A stretch of 62,610 nucleotides of DNA, counting the filler, from Sphacelaria rigidula (taxonomy: Eukaryota), in the NCBI GenBank assembly GCA_964200075.2. It is 9 parts of 9 records of this genome, joined end to end, with 100 filler letters (N's around TTAATTAATTAA, not from the genome) between each part and the next. Parts side by side here need not be neighbours in the genome. Positions count along the whole stretch, not along the records: positions 55,744 to 62,610 come from CAXNAA020017678.1; 8 more parts are not named here. One strand, 5' to 3'. The position numbers were made by a program, and so were the translations under genes. The notes under the pieces are model-generated. The model saw nothing but the letters and a program-made list of their open reading frames with translations. It had not been told where the DNA came from and made no database searches. Below are positions 1-62,610 of this stretch, piece by piece (positions within the stretch are counted from its first letter, which is position 1; each line of letters starts with the position of its first letter).

Positions 1-76
1 TTGTCGTGCGTTCTCCACCTCCGTCGGCGGGTTGGTTTGGCTTCTCTTCTCTCCCTCCCCCCCCCCCCCCCCCCCC

Positions 77-114
<38 letters not shown>

Positions 115-218
115 TCAATATGCTTTGATATTGAAAAGGTCGGGTTGACGAGCCCCCAACAGCGGTTGGTGTCGGCGGGCCGGGTTCGATCTGTACAGTT
201 CTATCCAGCTGATCTCAC

Positions 219-318
219 CATGTCTAAGTACTCGACGATGAGTTCCCTGGTATCCTCCAGTTGGTTGGTTTGAAGATCGTAAATGTCTTCCGTCGCGTTT
301 TGTAGTGTGACGATTAGT
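219..318 (-). CDS. Possible internal exon of an unknown gene
   Basis: AG acceptor and GTGAG donor bracket an open frame LIVTLQNATEDIYDLQTNQLEDTRELIVEYLDM; no recognisable family. Confidence 0.3.
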
Positions 319-709
319 CTTGTGTACACCGACGGCGTAATGAGCGTGGTTGTAGCGGAAAAGGACGGGGAGAGGGAGGGGGGGGGAGGGGGGGGGGATG
401 AACAATCAAAATCACAAGCTCTTCCGTTGAAGACTACCGCCCGTTCGGTTTGAAAAAAATATAGGGATTGATCGCTCGAGGGAAGCGCGGCGTCGTGCCC
501 GTTGTTCTACTCTAACAGAAACTACGCATAATAATGAAAAACATACCGTCGCGTGCACATTATTTCTAAGAAGGAAACACCAAAGATAACGTCATTTGGT
601 CACTGGCATCCGAAGGTAAAATAGTATTACAGTTGTCACGTGTCTAACAAGTAGATCTCTCACCGATCGTACGACGGATATTCTATGCAGAATGTTTTCT
701 CGCCTATAA

Positions 710-1103
710 CACGGGATTTTACAAATTAGGGATGGATGCTTTATTGGGGATGAAAACCCGGAGAATTAAAACCTTCGTACCTACACCAAATCTTCGAAGT
801 ATGCTTCCATTTCTTCATTTACTGGTAGCTATTGACAACTACTGCAGGCCATACAAATTTGGATTTCGATAACTGAAATGTCGGGGTCCTAGGTGAAAAA
901 CCAATTTTGGTGTCCTATCGAACACCTCACATCCCCCTAAATTGGCTTTCACCTGGGACCCCGACATCTCGGTTATCGAAATCCAAACCTATATGGCCTG
1001 TAGTAGTTGTCATACTTCGAAGATTTCGTGTGAATACGAAGATTTTAATTTTCAAGGACTCATCCCCAATTAATAGTCCATCCCCAATGTGTAAAATCCC
1101 GTG
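710..1103. mobile_element. Foldback MITE with long inverted arms (family A, copy 1)
   Basis: CACGGGATTTTACA...TGTAAAATCCCGTG termini; arms pair over most of the length; related copy at 47963-48407. Confidence 0.75.
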
Positions 1104-1181
1104 TTCTATAGCTTTGCTAATCTGTTTCGCATCGTATGCACACGTCACTAGTCGCCAGCCGCCCCCCACCGTCCCACGTCC

Positions 1182-1523
1182 TGTTAGGAAATGAGGTTTC
1201 GAAGCTCATTACCCCAAGGCATCGTAACGTGCTGTTTTGGGCAGGATCGGGGGACAAATACAACAGCATCATTAAATTGCACTGTCAATCACCGGGAGTG
1301 TCTCCGACATGTATGCCCGAAGTGGGCGTCACCCTCCCTCGGTCACCCCTGTACGGACCGTACAGCACAGTGGGTTGTTTTGGACTGTCTCGCACGCAAG
1401 TGGCACTTTCAACGCCATCTTCTGTCAATACTACAAGCGCAATGTGTCTTCTCGCTTGGCTCAACCATTGCCGGTACCAGCCTGTGCGACCACACTGTAG
1501 TTGGTGTCCAAGGACATTTTTCA
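1182..1523 (+). repeat. 5' LTR of the copia element
   Basis: TG...CA bounded; collinear with 5796-6119 (GCTCATTA, CGTAACGTG, GATCGGGGGA, TCTCCGACAT, GGTCACCCCT, CCAGCCTGTGCGAC, TGTCCAAGGACATT). Confidence 0.7.
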
Positions 1524-4500
1524 AGAGGTCAGAAAGCCTCGCTCGTTCGTGTGGCGCACACGAGGAGTCTCTGACAGGAACCTCGGAGCTCGGAGCAGCA
1601 GCATAGAATCACCTGGGGATCTCTGCTTGGAAGCAACGTGATTTGAGTCAAAGCCGAGGGCGGTACTACACATGTGCGCGGCTGGCACTACAGCAGTGCG
1701 TCGCGGCTTGAAGGCAGTAGGGTGCGCGATTTGTGGAAAAGGCAACGCAACAACGGCAAGCGTCCAATACTACAGCAGTACGGCCTGAAACGAAATAGGG
1801 GGCGTAATTGTGTGGAGGACGGCATACATCTATGCGCGTCTGGTACTACAGGAGGGCGCAGTAAACTGAACGAAGTAGGGTGCGCAGTTTAGTTTAGCAG
1901 GGTGATTCTGCATCTGGGCATCTTGAGCACTACCGCTAGTCCGCGTAAGCAGCATTCGAGATTCCTCGTTACGCGGAGCTACATTTGTGCGCGACCACTA
2001 CTGAAGTTCAAGGCTATGGTCACACTGTAACACATATAATACGTTCGATATCATCACAATGTGTTCACTTTGTAACGATAATCGGCGGTGGGCAGGGCAA
2101 TCACTATACGATTGGGAACCCTGGCGAACGGCAGTGTTTTATCTTTTTTATTGTCTCTCCCTCCGTGGCCTTGAAGTCAAGTGACGTCGGGACGAGCTCT
2201 TACTGCGGTGGGGAACGCAGTCATGACGATAGTACTATTCGCTTCCTTTCGTTCCTTTCACTCTATGCTGAACGAGATTGCCATGGCGGAGAATGATGAG
2301 ATGACCAGAGGGTGCCGAAGTTCTACCCACATTCCGGTGGCAGAGACGACGTCAGTTTCAGGAAATATAGAGCAAACTCCGCGTGAAACTTTCACTCCAC
2401 CAAAAGGCGGTCGCCAGTATCTTACAGGATCAGCCGAGACCCGAAATCACCCTGATCGGCGATGACACACCACCCCGTGATACGGTAGCTTCGACAGCAT
2501 GGGAACGTGCTAATCACGACTTGTTGGGTGTATTGTATTCCAGCAGAAAGCTATCGGGACAACATAAAACCGATAAGCGACACATGAGTATTACAAGGAT
2601 GGGGTAGGCAAGAGAGAAGCGGCGTGGGCAGCATTGCAATAAGAATACAACAGTAACACCGAGGAGGCAAGGAGAGAGTACCACGACAGGTTGCATATGA
2701 CGACGATGCAGTATAGAGATGATCCGGATGATGGCCTCCACATCATGGACGGGTACGTGATCCTAAAGAGGAAATGGGCCAGCCAGTGCGTAACGAACTT
2801 GACGAGGATATCCTTTTCCGAGCCCTTCCTACCGAGTAGGAAAGGGTCCGTATTGCCAGTTGCAAGAAGCGCAATTTCAATTTGGTGGGAATCAGGCACA
2901 TGGTCAGTACCCATGTGTGTCGACGATCTCCCGCTCGGGGAGTGGCATAGAGTACATCTTCCGCGGGAGGCCACGCCCTACCGAGATAGACTGCACCAAT
3001 TGGGAAGCGGCCTACATTACGAACGGAGGAGGCGGCAAGACGAACGAGGGCGGCGGTAAACGACTGTGGTGTTCATTCCACATGACAAAGGACCATGGCG
3101 AAGAGGATTGCAGTGCCCTACAAAGGCACAACAGGGGAACGCGAGCAGTTCAACTTCGTGTAGTGGTCAGGTTACCCAGCGGTCCCCGGTACAGGGGTGT
3201 CACCTCTGGTCATCTCCGTCAATGACGTCGAAGTGCTGAACACAGACAACTCCACGAAAGCGGTAGATTTCTGGATTGTAGGGGATGGACTGGCTCTTGC
3301 AGCGGGATCGGCTGTTGGAGAGAGGAACGGCAACAACATTACCGTCAGTGTGACTGTGGTCACTGGAGCGTCGGGACACTACTTCGACGATACCGTCATT
3401 CCCGGATTGAGATACAAAATCTTCAACCATCAAGAGCTAGCTGTACTCCCGAGGCGCTCGGACAGGCTGATTTATTGTGGCGTATTGGTGCTGGCGTGCT
3501 CCAGTAATAGTCGTGCCTGCTGGCAGTAGCCTTTGAACTCGTTGCCAATGAAGTACTCCCCTCCGTCGGCCCTTGGTCGCTCGACCCGAGCGCCGCCAGG
3601 AATGACCATCGAATCTATTTCGAGTCGTGATTACCCATGTCGACAATGGATACACTCCATTTCGCGTCCCCTGCTTCATCGAGAACGAGTTCCGCCCCAA
3701 GCTAGGCAAGACCAAACACGAGAATTGGATCAGGCGTTGTAACCCTTCGCTGTCGATGATATGCCCGCGCAGCAGTCAGTCCCTTGCCAAACCCCACCAC
3801 TTTATGTCCTCCTACAGTTGTGATCTTCCGCGGTACGCTTGCAGTCATGGTTCGGTGCATGCTCGCCGACAGCGGTCCGCCAAGCTTCATCTTGCAAGTA
3901 GCGCACCGAACTCCACGCTTGGCACGCAATCATTGCACATGACACAAAGGGGGATATACCAGATCTACGCCATCTTAGCGTTACCGGAACGAGGATTGTC
4001 GCGAATATCGAGAGCGACGCACTCAAAACCCCGCTCTTAAGGCAATTGAACGACGACTGGTGGGGTACAGCAACGACAGCAAAAACTACTGCGTTGGTAT
4101 CTCAGCCACCCGAAGATGAAGAGCAGGAATGTTGGCTTCATCGAGACGCCATGAACGCCTGACGCCACCAGGGGAGTCACAGCTTCTGATGAACCCGTTT
4201 CCACTCAGAGACGAGGAGCCTGGTGACAGTAAGCACCACAACTACGCCACCGACGACGAATTCCTTCTCGATCTTCGCGACTACACCTCCGTGATAGCTC
4301 AACCCTCCCATGTGGTTGGCGATCATGTCACTACCAGCAAAGTCTCGAGAAATCCACAGGTGACCGAGCTTCTGGAGAGAAACAGCGCCACCACCAAGCG
4401 GGATATGCTGCACGACGGTGCCACGCCCCGTTGAGGGACGCTGCACGCGGAAACACACCGGAGGGCAGTGAACCACCGGAACAAGCCGAGATACCCGCAC

Positions 4501-4649
4501 AGGACAAGAACCTACGGAAACACCACCAGCCGAATAACCGCCGCCCCATCCTCCTCCACTCTCGCTTTACGGTGACACGTGCAGGCATCGCAACGCACTC
4601 CTTCAAGGAACGCGAGGTCAAGGTCAAGGTCAACGTTAACGTCAACGTC

Positions 4650-4670
4650 ATTATCATCATCATCATCATC

Positions 4671-4714
<44 letters not shown>
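4650..4714. repeat. (ATC)n/(AAC)n microsatellite inside copia pol
   Basis: Direct reading of trinucleotide runs. Confidence 0.9.
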
Positions 4715-5795
4715 CCGCTCCGCGTATCTTGAAGCGATCGTCGACAGCACGCTTTCCGAGCTACGGCGTCTGGGACTCGGCACCAATGCACTCCTACCGG
4801 ATGTCGTACACCAGAGTTATGAAGCAGAATCCGGCGTGGAGTATGTGTACACAGCGACTGGCCTCTTGAGCGGTTCGGCGGGAGAGATAGCCGAAAACCT
4901 TTCCGAACATGTACGCTGAGGCCATGAGCCTGCCGAGAACGAACACTGAAAAGGCGGATTCAGACGAGGAAGTGGCGAGCCTCAAGACAAACAACATGTA
5001 AATCTTTGGGCCGGCTAGCCCGGTCCCAACCGGAAACACGGTGATCGTTTCTCGATGGGTCTACAACAAGAAAACATACACAAGGGTCGAGTCGTCGTGC
5101 TGGGCTGGGGAAACGTGCCCGGTATCGATTGCGGCAGCACGTTCATTCCGGTCTGCGGGATTCAGAGCGTCCGTGTCGTGTTGGCAGTGGCGGCTGAGTA
5201 CAATTTGGATTGCTGGCAGCTGGATGGTCTTCACCACCGCTATTTTAAACACCGAAGTTGGGAGGGGCGTGTACGTCGAAACGACTGTTGGATACGAAGA
5301 TTTGATGGCCTAGTCGAACATGGGAGCAGAGCTCGTGGCCGCAGCATTCATCATGAAGGAGGGCGTATTTTTCTCGAACATGATGCGCGCGCTGGCGTTT
5401 GGTACGCGCTTCGCCTCCGTTCCCGTCTACGTAGACAGCATCTTAATTCTTCACGTCGCCGGCAACTGGATCTACCGCTCGCAAGACAAGCACGTAGGTC
5501 GACGGTACTTTTTTGTAGAGGAACTGATCAAGTAAGGAAGAATCGACATTCGCTACGTCAAGACGGAGGACAAACGCGCCGACATGGAGACCTGGAACAT
5601 CAGCAAACCCAAGCACCGATACCTCGTGGAGCTGACCAATGCGTTTACAGCGTGGCTGCAGCTCAGCTCACGACTGGTTCTCGCTCTGTATTCATCTGAG
5701 CGACGTGCACAGAGCACCGTGCTGAGATGGTTGTGCTGGGTGATGGGCACTCCTTTGGGAGAAAAAACAGAGTAGATAGTTGCGTTGAGGGAGAG

Positions 5796-6119
5796 GACTG
5801 AGAAATGAGCCTTGGAGCTCATTAAATCAACGCTTCGTAACGTGGTGCTCTATGTGAGATCGGGGGAGAAGTACAACAGTGTCCAGGACGGATCGTAGAT
5901 CGCCGGCACGATCTCCGACATTTCGGTATGAAGTAGGCGACACCTTCCCATGGTCACCCCTCTACTGACTGTACGTCACAGTGGGGTGTTCCGGACTGTC
6001 TTGCCCGCAAGCGGCACCTTTAACAATATATGCTACATATATACTCCTAGTGCAGTGTGTCTGCTCACTCGACTTCACCGCCACCAGCGCCAGCCTGTGC
6101 GACGATGTCCAAGGACATT
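5796..6119 (+). repeat. 3' LTR of the copia element, end obscured by a SINE
   Basis: Follows the polypurine tract; diverged direct repeat of 1182-1523. Confidence 0.65.
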
Positions 6120-6120
6120 G

Positions 6121-6421
6121 CTCGACACTTTCAACCCCCTTCCTTTCTCGGGATAAGTCCGTGCTCTCGAGGGATCAACCCACACTATACCCACACGCCT
6201 CACGTTTTGGTCTCGGGGGTTGAATCGTCCCTCTCGCACCGCTTCGATCCTCGTGAAGCAAACTCAATCAAACGAAAGCTCTTGTTGCTACTCATCTCCT
6301 CACGCTCTCAACGGCGGAAATTGGGTACCGTGAAGAGAAAAACCCAGTGGCTTCTGGCGGGAATCGGACCCTCAGATTTTCCACGTCAATGGTGTCACTA
6401 GTATCATTAGACCACCGGGGC
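6121..6421 (-). mobile_element. tRNA-derived SINE (family S1)
   Basis: Minus strand begins GCCCCGGTGGTCTAATG (A box) ... GGTCCGATTCC (B box); body shared with 26200-26455, 30140-30235, 50425-50715 and 10240-10325. Confidence 0.7.
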
Positions 6422-6869
6422 GTAGCGTTATGCATGATCAGAACGTGACGCAAGGGAGACGCGAAAGGCCTGAGCGGGTCGGCAAAATGGCGGAGAACGT
6501 ATCAAAAAGTTACTCTGCTTCAGTATATTTCACTCATGTGCAGGTGGTGCAATGTAAATATACTGACGCTGATACACTGTAACGAGTCATGCTACTATAG
6601 AGGGGGGTGTTTTGGGCCGTTTTGTTCCACGAAAGTCTACTTGCAATCGTCGTTGATAGCAGCAACAGTAGTTCGAACGCGCTTGCTTTCGATTTATAAC
6701 GCTCATTCATACTGTTTGGCATCGCTTTTACTCAAATACAAGCGCAACGCGAGTGTGTTGGGTCGTCTGACGTGCCTATGAGCCCATTCTATCGTGGCAT
6801 CGAACACCCCCCCCAGAACCCCCCACCCGTGCGCGTCATGTCGAGTAGAGTCAACACCATGGCGGCAAC

Positions 6870-6969
6870 NNNNNNNNNNNNNNNNNNNNNNNNNNNNNNN
6901 NNNNNNNNNNNNNTTAATTAATTAANNNNNNNNNNNNNNNNNNNNNNNNNNNNNNNNNNNNNNNNNNNN
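6870..6969. other. Artificial contig spacer (N44-TTAATTAATTAA-N44); also at 13838-13937, 20806-20905, 27774-27873, 34742-34841, 41710-41809, 48677-48776, 55644-55743
   Basis: Identical 100-bp spacer with six-frame stops between size-sorted contigs. Confidence 0.97.
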
Positions 6970-7276
6970 GGGATCTTCCGCGGGCGGTGCGGCGAGTTCT
7001 GCGGAGGCGCGAGGGGGGTGGGGGGGGGGGGGGGGGGGGGGGGGGAAATCAGGGTGTCACCATCTCAGAACGGTTTCGGAGAAATCGGGATCTAAAAAAA
7101 TAGATTATTCGCCATAAAAGATGGTCTTACGTGAGAAATACCCAGGTACAAAGTCGAGGAAAGTCGCACATCGCCCCATCATAGACAGAAGCCACCTACG
7201 CTGTGCATCATCGGTCTGTGAATAAACCGCAATCTTTGACCACGGCGCGCGCGATATTCCCATGCGGACATCTTAC

Positions 7277-7477
7277 CTCGTACGTTAGATGGTAAAAAAG
7301 ATTATCGGCATCAATCGCCGCCCGTCCCCTCTGCCGGCAGCCAAATATGAGATCTATCCACAAGTGCAGCCGGCGGGACACGTGCGGGCTTTCCAGAGCA
7401 CGCCTCATTTTCCTCACGAAGTCGCGCGGATTTCTCGCCCATGGCGGCAGGCCGACGTCCCCGACACGCTGGCCACT
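7277..7477 (-). CDS. Exon of a BEACH-domain protein (FAN/NSMAF-like)
   Basis: TTCGCAG acceptor, GTAAGA donor, phase 0; [67 protein letters not shown] is the canonical BEACH C-terminal part. Confidence 0.93.
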
Positions 7478-8769
7478 CTGCGAAGACGATCACACAGTTC
7501 AACGCCCCCGGGACACGACTTTGTGGAACCTTGAAACTCATAATCTCTGAGGGTGATTTAGCGAAGGTGTACTCATCATCTTAAACGCCATAGTCATGAA
7601 ACCATTGACCCTGCATCCCTGCAAAGCGGGGACGGAGCGCGACGGGTTCTCGCCGGACCAGGCTCGCAATCACCCAGCGCGAAGCGCCGTGATATATTCG
7701 GTGAGTCGCATGGAGGATGAGCTGCATCCTACCAAGATTGCTCGGCCCGAGGCACACTGATCGTCTCGCTTGAGGATGACAGCCTACAATGAATTCCTTC
7801 ATTTTCTGCTATCGCCACTTTCACAGAAACCCGCGGGATACACACTGCCTCATGGGTGTGTCAACACGTAACACTACGTAGTGTGGTACGATCAAGCCCT
7901 TCGCGCGGAGTACGGGTTCTCCATCCCGCAAAATATGATCTAGCTTGACCGTCGTCATGGTTCCCGCAAAAAAACGCAACCGCAAAAAGAAAAAAAGCAA
8001 TCTGGTGGCCTAGCTTATCCAGTGAGTGGCATACTTTACAGCGTCGTTGCCAACCGACGCCAACCCTCGAAAGGGGGGCGTACTCGTGACCTTGCATGCC
8101 ATGGCCGTATGGCCATTGACTTCAAGGAGGGGGGGGAGGGGGGGGGATAATTCGCAGTGCCTGTGGTATGCGAAGTACCGTATGTCGTAACAAAAAATGG
8201 GCAAAAAGAACATATATAATAATAGAGAGTTTCGGGGGGAAAAAGAGGCCGGAAAAGCTCGGGGATAATCATCGTTTGATTGGATTTTAGTAAGCAAGAC
8301 GCAAATTATCCCCGAGTTTTTGGCTCAAAATTTTGCTTTCCGAAACTCTCTAATGAAGGAAAAGAGATGGGGTTGGGCGATCTCGTATCTCATCATTTCG
8401 AGTAAGGCTGGTGAATCCAAGAAAAGACGGAAGTCACCCCTTCAAGCTGCCGCACCCTAGTAAACGACGGACACGAGAGACCAAACAACAGCAAACTACA
8501 GGTTTCTGGGTCTATGTAGGATCGAGCATGTCTGGTACCCCCTGGATAAGCTGATTCATGTCGAGTGGCGCACGGCTTTTGGTGTGGCGTGTTTCAAGCC
8601 CTTCAAAGCCTGACAAGCCCCCCGCTTACGGATATATCGAGTTATAGGCATGCGATTCATACAAACCGACTGCGGCTGGTTCGCTCATTCTGATCATTCT
8701 GATAACGCCACAAATATTTTTGTTGCGACAATTTCAATTTTCCGCATACATTGTGACAACAAATTCGAC

Positions 8770-9180
8770 ATTATCTGGCAAAACTGACATTTTCAACATA
8801 ATGAAAACTGATATTTCCGGATGTGACGAGCTCTGATACATCCAATCCGTCGAAAACTGGCATTTCCAACCTACCTAGTACTGGTAGCTCCAACGTGATG
8901 GAAACTGATATTCCCAATCTAATTCGACTAATATCTCCAAATTGTCGACAACTGATGTTTTTATATCTGAAGAAAAATAACAACGTCTCCAATCTGGCTA
9001 GATTTGGCATCTCTTCCAGTCTAACGATAATTGGCATTTCCAATCTGACGAGAAACGTGATATTCCCAATCTGTCGAGAAATTGGAGAAATTCAACGTGA
9101 CCACAACTGCTCTATTCGACCTGACAACAACTCATCTAGTTCGAAATATTTGGTGTGACCATCAATCTGATGGAAAGTCA
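8770..9180. repeat. Degenerate tandem repeats in the BEACH intron
   Basis: Recurrent CTG(A/G)(C/T)ATTTCCAATCT-like units. Confidence 0.5.
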
Positions 9181-9234
9181 CATTCACCCTGAGAAGTCGG
9201 ACAAACCCAACCTGCCGATCATCGGGAAACTCAC

Positions 9235-9312
9235 TTGTGTAACGCCAAGGGGCAGATCATCTTTGTTGGTGAGAAAGGCACCATCTCCAGCGTAAAACTC
9301 GGGGATCAACTC
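9235..9312 (-). CDS. Preceding exon of the BEACH-domain protein
   Basis: CTGCAG acceptor, GTGAGT donor; ELIPEFYAGDGAFLTNKDDLPLGVTQ joins in frame to 7277-7477. Missed by the ORF track. Confidence 0.92.
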
Positions 9313-9696
9313 CTGCAGGGGGGGAGGGGGGGAGGGGTTCGCGCAACACGCGATGGTTGAACAAGGAACAAAACACCGAAACCAATCACAAGAGTATTAC
9401 AAGAGTATCGTTAGACAAGTCATGCATGCCAAGGACAGGGAAAACATTGAGTATTGGTCAGGCCAATAGAGAAACTGCTGGCGATGTATATCGCAGGCAC
9501 TGTACACACTCGGCCCTCCATAGAGCACCACGGTGGTAGAAAATAAGTCTCGATGTGGAGAGCACTTTCCTCGCGTTCCTGGAATTGTACGAGTCCGGGC
9601 ACGTAGTCCCCTAAGCAGCTTTCACGATGGGGTTTCTCTCACTCACTAGGCAGCTTGCTGTAGCTGACCCGGTTCCCAGGACAGATCATTCTCGAG

Positions 9697-10115
9697 TAGT
9701 GATGAGTGTCGAGAGAAAAATTGGCAGGATACCATCTCAGATGTTTGCTGTAAAAAAATGACGAATACGACACGATATCCGATATGTCGTATCGCGTGAT
9801 ATCGCACCATATCGGATACGATATTGGGATTTCTGCCTCCAGACTTCCCCAAAAGGTCTAGAATCTAGAGCCAACCTGGTTTTCACACATTAAACTGTAC
9901 ATATCTTATTTTGTATCCCGGGATGAGGCTTAGTGTGGTACATGATATCGCACGATATATTGCGGGATATATCGCGTGATACGCACGCTATATCGCGGGT
10001 TGCGAGGCCCAATATGATACCGATATACCATGCAATTTTAGGCAATATCGATACGCAATATCCGGAAGATGTCGGGGTGGATGTATCGAAAGTCCGGAAA
10101 TGATATCCATCACCA
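9697..10115. mobile_element. hAT-like non-autonomous element
   Basis: TAGTGATG...CATCACCA termini, flanks TTCTCGAG/CTCTCGAC (6/8 match), subterminal GATATC/CGATA motifs. Confidence 0.5.
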
Positions 10116-13100
10116 CTCTCGACCCTAAGCAACCTGTGTGTGCTCCACAGTACATTCATGAATCGAGACTCCGCCTCTAGAGCACCGACACAACACCGTC
10201 GGTAGCCAGTCGTCCGTGGGGGAGTTTTTTTTTTTTCGTCTCACTTTCGATCTCTCCCCCTCCTCGGGACGACGTTGGACAAGTCCGCGGTCTGAGGCGA
10301 TCAACCCATCTCTCATGATGAAAACATTTGGCCTCAAGAAAGGGATCCCCCTTCAACACCTTCAACATCGAAAGCTCGTTTTACTACTGTGGTAGACAAC
10401 TGTTTAGGTAGCTATCTACGTAGTGCAGTCAAGACATGAAGCCTTCACCCAATCCCATGTCTCTCCGTGCTGGGTCTGTTTCGTAATCCAGCTTCGAGTC
10501 TTCCTGTGCACCATGTACGTCACGTCACAGTGCATTGACACCATGCAACATAAAGAGGTCACCCGGAACATTTGTAAATGCGCAGGCGAAGGAGTGCAAA
10601 CTCTCCGCCATCGGGTACCTCAGTCACTCAAGAGTAGCACTACAGTAATCCACCAGCGAGGCAGAACCCGAACAACAACCCCAGTCAAACCACATTTAGT
10701 CACCAGTAGTGTCATTGTTTGCACGACTCGGCAGATGATGATCCATCTGCGAGCTCGATCCAGTGTCTACAAAAGGCGAACATATTGAATAGAACTGAGC
10801 ATGTAGCGCGTAGATGTAATCGCTGATCAAGACGTTTTATATCTCCACTCTAGCTCCTCATTTATATCTCGATTGGGTATGAACGTGTGCGTTGCTGCGC
10901 AATACTTTTTCCACCTGAAGCCATGTTGCAATGACCATCAATTTTTAGTTTTTTTCCTTTGTGTTCGTGTTGCTTGTTTGTTCTTGTTCGTTTCAGTCTA
11001 CTCTGTTGTTCTCTTGTACTTTTTCTGTCTTCTTTACTCTTCTTGAGCGAGTGTTTTCGTTTTTATTCATCTCGGGTACATCCATCATGTGACCACGGGT
11101 ATTGATACATCCCTGAGGGATCCGCTACTCTGCGACAATCAACCAATCAACTAAATCAACCAGTATAGGTCACGCGGGTATGAGTAACGAGCGAGTGTGA
11201 CAAAAAAAAGTAGAAGGAGCCCATTTTTTCGTCCGAGAGCACGCAGCAGTAGTACGTAGCCACTTGCAAAGCTTGTTGCCGCTCTGACCGCCTACATGTG
11301 TCAAGTCTGTACAACACCTCCGCCAGAATGGCCTCTACATATATGCTCCCGCCGACGCGCCTGAACACGCGTTAGGCGGTACACTACATGATGATCTGCC
11401 TGGTGTTTCATTTGCAGCTAGTTGCATCACACAGGCAGTTTGGTGCAACACAGCACAGGCAGTATATGATCGCGAGCGTGCAGTAGGTAGTGGGGTAGAG
11501 TAAGACGCCGAGGACGTCGTTGAATGCACCGTGCTCTCCCATGGCTACCCCCGCAATCGCTCCTCGCTCCCTCGCCCCACGAGCAGCGAAGCAAATCGGC
11601 ACCGGACCCTACAAATCTAACCTCCACCCCTTGACCGCCAGGGTTCGTGGGCCCGACTTTTCATTACGTTACAGTGATGAAAGAGTATTTTTTTTGTTGG
11701 GGAATCAATTGTTGGGGTTACCATGACGACAGCGGAATCGATTCTTTGAGGTTTTTCGGTGGCAAAATACTTGGTGAGATATCTCATGTTTTACAACTTC
11801 TAGTCGGAATCCATCTCGTTTCCGATTTGCATCACATGTGCTCGATGCCCCGTTCAGTGCATAACCTCCCACCCTTGTAGTCGCAGCAGTCCGTAACTCT
11901 GCCGATCCGCACCACCGCAGAGGCATGCAGCGGCAGCCGAGACGCATCGATGGCACACATCTCCTACGTACTGTGTTGTACGACTGCCGTACTGTTGTGC
12001 CTTACACCGCTCTGTATTACTGCTCTACCGTACACACTTACTTCGCGCGAGGATCAAATACAGGGTTGCCGCAAACAACTCGCCGTGGGGACATACCGCA
12101 CCAGCCTCTCGTGATGATGCTTAGAGATGCAGCGTGTTGCGCTGGGTAGAATGGCAACGGTTGGATTACGGTGCAACCTACAGAAGCCACGCCGCCGTTA
12201 TGGTGTTGGCGCTACTTATCGAGAATATCGCAATTTTTTGTTTGTGGGTTTGCCGCTCTTAACAATGATCACAACAAATCTTAAACTCGCAGGAATGTCG
12301 AAGAAAAAGATGGATGCGCAGCCCAATTTCAGGAGTATTGAGACGAAATGCTACAAGGATCTTCTGCACATATAAGTTGAAAATCCTTCACATCAGCAAT
12401 CCATAGTTTTTATGTTTTTCATACAGTTACGGCAGTATTTGTTTTCAATTAAACTTAAAATCGTAACAGCTTTTTGTTTCTCTTCTTTTCTTTGTCACCT
12501 CGGCTACTTGCCGCGTATTGACAATATAAACTTCATGTCACAACTTCAACTCCCAACTCCTAAATCTAAGCTGCGCATGAGTGTTCAACCGGCAATAGGG
12601 ACCCTTGTCTGGCGCAGCTCGTAGTGCAGCGCCTCTGACAAGTCGTACTGTCCAGTAGTGTCGACTCTCTGTTGGTGTGCCTACCATCGCACCTATAGCT
12701 TTGCAAAACACATTCGGTGCAGCTACGGCTATCATACTGTACCGTGCTGTACTAGTGAAGGAGAAATGATAGGTGACGGTGTGTATACTGTGAAGAGGAT
12801 AATTTAGGGACTCGCTTCAAATTGGTTGCATTTACAACCTCAGGAACGATACGAGGCCACAGCACATCGAAGCTGGCATGATATCCCTCAGTTGTCGCCG
12901 AATACGCTCCAGTCAGCCACGTCCTACACTACAAGTTACTACCCCCTCTTGCCCAGTTCCCAGATGGAGCTACGAAGCAACGAAAGATACACCCATGGGC
13001 GCCATCTACATCCACGGCACACCCTGATAACGCTATGTGAAGACACTGGAAATGGTTGTTGTTGTTATTGTCTTCACATTAAAAACCGTTCCGATATCTG

Positions 13101-13583
13101 CGCGGTACATTCGTACTGGGCATCTGATGCGGACCTCTTCCGTCGTCACAGGCTAGCTACCTATAATAAGGTATGAGGAAATCAAACAAAGCCAAAAACT
13201 CAAAATAGACCTAGACTAAAACTCACATAATGCGATATAAGCAAAACAGGTATAAAAAGTGAAGAAGAAAGAGAACACATACGGCTAACCTCAGAAGATC
13301 CGGTGCCGCAGGTGGCCATTCGGATTTCAGGGGGTGGCACCCGGCTTTCCAACTCGACGCGCGAGGCCGAGTAGAAATGAACATAGGGTCCGACTACGGG
13401 CGAGACTCAAGGCCCCAAATACCACCAACCAAAGAACTGGGAATCGCAAGGTTACATTTTTCGACCTCTCGAGGAACAGCCATACGTACAAGCATTCTTT
13501 TTTTCCTGCTCCTGTTTTTTTTCTCTTGTTCCTTTTTTTTCCTTCCTTAGAGCGTGTTTCAGTTTCGTTTTTCTTGGGTACGT

Positions 13584-13734
13584 CTATCATGTCACTATCA
13601 TGTCACTATCATGTCCCTATCATGTCACCATCATGTCACTATCATGTCACTATCATGTCACTATCATGTCACTATCATGTCACCATCATGTCACTATCAT
13701 GTCACCATCATGTCACTATCATGTCACCATCATG
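13584..13734. repeat. 11-bp minisatellite (C[T/C]ATCATGTCA) x~14 within a retroposon 3' end with (AATC)n tail
   Basis: Direct reading; flanks match unexpanded copies at ~11070-11160 and ~36460-36550. Confidence 0.9.
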
Positions 13735-13937
13735 AGACCACGGCTGGACCCCTGGGGGGTCAGTTATAGTGCGACAATCAATCAATCAATCAATCAATCA
13801 ATCGATCAATCAATACCAGGTGTATCAAGACAAGCACNNNNNNNNNNNNNNNNNNNNNNNNNNNNNNNNNNNNNNNNNNNNTTAATTAATTAANNNNNNN
13901 NNNNNNNNNNNNNNNNNNNNNNNNNNNNNNNNNNNNN

Positions 13938-14167
13938 AGGCAAGTCAGGCTTACTTTAGACGACGACCAGCGACACCTCTGATATCGCAGTCCATGGATG
14001 GCGTTAAATGCTTCTTGTATTATCGGCGAGCAGGCTAACTGCTGCTGTACGCGCTGAGATCAGTTGTGAAAGCTCTGTGAAAACGTGGGTAGACAATCGG
14101 ATACCAAGCATGGCAAAAGTATGAGACATGGAGCCTAGTCGACTGGAAATGACCAATAAATCCGTGA
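13938..14167 (+). repeat. 230-bp near-identical direct repeat of 18545-18774
   Basis: Only two differences noticed by eye; diverged third copy near 20620-20740. Confidence 0.9.
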
Positions 14168-15124
14168 CATGCCCCCAGCCTTTTTCATAAGGCTAAACAA
14201 GAAGGATTTATGGGCTGGGGGGGACGGAAAAAGAACGAAGCCTTTGCATCAACGCCTGAAGATAAAACGAGAAAAACCTGCATAATTACAATGCAGGGGA
14301 AAACACGAGCTCTAATGGATAGATTAACCCTGTTAGGCAGGGGGAAACCCCATCCGTTAGGGAAGGAAAAAAATCTACAGCTCCCTTTCCAACGACAGAA
14401 ACAACAGGCAAGTACGGTTTCTGTCGTTTTTCCGAGATCTCACTTAGACTGGCGAATGATTGGCTAGTTAGCTTAATCGCGCATCGACACCCTGGATCAG
14501 TTACACTAGATTATGGGGTAGTGCGGAGCTTGAACCTCGCTAAAAACAACCTTTCCACGAACTGATCAATAGTTGCAGGAGTGCAGCTTTTGAGGGGTGC
14601 TCTTCTGGAACTACTGACGCCTATTCTTTTGGAAATAGAGCCCACGCGCCTTGGCTCACACATGTGCCCGTATGTTACCGAATGGGGAGCAATATAGAGG
14701 GGAGCAATATATAACAAAGCGATGAGAGAAAAAGACAGGAACACTCGAAATTTACTACTGAAACGTACGATACCAGCGATATATAGCTACTCATTCACTT
14801 ATTTCATCACCACATTCCTCTCGCGATGATATCATATACCACATCACACAACAGCTACTCGTTGACGTCGATGGCTGCAGTCTATCTTTGGTTCCTCCGT
14901 TCCAGCTTGGGGCGCTCGAGTTCCCGGCGACATAGCTCTTTCCAGTCTCCATCTTTGTATCGTACTCGCCGAAAGCAATTCCCATAATCATACACTTAGC
15001 GCTTCAGCTTGGCACTGCTCTAGCTTTTCCAGGAGGTAGCACCTATGAGCAAAAGCTTCAAGGCATCACTACGTGGGGGAGCGGGGTACTTCGAGTGCGA
15101 TGGCAAGGTCGAAGAAACTGTGGG

Positions 15125-15592
15125 GATGATACAGGTGCAAAAGACTCATGACGCAGTATGAAGAAATGGGCTGTGGGAAAATATATGGGGAACTGGGATA
15201 AAAGGAAAGGTGTGGACGATGGTGAAGATGACAGAAATGTGCCAAAAGTGCGATGATGCTAGACCGGGAAATATCGAAACATTTGATATTTTTCAAGGAG
15301 CTGCACCTTGATGTATGTTATCACCCACTCTACTCGAGTTATTCATTGATGACCTGATATTGGCATTAGACACAGCAAAGCAAGGGGTGAAGTTGATGAA
15401 GAAATTGGAAACAGTATAGATGGCAGCAGCTAAGAAAATACTTGGATGCAGTGAAGTTAGTGAGGACGTTGGAAACAGTTCAGATTGCAACAGCTCAAAA
15501 AATACTTGGATGCAGTGAAGTTGGTGAAGACGTTGGAAAGAGTACAGATTGCAACAGCTCAGAAAATACTTGGGTGTAGTGAAGTTGGTGAA
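15125..15592 (+). mobile_element. Decayed LINE reverse-transcriptase fragment
   Basis: VQKTHDAV*RNGLW...GIKGKVW and QGAAP*CMLSPTLLELFIDDLI motifs; LETVQ.A.A.KILGCS segment present three times in tandem. Confidence 0.75.
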
Positions 15593-17204
15593 GGGTTTGG
15601 ACGGGGCTGGTTGTATGCCGGTATTATCGATCAACAGGCTAATGGACTTCTGAGACCCTGCAGTAAAGACGCCTTTGTCGACATTCACCAAAAATAAAAT
15701 CGCGTAGTCGACAAACGTTGCAGGGGGAAGTTGAGGGATGAGTAACACCTCGGTCACGAAGCTTGTTAAATTCTTCTCTAATCATGCGGCGTTCTTATGG
15801 TGAGAGGCCGCGTTTTTTTGTGGCAAGGGGTGTGCATGCTGTACAACAACCAGCAAAACTGTCGGAACTCGTACTTCGCCCCCCCAAGGGGGTTCAGCCA
15901 CCACTGCAGCGAAATAAGCGTCTGAAAACCATATGTTGGGACTCTCCGTCAAAGACAAGATGTATAGTCACGCAGTCAACTTGCATGGTACGCTGGGCAT
16001 GAAGGGCAAAAGGAAAAAATAGGGAAACTACGTATGTATGCGTACGGAATAAGTTATGTCAAAGCAAGCACGGGAAAAGAAGTGGCTGCATGATATCGAA
16101 AACCAAGTTTAAAGCAACTGAACAAAGTAGTATCAAACTACGGTTCCGGGAAGGAACAAGACAGTATCCAACTACGGTACAGGGTTCGTCAAGAAGTCAA
16201 CCTGGTGAAAAGTAAACCATACAACCAATTATGGGATAAAATCGGGGTCATGTTCAGTTACACTAAGGTGGTAACCCTGCTACCGGCATGCTATGAAAAG
16301 ATGCACGAGATTAGCTGAACCAAACCAAATTACTGACACTCCACGCTGGAACATACCGTCATTGGTAAACCGTTCAGTGTTTCCTGCGTGCCCTACCCGA
16401 CGCAATCACGTTCAGCGCCGGCTCCCTCATCGGTATGCGACACACCCAGGACAAGAGTGCAGCTAAAATAAGGGCGGAAGTAATAGAGGGCACGGTTAGT
16501 ATACGTTGGAAGTCTCGGGGTACATGGGGATGAAACGATTAGGAGAGGAATCCTGCTCGAGCATGATGAATACAGGCAGTGCAACAGACAGGGTCATGCG
16601 GATAGCCTACACCCGCACGGTCAAAAAAACAGCATCAAGGGCGCAAAACACAAAACAAAATGGGCAGAACATAAAAGGCGACCGTGGCGCAAAATTCTAA
16701 AGCACCCAAAATACAATCGGGTGACTCAAAAGACAGTTACGGTAGACACGACACCCGGAGATGCAGAAAATATGAGTATGTAAGACGAAATAAAAAGAAA
16801 CAAGACCAAAAGAAATTTCAAGCTTCACCACACGTGCATTTCACAAATCCCCAAGGCCACAATAAAAATGCAACCCCGGAAACAAAATACATACTGATCA
16901 TGGTGGGTTGATTGTACCCAATTCAATATGCAAGGAAAAGACCGAAATAATTTGGAGAATGCCTGGAACACGATCATTGCTGGTTAGGTACAGTGGTGAT
17001 ATTATGGGTGAACGGTATAGGTCAGGCGAAGGTGATAAAATCCAGGTGATAATGACAAAAACTGTGCGTTCAAATCAGAGCAAGGTACTGAATGATGAAA
17101 GCATGAGGGCGGAAAATAAATGTGCATATGACAACATGCGATGCGATAGCAAGCAAGAAAAGTACAGCCGACAGTAGGCGGTAGAGGCAAAAATAAGAAC
17201 ACAA

Positions 17205-17269
17205 CAAGCGGGACAACAACAGCAAACCAGGGTAGCAGAAAGCACGGTGGAAACAGCAGCAGCAGCAAC

Positions 17270-17303
<34 letters not shown>

Positions 17304-17311
17304 CAACAACA

Positions 17312-17364
<53 letters not shown>

Positions 17365-17649
17365 AATAGAAAAAACAAACAATGGTACAGCCGCGAGACG
17401 AAAACACGCCGAGAACAGCAACGAACAGTACAGAAGAACGGTAGCGGCAGTAACGACAACAACAACGAACAACGAGGTAGCAGAAGCATGCAGCAGTAGT
17501 AACGACAACACAGCCGTGCGTAGAAAACACAACAACGGCGGGTAGCAACAGCACACCAGTGCGTCGAGCAGCAGCAGCACAGCAATAAGCGCAACGCAAC
17601 ACCGACACGGCACCAACAAACAACAGCGCAACGGCGGTACGGCAGCATG

Positions 17650-17698
<49 letters not shown>

Positions 17699-17700
17699 GA
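17205..17700. repeat. Compound (CAG)n/(GAC)n/(AAC)n microsatellite region
   Basis: Direct reading. Confidence 0.9.
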
Positions 17701-18824
17701 GGGCAACGGGACAGCAAAACGGCAGTGGCTCGGCAGCTCCGAGATGCCCTGAAGTGTGGCAATCCATCGTGCAGGCCGGAGTACTGTAGCACGTTCAAAA
17801 GTACGGGATATCGCCGAGTTGTAGCGCGTTCCGGTGGGCTGGTTCGGATGTGCTTGTGCGACCGTTTTTTGCCATTCATTCAATTATATATCTGCTTACG
17901 TCATTGTGCTTTGAACGTCTCGTTACCTCCGTCATATCGTAGGACGCGACACCGTTGTGGCGAAAACAACTGATCCTGGTCACCATTGAATGAGGTTGCG
18001 ATGATCTATTTGAGCATGATGAGTATGATTATGCAGCGAGCGAAAAGACGGAGCACAGGGCACCCACGGGGCAAAACCAGGGAGGAACACAGAGCACCAC
18101 GGGACAAAAACGAACTACATAGCCCATGCTCAACTTTTTATGCTCAACGTACGTATGGTAAGCAGACGACAGAACAAAAGAGTGCAAGAGACGAAGCAGT
18201 ATACCTGGCGCATTTATGTTGCAGTGCGGATCACACCCATGACGCGATAACACCCTCCAAAAAAAACATTATTTTGGTTGTATTGGTGGGACGTAGCCGG
18301 GGGTGACACCATCGGCACGCAAGTGAACTACGGGTTAGGCACCATGTCACGAATCACGTGGTGGATGTCTAGAGGTGAAGGGTGCCAGTTCGTGGGTACC
18401 CGAGCAGTCATCTCAAAAGAAGTGCAAGCACCAGGATCCGACCGAGTTCGATGATGATTGTGCGTGCAAGATGGCTCAACTAATGTTCACAGTAACTCTC
18501 CATCTGCAGTGCGTCGAGCGCATGCTCGAGACAACACCACCTGCAGGCAAGTCAGGCTTACTTTAGACGACGACCAGCGACACCTCTGATATCGCAGTCC
18601 ATGGATGGCGTTAAATGCTTCTTGTATTATCGGCGAGCAGGCTAACTGCTGCTGTACGCGCTGAGATCAGTCGTGAAAGCTCTGTGAAAACGTGGGTAGA
18701 CAATCGGATACCAAGCATGACAAAAGTATGAGACATGGAGCCTAGTCGACTGGAAATGACCAATAAATCCGTGAAATGGGTATTGCTACACGTCGAAACG
18801 CGAACCGCCTCCCGCACGAGAAGC

Positions 18825-18833
18825 AGAAGCAGT

Positions 18834-18893
<60 letters not shown>

Positions 18894-18945
18894 ATATTTA
18901 TTGCCAGTAGATGTACGCGGCTGGGGGTCGGTCTGAATCAGCTGG

Positions 18946-18979
<34 letters not shown>

Positions 18980-18980
18980 T
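18825..18980. repeat. (CAG)n followed by (CTG)n tracts
   Basis: Direct reading; related module at 19347-19480. Confidence 0.85.
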
Positions 18981-21900
18981 TTCATCGTAGACGGTCCGCG
19001 TTTCGATCGTGCGACGACACCCATGAAACTTGCGAGTGATAGCTACCGTGCTGGAAAGCGCTGGTCCGTACCACCCGCCGATGGGCTCGTGCTTCCTCAC
19101 TTGGCTAAGTGCTGGGAGATATAGCTGTGCGCATCTCTCCGTGGGAGCTGTGCACGTCGGGTGTGTCTCGCACACGTGGCTACTGCTGGCTATGGGAATA
19201 AAGCCAGGGTCCAGTACAGGGGGAAACAAGTGATACGTACTCGTACTAAAAAAGCTACAATATACTGATACAGTATGAGGGTAACAACACGCAGACAGAT
19301 CATAGTCGATTTCAAGTAGGGGGGAGGCAATAACGCGCCAGGTGCATGGGTATTGTCGCACGGCGAAACAAGGACCGCCCCCCGCACAAGAAGTGCCAGC
19401 AGTAGCAGCAGCAGTAGTAGCAACAGTAGTAGTAGCAGTAGCAGCAGCAGCAGCAGCAGCAGCAGCATCATTGCCAGTACATGTGTACTGTGACGGCGGA
19501 TATCAATCGCCTATATAGAAGGCGTTCTCGATGTGCTTGATATGGGCGATAGGTCGTATTCCAGCTGTACGTTGATGTGGTTATATTCCAGTCGGGTTTT
19601 GCAGTATCGTCCCAACCTGGTCACTCGTGTTTAGCTACCTAGCTAAGACTAATTAATAACAGAGCTATCACCCACCACTTGGAGACATCTCGCTTGCAAG
19701 CAAGTCAAGAGCACCTTTTCTGCACGTGAAAGTGGGTCCCTGCTTGGCCTTATGGTGCAGCACTGGCCGGACTCGAGGGTCTGTTACTCACGAGTTCAAG
19801 GGTCATTCCCCTCGACTGCAATTGTTTACCATAGCCAGCCGCTGACCCCGTGTCACCCCTGGCCTAGCATGTTCTTCGAGAGTGAAACCAGTATCACCTC
19901 GTGATCAGACCACGACATGGTGACTAATCGAGAAGACAACCAGTACTGCATAGCCGCATTGCTATAGAGCTGTCCTGTTTTGCGTTGTGTTTGCATACGG
20001 TGTAGAATCATGCTTTATGTTCAAGCTTGGAGTCCGCCAAGCACCGGCCAGTGTCTTTTGGGCCAAACATTGTCGTGCCGTTTCGTTTCTAGAAGCAACC
20101 ATCGAGCCGGCTAGATCGCAGCTGTCTTGTGCTTTGATATTTCCCACGCCAAAGTAGCACTGTAAGTACATCCTGTCGAGCACACCCTCATACACGGTCC
20201 TGCGTGTTCACGGCGTGGTAACCCACGCACTCCATCGCTACGACACAATGCTGCAGACAGCATGCGTTCGCCTGTGCACGAGCTTGCGCTGGGAAACGAG
20301 CGAATTTTGAAAATTCTGTTTGCGCGTCTGAACGAGCCGTTGCCGATGCTGCTGCTGCTGCTCTTCATCGTAGACGGTCCGCGTTTCGACCGTGCGACAA
20401 CACCCACGCACCTTGCGAGTGATAGCCACCGTGTCATGGTACGATACTTGCGACCTGGGTAGGAAGATGCCAGTTCAGTGGGCACCAGGGCTAGCAGACC
20501 CAAACACAGTCTAAGTATCGAAACCATTGAGTTCGATATTATCAAGTGCGAGTCAACCACCTCACCAGTGGTCAGGTGGAATGCCATGAACCACGCAGCC
20601 TGCAGCACAACATGTGCTGCATGAAGGTCAAGCTTACATTTTGTGACGACCAGAGAATCCTCTGAGATCGCAGTCCGTGATGGCGTAGATGCTCTTGTAT
20701 TATTGGCGTACAGGCTAACTTGTGCTTTGCTACTTGAGATGTATGGTCCAAAACGACTCTGACCCAAAGGGGGCAGGCAGCTGGATTCAATCAAACAATG
20801 TAGTANNNNNNNNNNNNNNNNNNNNNNNNNNNNNNNNNNNNNNNNNNNNTTAATTAATTAANNNNNNNNNNNNNNNNNNNNNNNNNNNNNNNNNNNNNNN
20901 NNNNNAACCCGAAACGATCATAGGGGGCAGAGCACCCCGCCCCGTTTCACCCCTCCCCTCTCCTTCCACCCGGCCCCCTCCCCCCCCCCCCCCCCCCATC
21001 CCCGCCGGCACGATCTTTGTCATTGTAGCTGATGATCTCGACGCGGCTTCTCCAGATGATACGGTGTTACTCTATACAGCGTATGATTTTTTCACTTTTT
21101 GTTGTTGTTTTTGATCCGATTTTCTCTGGTTCTGCTCTCTTCTTTGCTTCCCCCCCCCCGGCTCGCGGAAGGAACTTCGATGACGGGCGGAGGGGGCAGA
21201 GGGGCCGGGGGGACAAATGAGTACGCCCCCCCCTCTCCCCGTCTCGAAAGGGATGCATGGTCAATGGTCATACGACTAAGGCGAGCAACAAATGAGTACG
21301 CCCCCAACTCCCCCCCCGGCCCCTCTGCCCCCTCCGTCCGTCATCGAAGTTCCTTCCGCGAGCATTTCCCGTTTTCTATTTACCTTAGGGACGTCTATCT
21401 AATGACCACGCCTGGATTCCTGGTGGATGACACAATGTATCAATCGATCAATTGTATGTGTGCGTCCGCCATGCCCTGGATCATGATGTTCTTTGCAGAA
21501 AAAAACAGCTGTAGTATGTGACAAAACTGCCATGAAGCCTTTTTCACGCCCGAGTTTTGCGCTTGTTCCTCAAAAGCTACTGCACTAAATTGCAACATCG
21601 GTGGGGCGAGAGACGGAGGAGGACTTCGATATTTTTTAAACTTCAAGTGAAGCTGGGGATGAGGGGGAGGGGGAGTAACCGGCCGTTCTCGCGATGCAAC
21701 GCAATAAAATTAAAACAGCCAAGTGAACACGCGCTGTGTGAAAGACGGGATAACTTTTGAGTACGCGGCCGATTAAAATAAAGACTCAAGTTGCAAACCG
21801 TGCGATGAGTCATTACTTGTGTGTAATGACGGGAAAAGCGCGGGAGGAATCGAGGACGTAACCAACAGTTAGTGCTTGGAATATAGTGTACTGCGTGTTG

Positions 21901-22045
21901 CCGGCAATACAATGCCATACATGTCTCTTGCCGGCGATTTCTAATGACAACGCTGGAGTCTGCTCGGCAGACGGGTTACGATTGCGCAAAACCTCCGGAA
22001 CAGCGGCGTGAACAACCAACGCTTGTGTCCTTTTTTTGTGTGCAG

Positions 22046-22356
22046 CCCCTACCTATTCAACACCTTGGACTACATGGTCCTGTGCTCCCACTACCCCGTG
22101 TCCACCCTGTACGTGGGAGAGTACCCTTACCACCCATCTATGCTGCCCTGCCTACCCTCTACATTCTCTTACTCAGACTCATGCGACACTCCGCAGTCGG
22201 TTGCTCAGCTCGTGAGATTCAATGAGAGTGAAGATGAGAGGGACATGGTACAGTCAGGTACCATGTGGTGAGCCAGTGCCTGTACAAGCTACCTGGAGGG
22301 AGACTGCACGACTGAGCAGGGCTTCTCAGCCGCCAACTCCACAGGAACTCCCACCT
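22046..22356 (+). pseudogene. Coding-like segment with weak uracil-DNA-glycosylase-like motifs
   Basis: After a pyrimidine tract and CAG: PYLFNTLDY...VSTLYVGEYPYH...TFSY...TPQSV; past an in-frame TGA (22269), GDCTTEQGFSAAN. Could also be a spliced exon 22046-22267 (GTGAGC donor). Confidence 0.3.
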
Positions 22357-22612
22357 GGCAACTTAACCCTTCTCGCACCGGACTCCTCACGATGGTTATG
22401 TTCGCAGCACTTTCCCCCCACAAGCCACAAGCATGTGACAGCGACAGGAAGTATCAATTTGTGTTGTTTTCAAGTCAAGATGATGCTGATTCACAAAAAG
22501 GCCCCTGCAGCATCATCTTGACTTGAAAACAAACCAAATCGACACCTGCCGCTAACACACGATTATGGGGGTAAATGATCCCAAAAGAGGTAAACAGGAA
22601 TTGTAAGTTACC
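22357..22612. mobile_element. Foldback insertion flanked by 22-bp direct repeats
   Basis: GGCAACTTA...TAAGTTACC termini; perfect core stem TTGTTTTCAAGTCAAGATGATGCTG / CAGCATCATCTTGACTTGAAAACAA; flanks match at 19/22. Confidence 0.65.
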
Positions 22613-24798
22613 AACTCCAGAGGAACTCCCAGCCGATAGCTGCAACGATAGTGCACCCGCGTATCCCACCTCTCCCCATTGGTCAGCGGGTCGCGCCGCA
22701 CCGCCGCCCGATTGACCGCCGCCTTCGCTGACACCGCTGGGGTCTGGGGATGGCGGTGCACCCCATCGACCTTCGGCAGGGGCATCAGCACCGTCCGACA
22801 CGATCCGCTCCACCACTCGCAACAAGAGCGGATCAGGCACGACCTCCTCCCCGATGTCCCTGGCCAAAGCCAACCGGAGCAAGGACAGGGGGTAAGGAGG
22901 GAAAGGAGTTCATTTTACATGAAAACAAACAGAAAGGGTTCGACGCAATATTTTGCACGTATGCATGACAACATACTTTCCTCGCAGAAGCCAGTCCCTA
23001 TCATGACTTCTCCCGCGAGGTTGTCATTTGAACCATGGGTCATTTCACTACTCTTTTGACTCCATCTACCCCTCCTTCATGTGTGGGGGGTGGGGGGTGG
23101 GGGGTGGGGGTGGAGGCAATCTCTTCGATGAAATGAACGATTCGGGTGTAGTGTACAAACTCCAACACCATGAAACCAGATGCCTTCGTTTCAACATCAC
23201 GTCAGAGAAATCCCCAAGACTCGTGCGGAAATACATGTATATACCAAAACACCGAGCCGAACAGGCGGCTTCACAACTGCCCGTAGTCAAGGGGGAACTC
23301 GCGAGGCAAGCTACAGCCACTCACTCTCTTGTGTTAGCTCTGATGAAGAGCAAGGCGCTCAGGTAGCCTGCCAATCCAGTCAACAGGTCGTGCGATCTTG
23401 GTTCATCCTCAGATAGCGCTGGATCCAAAGAAGGGGAATAAAAAATACCAGGGTTACAGCCCACTAAAATACAGGAAAAGGAAAAAAAACTGTGGAGAAT
23501 GACAAACTAGAACGCAACGATGGCTCTTGCAGAACAAACAAAAGGACCACAAGCCAACGAGAGTCCGCGTGCTTGCATGAGGAGTGCTGGAAAAATAACG
23601 TTATCGTTTAGTCGACAGCGAAAGAAGGCCGTGCAGGTCATGTGCTGACTGACGAATTAGGCTGCTTCTTACGGCACACGAAAAGAAGCCCATCGTAAAT
23701 GCTTTTTGGGCTCTTCGTTGTTTCACGCCCCAAATGAGAGCTAAGCGGAGTTTGACACCTTGGAATGACTTGCTCCACTCGTTGCGGCGGTTCCAGGACA
23801 TCTTTGCGTTTTCTGGTGGTCGCAGTTTTTTCTTCGCCAAACTTGACATCTTTCTCACACTTGACCGTCTCTGGACAAAAAAGCTTGATTGGCCAAAGTA
23901 AGAACTGCGGCCACCGGAAAACGCGAATATGTCCTGGAATCGTCTTAGAGAGAAGAGTAAGTCGTTTCACGGTGTCGAATTCCGCTCCGCCTAGCTCTCT
24001 TTGTCAAGGCGTAAAACGACGAAGCAACACACACACATGTATATATATATATATATATTACAGGACATATTTTCTTTGTTTGCCACAAAGAGCGGCCTTA
24101 ACGGAAAATCGAAAGTTGAAAAAATAAATACCTTCGACCACAGTTGGAAAAAAAAGAAGAAGTTCCCCTTACTCGTCTCCCGAATCATTTTCTCTGCAGA
24201 ACTTTCAACGCACGTTGTTGCTATCGTGGTTTTCTAAAAGGCGATCAACGCGTTTGTATTACCCAACGCTTCTGGACAAAACCTCTCTCGAGTGCAGAGT
24301 GCTAGTGCTCATGGAGATAAAGGTAGATTTCTTGAGACTACGGACTCATCCCCAAGAAGGGGAGAGATTATTGAAGGTTGAAATTGTGACCAGAAGACAC
24401 CAAATAATTGAAAAAAAGGGGGGGGAAGCCGCTTCGTTCTAGTGATCATGATTTTTTTCTTCGTAGAAATTTACCGATAGACTTGATTTTTTCTCAATCT
24501 AAAAAAAAAAACGAGACAAAAAGAGACTTTTCCGGCCTCAATATTCTGCTCTGCTCGCCTATATCTTCCATTGCGGCGACCTCTCTGGCGTGATGTCGCG
24601 ACCTGGCGTCGTCCCCCATACGTTGAGCCACCGCCGCACCTACCGCGTGTACTCCAGCCGCCCCAGTGAAGAATGAAAATCCCTGATGGATTGAAGGTGT
24701 GCAGGGGATCAGAAATCGAGGGACCCAGGTCGAAGGCACCAAGGAAACCCAGGAGCGTCAGGAACCCTAGGAACGTTCGGAATTCTATAGAAGTTCAA

Positions 24799-24960
24799 CC
24801 CTGGACAATGTATGGTCAATAGATGCAATGGACCAAAAGTGTACCGGGAGAAGTATAGGCCTCTTGCAACTATTGACGACCGTCAATAGTTGCAATAGGC
24901 CTATACTTCTCCCAGTACATTTCTCATCTATTGCATCTATTGGCCATATATTGTCCAGGG
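24799..24960. repeat. 162-bp near-perfect palindrome (MITE or small-RNA hairpin)
   Basis: Two 80-bp arms CCCTGGACAAT...TATTGACG / CGTCAATAG...ATTGTCCAGGG separated by 2 nt. Confidence 0.9.
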
Positions 24961-24973
24961 CGCGTAAAAGTTA

Positions 24974-25201
24974 CACAAGCCGGACAGATCATGATCCGTC
25001 TGAAAAATTACTTCCTCTCAGTAGTATACTGATCGTCGGGATCATGATCCGGATCATTCGGCCCTTCCTTTCCATGTTTGCTCTCCACAGCGCCGGACGC
25101 CGTGCACGCCGTGTAGCGAAAAGGTTGCGCTTTGGCTTTTCTGACTCCGCGGTCATGCATTCTGTGTTATCGGACCAACGGACCTGATCTGTCCGACTTG
25201 T
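24974..25201. mobile_element. Small TIR element
   Basis: ACAAGCCGGACAGATCA ... TGATCTGTCCGACTTGT inverted termini. Confidence 0.5.
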
Positions 25202-25548
25202 AAAAAGTTAGGCCCCGTAAGAAAGCTAGGAACCCTAGGAACTTCCGAAGCTCTGACAGCCTCGGGGACCCCGGGGACGACAGGAGCACGCTCTTCATAC
25301 GCACAATGCAACTATTTGGTATACGAACTAATCAGCAATTGATAGGTCAGATCATTGTTTTCCCTCTGATCTGAGTCTCGGACGAGGCAGAGTCGTCTCA
25401 TGTGCATTTTCTTTTCTTCTTCCTGTCTTCAAAAGGGGGCGAGGATGAGAGGGAATGAAAAAATGGCAATGCAGGATTGTTGAAAAAAATTATCACCCAA
25501 CATCCACCATCCCACCCATCATCAATCGTCGTCATCATCATCATTTCC

Positions 25549-25656
25549 TCAGACCTGCTTGCCAGAGCCTCGCTTGTTCTCTTGCCTCTCCAGCGACGCT
25601 TGAGCTGAATCTAAGTACGCGTTCGCCACCTCCAGAAGGTTTGCGAACCCTGCAAG
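25549..25656 (-). CDS. Possible terminal exon of an unknown gene
   Basis: TTTTGACAG acceptor; LAGFANLLEVANAYLDSAQASLERQENKRGSGKQV*. Confidence 0.25.
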   Translation of the reverse strand, partial: LAGFANLLEVANAYLDSAQASLERQENKRGSGKQV

Positions 25657-26199
25657 CTGTCAAAAGTCCGTTAAATTTCAGATGGGAGAGACGCAAAGAA
25701 GAAGCAAAACAAAACTCATCGACGGGAAAACAGAACCAAGAACGAATTGGGAGTGTACACGACGAAGGGAGATGGGACAGCAAAAACAATCTCCGTCTGA
25801 AACAAATAGAAGGAGAGACAGAGACAGAGGCAGACAGAGAGCGGTCAACAGATCTTCACCAAGCTGCAACGGTGGAGGGTATTGTACATTGTCAATTACA
25901 AGGAGAAAAACAGAGCCAACATGTTCATATTCAAACACACTTCGTAGTTCGATTCCCGATGCGAGTGATGCTACGGTAGAGGTGCACAAATATTTCCTGC
26001 GGTTGAAATTGTTAAGAGCCCTTCACCTCATCCGAACAGACAACTTATAATATGTGTGAGAGTTCCCCAGGACTACTATTCTCATGTGCTAGGGATATAT
26101 CCCGAATGGATTTGCAGACGGGGATGCCCTGGCCCATATTCTTGTGCATCTAGAATCGTTAGGAGCCCCTGAACGAGACAACATTTTGCGCAAAAAGTA

Positions 26200-26455
26200 C
26201 ACCCCTGCCGTAGCATTGCTCAGATGTTGGGTCTTTTCTACGTATCTTATTTCCACCGTGGAAAGCGTGAGAACGCGAGTGGACAAAGTGGTCGACTGAG
26301 TTTGTATAATGTAACTTGACGCGGTGCGGGAGTGCTGACCCAATCTGCGGGACCAAAATGCAAGGCGTGTACAGGGGACAGATGGGTTGATCTCTTGAGA
26401 CCACGGACTCGTTCCGAGGTAAGGGGAGGGTTTCAAAGTGCGGCAAAAAAAAAAT
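26200..26455 (+). mobile_element. SINE family S1 copy with A-rich tail
   Basis: Reverse complement of the 50425-50610 body; ends GGTTTCAAAGTGCGGC(A)n. Confidence 0.7.
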
Positions 26456-27369
26456 GACACGGGGACAGACCACGAAAAACAGAGTTGCCACAACAGGAGG
26501 GGGGGGAAGGCAGTACGAACAGAATGCTACGAAGATAGGACACTTCCAGACAGAATTTGGGCAAGAGTGCAACGATATAGCGGGGCGTACACCGTCATCT
26601 CTTTTTTTTTTGTGTGTAAATTATGGTACAAGCAAATCACGAGATGAACGAACGTATTTCTGCCCCGAGCACAGCACTACGGGTTCACGTATTTTTGGGC
26701 TCCGAGCAGAACACTCAAGAATTTAACATCTTCCCTCCGATGGAGGTTTCCATTGGTCAGGCGAATAACGATTCATCTGAAAATTGCACAGGTACTGTAG
26801 GTAAGGTAGGTACCCGGTACCGGCATTTGGGACGTCTCATACCTTACCAATTACGGCCCAATCGGGTATTTTCATAACTCATACTTACGATACCACGGTA
26901 TTTCGATATTTCAATACCTACCATACCCGCTCAATCGGGTATTTTCAAATCTCATAACTATGATACCCACGCGTGCCACGGTATGGGATTCCCCGGTAAA
27001 TACCGGGGGTATACTTGGTGAATACCGGACGCGATGCACTCCCCACAGTGCAGAAGCTGGTCCCAACTTACGCGAAGGCCAGAAGTTGTCGGGGCAGGTA
27101 CATCTTGTTTTCACAATATACACCCAGATTCCTCCTGGTTCCCGTGTTTGGATCTATTCGGATGAACCTATTATTATGTAATCTGAAGTGCGGTTGACTT
27201 TTTCCCCTCGATCTGATGATACACCGCATTTCTGTTCTTAGAAGGCTTCAATTCAAACTTGTAATTGGTGGCGCGCGTAGAAAAACTACAAAACAAAAAA
27301 GCTAAACCATTTCGAACGAAAAACATGCGGTCGAAAGGCACGAAGCGGCACTTGACTCTTATCTCACAG

Positions 27370-27619
27370 ACCATCACGCCAGATAACACCCATTCACAGA
27401 ATCATGTAAACTCCATCCATCTCATTCTCGGCTACAGCATCGAGTACGAGTTGAGCACAGGAATAGATACCCTGCAGTACTTGGGTATGCTTTGTTTACT
27501 TTTTGTCGGCGAGAACTTGCGCATTATTCTTTCATGGTAGGATCAGCGACGGAACTGCGTGGTACGGTGGGCAACCGAGTTGCGTACACGCTCATGGACG
27601 GTGCAGGCAGTACAAAGCT
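27370..27619 (+). CDS. Possible pair of small exons (27370-27484, 27541-27619)
   Basis: Phase-compatible GT-AG 56-nt intron; TITPDNTHSQNHVNSIHLILGYSIEYELSTGIDTLQYLG-SATELRGTVGNRVAYTLMDGAGSTK; no family recognised. Confidence 0.25.
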
Positions 27620-27883
27620 GTACGTTGTTGAAGTCATTTTCACGTCGAATTGTAGGCGGGACACTTTCAACGAAAGCCCCCCCCAGAAAAGTGCATGGTT
27701 TTGGGAGGCAAAATTTTAACGTAAATCGAAATGAGAAAAGCTGAGAACAACGAGAAGCTGGGAATTCACACGCNNNNNNNNNNNNNNNNNNNNNNNNNNN
27801 NNNNNNNNNNNNNNNNNTTAATTAATTAANNNNNNNNNNNNNNNNNNNNNNNNNNNNNNNNNNNNNNNNNNNNGTCACTAAAC

Positions 27884-28159
27884 GGCCAATTATACGGCCA
27901 ATACTTGGAGTTGGACCCTGAAATTTGGTATGGACAATGAGTAGGGCATAATAAAAAAAAAATACTGGCGTACACAAGTGATGTTTTTTTTCATGAGTGA
28001 AGGGCAATGATCAGTTTTCAGATATCGGTAAAATGCTCTTAACTCATGAAAAACAAACAAATCCCTTGTGTACGCCAGTTTTTATTTTATTTTATGCCCT
28101 ACTCATTGTCCATACCGAATTTCAGGGTCTAACTTCAAGTATTGGCCGTATAATGGGCC
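27884..28159. repeat. Long inverted repeat (family B, copy 1)
   Basis: Arms of ~110 bp pair; related copy 35288-35543 with the same downstream flank GCAAACT...GGCTGGCCCAGCTCGTA. Confidence 0.75.
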
Positions 28160-29390
28160 TGCAAACTGCAGAATCGCTTCTCGGCTGGCCCAGCTCGTAC
28201 TTAGGGTATTTTCTGCTTCCTTTTGGTACCGTCTGCTTCTTCGGTACCTCGTGGTTCTGCAGTTTCCCATTTTTTCGGCCGTAGCGTAGGTCGACGGCTG
28301 GTTCGTCAAATGAGGAAAATGGAAAAAAAAAAGAGCTGTGACTAACATACGGCGAGACGCTTGATGCGGAACTGCGGAACTGCGGAACGCCAAACCCCAA
28401 TTGCATGAAGAGCGTTCTGGACACGATGCAGTGCATGGTCACTACACCTCAAAGTGATAAAGCGGATAGACGCCAAGGTGTGTCGTTTCATTGCACTGCG
28501 TCCGAAAACAAAAATACCAAACGGTAGCCCGCGACCACAGAACACAAAATACATCATGGCTTGCTATCCAACTGCATGCGTGTTTGTCGGCCCGGACGTA
28601 GATAACTTTCCACCCTGATCCCCGGCTGGTGCACCCACATACCCCGAAAAGGTGTAGACAGGCGTCCAGAATAGATGAGACGACAACACAACACACACGC
28701 ACAATCCCCACGGGCTGCCAGCCGTGACCTTCTTGTTCCCATCCTCCGCTCCTGATGGAAGAGTCTCTGCTGCTGCATGCCACTCGTACTGATGAACAAT
28801 TTTCGAATCGCTCACCGTTTCGAGAGGGGTTTCAAGGCCATCCAAGTTTCTTAGCTCCTCAATGTGAGGGGTACCTTTCCCTACAATTGTCCATATATCT
28901 GAAGGGGAAAAGAGCCAAATGCCGCATTCTTTCTTGCCTCCGCCAGCGCTCCCGCAAAGCCCCCTCACCAGCCGGGGGGAGGGGGAGGAGGGTGCATTGG
29001 GGCTCGCGGCGTCGCCCGTGAACTGGAAAAATATCTAGGTACTGGCCGCTGTCGCGGCCAGTTGAAACTTTACTGGCTTGAGCTGCCAGTTCACGGCCCT
29101 GTTGAAATAACTTTCACATGACGTATTTTGCTTGTGTTCCGATATATGCACCCAGTATCATGCCATACTTTACCGCCCAACTCTTGTAAAGTGGCGTGAG
29201 AAACGACTGCCGATTGCTCTCCTGCGGATTGTTCTCTGTTTTGAAGATCGGGCTGTACAATCACTTCAATTCCGCACTCCATCTGAAAGGCTTTGATGCG
29301 AATACCTGCATGCCAAACAAGTATTCTCGGCACGAACTAGTAATGAATGTTCACGATACCCGGCCACCTTCACAAGCATTCGAAACGTAC

Positions 29391-29632
29391 CTGAAAACTC
29401 CATAGTGCATCCACGCAGAGATTGGCAGCAATACGAAGAACGTCACAAGGACATACACCGTAGCAGAGAGGGGATAGTTCCCCCAGTCTAGTATGGGGTA
29501 GATCAGACGTTCGCCTGGCGGGCCTAAGTAGTACCAGGCGATGTTGAAGCACAGATAGACGCCACAGAATGTAAACGTCGCAAAGATGTCCTTTACACGG
29601 AAGGGCGTGGCCACCAGCATGTTGTCGATTAC
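29391..29632 (-). CDS. Exon of a rolling-stone / FAR-17a-AIG1-like multipass membrane protein
   Basis: TTGCAG acceptor, GTACGT donor; VIDNMLVATPFRVKD...YLCFNIAWYYLG...LIYPILDWGNYP...MHYGVFR with the IYxxLDW motif. Confidence 0.85.
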
Positions 29633-30299
29633 CTGCAAGATTGATGGAGAGGTGTTTTTTTTGTGATCAGGTAGGTGTTGCAAAAACCGCACCGGTGAAA
29701 CAGCACCGTAACCGCTTTAGGGTGTGATGCATACAACACCATATCAAGTGACATCGACGCTTAGAGAATGCCCTCCGCACAGGAAACGTGCCCGCCGTCG
29801 CCTGTGAAACCACCGGGCGAGCGAGGAAGGGGGGCAGCATTATTTCCGACGCGTGGTCCCGACGGAAGGGCGGGATGCCTGAGCAAACGCATGCTATCCG
29901 CACACGTTCGAGATGCGACGAAATCGAAAGAGCGCACACGGTGGCGTGTCAACGGGCACTACTCTTACTCTGGAGGACCTCCAACTCCAAAATCGATCGT
30001 TGCTTCCGACCCATGATCACAGTCTGCTCTTCGGACGTCACATGCCACTCAGTCAACATATGATTATAACCACCATTGCTTGTTTTGTTCCACCAAGGAA
30101 CGTCCAACCGTGCGGCGCTTCACCGAATACCGACGACCAACTTTAGCGCGTACCGGGGAGAGATGGGTCGATCCCCTGAGACCACGGACTCGTCCCGAGA
30201 AAGGGGAGGGGTTCAAAGTGCGACAAAAACAAAAAAACTTCACAACCGAAGTGGAGCGACAAAACAAAAAACCCCTGGAAGCTGAAAACACGCACTCAC

Positions 30300-30362
30300 C
30301 ATCATAATAGCCACGAACAAGTGAGCATTGATGTCGGTAGAGGACCACGGGCCACCGTGATA
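30300..30362 (-). CDS. Middle exon of the rolling-stone-like gene
   Basis: CTTCAG acceptor, GTGAGT donor; YHGGPWSSTDINAHLFVAIMM, phase 0 on both sides, carries the conserved His. Confidence 0.8.
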
Positions 30363-33300
30363 CTGAAGCACACCACACAACAAAACAAGTGGCGATGGGA
30401 ACATCATGGAATATTATGGTGAGCGTAATAGTATCAGCACCCAGTTCGTTGACGCTCGGCTCTACAACACGCGGTAGACTCGAGGAAATAAAGAAGAGAG
30501 AGCCCCGACGCCGTTAGGCGAGTTCCCAATGCTGCATCTTGTATAAGTGCTGGTAACTGGACAACCAGGACAAAGTCTACGCCGTCACGTAGCTGCAGTG
30601 TCTGCCGCCACCAGCATTGAACCCTGTGATCCGCAGAGTTCGTACGTCAGACAGTTCATGAGTTCACGCAGTTATGTGGTGTACTTCATCCAGTGGAGAC
30701 AGATACCAATGGGTTGTTATACCGTGTAACTCAGTCAGTGGGAAAATGTATCGCTGAGTTGTACCGTATAACTCACACAGCGGAAGTAGGCACGGCTGAG
30801 TTGTACCGTGTAACTCTGCCGAGTTGAGGTGAGGTGAGCTGTTCGACGTGTGAAGGTTTCTTCACCAGCGACTGTCAAGCGAGGGCTATCGGCACTTTCG
30901 TACTCGTCAACTTCGGCAAGCGTCTTATCGATTCATGCTGGTATGGGGCCGGTATACCGGAAGCTAATGTGTCCTTCATTCACAACAGCACAAGCGAGAG
31001 TTCCGTGAGAGAAGTGAAGAACTACTCTAACGACTTCGAACTTCAACACTTAGGGCGCCGTTAATGCTCGACTCTTCAAAAACGCACATGCCTTTGGTGA
31101 AACCGTACATGGATAAAATACAACACCAAAGATGAGGGTCTGACTTACATTGCACAGCACGGTACGCCGTGAGAAAAGTACACGATGATTCCAAGGAGAA
31201 TCGCGAGATATCTTCACCGCTACCTCTCTTGGCATACACAACGAGCAGATAGATATACGGGCGGTTTTATGCCCATCACCCCGACTACATACAGCCGCAA
31301 CATTTTTCGCTGTTTTTTGGGTTTAGACTCAAAATTTGCACACATATACTATGGGGGAATGCGGAACTCTTCATGGATGTCTTCCGAGTGTTTTTTTCAC
31401 GAGTTATCCGGGGTCCAAGGGTCCTGGGGGGATCACATGCCCTTCCGGGACCCCCGACAATCCGTGAGGACAAAAGCATCGATCGAAAGTGTCGTGGGCG
31501 CGCGTAGTGCATGAGTGTAAATGTTCGGATAAATCGGCGTGAAGTTCTGCGCCAATATGCGATTGAGTAAGCCTGAACGGTACAGACTCCTAACTACTCG
31601 ATTCGAATAGTAAGAACATACATTGGAGTATCTTGAACGTGAAAACGAGTCAGCAGCACTAGCGTTTCGGGTTACACAACGACAGGTTGTACAAATGTTT
31701 CTTGGGTCATCCCAGGACGCGTCAACTTTCCATTTTCTGTCTTGATGCAGTCTGTGCCGGCTCCCGCTGTCTTCACGCCGGAACCACCGGAAGCCGGCAC
31801 AGAGCGGAGAAGCTTCAACATAGTTCCAACAAAACATTTTTCTGTTTTGAGCACCAATACGTATCGATCTGCCAAGTTTGAGGGCGGTCAGCGTCATCCT
31901 ACGACACATACAAGGGAAACCTCCAGGAGTCTTTCTGGGTCATTCTTTGGTGCGTATCATCAGTGGATACTTGACGCTGCCAAACCCCACATCACCGAAT
32001 ACCACGGTGTGGGGATAAAACTCGATCCCTTATTAACTGTTTAAAAAATATATAGGTACGTTAGGTTCCTGAGCTGATGGGTACTACGACGTGAAGCATA
32101 TGGAGATCGAGGAAAAATGATGTTGGGAATTGTACTCTCATGTTCAGAACAATTCGAGGGGGCTGATTGGTCGGGGCACCTTTTCGCCCTTATCGTCACC
32201 GCTATGATCTCAAACAGAAACTTGACCATGTCACCCTTTTCAGTAGTCCGCGGCGGTCAGGATGACACCGCGTATGCGCTTATTGGGTATATATTGCGAA
32301 AGGTCTTCGCCGATGGGTGAATATTGGGTCAAAACGGTGAACCACCTCGTAGCATATTTACGTGCCGACTCCACGCCGAGGTCAAGGCGAAAATCCCGCC
32401 GTGGCCTTAATAATAGCATGTTCTCATTTCCCTAAATAGTACTCATACAGTGATGATCCTACTTTGAATATGGGTCTGGGGCTCACTCGTTTCGATCGCA
32501 TTTTGGTGGCAAATCGTTGGTGTGGAGAACGACGTAGATGCTAGGAATCAAGGACACATTGAACAAAAGCGTGTAGTCCGTGCGGCTCACGTCCGACATC
32601 GATCACAGTACAACAGCAATACAGTGTAATGCTGCATCACAGCGCAGGGTAGCGCCGCACCGCCATATTCACTACAGCACAGCCTTACTATGTATATGCC
32701 CATCTGCATCGATCCCGGTCACCGACAGACGTGACGCCCAGCACAACACATCCGGGCAGCAGCGACGTGTCTCGAGAGGTGATGGTGAGTCAAGCCAACT
32801 AGAGGCCCACAGTACAGTACAGTACGTATCCATCCGCGGCAAGGTGTGCCAGCCAAATCCACACTTAGAATTGGGTGTACGGTAGTTGCCGGTGGCTTGT
32901 GCCTCCGACAGCGCTGCTACCACTCGTGGCTGCAAAGGGTTGGTTTGCCCTGTTTCCTCTGTCCTTCATCTTGTCCATTCCTCGAATTTTCTTTCACGAG
33001 TATTACCGTTTTATTTTGGGTATGCGTACTGCTGCATGCCACGAGCTTGGGTCTGATCGCGAGTTCCTACTCGATGCCACCCCTCAAAAGCACAGGGTGG
33101 GTAGAGAAACGCTGCGAATCCGTACAGTGCCATGGGACAGAACTACTGTCGTACAGCCGCTCCAACGTTCCCCGATTTTCACAGCTTGTGGCTCGCCACC
33201 GCAACTGCTTGCACTTAAATCAGGAACTGAGTGGCGATTCAGCCATCCATTCTGAACGTACGCTTACGTGTCTTCCTACCCAGCACTGAGTGATTCTTCT

Positions 33301-34299
33301 CAGGTCCTCTCATACATTCGTCATCTCAAACAAATAACGACCCACATGTTACTTGAAATAAATAAGTCACTTATCAGGAGAGTCTTCCTCTCGCACGAAA
33401 CGTATAGATATGAGCTATTTCCATTTGCAGGCTGGATTCTGGCTCGTCTGCCACCGTCGGTGTACTTAGTGTAGTATCCTGCCGTCTGCAAAAGCTACCA
33501 TTGGTGAAAATACACAACATCAAGGCCCGTTAGCTGCATCATGCCGAAAGGCAATGACTGTACGGTGCTCTACACAGATGATGCTTCTCGAACATGGCAT
33601 GAACACTTGTTCTATCCGTTTAGAGTGAGTGAGTATCCTATTTGCCAAGGTAGGGCGTAACGTGTAGTACGTTCATTTGCGTGATCTGCAATATTTTCAG
33701 CACACCTCTGCATCCCACCACAACTTGGAGATGATAAGAGTTTCAGCAGTAGGACGAGACATAACAGTCCTACTTGACACCTACTGCTGCAGTGTTGCTG
33801 CTGGAAACGGCTGATGTGTCTCCAACAGCATTCCCACACCATAGCGTACTGTAGAGCATGCACTATGGACACCCGTGTGTCGGCATCAGGAAACATGGTC
33901 GGAGACGGACTTGGACGTAGACGGTCTGTGTGAGCAACCAATAGCCATGGTTGAGGGGGAGCTTTTGTTCGCGTGACTGGTGCGACACTGTGGCCTTCAA
34001 TGATGAAGAGCGCGTACAACGGGTGCATCACTGCCTAGCAACACGAAAGTAACGGTATCTGCGGCCGCATGAACATGGCCAAAATATAGTGCACGGCACA
34101 CAGCTTACTCGCCCCCCTCATCCAATCGAAGAGAAATCCATCGTCATACCGTGCACACGGGGACAAAAAACGGACGACAGAAAAATAAGCTACAAGCCCT
34201 CGTGACGCGATCTACGATGACACATCACATCACATCACATAACATCACACCACGTATGACTCACCAGGCTAACCCAGTATATCACCACGTATGACTCAC

Positions 34300-34526
34300 C
34301 AGGCTAACCCAGTATATCACCACAATGACGGAAGACACCTCGCAGGCAACGTTCCACGCAAACCACTGCAGCGTGATCAACCGCCGTTCGCACGCGCACA
34401 CCAGCGAGGGCAGGGTCGGCGTGATGGTCATATCATTGCTCATTGTGTAACCCACCCAAGCTAACCTCATGGCCAACATCCACCCGCCCAATCGCAGGAA
34501 CGCCGTGACGAAAGACACCACGAAAT
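34300..34526 (-). CDS. Upstream exon of the rolling-stone-like gene
   Basis: FVVSFVTAFL...LQWFAWNVACEVSSVIVVIYWVSL then GTGAGT donor; joins in frame to 30300-30362. Confidence 0.8.
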
Positions 34527-35287
34527 CTTTGCAATTCCGGGCAGGGGGCGGCGGGGAGAGGGGCGGGAGAGGGAGGGGGCGGTACGAATGATCTTGCATG
34601 CCATAGTCATATGATCGTCGGCCTCGCATTCCTTGAAAGCCGGAACGGAGCACGCCGGGGTTTCGCCGGACCGGGCTCGCAGTCAATCACCAAGCTCGCG
34701 CGCGGGGGGGAGGGGGGGCGTACTCATTTGTTGCTTGCCTTNNNNNNNNNNNNNNNNNNNNNNNNNNNNNNNNNNNNNNNNNNNNTTAATTAATTAANNN
34801 NNNNNNNNNNNNNNNNNNNNNNNNNNNNNNNNNNNNNNNNNACTTATTTTTAATTATTTCACTAACACAGGGTCAACCCTGTGTTAGTGGGGGGTCGCTC
34901 CCAAAAGGGTTAAACCTCATGTCTAGTAATTCCTATACGTAAGGGAGATAGCGCCGACACTAAAATCTCTATGAAACTCCCGGTCGATGCATTTAGCGGA
35001 TGGCGACGAATTTTTGTGTGGAGAACCACAAAAGAATGCCGAATTGAAAAAAAGGGCCTTCATTTTTTTTCATAGAGGTTAGGGCGTTCTCGTGAAAAAT
35101 GGTCTTTACCACAGTAGAACGCCCTAAACCAGTGAAAAAAATGAAAAAAATCAACCTGACCCACTTTTGTTTTATAATTATGCCTTAGAGAGCGCCCACA
35201 CAAAATTTCAATACACGAAAATGAAACGTGGGCCGGTGAGTGGCCTGCGAAATACTGTTACGAAATTCTACCGACCCGGTTTTTGAT

Positions 35288-35543
35288 AGGCCTATGCTCT
35301 TTCATATATTGAGAGTTGGACCCTGACATGACAATTCATAGGGCATAAAATAAAAATTACCTCGGTACAACTTTTTTTTCATGAGTTAAGGGCAATAATC
35401 AGCTTTCTGGTAGGAGTGATATACCATTAACTCATGAAAAAGAAAAGCTTTTGGTACCGAGGGAATTTGTGTTTTAATGCCCTATGCATTGTCCATACCA
35501 AAGTTCAGGGTCCAACTCTAAATATATGAAAGAGCATGGGCCT
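35288..35543. repeat. Long inverted repeat (family B, copy 2)
   Basis: AGGCCTATGCTCTTTCATATATT...AATATATGAAAGAGCATGGGCCT. Confidence 0.75.
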
Positions 35544-35949
35544 GCAAACTTCAAATCTGCCTCTAGGCTGGCCCAGCTCGTATAAGGAGCGTGTGCAACT
35601 ATTCACCTGTAGATAACAACTGAATGAAACACCCGGACGAGTGACTCGTCGCCAGTAGACGACTACTGAGTGAAACACCTGGGCATATAGGCGTACGTAG
35701 TTTTACCAACTGTCGCCAAAAAACTGCGCAACTAGACTGAAAAGTCGAACAATCATTCGTACAGCGTGGAAGTCTTAGTCGTCCGACATAGATTTATGTT
35801 GAGTCAGTGCGGGTCTTGGCACATATCAGGGTCTCAGCAGATATGGAGTGGTCGTGGCACGGCGGGGGGGGCGTACTCAAGGGGGGGGGGGGCGTACTCG
35901 TATGTTGCACAGGGGCGCGTTAAAATAGCCAAAACCAAGTCGTTTATTT

Positions 35950-36172
35950 CGATTATCACACAGATATCGGAATTATCGCACAGATGTCGATTATTTCGCA
36001 CAGGTGTTGGATTTCTCGCACATGTTTCGAATTTCTCGCTCAGGTACCGGATTTTTCACACATGTATCGGATTTCTGGCACAGGTGTCGGATTTCTGGCA
36101 CAGGTATCGGATTTGTCGCACAGGTGTCGGATCTATCGCACAGGTATCGGATTTATCGCACAGGGGTGCGAT
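35950..36172 (+). repeat. ~21-bp tandem array (CGCACAGGT[G/A]TCGGATTT[C/A]T)
   Basis: About ten degenerate units ending ATCGCACAGGGGTGCGA. Confidence 0.85.
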
Positions 36173-36735
36173 GAAACCGGGGAACCCCCAACTTCGTGTG
36201 TGAGTTCGAGTATCGCAAGTGGTTCCGGGGCACTTACATGTCGGAGCAACGGCCGCAGTGCTGGTATGTCGCGGATTTCCATCGTTTTCTACGATTGGGT
36301 AGGAGTGCGGTTTCTGAGCGAGACCTTCTCTGCTGAAGCCATGTGGCGGAGGCTGGTCATTTTTACCTTTCCATTTATTTTCTTAGTCTACTTGCTCTGT
36401 TCTATTCTCTCTGTTTTTCTTCATTTTTCTTTCTTCAGCAAATGCTTCAGTCTTGTTTTTGTCTCTGGTACGTCCATCATATGGATAATGACCAATAACG
36501 GCTGGATTCCTGGGGGATCAGTTCGAGTGCGACAGTCAATCAATCGATCAAAATCAAATAATCGTGGCTGCACTGCTGTCTTTGTGGCACCGTGGTGAAT
36601 CATGCATAAAAATGGGTATATACAGTCACCCTGTATCGCCGCTGTCGTTTTATTCAATATCACAGAGATCGGTGCCATGGCACAATGAGGTGTGCGTTAA
36701 ATGGGCGAATCAAATGATTCAATTTGATTCGAGCA

Positions 36736-37570
36736 CAGGTATCGCGTTCATCGCACATATCGGAGGCATTGCACATGTCGGAATCACCGCACTGTCGAGT
36801 TACCGCACATGTCGGAGTTACCGCACATGTCGGAGTTACCGCACATGTCGGAGTCATCGCACATATCGGAGTCATAACATATCTGGATTCATCGTATATG
36901 AAGGAGTGATCGCACATGTCGAGTTCATCGCATATATCGGACTCATCGCGCATACCGGATTCATCGCACAGGGGTGCGAAAAAAGTCAAGAACGAAGTGA
37001 CTCGAAGAAACGACGTCGAGCCATGTAGCTCATCCACCCGCCCACTGCCAATGTCCGTCTACATAACACGATAAAAAATACGCCGCGGCAAGACTATGAT
37101 ATACGCCTTCCGCAGGATGAGCTACAGATCAAACTATTTCCGCGGCATGCTGCAGGCATATATGCAGGCGACGTCGCTACGTTACTTCAGGTATCGCGTT
37201 CATCGCACGTATCGGAGGCATTGCACATGTCGGAGTCATCGCACAAATCGGAGTCACCGCGCATGTCGGAGTTACCGCACATGTAGTAACCATCGCACAT
37301 ATCGGAGTCATAACATAGCTGGATTCATCACACATACCGGATTCATCGCACAGGGGTGCGAAAAAAGTCAAGAACGAAATGACTCGAAGAAACAACCTCG
37401 AGCCACGTAGCTTATCCTCCCACCCACTGTCAAAGCCCGCCTACACAACACAATAAAAAACATGCCGCGGCAAGACTATGCTAAACGCCTTCAGTAGGGT
37501 GAGCTACAGATCAGACTATTTCTGCAGCATACTGCAGGCATATATGCAGGCGACGTCTCTACGTTACTTC
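36736..37570 (+). repeat. Two tandem ~400-450-bp units, each with a ~19-bp array (CGCACATGTCGGAGT[T/C]AC)
   Basis: Units 36736-37188 and 37189-37570 share the array, the GGGGTGCGAAAAAAGTCAAGAACGAA junction and the downstream sequence. Confidence 0.85.
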
Positions 37571-39220
37571 AATTGACTCCAAGATGATCGAAACCCAGCA
37601 ACACGGCGGGGATGGATATTCCTCGATTGAAACATAACGGCAATTAATATCAACTGACGCACGAGGATAGTTCACTGCCCTGGTGGCACGTTGATTTGTA
37701 CCCGCGACGCCAACTGCTGTACGGTAAACCACGATAGATCCGGGGGACAAAAGCATTGAGAGCATAGGGGTGTTATTCAACATCACCTGCGGTACAGTGC
37801 AGTACACTCTGTGAGCACACGTGGAACGATCATGCACTACGATTTATATCATACCTCTCATGTATCAACGGAAGTTGCACATAAGCACGACTTGTTGAGT
37901 GCAATACAGAGCACGGCTGCTGCTGCCGAATTCATCAGCAGCAGAACACACTGTTGGAATATGCGTTCGCCAACAAGGATCTCAGCGTAGGGTCTCTGCC
38001 GATACTTCATTTATCTGAAATCATGGTGAGCTTCCCAGCTTCAGGATCAGCGCCGCTCTTATCATGTACTGCACGTGTACATGTTGTTCGGTGCTAGCAC
38101 CATATATGTTAGGGTACGGTACAGTACAGTGTAGATTTACAGTACCGCGCAGAATAGCGTAGAGTAAATCATCGCAGTGGATTCTACCACAGAAAAGTCG
38201 AGTACCGTACATAGCTCATCTTGATTGTGTCCCTCGGGATCTGACGTACAGAAGCACCGCGGAGGGTGCTTCGTTGCTGGCTTACACCCACCAGTTGGAT
38301 GTAGATTTGTAGAACAGGGCCTCTTCAATGCACAACTGCTGGAATATTGACACCCCCTTTACCCGCAGTACCTTCAGCGCCTTCATCAGTCCACCGTCGA
38401 TCACGAAGAGAAGAGATCGTGGAAGAGCGAATCTCAAGTGGAGCATCACTGCATTGCGCCCGTGATTCTTCTTATTCTTGGACACCTTTGATCAACCACC
38501 CAGACCCGCACTCGGAGCTCAACTTTGAGCTGAACTCTTTTGAGCGCTCAGGAAGGGACAATTACGCCTATGGGATCATTTGTAGAGTAGATATACTGCA
38601 ATGCCGATTCAACTGATGGTCACCCTAGACGTTTGAGGGCATGACCCCTTGAGCGCCCGATCTCTTTTCGGAATAATAAATTGAGCTTATTTAGGGCTTA
38701 TCCGGACCCAGTGGTTGAGCACCTCCTCTCTCTTTGCATCGCTCCTCGATGAGAACATGTTGTGCGTTCCGTTGTCCTAGATGCCGAGCGTTTTGTTTGT
38801 ATTTTTTTTCGTGCTTTTAGCCCTCCACCTTCCTCAGGAGCCTGTTGTCGCCGCGATCAACTCAAACATCCCCCGATACTTGCCGTGCAATCTGTTGTCC
38901 AGCATCGGATCACCATTCGCGCAGCCCGTCGATCTCCATGGAATTACTTTTCCGACTTTCGTTCTAACGTTTTCGGAAGACAAAAATCAGGGGGGCGGAA
39001 GCCTCTAGCGCTGCTGTTGGGATTAAAATCCATAAAATCCGCTGCCCTATCGCTCATGTATCAGTCTGACGGCTGGGGCGCGTTGCGTCTGTTGTGAACC
39101 CTTGGTCGGCGTTGGGATCTTCACTGCTGAGGCGTTCAGACTCGAGAAAATTCGAAACACGAGGACTTGCGGGGTAAACATGAAATTCAAAATGTCTTAA
39201 ATTTGCGTTTGAAGGATTAA

Positions 39221-39397
39221 GGCCAACTCTTATGGGAGCGTTTGAAATTTTATTTTGCAACAGTTTCAGAGGAGTTTTTTTTTTTTTGTCATCATGGTGA
39301 ACGGGCACAAAATACACAACTACGGCAGAGAAGGAAAAAAAAAGTCGTTTATAATCATTGCAAAATAAACTTCTAAACGCTCCCATAAGACTTGGCC
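39221..39397. mobile_element. PIF/Harbinger (Tourist-like) MITE
   Basis: TAA|GGCCAACTCTTATGGGAGCGTTT...AAACGCTCCCATAAGACTTGGCC|TAA: TIRs plus TAA target duplication. Confidence 0.85.
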
Positions 39398-40055
39398 TAA
39401 TTAAGGGTCTCACACTCTGACCGCCAGCATGGGCCGTCCGTTGAATGAGTGCAACTTCCAGGCATTTTCTCGGATCCGATTTTTTTGAAAATGACTATCC
39501 GGTATGGTTTCTCGATCATCGCGGTATTATCGCGGTACACGATGTTTGGTACCTGTACAGTGCGGGACGTACGATGCGATATTGTTTATCGTCAATCTCA
39601 CGGCACGTCGGCGACTCATTTCCCGGAACTACGGTATGGACGGTACGGGGCTAGACTAATGCGGCACCTACGCGAAAAGAATACAATATCACAGAAACTA
39701 TGGAATCTCAGGTCACCGGACGGTGTCACGGAACATCACGGTGGTTGACATGCTCCACGGTACATGTGTCCTGGAGGATGCGTTCACGTTTGCAATCGAC
39801 GAATGCACTACGACCAGGACAGGCATTGTAAAGACACAGCACAGAGCTCTGTACGAAGAATGAATCCAACACCAGTTTCGTTCGGATCCTAAGATGAAAG
39901 CGTGAATTACAGATTACGGAATTTCAACTATTAATGTGCGACAATTGAATGAGTCAACACGATTAAATAGATTAAACACGCCCCCGAAGTTCAAGGCAGT
40001 AAATAGCGCAAGTATGTCAATCCGCCGGCGATTGCAACAAAACAAGGAGATATAT

Positions 40056-40971
40056 GAATAGTTTCCCGCTGAATCAGGGGATTTTTATGCATTTTTTGTA
40101 GCGGGCAATTTTCAGTTGTTTTTTCGCATGCCACCACTCATTCCAGGGAACGCTTGATCCCAAACTTTGGGAATCGGGAGATACTAGACATCCGCTCCAC
40201 ATTCCGGAACAAAATCGTGTCCGCCATCAATACGGAGCGACTTACGGGTTGACCGGGCCTGGGGGGTCCTGCGACTACCCAGCCCTACGCTCTGATCCTT
40301 GAAAAATTTGCTCGATTGAAGCGATCCCGATCGTTCTCATGAGCAAATGTGAAGTGTTGTTTTCAATTTCAACCTATCCATTGCTCCAAATAGATCCGGA
40401 GAACTGTGCTGTTTGGACCAGTGGCGGTCGATAACACCTCCCCCTGATAAACGGGGTCCTTACTCAGCATCACTCTGACAATAACTTGAAGATTGTGTCC
40501 TAAGCACCACCTCCTTCTTATCCCAATATCTGTCGAAGCTAGGACTTTCGAGTGCTAGCGAAGAAATCTACACGAGAAAATTCCGAAATATACCCAGCTA
40601 CGAAAATTGCCTGACCGAGCTCTGTATAGCACAGTGAATCAATCCTAATCCCTCTCGTGAGTAGTTTTACAGACCCTTTTTTTTTGTTTCTGTTTTCACC
40701 TATTCATTGCGCTGGAGCCGACAATAAATGTGTTTTGGGCTAGAAACGGTCAATTATACCTCCTGCCAGTTCAGCCCGTAAAAAACGATCAACATGGAGC
40801 GGAGAGATGTTGTTTGTTTCGGAATGTGGGGCGGATGCCTAGTATCTCCCGATCCCCCAACTTCGGGATCAAACGTCCACTGGCATAAGTGGTAGCGCGC
40901 GCAAAAAAATGTTGAAAATCGCCAACCACAAGGAAATTACAAAAATCCCCTGATTTAGCTGGAAACTACTG
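40056..40971. mobile_element. Non-autonomous DNA transposon with ~155-bp TIRs (Tc1/mariner-pogo-like end)
   Basis: 40058-40210 pairs with 40816-40970; right end ...AACTACTG|TA; no transposase ORF inside. Confidence 0.7.
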
Positions 40972-42379
40972 TACGATGAAAATACGCCCCTAATTTACCT
41001 GGAGAGAGTGGATAATATATTATTTACCTGGAAATAGTGGATTATTATATTCTTTACCTGGAAATAGCTGATATTATATTCAAATGTACGAACACAGTCA
41101 GAATTCACGGGTATCGAATACCAAATACCCCATCAACCGAAGCGATGACAAGAAGAAATGATTTTAACGGTATCAGGGTTACCGATCTCACGATACTAAG
41201 TACTACTCCCTCTGACCTGTAAAATAAGGAAGGTTTGGACAAAATACGATCTAACGGGTCTACAGAACTCTTTTTCGGGGCATTTTTTTTTTGGTTCCGC
41301 CGCGCTGGCGCGCAGCGCGCAGAACCGTCGTCTTTTTCAAGGGTGAGGGAAAAAGTTGGTCCCACCGCAGCAGACGGCGCCCGCTTAACCCACCCCAAGT
41401 TTGAAGCCCCGGTCAAACGCCTTCTCATCTGCTGGTAGGGCATGTCCGCTGCTGACAGTGCCTCTCTGGGGCAGAAACGTAAGAGTTTCAACGTTTCGGA
41501 GGGAGAACAGCTAATTCGCCATCTTCTCGCCGGCAGCAAGGACGGGGTTCTGCGGCACTGGGTACAATCACGCCAGATTTTCGCCATTTCCCCGATCAGG
41601 GGATTGTAACGCACCATCCCCCCCCCCCCCCCCCCCCCACCCCCCCCCACCGCGCGGGCAAAAGCCGAGCGCCGCCTCGGGGGGGAGGAAACCCCAAACA
41701 ACAAACAACNNNNNNNNNNNNNNNNNNNNNNNNNNNNNNNNNNNNNNNNNNNNTTAATTAATTAANNNNNNNNNNNNNNNNNNNNNNNNNNNNNNNNNNN
41801 NNNNNNNNNCTGGTCCAAGGGGTATCCACGCAAGTTTTGCGCCATTCCCCGTGTCTGGGCTGCGTGTACCTGGGTTGCAATGCCGAAAACAAAGCCGAGG
41901 GATTGATTCGTACGATTCGAATCAACGATGCTAAAACCAAGTAATTTCCAGACAAATCATTGATTTGCCCCACCCTTGAAATGTTTACTGTAGTTGGTGA
42001 CGTTTCGGTCGGTCGTGACGGAGATTGTGATGTGAGTAGGAGCGATGTAAGTGCGGTTTGCGGCGGTTTCACTTAACACACAACGCGGGTGCGACGACGT
42101 TCTTGAGCCAATTGGGGCCCGCATTCCAGATAAAGCCTGTATGGATTCGGTTTCTTGGGAATGAAAAATACGCCAGTGTTTACGGTTACCAAGGTACCAC
42201 GCTCACTGAAGAGCCGTGCCATGTTACGCTGATTTAACTTTTTTTTTTTTACTTAGTCATCCCCCATGCTCCGTCTCGAGAGGGGTGCATGGTCAATGGT
42301 CAAATGACTAGAGCAAGCAACTAATGGGTACGCTCCCCCACACCCCGACACCCCCATCCCCAGTCAAAGTTGATGGAGC

Positions 42380-43090
42380 TGTATGGAAAAAAAGATGAAA
42401 GGGTAGGCTGGAATAAGGTGGGATACTGTAGCGAAGTCGATAAGTGTGGAAGGATATAGGCGGAATCGTGGAGATATTGTTGATCGGTGGATGGGGGGGA
42501 TACAAGACAACAGTAAGACACATAGCAGAAACGTGGGGAAAACAAGCGCGGAGACCGAAAGTGGACGAGGAAGAATACCTGAACGTATTCAGAGGGTTGA
42601 GAGAGGGGACATGGATGAAACATATGTGCACGGCCTGATGGACTCCGCGAAATGGTTGAAACTACGATTTCGGGATGGGGGACCTGGACCCGCCATAAAG
42701 AAGGAAGAGGTAAACCAGTGGTCGGTTGTAGGAGGAAGTAGATGCACGGAATCGCCCCTGTGGCAACGCAATGGCGAGCAGAAGAAGTGGTGGAATGTGT
42801 ACCATACATGGAGGAACGGGACGTGTTGGAGTTAGGTAATGTGAAAAGTAAACGAAGATGGCATGATTTCGTTTGGTACATTAGACAGTAGGGAGAAAAC
42901 GATCGCTATACTGGGAGATGGATGGTGGCTACAGACGGTGTAACAGGAAGGGAATAATATAAACAAAGGTCTTGTGTAATGAACGGAAAAAACGTAATGA
43001 GCGCCCAAATGTTGGAGGTGTATTTATCACGTCTCGGAAGGGATGCGTGGTAAATGGTGAGAATACTACGGTAAGAAGCAAATGAGTCCC
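42380..43090 (+). mobile_element. Decayed LINE ORF2 C-terminus and 3' end
   Basis: EEEYLNVFRGLREG, YVHGLMDSAKWLKLRFR, PCGNA remnant of a zinc knuckle; ends in the GGATGCGTGGT(C/A)AATGGT motif that recurs alone near 21255, 42290, 43530 and 43780. Confidence 0.6.
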
Positions 43091-43681
43091 CCCCCCCACC
43101 CCTTTCGAGCGTTGGCGTCGGTTGGCGATGACGCTGTATTACACGTCATGTACTGCGTGAGCTAGGCAACCAATTTACCATTTTTTTTCTGCGCGCATAG
43201 TTTTTTGTTGCGGCAATCATGGTGGTCAAGCTTGTTCGTATTGTGCGGAGTGGGAGAACCCGGAGTCCGCGCAAAGGAGATGATCATACTACGTGGTGTA
43301 TACATGGTCAGAGACCCATGCAATGTGTAACTCATTGCTGTCTCTGGAAGTAGCGATAATGGAAAATGAAGCAACTCATTATAGCCGGCCGAACAATCTT
43401 GGCAAGATGCAGATCACCCGTAGTGTGACTCGCCAAACACATCACGGCACTTCGTGCTTGGTGATCGATTGCGAATCTGGTCCGGCGAAAACCCGGCTTG
43501 CTCCGCCCCTCCCCTCCCATCAAGATGCGAGGTCAATGGTCATATGACTACGGCATGCAAGATCATGATTGCCCCCCCACCCCACACCCCGCACCCCGCC
43601 AAACCAACCGCCAACCCCACCACACAACNNNNNNNNNNTGCGGGGTCAATGGTTATAAGACTACTGCAGCAAAAAATATGT

Positions 43682-43735
<54 letters not shown>

Positions 43736-43936
43736 ACGAACCGGAGTGCTCCGTCCCGGCTTTGTTAGGATCCGAGGTCAATGGTCAGATGACAATGGCA
43801 TGCAGTATCATGAGTACTTCCCCCCCATCCGCCCCCCCCCCCTGACTAACATTCCCCCCTTCCCCGTGTGCGCTTTCATGTACATGCTGGCGCTGTGCTG
43901 TCCTTGGCCGTATGCCGGGGCGTGAAAACAACACAG

Positions 43937-46456
43937 GACATTCCAATTGGCCACGTCGAAACGTGCGCACATGAGCTCGCGGTACTCCTCGGTAGCTCCC
44001 CGCCGGATGGTGCCCTGCGATCCTCCCTTCGCGCGCTGCTTGTCGCTGAGACTCTCCGGGGTGGTGCAGGCTCAGGCGTCGCCGCTCAGGTGAGACACGT
44101 GGCCTCCATCATCGCAGCTGCCGCAGCGAGGGCTCGGCCGATCCCCGCACCTGTCACCCCGTCGCCGCGACACAAAACCTCTTCCATCGCCGCCACAACG
44201 TTCGATGATCGGGCGAGGGCGGAGACGGAGACGGAGACGGCTGGTGGGGTTGGTGGGTCGTCCTCTATTCCAACCACGGGATTTACGGCAGGGTTGGTGG
44301 CGCGCGCAGAGGGGGGGGATGCAAGTAACATCGCAGTAGCCGCCACTGATGGTGGCGGAGGCGGTCAGGGCGGACCAGATGCGGACGCCTGCTCGGTCGA
44401 CGGCGTCGACATGTCCCACCGCCCACCGTTGACGTCGCTGATCCGAGATGCCGAGGGCGCCGCGGCGTACACTCACGCGCTTGTCCACGTGACGCGGTCG
44501 AAGAGGAGGCAGCGGGAAGCGGCTGCCGTCGCCTTGGCTGGTGGATTGCAGGACTTCCACGCTCTATGGAGGGGAGGCGAGCGAGAGAAAGGGGAGGGTA
44601 CTGAAGAGGTACCATCCGCGGGGCCTGCGGCGCCGTCAAAGACAGCCATAATCGGTAATGATTGTAGTGGCACCAATCGGTGTAGCGGTGAGAACATGCG
44701 GTTAGTTGACACGAAAAAACACGGCACGCGGTCGCGACCGCGTCAGGAAGAGGAACCTGTGGGACCTCGATTAGCGCCTGCCCGTAACACCGCCGCCGCC
44801 GCTGAGGCAGTTGCCGCCGCTGCAACCGCCTTGTTGTCTTGCTCCACCCCCGTCGACTTGGGTGAACGTGAGGGATCGGAAGGGCGGTCGTCGTTGCCTA
44901 CCCCATTATCGCCATCGTCAACGTCATCATGTTCCCCGCAATCGCCCCCGCTGTCACAAGTTCAATTTTCCAGAACTCCACTTTGCCCGAAATTTACAGC
45001 GGTACCGGCGGCAACGTCGGCCGCTGGTCCGCCTACAGTTGTTGGCAGTCTTCCAGGAGCGCTCCCGTTTTCGTCGTCCGGGTATGCACTCCTGCTCCAT
45101 GCAAAAGCCATGGTGGGGCTAAAACGCGCACAGAGATGGGCCGAAGCGTGGCTGACTTTGCCGGAATGTTCGTCCGTTCATGGTTCATGGAGGTTTTCGC
45201 CGACCCTGGCGACGGCGATGATCGAGATGGTAGCGGAGAACCATAATGTTGCCGCTGCTGGAATCCCCAGTCCGTTGCCTTTCTCGGTCACGGGCGCGAC
45301 AGCCGCCGGTGGGCCCCACAGTACGGCGGTGGCACAAAGAAGGATCGGTGAAAAAATGGCGGGTATGTTAAGACCTATGCTGACGCTGACGCCTACGCGA
45401 GACATCGCTGGAGTACCAGCCGCCGCCGTCGCCGCCGTGTCTGGTGTCAGCACACAAAATGGTGGTGGTGACTGCGGAGCCAGGGACGCCAGTAAAAATG
45501 ACGCATCCCTGTCAGAGACGGGTGATGATGACGGTGGGGGGGCGGCAGCGGTGCGTCCGTTGTTCCGTTCGAGAGGCGGGGGGGCAGTGGGGGGTGCGCC
45601 GCCGGCACCGCGACCGCCACAGGGTGTCATTGCAGCAACATCTCACCATCACCGATGGGGCGTCAATGCGGCGGGTGAGCGCACCTCTTCCCCCTGGCAA
45701 CCCACCGCGCCTACCCTCGCCGCCCTTGGCGTGGAAATACCGCCTACACCCGGAGGAGTCAACCGCTTACAGCAGCAAGTCCAGGTCCCCGGTGCATCAC
45801 AGGTTGTTGTACCGCAAGTTGTTGTGCCCCAAGTCGCTACGGCGCAAGTAACACCACCGGAGCAGCAGCACCAACAGCCGGGTGCGATGCAGCACGCTGC
45901 CGCTGCCGCTGCCGCCGAGGCAACAGCAGCTGCAGCACGGGCAGCAGCGACAGCTGCTGGTTCAGTGCCCGTCGGCATGATGAATCCCTTCTGGGCTCAT
46001 GCCCATGTCTCTGCGGCAGCGGCAGCCGCTGCAACAGTGAGCGCGCAGCTACAGCAATGGAATAGAAGCGCCGCTGGTATTGCGGGGGGGGGAGTAGCTC
46101 CCATATTTTCACCTTATTCGGCAGGAGCTGGGGCGCCCGCGACACTGGCGCAGCCACCGCCCCCGCTGGCAGCTCCGGCGGCGGCGGCAGCGGCTATCTC
46201 TACGGCGAGTTCAACGACCGCCCCGGTGAATGCGCGGGTACCACCTGTGCCATCCTTGAGCATGGGGGTTACTGGCGCGGTTTGTGCAAATGCGTCAACC
46301 ATTCCTTCGGTTGCCGCGCTTCCCGTTTCAATGGGGTGTGCTGTAATTTCCACCCCTGCTCCCGTTCCTGCTGCTGCTACTACTACTGCTACTGCTAACG
46401 ATATAGGGAACGGCGGTGAGGGTGGAGAAGCCTCCGGCGGCCTCGTGTCTGCCTGA
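43937..46456 (+). CDS. Large terminal exon (~839 codons) of an unknown Ala/Pro/Gly-rich protein
   Basis: 2.5-kb stop-free GC-rich frame; CTAAC branch point ~43846 and ACACAG acceptor at 43936; TGA at 46454. Confidence 0.8.
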   Translation, partial: DIPIGHVETCAHELAVLLGSSPPDGALRSSLRALLVAETLRGGAGSGVAAQVRHVASIIAAAAARARPIPAPVTPSPRHKTSSIAATTFDDRARAETETETAGGVGGSSSIPTTGFTAGLVARAEGGDASNIAVAATDGGGGGQGGPDADACSVDGVDMSHRPPLTSLIRDAEGAAAYTHALVHVTRSKRRQREAAAVALAGGLQDFHALWRGGEREKGEGTEEVPSAGPAAPSKTAIIGNDCSGTNRCSGENMRLVDTKKHGTRSRPRQEEEPVGPRLAPARNTAAAAEAVAAAATALLSCSTPVDLGEREGSEGRSSLPTPLSPSSTSSCSPQSPPLSQVQFSRTPLCPKFTAVPAATSAAGPPTVVGSLPGALPFSSSGYALLLHAKAMVGLKRAQRWAEAWLTLPECSSVHGSWRFSPTLATAMIEMVAENHNVAAAGIPSPLPFSVTGATAAGGPHSTAVAQRRIGEKMAGMLRPMLTLTPTRDIAGVPAAAVAAVSGVSTQNGGGDCGARDASKNDASLSETGDDDGGGAAAVRPLFRSRGGGAVGGAPPAPRPPQGVIAATSHHHRWGVNAAGERTSSPWQPTAPTLAALGVEIPPTPGGVNRLQQQVQVPGASQVVVPQVVVPQVATAQVTPPEQQHQQPGAMQHAAAAAAAEATAAAARAAATAAGSVPVGMMNPFWAHAHVSAAAAAAATVSAQLQQWNRSAAGIAGGGVAPIFSPYSAGAGAPATLAQPPPPLAAPAAAAAAISTASSTTAPVNARVPPVPSLSMGVTGAVCANASTIPSVAALPVSMGCAVISTPAPVPAAATTTATANDIGNGGEGGEASGGLVSA

Positions 46457-47962
46457 CTCGGCGTCGGGTTGCGTTTCTTTGCTCGAAAGTTGTACCCTCG
46501 TTGTCATCATTGCCGTTGCGTTCTGAGAAATGAGTTTGTTGTGGGATTTGTATTGATGGGGTGTTCGTTGCCTGCTTTTGTCACTCCCTCTAGTGGGCTG
46601 GCTGTATCGAGGGGCGGGGGTGGGGGGGCATACACTGGTCGCAGCTGAGCAGATGGCCCTTGGCATGTCCATCCATGCGCCAACACCCTGTGATGTTTTC
46701 GTCATTGGGTGCTGTGTTTCATGGGCAATGATCGATCTCATCCATGTGAGTAGAGCCCTAATTGTATGCTTCCATTTTTCTCATGACAAAATATTTCGTC
46801 CCTAATAGCAAGCTGTAGAGTGTGCTGTGATTGGCGAGGTAGCCTATTCCTAGCGACAGATTTAGAGGGTGACTGAGGGAGCGGTAGAGACGGGAGTGGG
46901 GGGGGCGGGGGGAGGGAGGGTACTCATGATCTCGCATGCCGTAGTCGTAAGACCCATATGGCGGGGGGCTGAAGTTCTATGCTGCGACCCGGGAGGGGAA
47001 GGATACCTATTTGCCGCTAGGAGGGTGCCTAGTTTCTCGTCTTCTGTTTGTCATTTGTCCACGATAGGATGTTACCATTTTATCATTTTTGTTCTGTCAT
47101 GTAGACTTGCTACTGCAACGCTTTTGTACCCTTTACGTATTTACGTAGATGTAGTGCATATTATTTGTAGACCGTACGTTGTTAGCTGCTGGTTCCGATC
47201 GTCGCGTGGTTGTGTTTGACCATGTCTTCGTCGCAATGAAAAAACAATCCTGAAGATGTTTCTGCCGTAAGTCGTCTGCCCACAGAGACCGGTTTGGTTC
47301 GTAGCTTGAACACACAGCTGTACTCCCGCCCCCCCCCCCCCCCCCCCCCCCAAAGCGGTGCTTATTTCCAGCAGACGCAGACCTACTAGGGTCTGAAAAT
47401 CTCAACTGGCGTCACAAGAACTGACTGAAACTGATGCCTACACAGCAACAGAGCCCAAACAAACATGCAGGCACCCGCCGCAGAAGCACATGACGTCTGG
47501 CGCTAGTTTGTGCCCATCTGCCCTCTTTTATTTTATTTTAACGGCAATCCGTTCAGTTTCATGGGAGGGGCAAGGGCGCCTCTGTGCTTGCCAAAAACTA
47601 GTCATGCATAAAGCAGTTGTTGACATCTCGTTTGTTTTACTCGCCGCATGTCCGGCACGCGTCTTCTCTTCTTACCCAATTTTCAACAGGTTCCCCCTAA
47701 ACGAAGAGAATCCTCGTACCATACGCAGTTGATCAGTAGCTACGGCTCGAGCTATGAGTGTTGGTCTATCCGGGGGAAAGAGGGGGACCAGAAGTTCATG
47801 CGTGGCTTCGCGTAAGCGTGCAAGGTATTGTGGACACAACGATCTAACATTTCAAGACTCCCTTTTTTTTCCCGTCGGTCGACATATGCGACCAACAAAT
47901 TGTGTTGACCGTTTTTCTGGTTGGTCGCATTTTGGCGGCAAAAGCAACAATAGATTGGAATG

Positions 47963-48407
47963 CGGGATCTTACAAATTGGGGATGGATCTTTTGTTGGGG
48001 ATGAGAAACCCGAAGGATTAAAATCTTCGTATCCACACCAAATCTTCGAAATATGGTTCCATTTCTTCACCTACTGACAGCTATTGATTGACAAATGCTA
48101 CACGCCATAGAAATTTGGATTTCGATCACCGAAATGTTGGGGTCCTATTATAGGTGTAAAACTAATTTTGGGGAATTCCGGGTGTCCGAGCGGACGCCAA
48201 GATGGTTCCGGAATTGGTTTTTCACATTAGATCCCAACATTTCGGTCATTGAAATCCAAATTTCTATGGCGTGTAGCAGTTGTCAATATCTATCAGTAGG
48301 TGAAGAAATGAAACCATATTTCGAAGATTTAGTGTAGATACGAAGATTTTATTCCTCCGGGCTTCTCACCCCCAATAAAAGATCCATCCCCAATTCGTAA
48401 GATCCCG
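47963..48407. mobile_element. Foldback MITE (family A, copy 2)
   Basis: CGGGATCTTACAAATTGGGGATGGATC...GATCCATCCCCAATTCGTAAGATCCCG with ~190-bp arms. Confidence 0.8.
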
Positions 48408-48779
48408 TCTTTTGGGGAGAGCAGTATTTGAGGATGCTGGATCGATTTGTCGGTGAGTGTTCTTGCATATCACGTGTAGAATTTCTTGTCCCGAGGCGAA
48501 AAAGTGAGCCCCGCGTGGGGAAATTTGCACCAGGATTGCTCTGCATACAAGCGTACGATTTAGGTTTTCGACTCTATGCGGCTTTCGGTCGACGATGAAT
48601 CGCGGAATGAAACGTTCGCCGCTCCCCCCCCCCCCCCCCCCCCCCCAACACACATCAGAGGCAACAATAGAGAAGCNNNNNNNNNNNNNNNNNNNNNNNN
48701 NNNNNNNNNNNNNNNNNNNNTTAATTAATTAANNNNNNNNNNNNNNNNNNNNNNNNNNNNNNNNNNNNNNNNNNNNCTG

Positions 48780-49060
48780 AACCCCTTTCGCGGTGAAAAA
48801 ATATAAGGCAAGCACCGCAAAAGGAAGGTCGGGCATTAAAAACAAACAGAAAAAAAAGCTCCTGTGTTTACCTTCCTCCTGTGTGACCCCGGCTGCTGCA
48901 CCCACATATACCGAAAGGTGTAGACTGGTGCCCAGAATAAATGGGACAATAACACACACACCGCGAGTGTCTGGGTTCGTTTGACGCATCTAGGAGCCCT
49001 TTTTGTTGTGGAATCGAACCCCCTACCCTAGCCCACCCTAGCCTAGCATGGGTCACAAAA
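48780..49060 (-). mobile_element. Second SINE-like repeat
   Basis: B-box GGTTCGATTCC on the minus strand at ~49010-49020; body related to 28600-28700. Confidence 0.45.
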
Positions 49061-49533
49061 CCCGCGGAATGGAAGTTCCCGCCGTTTCCCTGGATAAAGT
49101 GTTGGTACAACACCGATATTCCCGCTGTCGCTGGAAATTATTTCGATAACCTTTGCATGAAGAAGAATGCCCAGGGCGAAGAAGTGAGGTAAAGGTGGTG
49201 ATGCATTTTTGGGGCCGTGAGTCATTCTACTATGCGTGGGTTAATCGACCAAGAGACAATCCCGTGCGTTTTTTTTTTCGCGTTTTGGATGTATACTGTT
49301 GGGATGTGTTGGAATCTACCAAGCCTTCCCTTTGCCCCGAAAAGTGGGCGACCTACATCTTGTGGATTGGGAAATAAGTGATCGATTCATCCATACTGGT
49401 TCCCAGGCTCGAGTGAAACGTGCGTCGTGCATCGTAGCGCGTGAATTTTAAGGATAGGTAGTTTGAAGATATGAGTTTCTGAAAAATTCTGAGAATCCGA
49501 AGCACCGAAAGTATCGTACCCGGTTTTGATCAC

Positions 49534-49547
49534 ATGTCGGGAAATAT
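49534..49547 (+). CDS. CDC48: Candidate first coding exon of CDC48
   Basis: ATGTCGGGAAATAT|GTAAGT, phase 2, compatible with the next exon. Confidence 0.45.
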
Positions 49548-49803
49548 GTAAGTCTTGCCTTTTTTTGTCTTCACTCGCGACTCAACACTGATTGGAGGAT
49601 ACTGTATTCAGGAATAAAGACTTGATTATGTTGCGTTATTTCTGTCCAATGTTTTCCGCTTCGCACGTTTGAGCCAACAGAAAGGTACAACGACCAAAAA
49701 TACAGACCCGCCAAACAATTCAAATCTCATCTTCTCTTGCCTCTTTTTTTTTTCTTTCCTCCCCGTGTTGAACTTCTGAACTGGAAAACAACTGAAATTG
49801 CAG

Positions 49804-49921
49804 AAAGAAGGGTGCGGGCGCGCCATCTGCGGAGCCCAGTAAGAAGCGGTCGCCGAACCGTATGGTGGTGGACGAAGCCACCTCTGACGACAACTCGGTG
49901 GTAGCCCTCTCCACAGCTAAG
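49804..49921 (+). CDS. CDC48: CDC48/p97/VCP exon
   Basis: KKGAGAPSAEPSKKRSPNRMVVDEATSDDNSVVALSTAK; TTGCAG / GTCAGT. Confidence 0.93.
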
Positions 49922-50424
49922 GTCAGTCAGTGGGAGATGGAGGAAACAAAGAGGTTGGTACGGATCCTTCCGAGGAGAAGCAGAGGGCAAACGAAATAAA
50001 ATACCCACGACAGTGGCGACGATACAAGAATAACGTTGTGGCAAATCACGGGCAGAATCAACCTTGTTGTGGAGGTTTCAGCAATGAGGCAATTTATTTG
50101 TTCTTTTCTCGTTCTCCCCAGTGGAATGAAATTCATTCATCATTTTACGGATTAGTTCCCAACAGTAGAATCTCCGGGGGAAAGTCTAGAGAGAAACTTT
50201 GATAATGGATGTTCGGAGAAATCTGTACTCAGTCTTAATTTGATCCATTGTGTCCTGCTTGAAAAATCCGCGTTCACATCTCCCAGGAGAGTTTTTGTCC
50301 CCAGAGAGTGGATAGTAAAATTAAACCGGTTATCCTGAGTGCGAGCGGTGGTCCACCTGTGAGTCGGCGTCATTTTTATTAGTCTATATTATTACTTTTT
50401 TATTTTATTTTATTTCATTTTATC

Positions 50425-50715
50425 TGTCGTCCTTTGAACCCCCCCCTTTCCTCGGGAAGAGTCCGTGGTCTCGGGTGGTCAACCCATCTTTCCCCAGTAC
50501 ACACCTTACGTTTTAGTCTCGCGTATTGGGTCAGCACTCCCGCACCGCGTCAAGTCACATCAAACAAACTCCGTCAACTATTTTGTTCACTCACGTTCTC
50601 ACGCTTTCCACGGTAGAAATCAGAGACCCCGAAGCCAAAATCCAACGCATCGGGGACCGAACCCTCGTTCTCTCCTCCCTATGGGCGGCAGTCGGACCAT
50701 TACACCACCGGGACG
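50425..50715 (-). mobile_element. tRNA-derived SINE S1 in a CDC48 intron
   Basis: Minus strand CCCGGTGGTGTAATGG (A box), GGTTCGGTCCC (B box), shared body. Confidence 0.75.
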
Positions 50716-52115
50716 CGGCCTTATTGAAGTGGATGGATAAATCACCACGGGCATTCACAGGATTGATGAGATCCGTACGGAAGGTAGATGTTTCTTATTT
50801 TCCGCACATGGCCTTCCGGAGTAGTCCCTGTGTAACGTTCATTGGGTGCCCCGCCATAGGCGGTGAATCGCCAGCTCGACATGACCGCACCATGCAGTGA
50901 TCTCGCACTAGTATGGTATAGTGTATAGTGCGATCACTTGATCTCGATGAAGTGTGCTGTCTCATCTGATCGTTCGTTTCTTATTTTTTTATTTCGAACG
51001 CCATCAGCAACATACCCCGAGCACTCGTGATTATCTTGCACTATCAAACATACCCTTCGATGATGACGATTCTCTGTGGGGGAGCCGGATACTGACCTCG
51101 CGGTAGTTGTCGGTGGGGGGTGTTTGTACAGCGTATCGTTTGAGTCGTGATTCTTGAAAACAGCAGAAAATGTCACCCTGGACAGGACATAATTTTGACC
51201 GAAAGTGCACTGCGCACAGCATCGCATTTAAATTCTATCACAAGGGACATGAGAAACATCGTTGTCGGGATGCCCTAACCCCAACCCTTTATTACCAAGA
51301 GACTCTTTTCGCCCATGTTTGTCAACTATTCAGGGTGTGGAAAGTGTACCACCAGCTGATGGTTGGTGGAGAGTCTGAAAATCGATCACAAGTGGAGGCG
51401 TGTTGTCCGTAAGGGTTGTCATACAAGGTACCTCGACACGCCACTGGGTGTATACAGACATGGTCCCTGGGGTAGCAAAAAGGGTATCACCCGCTAATGG
51501 CCCACAAGTGTACAGTAGGGAGGATCACTAAGCGTACCTGTACACACGTCAATAGGTGGATACAGGTATGTGATGAAATATGCATCACTCGCTGATGTTG
51601 TCTTGGCGGGCGGTCGGGAGGTGGTGAAGATAGTGCAACAAGTGATGACTCCCTTCACAGCCAAGATCCCTGCTGCTATACACGCGTAGTACGTATCCCT
51701 GAGTCTTCTTGCTAACAAGTACGAAATAGTGAGGAAGGATGACATGAATGTTTCATGTTGTCCGGGTTTCCCCCTGATGCACTCAGCTGCCCTCTGCTGT
51801 GACGCGCAACCCACACAACTTTTACGGTTCAGACGAATCATCGCCGGTTCTCATCACCAAATCCACGATTTTTTCAGGCCTGCTTGCGCAAGAGGGAGAA
51901 AAAAGTTCACCGGTGGTTGAGAAAATTGCCACGCAACTTTTGCGCCATTCCACGTGCCTGGGCTGCGCTTACCTGGGCTGCAACGCTTACAAGAAAGCCC
52001 GAGCATTGATTCGTGCGGTACGAATCAACCACACTAGAATCGAGTAATTTACAGACGAATCATTGATTCCTCCACCCGTGTAATTTTTGTGTTTATTGCT
52101 GGATTCAACACATGA

Positions 52116-52286
<171 letters not shown>

Positions 52287-53421
52287 TGATGATGATGGTG
52301 ATGATCTACGATAAAGGGTGTCACCCTGGATGGTGTCGATAGAAGCTGCAAAATGCCTATACTTTACCACATTTCATGTCTATTCCATTTGTTGATAATC
52401 TTTTGACTAAGGCCTGCAGGTCGTCGAAACTAGCAGCTATTTATACTCGAATCTTGGTTATGGTGTGATTCTCTGGAATCAAGTCATTTCGGCTATTGCA
52501 CAGGATGTAGACCGCCGCACGTGTCCACCAGCCGTACTCAATCTCCGATACTGCAAGTTGATCGAGTACGGTACTGCTGTGAACACACCGAGGATATCCA
52601 GTACATTACCTGTACGAGAAACGTGACGAGGGCAGAAGTAAACTGGCCCGAATCTTCCTTATCCGCGGCAGGAATGGTTCTGATGTGCCAGAGTTTTTTC
52701 ACATCCATCTGAATATACTGTCTCTTTATTGCAGCTAGTCGGGCAGACTCAGCTCTATCGGAAGCTGCTTTTTTGCTAGCTTCGAGTACGGTACTGCTGT
52801 AAACACACCGAGGACATCCAGTACAGTACCTGTACGAGAAATAGATGAGGTGCAGAGAACTCTTGTTTTTTTATGTTTGGTTTTATGCTTCAGCTAGTAA
52901 TAAAACAAGTATCCTTGTTTGTTGTTCATACGTGGGTTCAAAGATTATGTATGAAGAATTTTGAGTGAAATGTACTATATATTCGGGTAGATTTTGCTTT
53001 CCTTAAAGAAAGGAGAAAAAAAGGTGAAGCTGTCGATGACTCCAGTATCCCAAGAAACACGGGAAGAAATTCACGAGTGCAAGCTAAATTACCGTTCAGT
53101 TCGGTTCCCGAGCTTATCACGTGGGGTCATGAGAAACTAAGATCTGTGTATCGTTTTGGAACTGCGGTCACCACGTCGCTGAACTTTGACACTGAAGGGG
53201 TGTACTCGAACCCGACACTAGTTTTCCGAGTAACGTATGGGTCAGTCTTGAATTGTTCTATTCCTTGAACCTTTTGAGAAACCTACCGTCACATTTTCGG
53301 GAACTGTTTTTTTTCATTTTTTTTCCTATTCCGTGAAAAGCAGGTAAGTCTGAAAAAACAGCCCGAGTAATGATGGCCCTTGATTGATTTTAATTTTTTT
53401 TTCCTCTTCATTTTTTTGTAA

Positions 53422-53562
<141 letters not shown>

Positions 53563-53821
53563 TGAGTGGATTTTGCACACGTCGGACACCTCATAAGCTA
53601 GGTACCGGAAATAACTAATCAAAGAGGGCTCTCAGATTCAATGTATGAGAGCACAAAACACGTGTCAGCAGTATTCGAGAAGTCAAAGCGTTACTTTCCC
53701 TCTACACCGCGTGCCAGACGTCCATCGATATCGGGGGCTATTACGGAAATACTGGTCGAATGAGCTTGCTCGTGATGCGGATCAGTGCTCTAATAACAAG
53801 TAATATCCAGGTAGCTCATGA

Positions 53822-54076
<255 letters not shown>

Positions 54077-54934
54077 TAAAAAGACGAACATGATCTGTTG
54101 TGTTTAGCAGCTCCGGTGTAGGACACGGGTATGCTCCTACCTTCGTGGTTTACACACTCCATTACTCGAGGAGCCTCAGTTATTGTAATCGAGGCAAGAG
54201 TTCCCAAGGTTTGACTAATAATGATTCGCCTGAAAATTTCCTGCCTTTGATGTACTTGATTCGTATCGTGGGCATCAATCCCCAGAGTCCATTTTCAGCG
54301 TTGCACCAACCCCAGGCACGTGAAGTAACGCAGATTATTGTCAGGTGTTTTTTTCAACACCATGAACAACATATCGCGTCGAGGAGGTGTACCGCGTACA
54401 GTATGGAATGTAATATCTAGTGCACTAGACGCGATGTAGTCGATACTGTGCCAAGTACACGTTTTGACAGCGTGATGTACTGTCCAGGGTGTGGTGGTTT
54501 TACCCGCGGTCAGCATTTTTATATCCTCTCTTTGGAGCCGTCAGGCCTTGGAAACTGTAGATTTGATAATAGGAACCAGCGACTATGCAGCCGACGCTTG
54601 GGGGGAGTTGAGGGCATGTCGATGTTCACGTTTTGCACCGGACAGCGTCGTCATTCAATGAGTCATTTGCGCTCAACTAGTCAAATTGAATCGTGTTTGC
54701 ACTTTGCGTAAAACTTTTCCGATGATGGATTTACAGCGACACGAGTGCTTTTGTCCGCAGACGATTCTGGGGTCCCACAACCATAGTGGGACGGGGACTG
54801 ACTTCAGCACCGATCAGTTGATGCGCGACAGTCGCGTCAAAATCGAGTAAAGTAGATGAAGTCCATGGACACTCGTCGGTACCCCCCCTCGTAGTTTTTT
54901 CTTGTGCATGGACATCTTCCATCACTCCTCCTGA

Positions 54935-55192
<258 letters not shown>

Positions 55193-55809
55193 TGATCTAA
55201 AGGTGTGTTGAATAGGGTAGATGCCGGGGTATTTACTCACCCGAAATTTGCAAGGTTGTGCTCGGTAGGGTTTGTGTCCGAAAGCTTTTTTTTTTGTTCG
55301 CACTGTAAACAGTACCGAAATGCGAGTTGAACATTCCGGAATGGTTTGACAGGATGTGGAGGTCTGTTGCAAACACTCTGGCATGACCTGGAAGGGGATA
55401 TTTGCCTATGAAACAAAGGTGGGTAAAGAAATATCCCTGGACCCACACTCTCTTTTTTCCATTTGAGGCCGATTGCGGGGGAGGAGGAGGGAGGGGGTAG
55501 CTCTGTTGCGACCGTGTCCGGGCTGTCAGGTTCCGGTTTTATACCAAATCCCATATACTCAATGCAACCAAGCCCAATCACAAGTTATCTGAGTTTAGAA
55601 CGGTTCGAACGGAGGAGAAGAGTTCCTCCACCTGCAGAGCATANNNNNNNNNNNNNNNNNNNNNNNNNNNNNNNNNNNNNNNNNNNNTTAATTAATTAAN
55701 NNNNNNNNNNNNNNNNNNNNNNNNNNNNNNNNNNNNNNNNNNNCAGATATGCCACTTCAGCCCCATATTTTGTTTGAACCCCAAAATATAAAATCGGCTG
55801 TTCCCTGTT

Positions 55810-58500
55810 GATTTTTCCACAACAAGCAATGCGTCGAGCACTCGCGCTAGTAGCTTGTCCACAACCGGCAGTGGCTCGAGTATTTCCCGCATGGCTTTTT
55901 CCACAACGAGCATACGACTCGAGGTCACGCCTTTCAAATTATTCCACAACGGGCGATGGCTCCGGTACCCGCCGTGTTACCTATTCGACAGCATACACTA
56001 ACTCGGGTAGTCGCCTGTTCAGTTTTTCCAAGACAAGCAACGACTCGAGTACTTGCATTTTCAAGTTCTCCACAACAAGCAAACATTCGAGTGCCCACCC
56101 TGTTTATAATTCGCACATCGGACGAGTCAGTAGTCAAGACGAGTGAACTCGCGGTTTTTTCCTGAAAACACCACGAGTTTTTTTCACAACGAGCAATGAC
56201 TCGGGTGTTCGAGTCTTGAATATTTTACTCAAAACGAGCAATAAGTAGTGCGTTTCAGTCATATTGCTTTTAACAACGAGCGATGACTCGTGTGCTGGAG
56301 TTATATTATTTTATTCACAACAAGCAATGAGTCGTGTGCTCGAGTCCTTTATTTCTTGCCACAACAAGCGATGACTCGGGTGTTCGGGTCTTCGTCTTTT
56401 TTCACAACGAGCAATGACCAGTGTTGTAGAGCCCTAGTGTTTTTGTCACAAAGAGCAATGACTCGGGTGCTCGAGTCATGATGTTTTGTTAACAACGAGC
56501 AATTACTCGTGCGCTCGAGTCATTATTTTCGGCCCAAAGATCGATGACTCTTTTGCTTCAGTCCTGTATTTTTCGTCACAACTAACAATTACCCGTGTTC
56601 TATGGTCATGTCTTATTGGTCACAGCGAGTATTGACTTGTGTGCTCGAGAATTTTTGTTTTCGTAACAAGAGATGACCCGTGTTCTAGAGTCCTATTGTT
56701 TTTGTTACAACGAGCAATGACTCGGGTGCTCGGGTCTTGATATTATTTTCACAACGAGCAATGACTCATGCGTTTCAGTCATTTCGTCTTTGTCCCAACG
56801 AGCAATGACTCGTGTTCCAGAGTGTATTTTTCGTCACAACGAGCAATGACCCGGGTGTTCGAGTCTTCTTTTTTTCGCAAGTAACAATGACCCGTGTTGT
56901 AGGGTCATGTATTATTGGTCACAACGAGCAATGCCTCGTGTGCTCGAGATTTTTTTATTTCGCCACGAGCGAATACTCGTGTCCTAGAGTATGTTTTCTT
57001 GCCACAACGACCAATGACCCGGGTGCTCGAGTCATGATGTTTTGTCAACAACGAGTATTGACTGGTGCACTTGAGTCATTATTTTTCGCCACAAAGATCG
57101 ATGACTCTTGTGCTCCAGTCAGGTATTTTTTTGTCGCAACTAACAATGACCCGTGTTCTATGGTCATGTCTTATTGGTCGCAACGAGCAATGACTCGTGC
57201 GCTCGAGATTTTTTGTTTTCGCAAGGAGCGATGACTTGTGTTCCGGAGTATAGTTTTTGTCACAGGAAGCAATGACTCGGGTGTTCAGGTCATGATTTTT
57301 TTGCACAACGAGCAATGACCCGTGTTCTAGAGTCCTATTGTTTGTGTCACAAAGAGCAATGACTCGGGTGCTCGAGTCATGATGTTTTGTTTACAACGAG
57401 CAATTACTCGGGTGTTCGAGTTCTCGTCTTTTTACACAATTAACAATGACCCGTGTTGTAGGGTCATGTATTATTGGTCACAACGAGCAATGACTCGTGT
57501 GCTCGAGATTATTTGATTTTGCCACGAGCGATGACTCGTGTTCTAGAGTAGTTTTTGTCACAACGACTAATTCCTTGGGTGCTCGAGTCAGAATGTTTTG
57601 TTCACAACGAGCAATGACTGTTGCGCTTGAGTCATTATTTTTCGCCACAAAGATCGATGACTTTTGTGCTCCGGTCAGATATTTGTTTTGTCACAAGTAA
57701 CAATGACCCGTGTTCTAGGTCATGTGTTATTGGTCACAACGAGCAATGACTCGTGTGCTCGAGAATGTGTTTTTCACAACGAGCGATGACTCGTGTTCTA
57801 GAGTATATTTTTTGTCACAACGAGAAATGACTCGGGTGTTCCTAAGTCTTCGTCTTTGTTCACCACGAGCAATGACTCGTGCGCTTAAGTCATTGTTTTT
57901 AGTCACAAAAACCGACGAATCTTGCACGCCAGTCATGTGTCTTCTGTCACAGCTAACAATGACCCTGTTCTAGGGTCATGTATTATTCGTCACAACAAGC
58001 AATAACTCGTGTGCTCGAGGTTATGTTTTCGCAATGAGCGATGACTACTGTTCCAGAGTATATTTTTTGTCACAACGAGCGACTAGTCGTTTTCTAGAGT
58101 CTTTTACTTTTTCGTCAAAACGATTAATGACTCGGGTAATCGTATGTTGTTGTTTTTTCCACAACGAGCAACGTCTCGTGTTCTCGAGTCACGTACTGTT
58201 TTTCACAACAAGCGGTGGCTCGAACGCACGACGGGTCACGTGCCCGAGACATTCTCCTTTCTTAACGAGCAACGACTCGAGCGCTTGGGTAATGTATGTT
58301 TTTTCACAACGAGCGATGACTCGTGTGCGCGAGTCCTCATTTTTCCCACAACGAACAATGACTCGTGTGCTCGAGTCGTTAATTGTTCCAACGACGATGA
58401 ACGATTCGTGTGCTCGAGTCGTAATTCCTTTTTCACAACGAACGATGACTCGAGTGTTTGCTCTGTTCAATTTTTCCACAACCCGCGGTTACTCGAGTGT
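55810..58500 (+). repeat. Tandem array of ~43-bp units, roughly 60 copies
   Basis: Consensus CACAACGAGCAATGACTCG(T/G)GTGCTCGAGTC plus a T-rich linker; more diverged at both edges. Confidence 0.93.
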
Positions 58501-58652
58501 AATGGGACGAATCCAGTCGGTACATGCCAACGAAATCCACCACATCGCAAGTTTCAGATGTCAACCGCGCCATGGCGATAACGTATATTATGCGATAGCG
58601 CTCCCTCACAGAATCTATGACAATCCGACTGCTTCGATACTTCACGTCGCAG

Positions 58653-61600
58653 GAATCGCGACGGCGTTCGGATGAGGAAAGACCCCCACGCGAAAAAGCT
58701 CTTCTTGCGTTCCTAGACTGGTATGCCGACGTATACGGTCAGCACATGCCGCACGAGTTTGCAACATATCTCTACATGCGCAACAAGCAGGTACGTGAAA
58801 GCGGCACTCGGCGGGTCGCTCTCATTCCCGACGCGAGCGGCATCGACTCACGCGGTCATCGTTTCGCATGCACACGATACCGACACCCGCTACGGTCGTT
58901 GACGGACTGAGCACATTCTGTTTTGTAGTTTGCTGGCGCATCCGACGAACATGACCAATATTATCAGTAGCCGCTCTCCGAAACCGAGATACATGTATTT
59001 TTGGAGAGTGGCAGGGAAGCTTGTATTGTTTCCCGTGGGTAGTCACCTGTCGACTGTCAAGGCCACACCTACGCAGAAGCGAACGATATCGTTTGTATTC
59101 GCGCACCACCTCAACATATCCCGCCCGATGCGATCCACGACATATCGCATGAACTATACGACACCTTCGTCGCGGAGGCGATTCGCGTCGGAGAGACAGT
59201 GGTCAGCCGAAGCTACTTTTACCAGAAGCTGCGCGAACAACGACCTAACTACAAGATGCGCTCCGGTTGCTCATTCATAAAATGCCACAGCTGCACACTG
59301 TACCACGACACCCTAAATAGTACCGCAGGCGTGAGAGTGACGGCAGACCCCCAGACGATGGAGAGTGCGAAGGCAGCGCAAGTCGCGCATATGAAGGCAA
59401 GAAAATCAATAGCTCTCTTTGTTGACTAACGATATTTCGGCGCAAGGGCGCTGCCATGATATGATTGGTAAAACACGTCCATGTCGTTCGTCGAGTTAGG
59501 CCGGCTGTCATATCACCATATAGTATTCACCTGATCCGCAGGAAGGTCCGACGGGGTTCCTCATCACAAGCTCTAACTCTCGGAGTATTATTCCCGGGCC
59601 TTGCTTCTGTTGCGCCGCACTCGGTTACTCACCGATTGTCTTTTGTCGCCAGCTGTTTAACGTTTTCTTTTCCATATGCATTTTTTTCGCCCTCGGTTTA
59701 TTCACGGAACATGGCGAGTGCTCCGGTATCACGTTATCACGCGGCAGGCGCGTTGAATATCAAACGCCTGCGCCATTCCGCCCCGTTTCCGTTTCGCGGC
59801 ATGGGATCGATCGCTGAAGGGGCACTGACCCGCGTGTCGTCGTGCCCCAGACACAGCTACAGTGGCCCTGACTTATGACCGTGCATGAATACACGAATAT
59901 TTTGAATTATCATGGTCAAGAAACAACCAGAAGCAGTCCCACTCAGCTATTTGCACTTCGAAGTGGTCCTCTCAAGATGACACCACGCCAACGTCTCGTC
60001 ATCCTCTCAGGCGTTGACAGCAGACCGAGAGCGACTTGCTTCTATCAGCTCCGGAGCCATTCGAGCAAAGGCGAACATGGATCAACTCAAGTTCATCTCC
60101 ATGCAAGCGGACGCAGCGGCCCAGACGGCGTTCGCGTTACCAATGTGCTTGCCGTTGACCCACGGGACAGACAGGTTAGTGAGCGATTGCCACTGCAGCA
60201 CAGCAGCCGCACTTGGCTTCCCCCCTCACCCCCTTCCCCGCGCGCTCACCCGTAGCCCATTGAATTCCGTTAGCCACACAAGGGGTAGGTCGCACTCCCC
60301 CCCACATGTATTTACAACCGGGGCGTGTCTATCGCACAAGCTACACGATGAAAGGAGGCACACAAAACTCCCGTCCTGAGGTCATAACAACCGTTGAGTG
60401 GATGGACGACCAACGCTTGTACTCTGATACGTTATCGTTCACAGACAGGCCTGGCCATTCGCCTTATCTGCAGGGATTGGTATACTACACCCTGCAGGTG
60501 AGGTGGCCCACGTCGTTACTCGCACAGAATTGCTACCCTGACTCATGCCCCAGAGTTTCGGGGTGATGATCGACTCGGGAGTTGCTTCAATCTTTTGAGA
60601 CGATCCCCTAGGTGCTGGCCGGCCATCGGCTCAAGCACGAATGCCGTACATTTCTCCTGATTTGTCGGCGACCATTCGCCATCGTGCTGGTCAATGATCT
60701 AGCGTTTGTACTGATGGACGACAGAAACGAAAACATCGCCACAATGTGTTGTCCAAGAGGTTTAGGCATTGAGCAAAATTCAATAAATGCAATCCATGCG
60801 CTGAATGATTGGCGCTTTCTGAGCTGCGTCCGTACTGATCTCGATATCCTCCCAAAGTTTCGTTTTGTTCTCAAAATTTTTCTGTTGGGAAATTGGACGC
60901 AATAAATATAACACGAATGTTAAGTTCAACGGGTATTGCTTCGCATTTCGCTGTTGATGTCGACAATGGTTCGCGCGCGTTCTTGCCGTTGGTATCAACG
61001 TTTGTCCCGACTGGCAGGGGATATGCGGAACGTCAAAAGATCATGGCGGTCCTGGTGGAAAGGCAGTTCGTGGAGTTCTTCCTGTCTCCCCGGACAGTTG
61101 GAGGGGGTGAGTTGTGCTATTTCCCACGCGATTCACACGCACATACGCACCGATACAAGTCATATTTTATTCGCTGTGTGAACATCGGGTATGTTTCCGA
61201 TCCTCTCCTGGCCGACGGTCCCGGCGAACACTTGAACATCAACGACCCTGACGCCGTCGATACTCGCCTCTGTACAGGGAGCAACCTTGATTGCACTTCA
61301 ATCCACCTGGCGCTCACCAGATTGTTCGACTTGCACTGCGACGGCGATACACCAGCTCACATCGACCAGCTGTTCCTGCAGCTCGACAACTGCGTCGGGA
61401 AGAACAAAAATCACATCGTGCTGGCGTACCTCGGATTTCTGGTGGCCCGCGGGACGATCGGTCGGGTCGAGATAAATGTTATGATGGTCGGTCATACACA
61501 TATCATGGTCGACCAAGTATTCTCAAGGTGCGTCGGGGCGTAAACTATAAATTTATTTTTTGTTCGCGACATTACTGTTTATCTCCGCTCGGTTGTCACA

Positions 61601-62389
61601 ACCGTTGTAGGCTATCCCCAGACACGATGCGGGGAAAGAGCCCTCACGACTTGTGCGTCGGGATGAAGAGGCGGCACCGTTTTACCGTTGCCAACGTAAC
61701 AATGCAGGCGTAATACCACGGCGTAGGTCAGTCAATATTTCATCGAAGTTCGCAATCGTTTTTCCATTTGCTGAGCAGGTTGGTTTCCCTAGTACGACTA
61801 TTCCTGTCCTTGTTGATGTCCGCTTCAAGATCGTGCGGTGCTTCCTCACCATTGGTAGGGCAAGGTTCCGGACAAAGTTTACCTGCGACACGCGAGAAAA
61901 GAAATATACGTGACGCAAGCCAGGAATGACACATTCTTGATTGTATAAACAGGCTTTCGGTACACTGCAAGAGGGTGTGTCTGTTCACGAGACGACAGCA
62001 AGCAGCAGCATTCCGCAGAGCATACACGACCCTGCCAGTGTTCACCACAACTCTTCGCTCCCTGGGGAACTTCAAAGGCGCTGTCAGTGTAGGTGGCCGC
62101 GTGATGCCCATCCGTGGGGTGACTCAGCCCCGGTCATTCGAAATCCGCCCAGCAGGGACTGAGCAGGTTACTGTGGGCATGAAGAAAAACATGCATAACG
62201 CGATTTTCAGAGGGAAAACGCCCGCGGGGATCTACGAGGGAGCCCCTCACCCGCTCTTCCGCATGGGTGTTCTAGATGTTGAGTGCGCACCTCCATTCGA
62301 GCTTAAGGAGGTGGACGCCGCGGTGCGACAGAACATCAAGACTCACTACAACCCCGTGCACTGTCGACTGGCCATCCTTTACCCTCTCG
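58653..62389 (+). mobile_element. Intron-containing Sola-like (DUF7869-type) DDD transposase; exons 58653-58790, 59151-59396, 60011-60174, 61018-61106, 61278-61527, 61953-62389
   Basis: The exons join in phase: FLDWYADVYGQHMP; FIKCHSC...H; MQADAAAQTAFALP; GSNL; LFLQLDNCVGKNKN...LVARG...MVGHTHIMVDQVFSRLS. Confidence 0.8.
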
Positions 62390-62555
62390 GTGCGTGTCGA
62401 TCGCACTCACCCCGCGCAATCACGCAATATTATGACCGTTCTTCATTGCATTTCCCGCGCGCGATGCTGACTGTGGCCCTGGAATTCTCCTCCCGCTAAC
62501 CCCTGCCCTCCAGTCTCGTCCCCATATGGAGTCCACCCGATCCTCAAGACCCCAC

Positions 62556-62602
<47 letters not shown>

Positions 62603-62610
62603 CCGCCCGC

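Follow-up and report, generated by a model that had tools for sequence, protein, structure and literature searches.

Background

The 12-bp motifs of En/Spm and the hexamers of Ac are subterminal repeats to which transposase binds. Transposases that read subterminal or palindromic repeats have been described for Hermes (hAT; PMC10368747) and piggyBac (PMC7351741), and transposon-borne repeats that seeded satellites have been reported for Tetris (PMC4079207) and the oyster Helentrons (PMC7492417) and in a 2025 review (PMC12628747). Two Sola elements are listed for the brown alga Ectocarpus, namely Sola1-1_Ec32 (21.5 kb, 282-bp TIR) and Sola2-1_Ec32 (4.6 kb, 26-bp TIR, 4-bp TSD), whose termini are given in that source only as 5-mers (PMC12477816). 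The same source describes repeat-rich unplaced scaffolds in Ectocarpus and an enrichment of transposons near satellites (PMC12477816), and a subtelomeric satellite of roughly 98 bp containing TTAGGG has been described for this alga (PMC11541908).

Contig and annotated features

The window, which is the whole stretch of 62,610 nucleotides that was analysed, consisted of nine unrelated contigs of 6867-6869 bp each, separated by eight artificial linkers (N44-TTAATTAATTAA-N44). Because the window was built from linker-joined contigs, the array and the transposase were assigned to a single 6867-bp contig (55744-62610), which is short, unplaced and cut at both ends, the gene being broken off on the right by a C43 run. 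The contig that precedes it terminates in a CDC48-like gene (CDC48_2 domain, 55001-55177). The features are listed below.

55644-55743, no strand: artificial linker (N44, TTAATTAATTAA, N44) between the array contig and the unrelated preceding contig
55744-55789, + strand: left contig end, 46 unique bp preceding the first degenerate unit, with no similarity elsewhere in the window
55790-56184, + strand: left edge of the array, about nine degenerate, GC-richer units (GC 0.486)
56185-58159, + strand: array core, 46 units of 39-46 bp with the consensus CACAACGAGCAATGACTCGTGTGCTCGAGTCAT and a T-rich linker (GC 0.429)
58160-58500, + strand: right edge of the array, seven to eight more divergent, GC-richer units (GC 0.493)
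58501-58616, + strand: putative junction spacer, read from the sequence, with an in-frame stop (58596-58598) directly before the homologous coding sequence
58617-58790, + strand: exon 1 from the first ATG (homology from 58599), encoding ...LDWYADVYGQHMPHE
59043-59396, + strand: exon 2, FxKCxxC zinc-like motif, GC donor
60011-60174, + strand: exon 3, first catalytic Asp region, MQADAAAQTAFALP
61018-61106, + strand: exon 4, GYAERQKIMAV...
61278-61527, + strand: exon 5, catalytic core LDNCVGKNKN...VGHTHIMVDQVFS, Pfam DUF7869
61953-62389, + strand: exon 6, followed by an intron; the remainder of the gene lies past the contig end
62559-62601, + strand: C43 homopolymer at the right contig end

The 46 bp at the left contig end may be a transposon terminus or host flank, and the C43 run is probably the cause of the assembly break at this point. 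No TIR, TSD or second element end was found on the 6867-bp contig, nor were internal repeats beyond the array or Rfam families. Comparison of the non-array part and the left edge with the other 55.6 kb of the window using blastn and tblastn gave no match.

Structure of the repeat array

Some 60 units of about 44 bp, arranged head to tail and all on the + strand, make up the array, which extends over 2.7 kb (55790-58500) and begins about 46-74 bp from the left contig end. TRF gave a score of 922 for a period of 44 at 56178-58134 (45.6 copies, 64% matches) and reported 3.5 further copies at 58305-58456, and an nhmmer profile identified 55 + strand units from 55818 to 58460. The start-to-start gaps between the latter were 39-46 bp in 50 of 54 cases, and the other four (84, 127, 156, and 101 bp) contain degenerate units, which brings the total to about 60, the number given in the initial annotation. 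The repeat period described there was also recovered, with a typical unit length of 44 bp in place of the 43 bp originally assigned. The last recognisable unit ends at 58477 and is followed by a partial unit (58478-58500).

A search for the dyad GACTCG-N6-CGAGTC (22-bp form ATGACTCG-N6-CGAGTCAT) with up to two mismatches returned 28 matches in the window, 27 of which, including five perfect copies, lie within 56198-58420; 2.07 were expected (largest 6), and 28 was reached in 0 of 100 shuffles. The array therefore contains the dyad that had been noted in it, and the variable T-rich linker between dyads was likewise evident. Cells of the dyad were paired in 70.4% of cases, compared with 29-44% in slid controls. 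No compensatory change maintaining the dyad was detected, with 315 of 500 shuffles pairing equally well, and conservation was lower in the right arm than in the left half of the unit. A second candidate dyad, CGAGCA...TGCTCG, was 64% paired at a slide of -1.

Adjacent units are 61% identical (mean 0.61 at lag 1), compared with mean identities of 0.67, 0.71, and 0.67 at lags of 6, 13, and 19 units. The core thus contains irregular higher-order repeats, at lags of 6, 7, 13, and 19 units, and TRF reported longer periods of 87, 131, and 256-300 within the array. Tandem amplification with higher-order structure, one of the features by which transposon-derived satellite DNA is recognised, is therefore present. 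Both edges are degenerate and fade out rather than being sharply cut, and overall the array looks like an old, decayed, satellite-like sequence.

The monomer had no significant match in the other eight contigs of the window by profile search, and neither monomer nor half-site was enriched in the rest of the element. As an exact 22-base IUPAC core the monomer was found 0 times in metagenome_contigs and 0 times in viral_contigs. The array contains no copy of TTAGGG or CCCTAA, and identity with the Ectocarpus subtelomeric satellite was ruled out by the different unit length and the lack of TTAGGG.

Transposase gene

Coding homology begins at 58599, about 100 bp past the end of the array, and the first ATG follows at 58617. 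Since units reach 58477 or about 58500, this agrees with the annotated distance of no more than about 150 bp between the array and the first clear transposase exon. The gene model (58617-62389) comprises six exons, five introns, and 489 codons with no stop, and thus matches the earlier description of an intron-rich transposase next to the array. The introns are 171-843 bp long (four GT-AG, one GC-AG), three of the exon joins were confirmed by spliced relatives, and the intron positions flanking exon 5 are common to relatives of 50-70% identity. The GC content is 0.53 in the exons, compared with 0.43 in the array. A candidate exon of 49-53 bp at 60445/60449-60497 was rejected as frame-breaking, and Ectocarpus and Sphacelaria relatives join exon 3 directly to 61018. 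A duplicated pseudo-exon in intron 3 (60944-61017), hinted at by tblastn, was also discarded after BLASTP of the two window pieces aligned nothing at E <= 100 and the match at the DNA level proved weak.

Exon 5 matched Pfam DUF7869 (PF25273) with 69.1 bits (cut-off 26, E 5e-19) over ORF residues 148-231, and DUF7869 was the sole family found in all of 40 long relatives scanned against Pfam at E <= 1. The window protein carries the motifs QADAA (exon 3) and LDNCVGKNKN and GHTHIMVDQ (exon 5) and conforms to the family pattern D...DNCxxxNKN...GHTHxxxD. In alignments of the relatives, D, N, N, K, G, H, and T are nearly invariant, and the third acidic residue is variable in a few fragments. The closest named relatives are brown-algal, and the DNCxGxNKN and GHTHxxxD motifs are common to them and the window protein. 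They comprise P0012, P0014, and P0162 from Sphacelaria rigidula, P0001 from Ectocarpus sp., and P0002 from Undaria; identity is 64-71% to the Sphacelaria fragments, and the proteins from Ectocarpus and Undaria are 34-40% identical. The three Sphacelaria rigidula relatives are located on three contigs, and the family is thus multi-copy in a brown alga.

Structural comparisons were performed with a predicted model of the relative P0001, not of the window protein (mean pLDDT 73, with values above 90 for most of residues 90-450). With VIA-align, residues of about 105-302 were most like Mos1 mariner (3hos_A), with a Z of 9.3 and an rmsd of 3.6 over 177 aligned residues; Metnase scored Z 9.2 and the retroviral integrases scored Z 8-9. 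Foldseek gave no match at E <= 0.001, and its weak rows were likewise RNase H-like folds. The domain match places the window transposase in Pfam DUF7869, and its fold is predicted, by way of the P0001 model, to be RNase H-like (DDE/D).

DUF7869, which may correspond to Sola, is widespread, with 1002 cluster representatives at E <= 0.001. The Atlas search returned DUF7869 clusters only; one of these had 11% PF07592 (row score 0.86), which was regarded as a lead only. Assignment to PF07592, presumably the Pfam family of Zator/TP36, was rejected, as 0 of the 40 relatives and 0 of 6 window ORFs matched it at E <= 1. No relatives of the transposase were found in viral_contigs, and the literature searched contained no mention of the DUF7869 domain and no description of the DNA ends of the family.

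The family's N-terminal Cys-rich (CCxxxC) and HTH-like module, which precedes the 'MP' motif, was sought on the contig and not found. An HMM built from about 20 related loci, which finds residues 93-143 of Undaria P0002 at E 1e-6, gave a best E of 0.4, inside the array; tblastn of P0002 residues 1-144 against the contig gave spurious matches only, and a search with the 64-aa exon-1 ORF for the N-terminus of close relatives returned nothing at E <= 1. The relative P0162 is itself 5'-partial. The module may sit off the contig, and the sequence around the stop at 58596-58598 could be a decayed N-terminal region or, with its AG at 58597-58598, a 3' splice site. Because the Cys-rich/HTH module is missing, the gene copy is probably 5'-defective and non-autonomous.

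Upstream regions of related loci

Relatives are encoded by 35 metagenomic loci, several from the same assemblies; in 15 of the loci the sequence ahead of the N-terminal ORF is 200 bp or longer. Palindromes were counted strictly, as exact, recurrent palindromes with 7-bp arms and a spacer of up to 10 at two or more sites. By this measure 4 of these 15 loci had them ahead of the ORF (L002, L003, L005, and L012; about 13 kb in total), compared with 1 of 22 loci for the ORF and downstream sequence (about 85 kb), and shuffling of the upstream regions gave recurrent palindromes in 0 of 200 trials for every locus. L003 has a roughly 1-kb array of eight units, about 95-146 bp long, that have diverged to a mean column identity of 52%; its invariant block is the palindrome core CCATATGG, and it ends 344 bp before the ORF. 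The upstream regions of L005, L006, and L012 are 58% identical and share a conserved block, the palindrome GCTCAAACTT..G.T.GAGC; as these loci are on separate contigs, the motif travels with the gene. L002 starts with two 48-bp units, each containing a 22-bp palindrome. Further dyad repeats were seen by eye in L008, L023, and L034, where no control was applied.

The palindromic repeats of the relatives lie upstream of the whole ORF and not within it, and the N-terminal module is encoded between these repeats and the remainder of the gene. TRF detected a multi-kb array in 0 of the 35 loci, the longest array being about 1 kb. The window copy differs from its DUF7869 relatives in having no N-terminal CCxxxC/HTH module and in breaking off ahead of the C-terminal part. 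The initial annotation had offered two possibilities, a large element with a terminal array of binding sites or a transposon-seeded satellite. The palindrome-cored upstream repeats of the relatives lend indirect support to the idea that the array belongs to the element; a clean order of element end, UTR, and ATG did not hold, as the gene copy is without its N-terminal module.

Origin of the array

The most probable reading, to which we assign a probability of roughly 0.5, is that a transposon-borne repeat region was amplified into a mini-satellite. The array would then belong to a cut-and-paste transposon of the DUF7869 ('Sola-like') type in a brown-alga-like genome and form its 5' repeat region. 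The upstream DNA of this family often holds a small number of direct repeats, and the palindromic motif at the centre of each presumably serves as a docking site for a dimeric DNA-binding part of the transposase. Here the repeat block may have grown by unequal exchange or slippage to about 60 units and at least 2.7 kb, gained higher-order structure, and since decayed. The catalytic part of the attached gene copy is open and spliced; its 5' end is probably defective and the copy probably non-autonomous. Binding of the repeats by the transposase, membership of the array in the element, and the manner of its growth are all put forward conditionally.

In favour of the link between array and element, array and gene share a strand with about 100 bp between them, and the degenerate fading at both edges is unlike the sharp cut expected from insertion into a homogeneous satellite. 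The palindromic upstream repeats of the relatives, the presence of several family members in a brown alga, and the established cases of satellite-seeding transposons and repeat-reading transposases also speak for it. Against it, there is one junction only, on one unplaced contig of 6.9 kb; no relative has a multi-kb array, the N-terminal module was not found on the contig, the dyad shows no compensatory upkeep, the units are decayed compared with intact exons, and the motif is not enriched elsewhere in the element. As the array units are 61% identical and the exons intact, array and gene may have different histories.

In an alternative reading, a heterochromatic or intergenic host satellite came by chance to lie beside a 5'-truncated transposon copy through insertion, deletion, or recombination in a repeat-rich region, a possibility that we consider serious, if on balance unlikely. 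The contig is short, unplaced, and made up of repeats only, the array shows traits typical of a satellite (61% unit identity, higher-order periods, and degenerate edges), the gene loses its N-terminal module right at the junction, array and exons differ in decay and GC (0.43 vs 0.53), and repeat-rich unplaced scaffolds with transposons enriched near satellites are described for Ectocarpus (PMC12477816). However, palindrome-bearing upstream repeats recur in relatives of the transposase, and the same position and orientation here are therefore unlikely to be pure coincidence. The gene-facing edge of the array is degenerate and not sharply cut, and the array differs from the Ectocarpus TTAGGG satellite of about 98 bp.

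It is improbable that the gene is complete, encoding an active or domesticated transposase, and holds the array in a long intron at its 5' end or in its 5' UTR, with its N-terminal exons to the left of the contig. Homology does run upstream of the first ATG to the stop at 58596-58598, where ...GCGATAG resembles a 3' splice site, the reading frame is open elsewhere and the splice sites are canonical, and relatives share the intron positions around exon 5. Yet such an intron would have to measure at least 2.8 kb, compared with 171-843 bp for the five introns found here, the 46-74 bp left of the array hold no exon-like sequence, and the palindromic repeats of relatives are upstream of the whole ORF and not inside it. 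A chimeric join of array and gene made by the assembler would fit a short contig of a fragmented assembly that ends in a C43 homopolymer, but it is very improbable, as units of 61% identity are divergent enough for unique assembly and the passage from degenerate units to unique sequence is gradual, with no mark of a join in the sequence.

A wider and rather doubtful proposal is that the DUF7869/'Sola-like' family has palindrome-cored upstream arrays as a predicted docking platform, which here would have run away to at least 60 units. If so, the transposon-borne mini-satellite could both serve its own transposase as a sink or regulator and seed new satellite DNA, and its layout would be the first end architecture described for a very poorly characterised transposon family. 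The upstream repeats of the relatives are a candidate binding site for the Cys-rich N-terminal module of the family, and for brown-algal genomics the contig is one more repeat-only, unplaced contig that links a transposon and a tandem array.

Comparison with known systems

Within the Sola superfamily (Sola1/2/3), Sola-1 and Sola-2 are present in a brown alga, where Sola-1 is giant, and the supplementary table of that source mentions no tandem array for either Ectocarpus family (PMC12477816). The locus resembles Tetris/foldback elements of Drosophila and the oyster Helentrons in having a tandem array with satellite-like amplification attached to a DNA transposon (PMC4079207, PMC7492417, PMC12628747). 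In the Tetris and Helentron cases as described there, many genomic copies show the link and arrays are also found apart from the element, whereas here the link is seen at one junction; in foldback elements the arrays form inverted termini, whereas here one side is visible and the contig has no second end. As in Hermes and piggyBac, several short, putative binding motifs would lie near an element end, upstream of the transposase gene (PMC10368747, PMC7351741), and by analogy the palindromic motifs would suit a dimeric reader. Elements of this type carry a handful to some tens of short motifs over a few hundred bp at both ends, whereas the present array has about 60 units over 2.7 kb on one visible side, with a poorly conserved right dyad arm. 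Since repeat-carrying transposons that seed satellites and subterminal docking repeats are both known, the arrangement is not new in kind; the new part would be the widespread, DUF7869-type family in which it occurs.

Composition of the window

Eight identical 100-base linkers divide the window into nine pieces of 6867-6869 bp each. The window is thus nine unrelated contigs rather than a single locus, a layout typical of unplaced contigs ordered by length and then concatenated. Anything that appears to extend across a linker would be artefactual. The array and the transposase gene were confined to one 6867-bp contig (55744-62610).

Linkers and long homopolymers in the window
6870, 13838, 20806, 27774, 34742, 41710, 48677, 55644: linkers (N44-TTAATTAATTAA-N44)
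7013-7045: G or C homopolymer, 33 bases, 44 bases in from the left end of its own contig
41618-41648: G or C homopolymer, 31 bases, internal to its contig
62559-62601: C43 run, 43 bases, end of its own contig

The homopolymers that lie at a contig end or close to one probably mark assembly breaks. The CDC48-like gene upstream of the array belongs to the preceding, different contig (48777-55643) and is an ordinary gene of the host; its exon at 55001-55177 encodes part of CDC48 domain 2 (Pfam CDC48_2, E 4e-5) and is followed by a GT donor. Arrays of 18-20-bp units (TCATCGCACATATCGGAG-like), with higher-order periods of 89 bp and 382 bp, were located at 35953-37571 (contig 34842-41709); their sequence bears no relation to that of the 44-bp array.

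Structure and age of the array

TRF reported a period of 44 with 45.6 copies at 56178-58134 and 3.5 further copies at 58305-58456, together with longer periods of 87, 131, and 256-300 bp. A profile search recovered 55 units at 55818-58460, on the + strand only and spaced 39-46 bp apart in 50 of 54 intervals; the other eight contigs gave no significant match to this profile (best E 0.15). The initial annotation had counted about 60 units, which holds if degenerate units at both edges are included, and the dyad and T-rich linker that it described were also confirmed: the dyad GACTCG-N6-CGAGTC (at most 2 mismatches) occurred 27 times in the array and 28 times in the window (chance expectation for the whole window, 2.07; 28 reached by 0 of 100 shuffles), and the consensus of a 52-unit alignment was CACAACGAGCAATGACTCGTGTGCTCGAGTCAT followed by a T-rich linker. 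The whole unit forms a long imperfect palindrome. DNA hairpin folding surpassed that of shuffles for well-preserved units (z -3.7 and -3.1) and was no better than shuffles for decayed units (z 0.4).

Judged from its sequence, the array looks old and satellite-like. Identity of a unit to its neighbour was only 61%, and the higher values at lags of 6, 13, and 19 units (67%, 71%, and 67%) indicate that multi-unit blocks were duplicated. At both edges the units have diverged further and are richer in GC (0.49 vs 0.43 in the core). Dyad cells paired in 70.4% of cases vs 29-44% with the partner slid, and the dyad is a property of the consensus. Compensatory change does not uphold it (315 of 500 shuffles paired equally well), the six double changes at one dyad pair all lay in related units, and conservation was higher in the unit's left half (CACAA.GA.CAATGAC) than in the dyad's right arm.

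Transposase gene and family

The adjoining gene, as annotated initially, is intron-rich: the model comprises six exons and 489 codons with no stops. Four of its introns are GT-AG and the fifth is GC-AG, and spliced relatives confirmed how exons 3-4, 4-5, and 5-6 connect.

Exons of the transposase gene
58617-58790, +: exon 1
59043-59396, +: exon 2
60011-60174, +: exon 3
61018-61106, +: exon 4
61278-61527, +: exon 5, Pfam DUF7869, E 5e-19
61953-62389, +: exon 6

A model with an additional small exon was wrong. A duplicated pseudo-exon at 60944-61017 (intron 3) was also rejected as probably due to chance, BLASTP of the two window pieces giving no match; tblastn matches to the Ectocarpus and Undaria proteins ran into intron 3, where FAVDVDNGSRAFLP resembles the first-Asp motif.

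The DUF7869 (PF25273) transposase family is large, with 1002 cluster representatives at E <= 0.001, and DUF7869 was the sole family found in a Pfam scan of 40 relatives; no mention of it was found in the literature searched. The nearest named relatives come from brown algae. Sphacelaria rigidula has three, each encoded on a different contig and 64-71% identical to the window protein; an Ectocarpus and an Undaria protein were 34-40% identical. The predicted structure of the Ectocarpus relative (P0001) had a confident core, which best matched the structures of Mos1 mariner transposase (Z 9.3) and Metnase (Z 9.2), together with those of retroviral integrases (Z 8-9); a Foldseek search by itself returned no significant match for this model. 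Taken from this modelled relative, the fold points to a DDE/D-type transposase for the window protein. The C-terminal part of the model (residues ~521-652) weakly resembles BAH/chromo-type chromatin-reader domains (DNMT1 BAH1, Z 5.1; EBS, Z 5.1; MRG701 chromodomain, Z 4.7), and the matching part of the gene lies beyond the window contig. If real, this likeness would hint at chromatin-targeted insertion.

Repeats upstream of related transposases

The 44-bp monomer had no matches in two public collections (metagenome_contigs and viral_contigs). Whether the array is part of the element was tested indirectly with 35 metagenomic loci encoding relatives. None of the 35 carried a multi-kb array. Upstream sequence of 200 bp or more was available at 15 loci, and by a strict count palindrome-cored repeats stood upstream of the ORF at 4 of them; in the rest of the locus, which is much longer, the count was 1 of 22, and shuffles never produced such repeats. 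At locus L003, eight diverged tandem units of ~95-146 bp (615-1640), undetected by TRF, precede a 1070-codon transposase ORF; the palindrome core is their invariant block, and every unit holds TTTGGCCATATGGCCAAA and a second motif, ACAnTGAGGATTCACAA. Three loci on separate contigs (L005, L006, and L012) share a conserved palindrome in upstream DNA that is otherwise 58% identical, and L002 begins with two 48-bp units, each with one 22-bp palindrome. Similar repeats were noted by eye, without a control, at L008, L023, and L034. The motifs differ in sequence from lineage to lineage, as they should if every transposase recognises a site of its own. Because several loci came from the same assemblies, the independent lineages number ~3-6.

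Origin of the arrangement

On the right the contig ends within the gene, at the C43 run, and the gene's 5' end also looks incomplete. In relatives, the ~100-150 residues before the 'MP' motif comprise a CCxxxC module and an HTH-like C..AF..hG.S motif; an HMM of this N-terminal region matched the Undaria protein and had no match on contig 55744-62610. Homology reaches upstream of the first ATG, up to a stop at 58596-98 that resembles a 3' splice site. The choice is between upstream exons situated past the array, off the contig, and loss of this copy's 5' coding part just where the array ends. Exons beyond the array would place it inside a 5' intron of the gene, which we consider improbable; that the join of array and gene is a misassembly seems very improbable indeed.

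The reading preferred here, with a probability of roughly one half, is that palindrome-cored direct repeats normally form part of these elements' 5' region, that in this genome a block of this kind grew by amplification into a mini-satellite and subsequently decayed, and that the attached gene copy is 5'-defective. The upstream repeats at related loci are consistent with this. A serious, less probable alternative is that a host satellite and a truncated transposon came to adjoin by chance. The lack of a multi-kb array at all 35 loci counts against the preferred reading, and the palindrome-cored repeats upstream of related ORFs count against pure chance.

The added value is modest, namely a first hint of the end architecture of the DUF7869 family. 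The 'Sola-like' label of the initial annotation is a candidate assignment for this transposase. Brown algae do carry Sola-2 families as well as Sola-1, a giant element of 21.5 kb (PMC12477816). Subterminal binding repeats are well known, as are satellites linked to transposons, so the arrangement is not new in kind.
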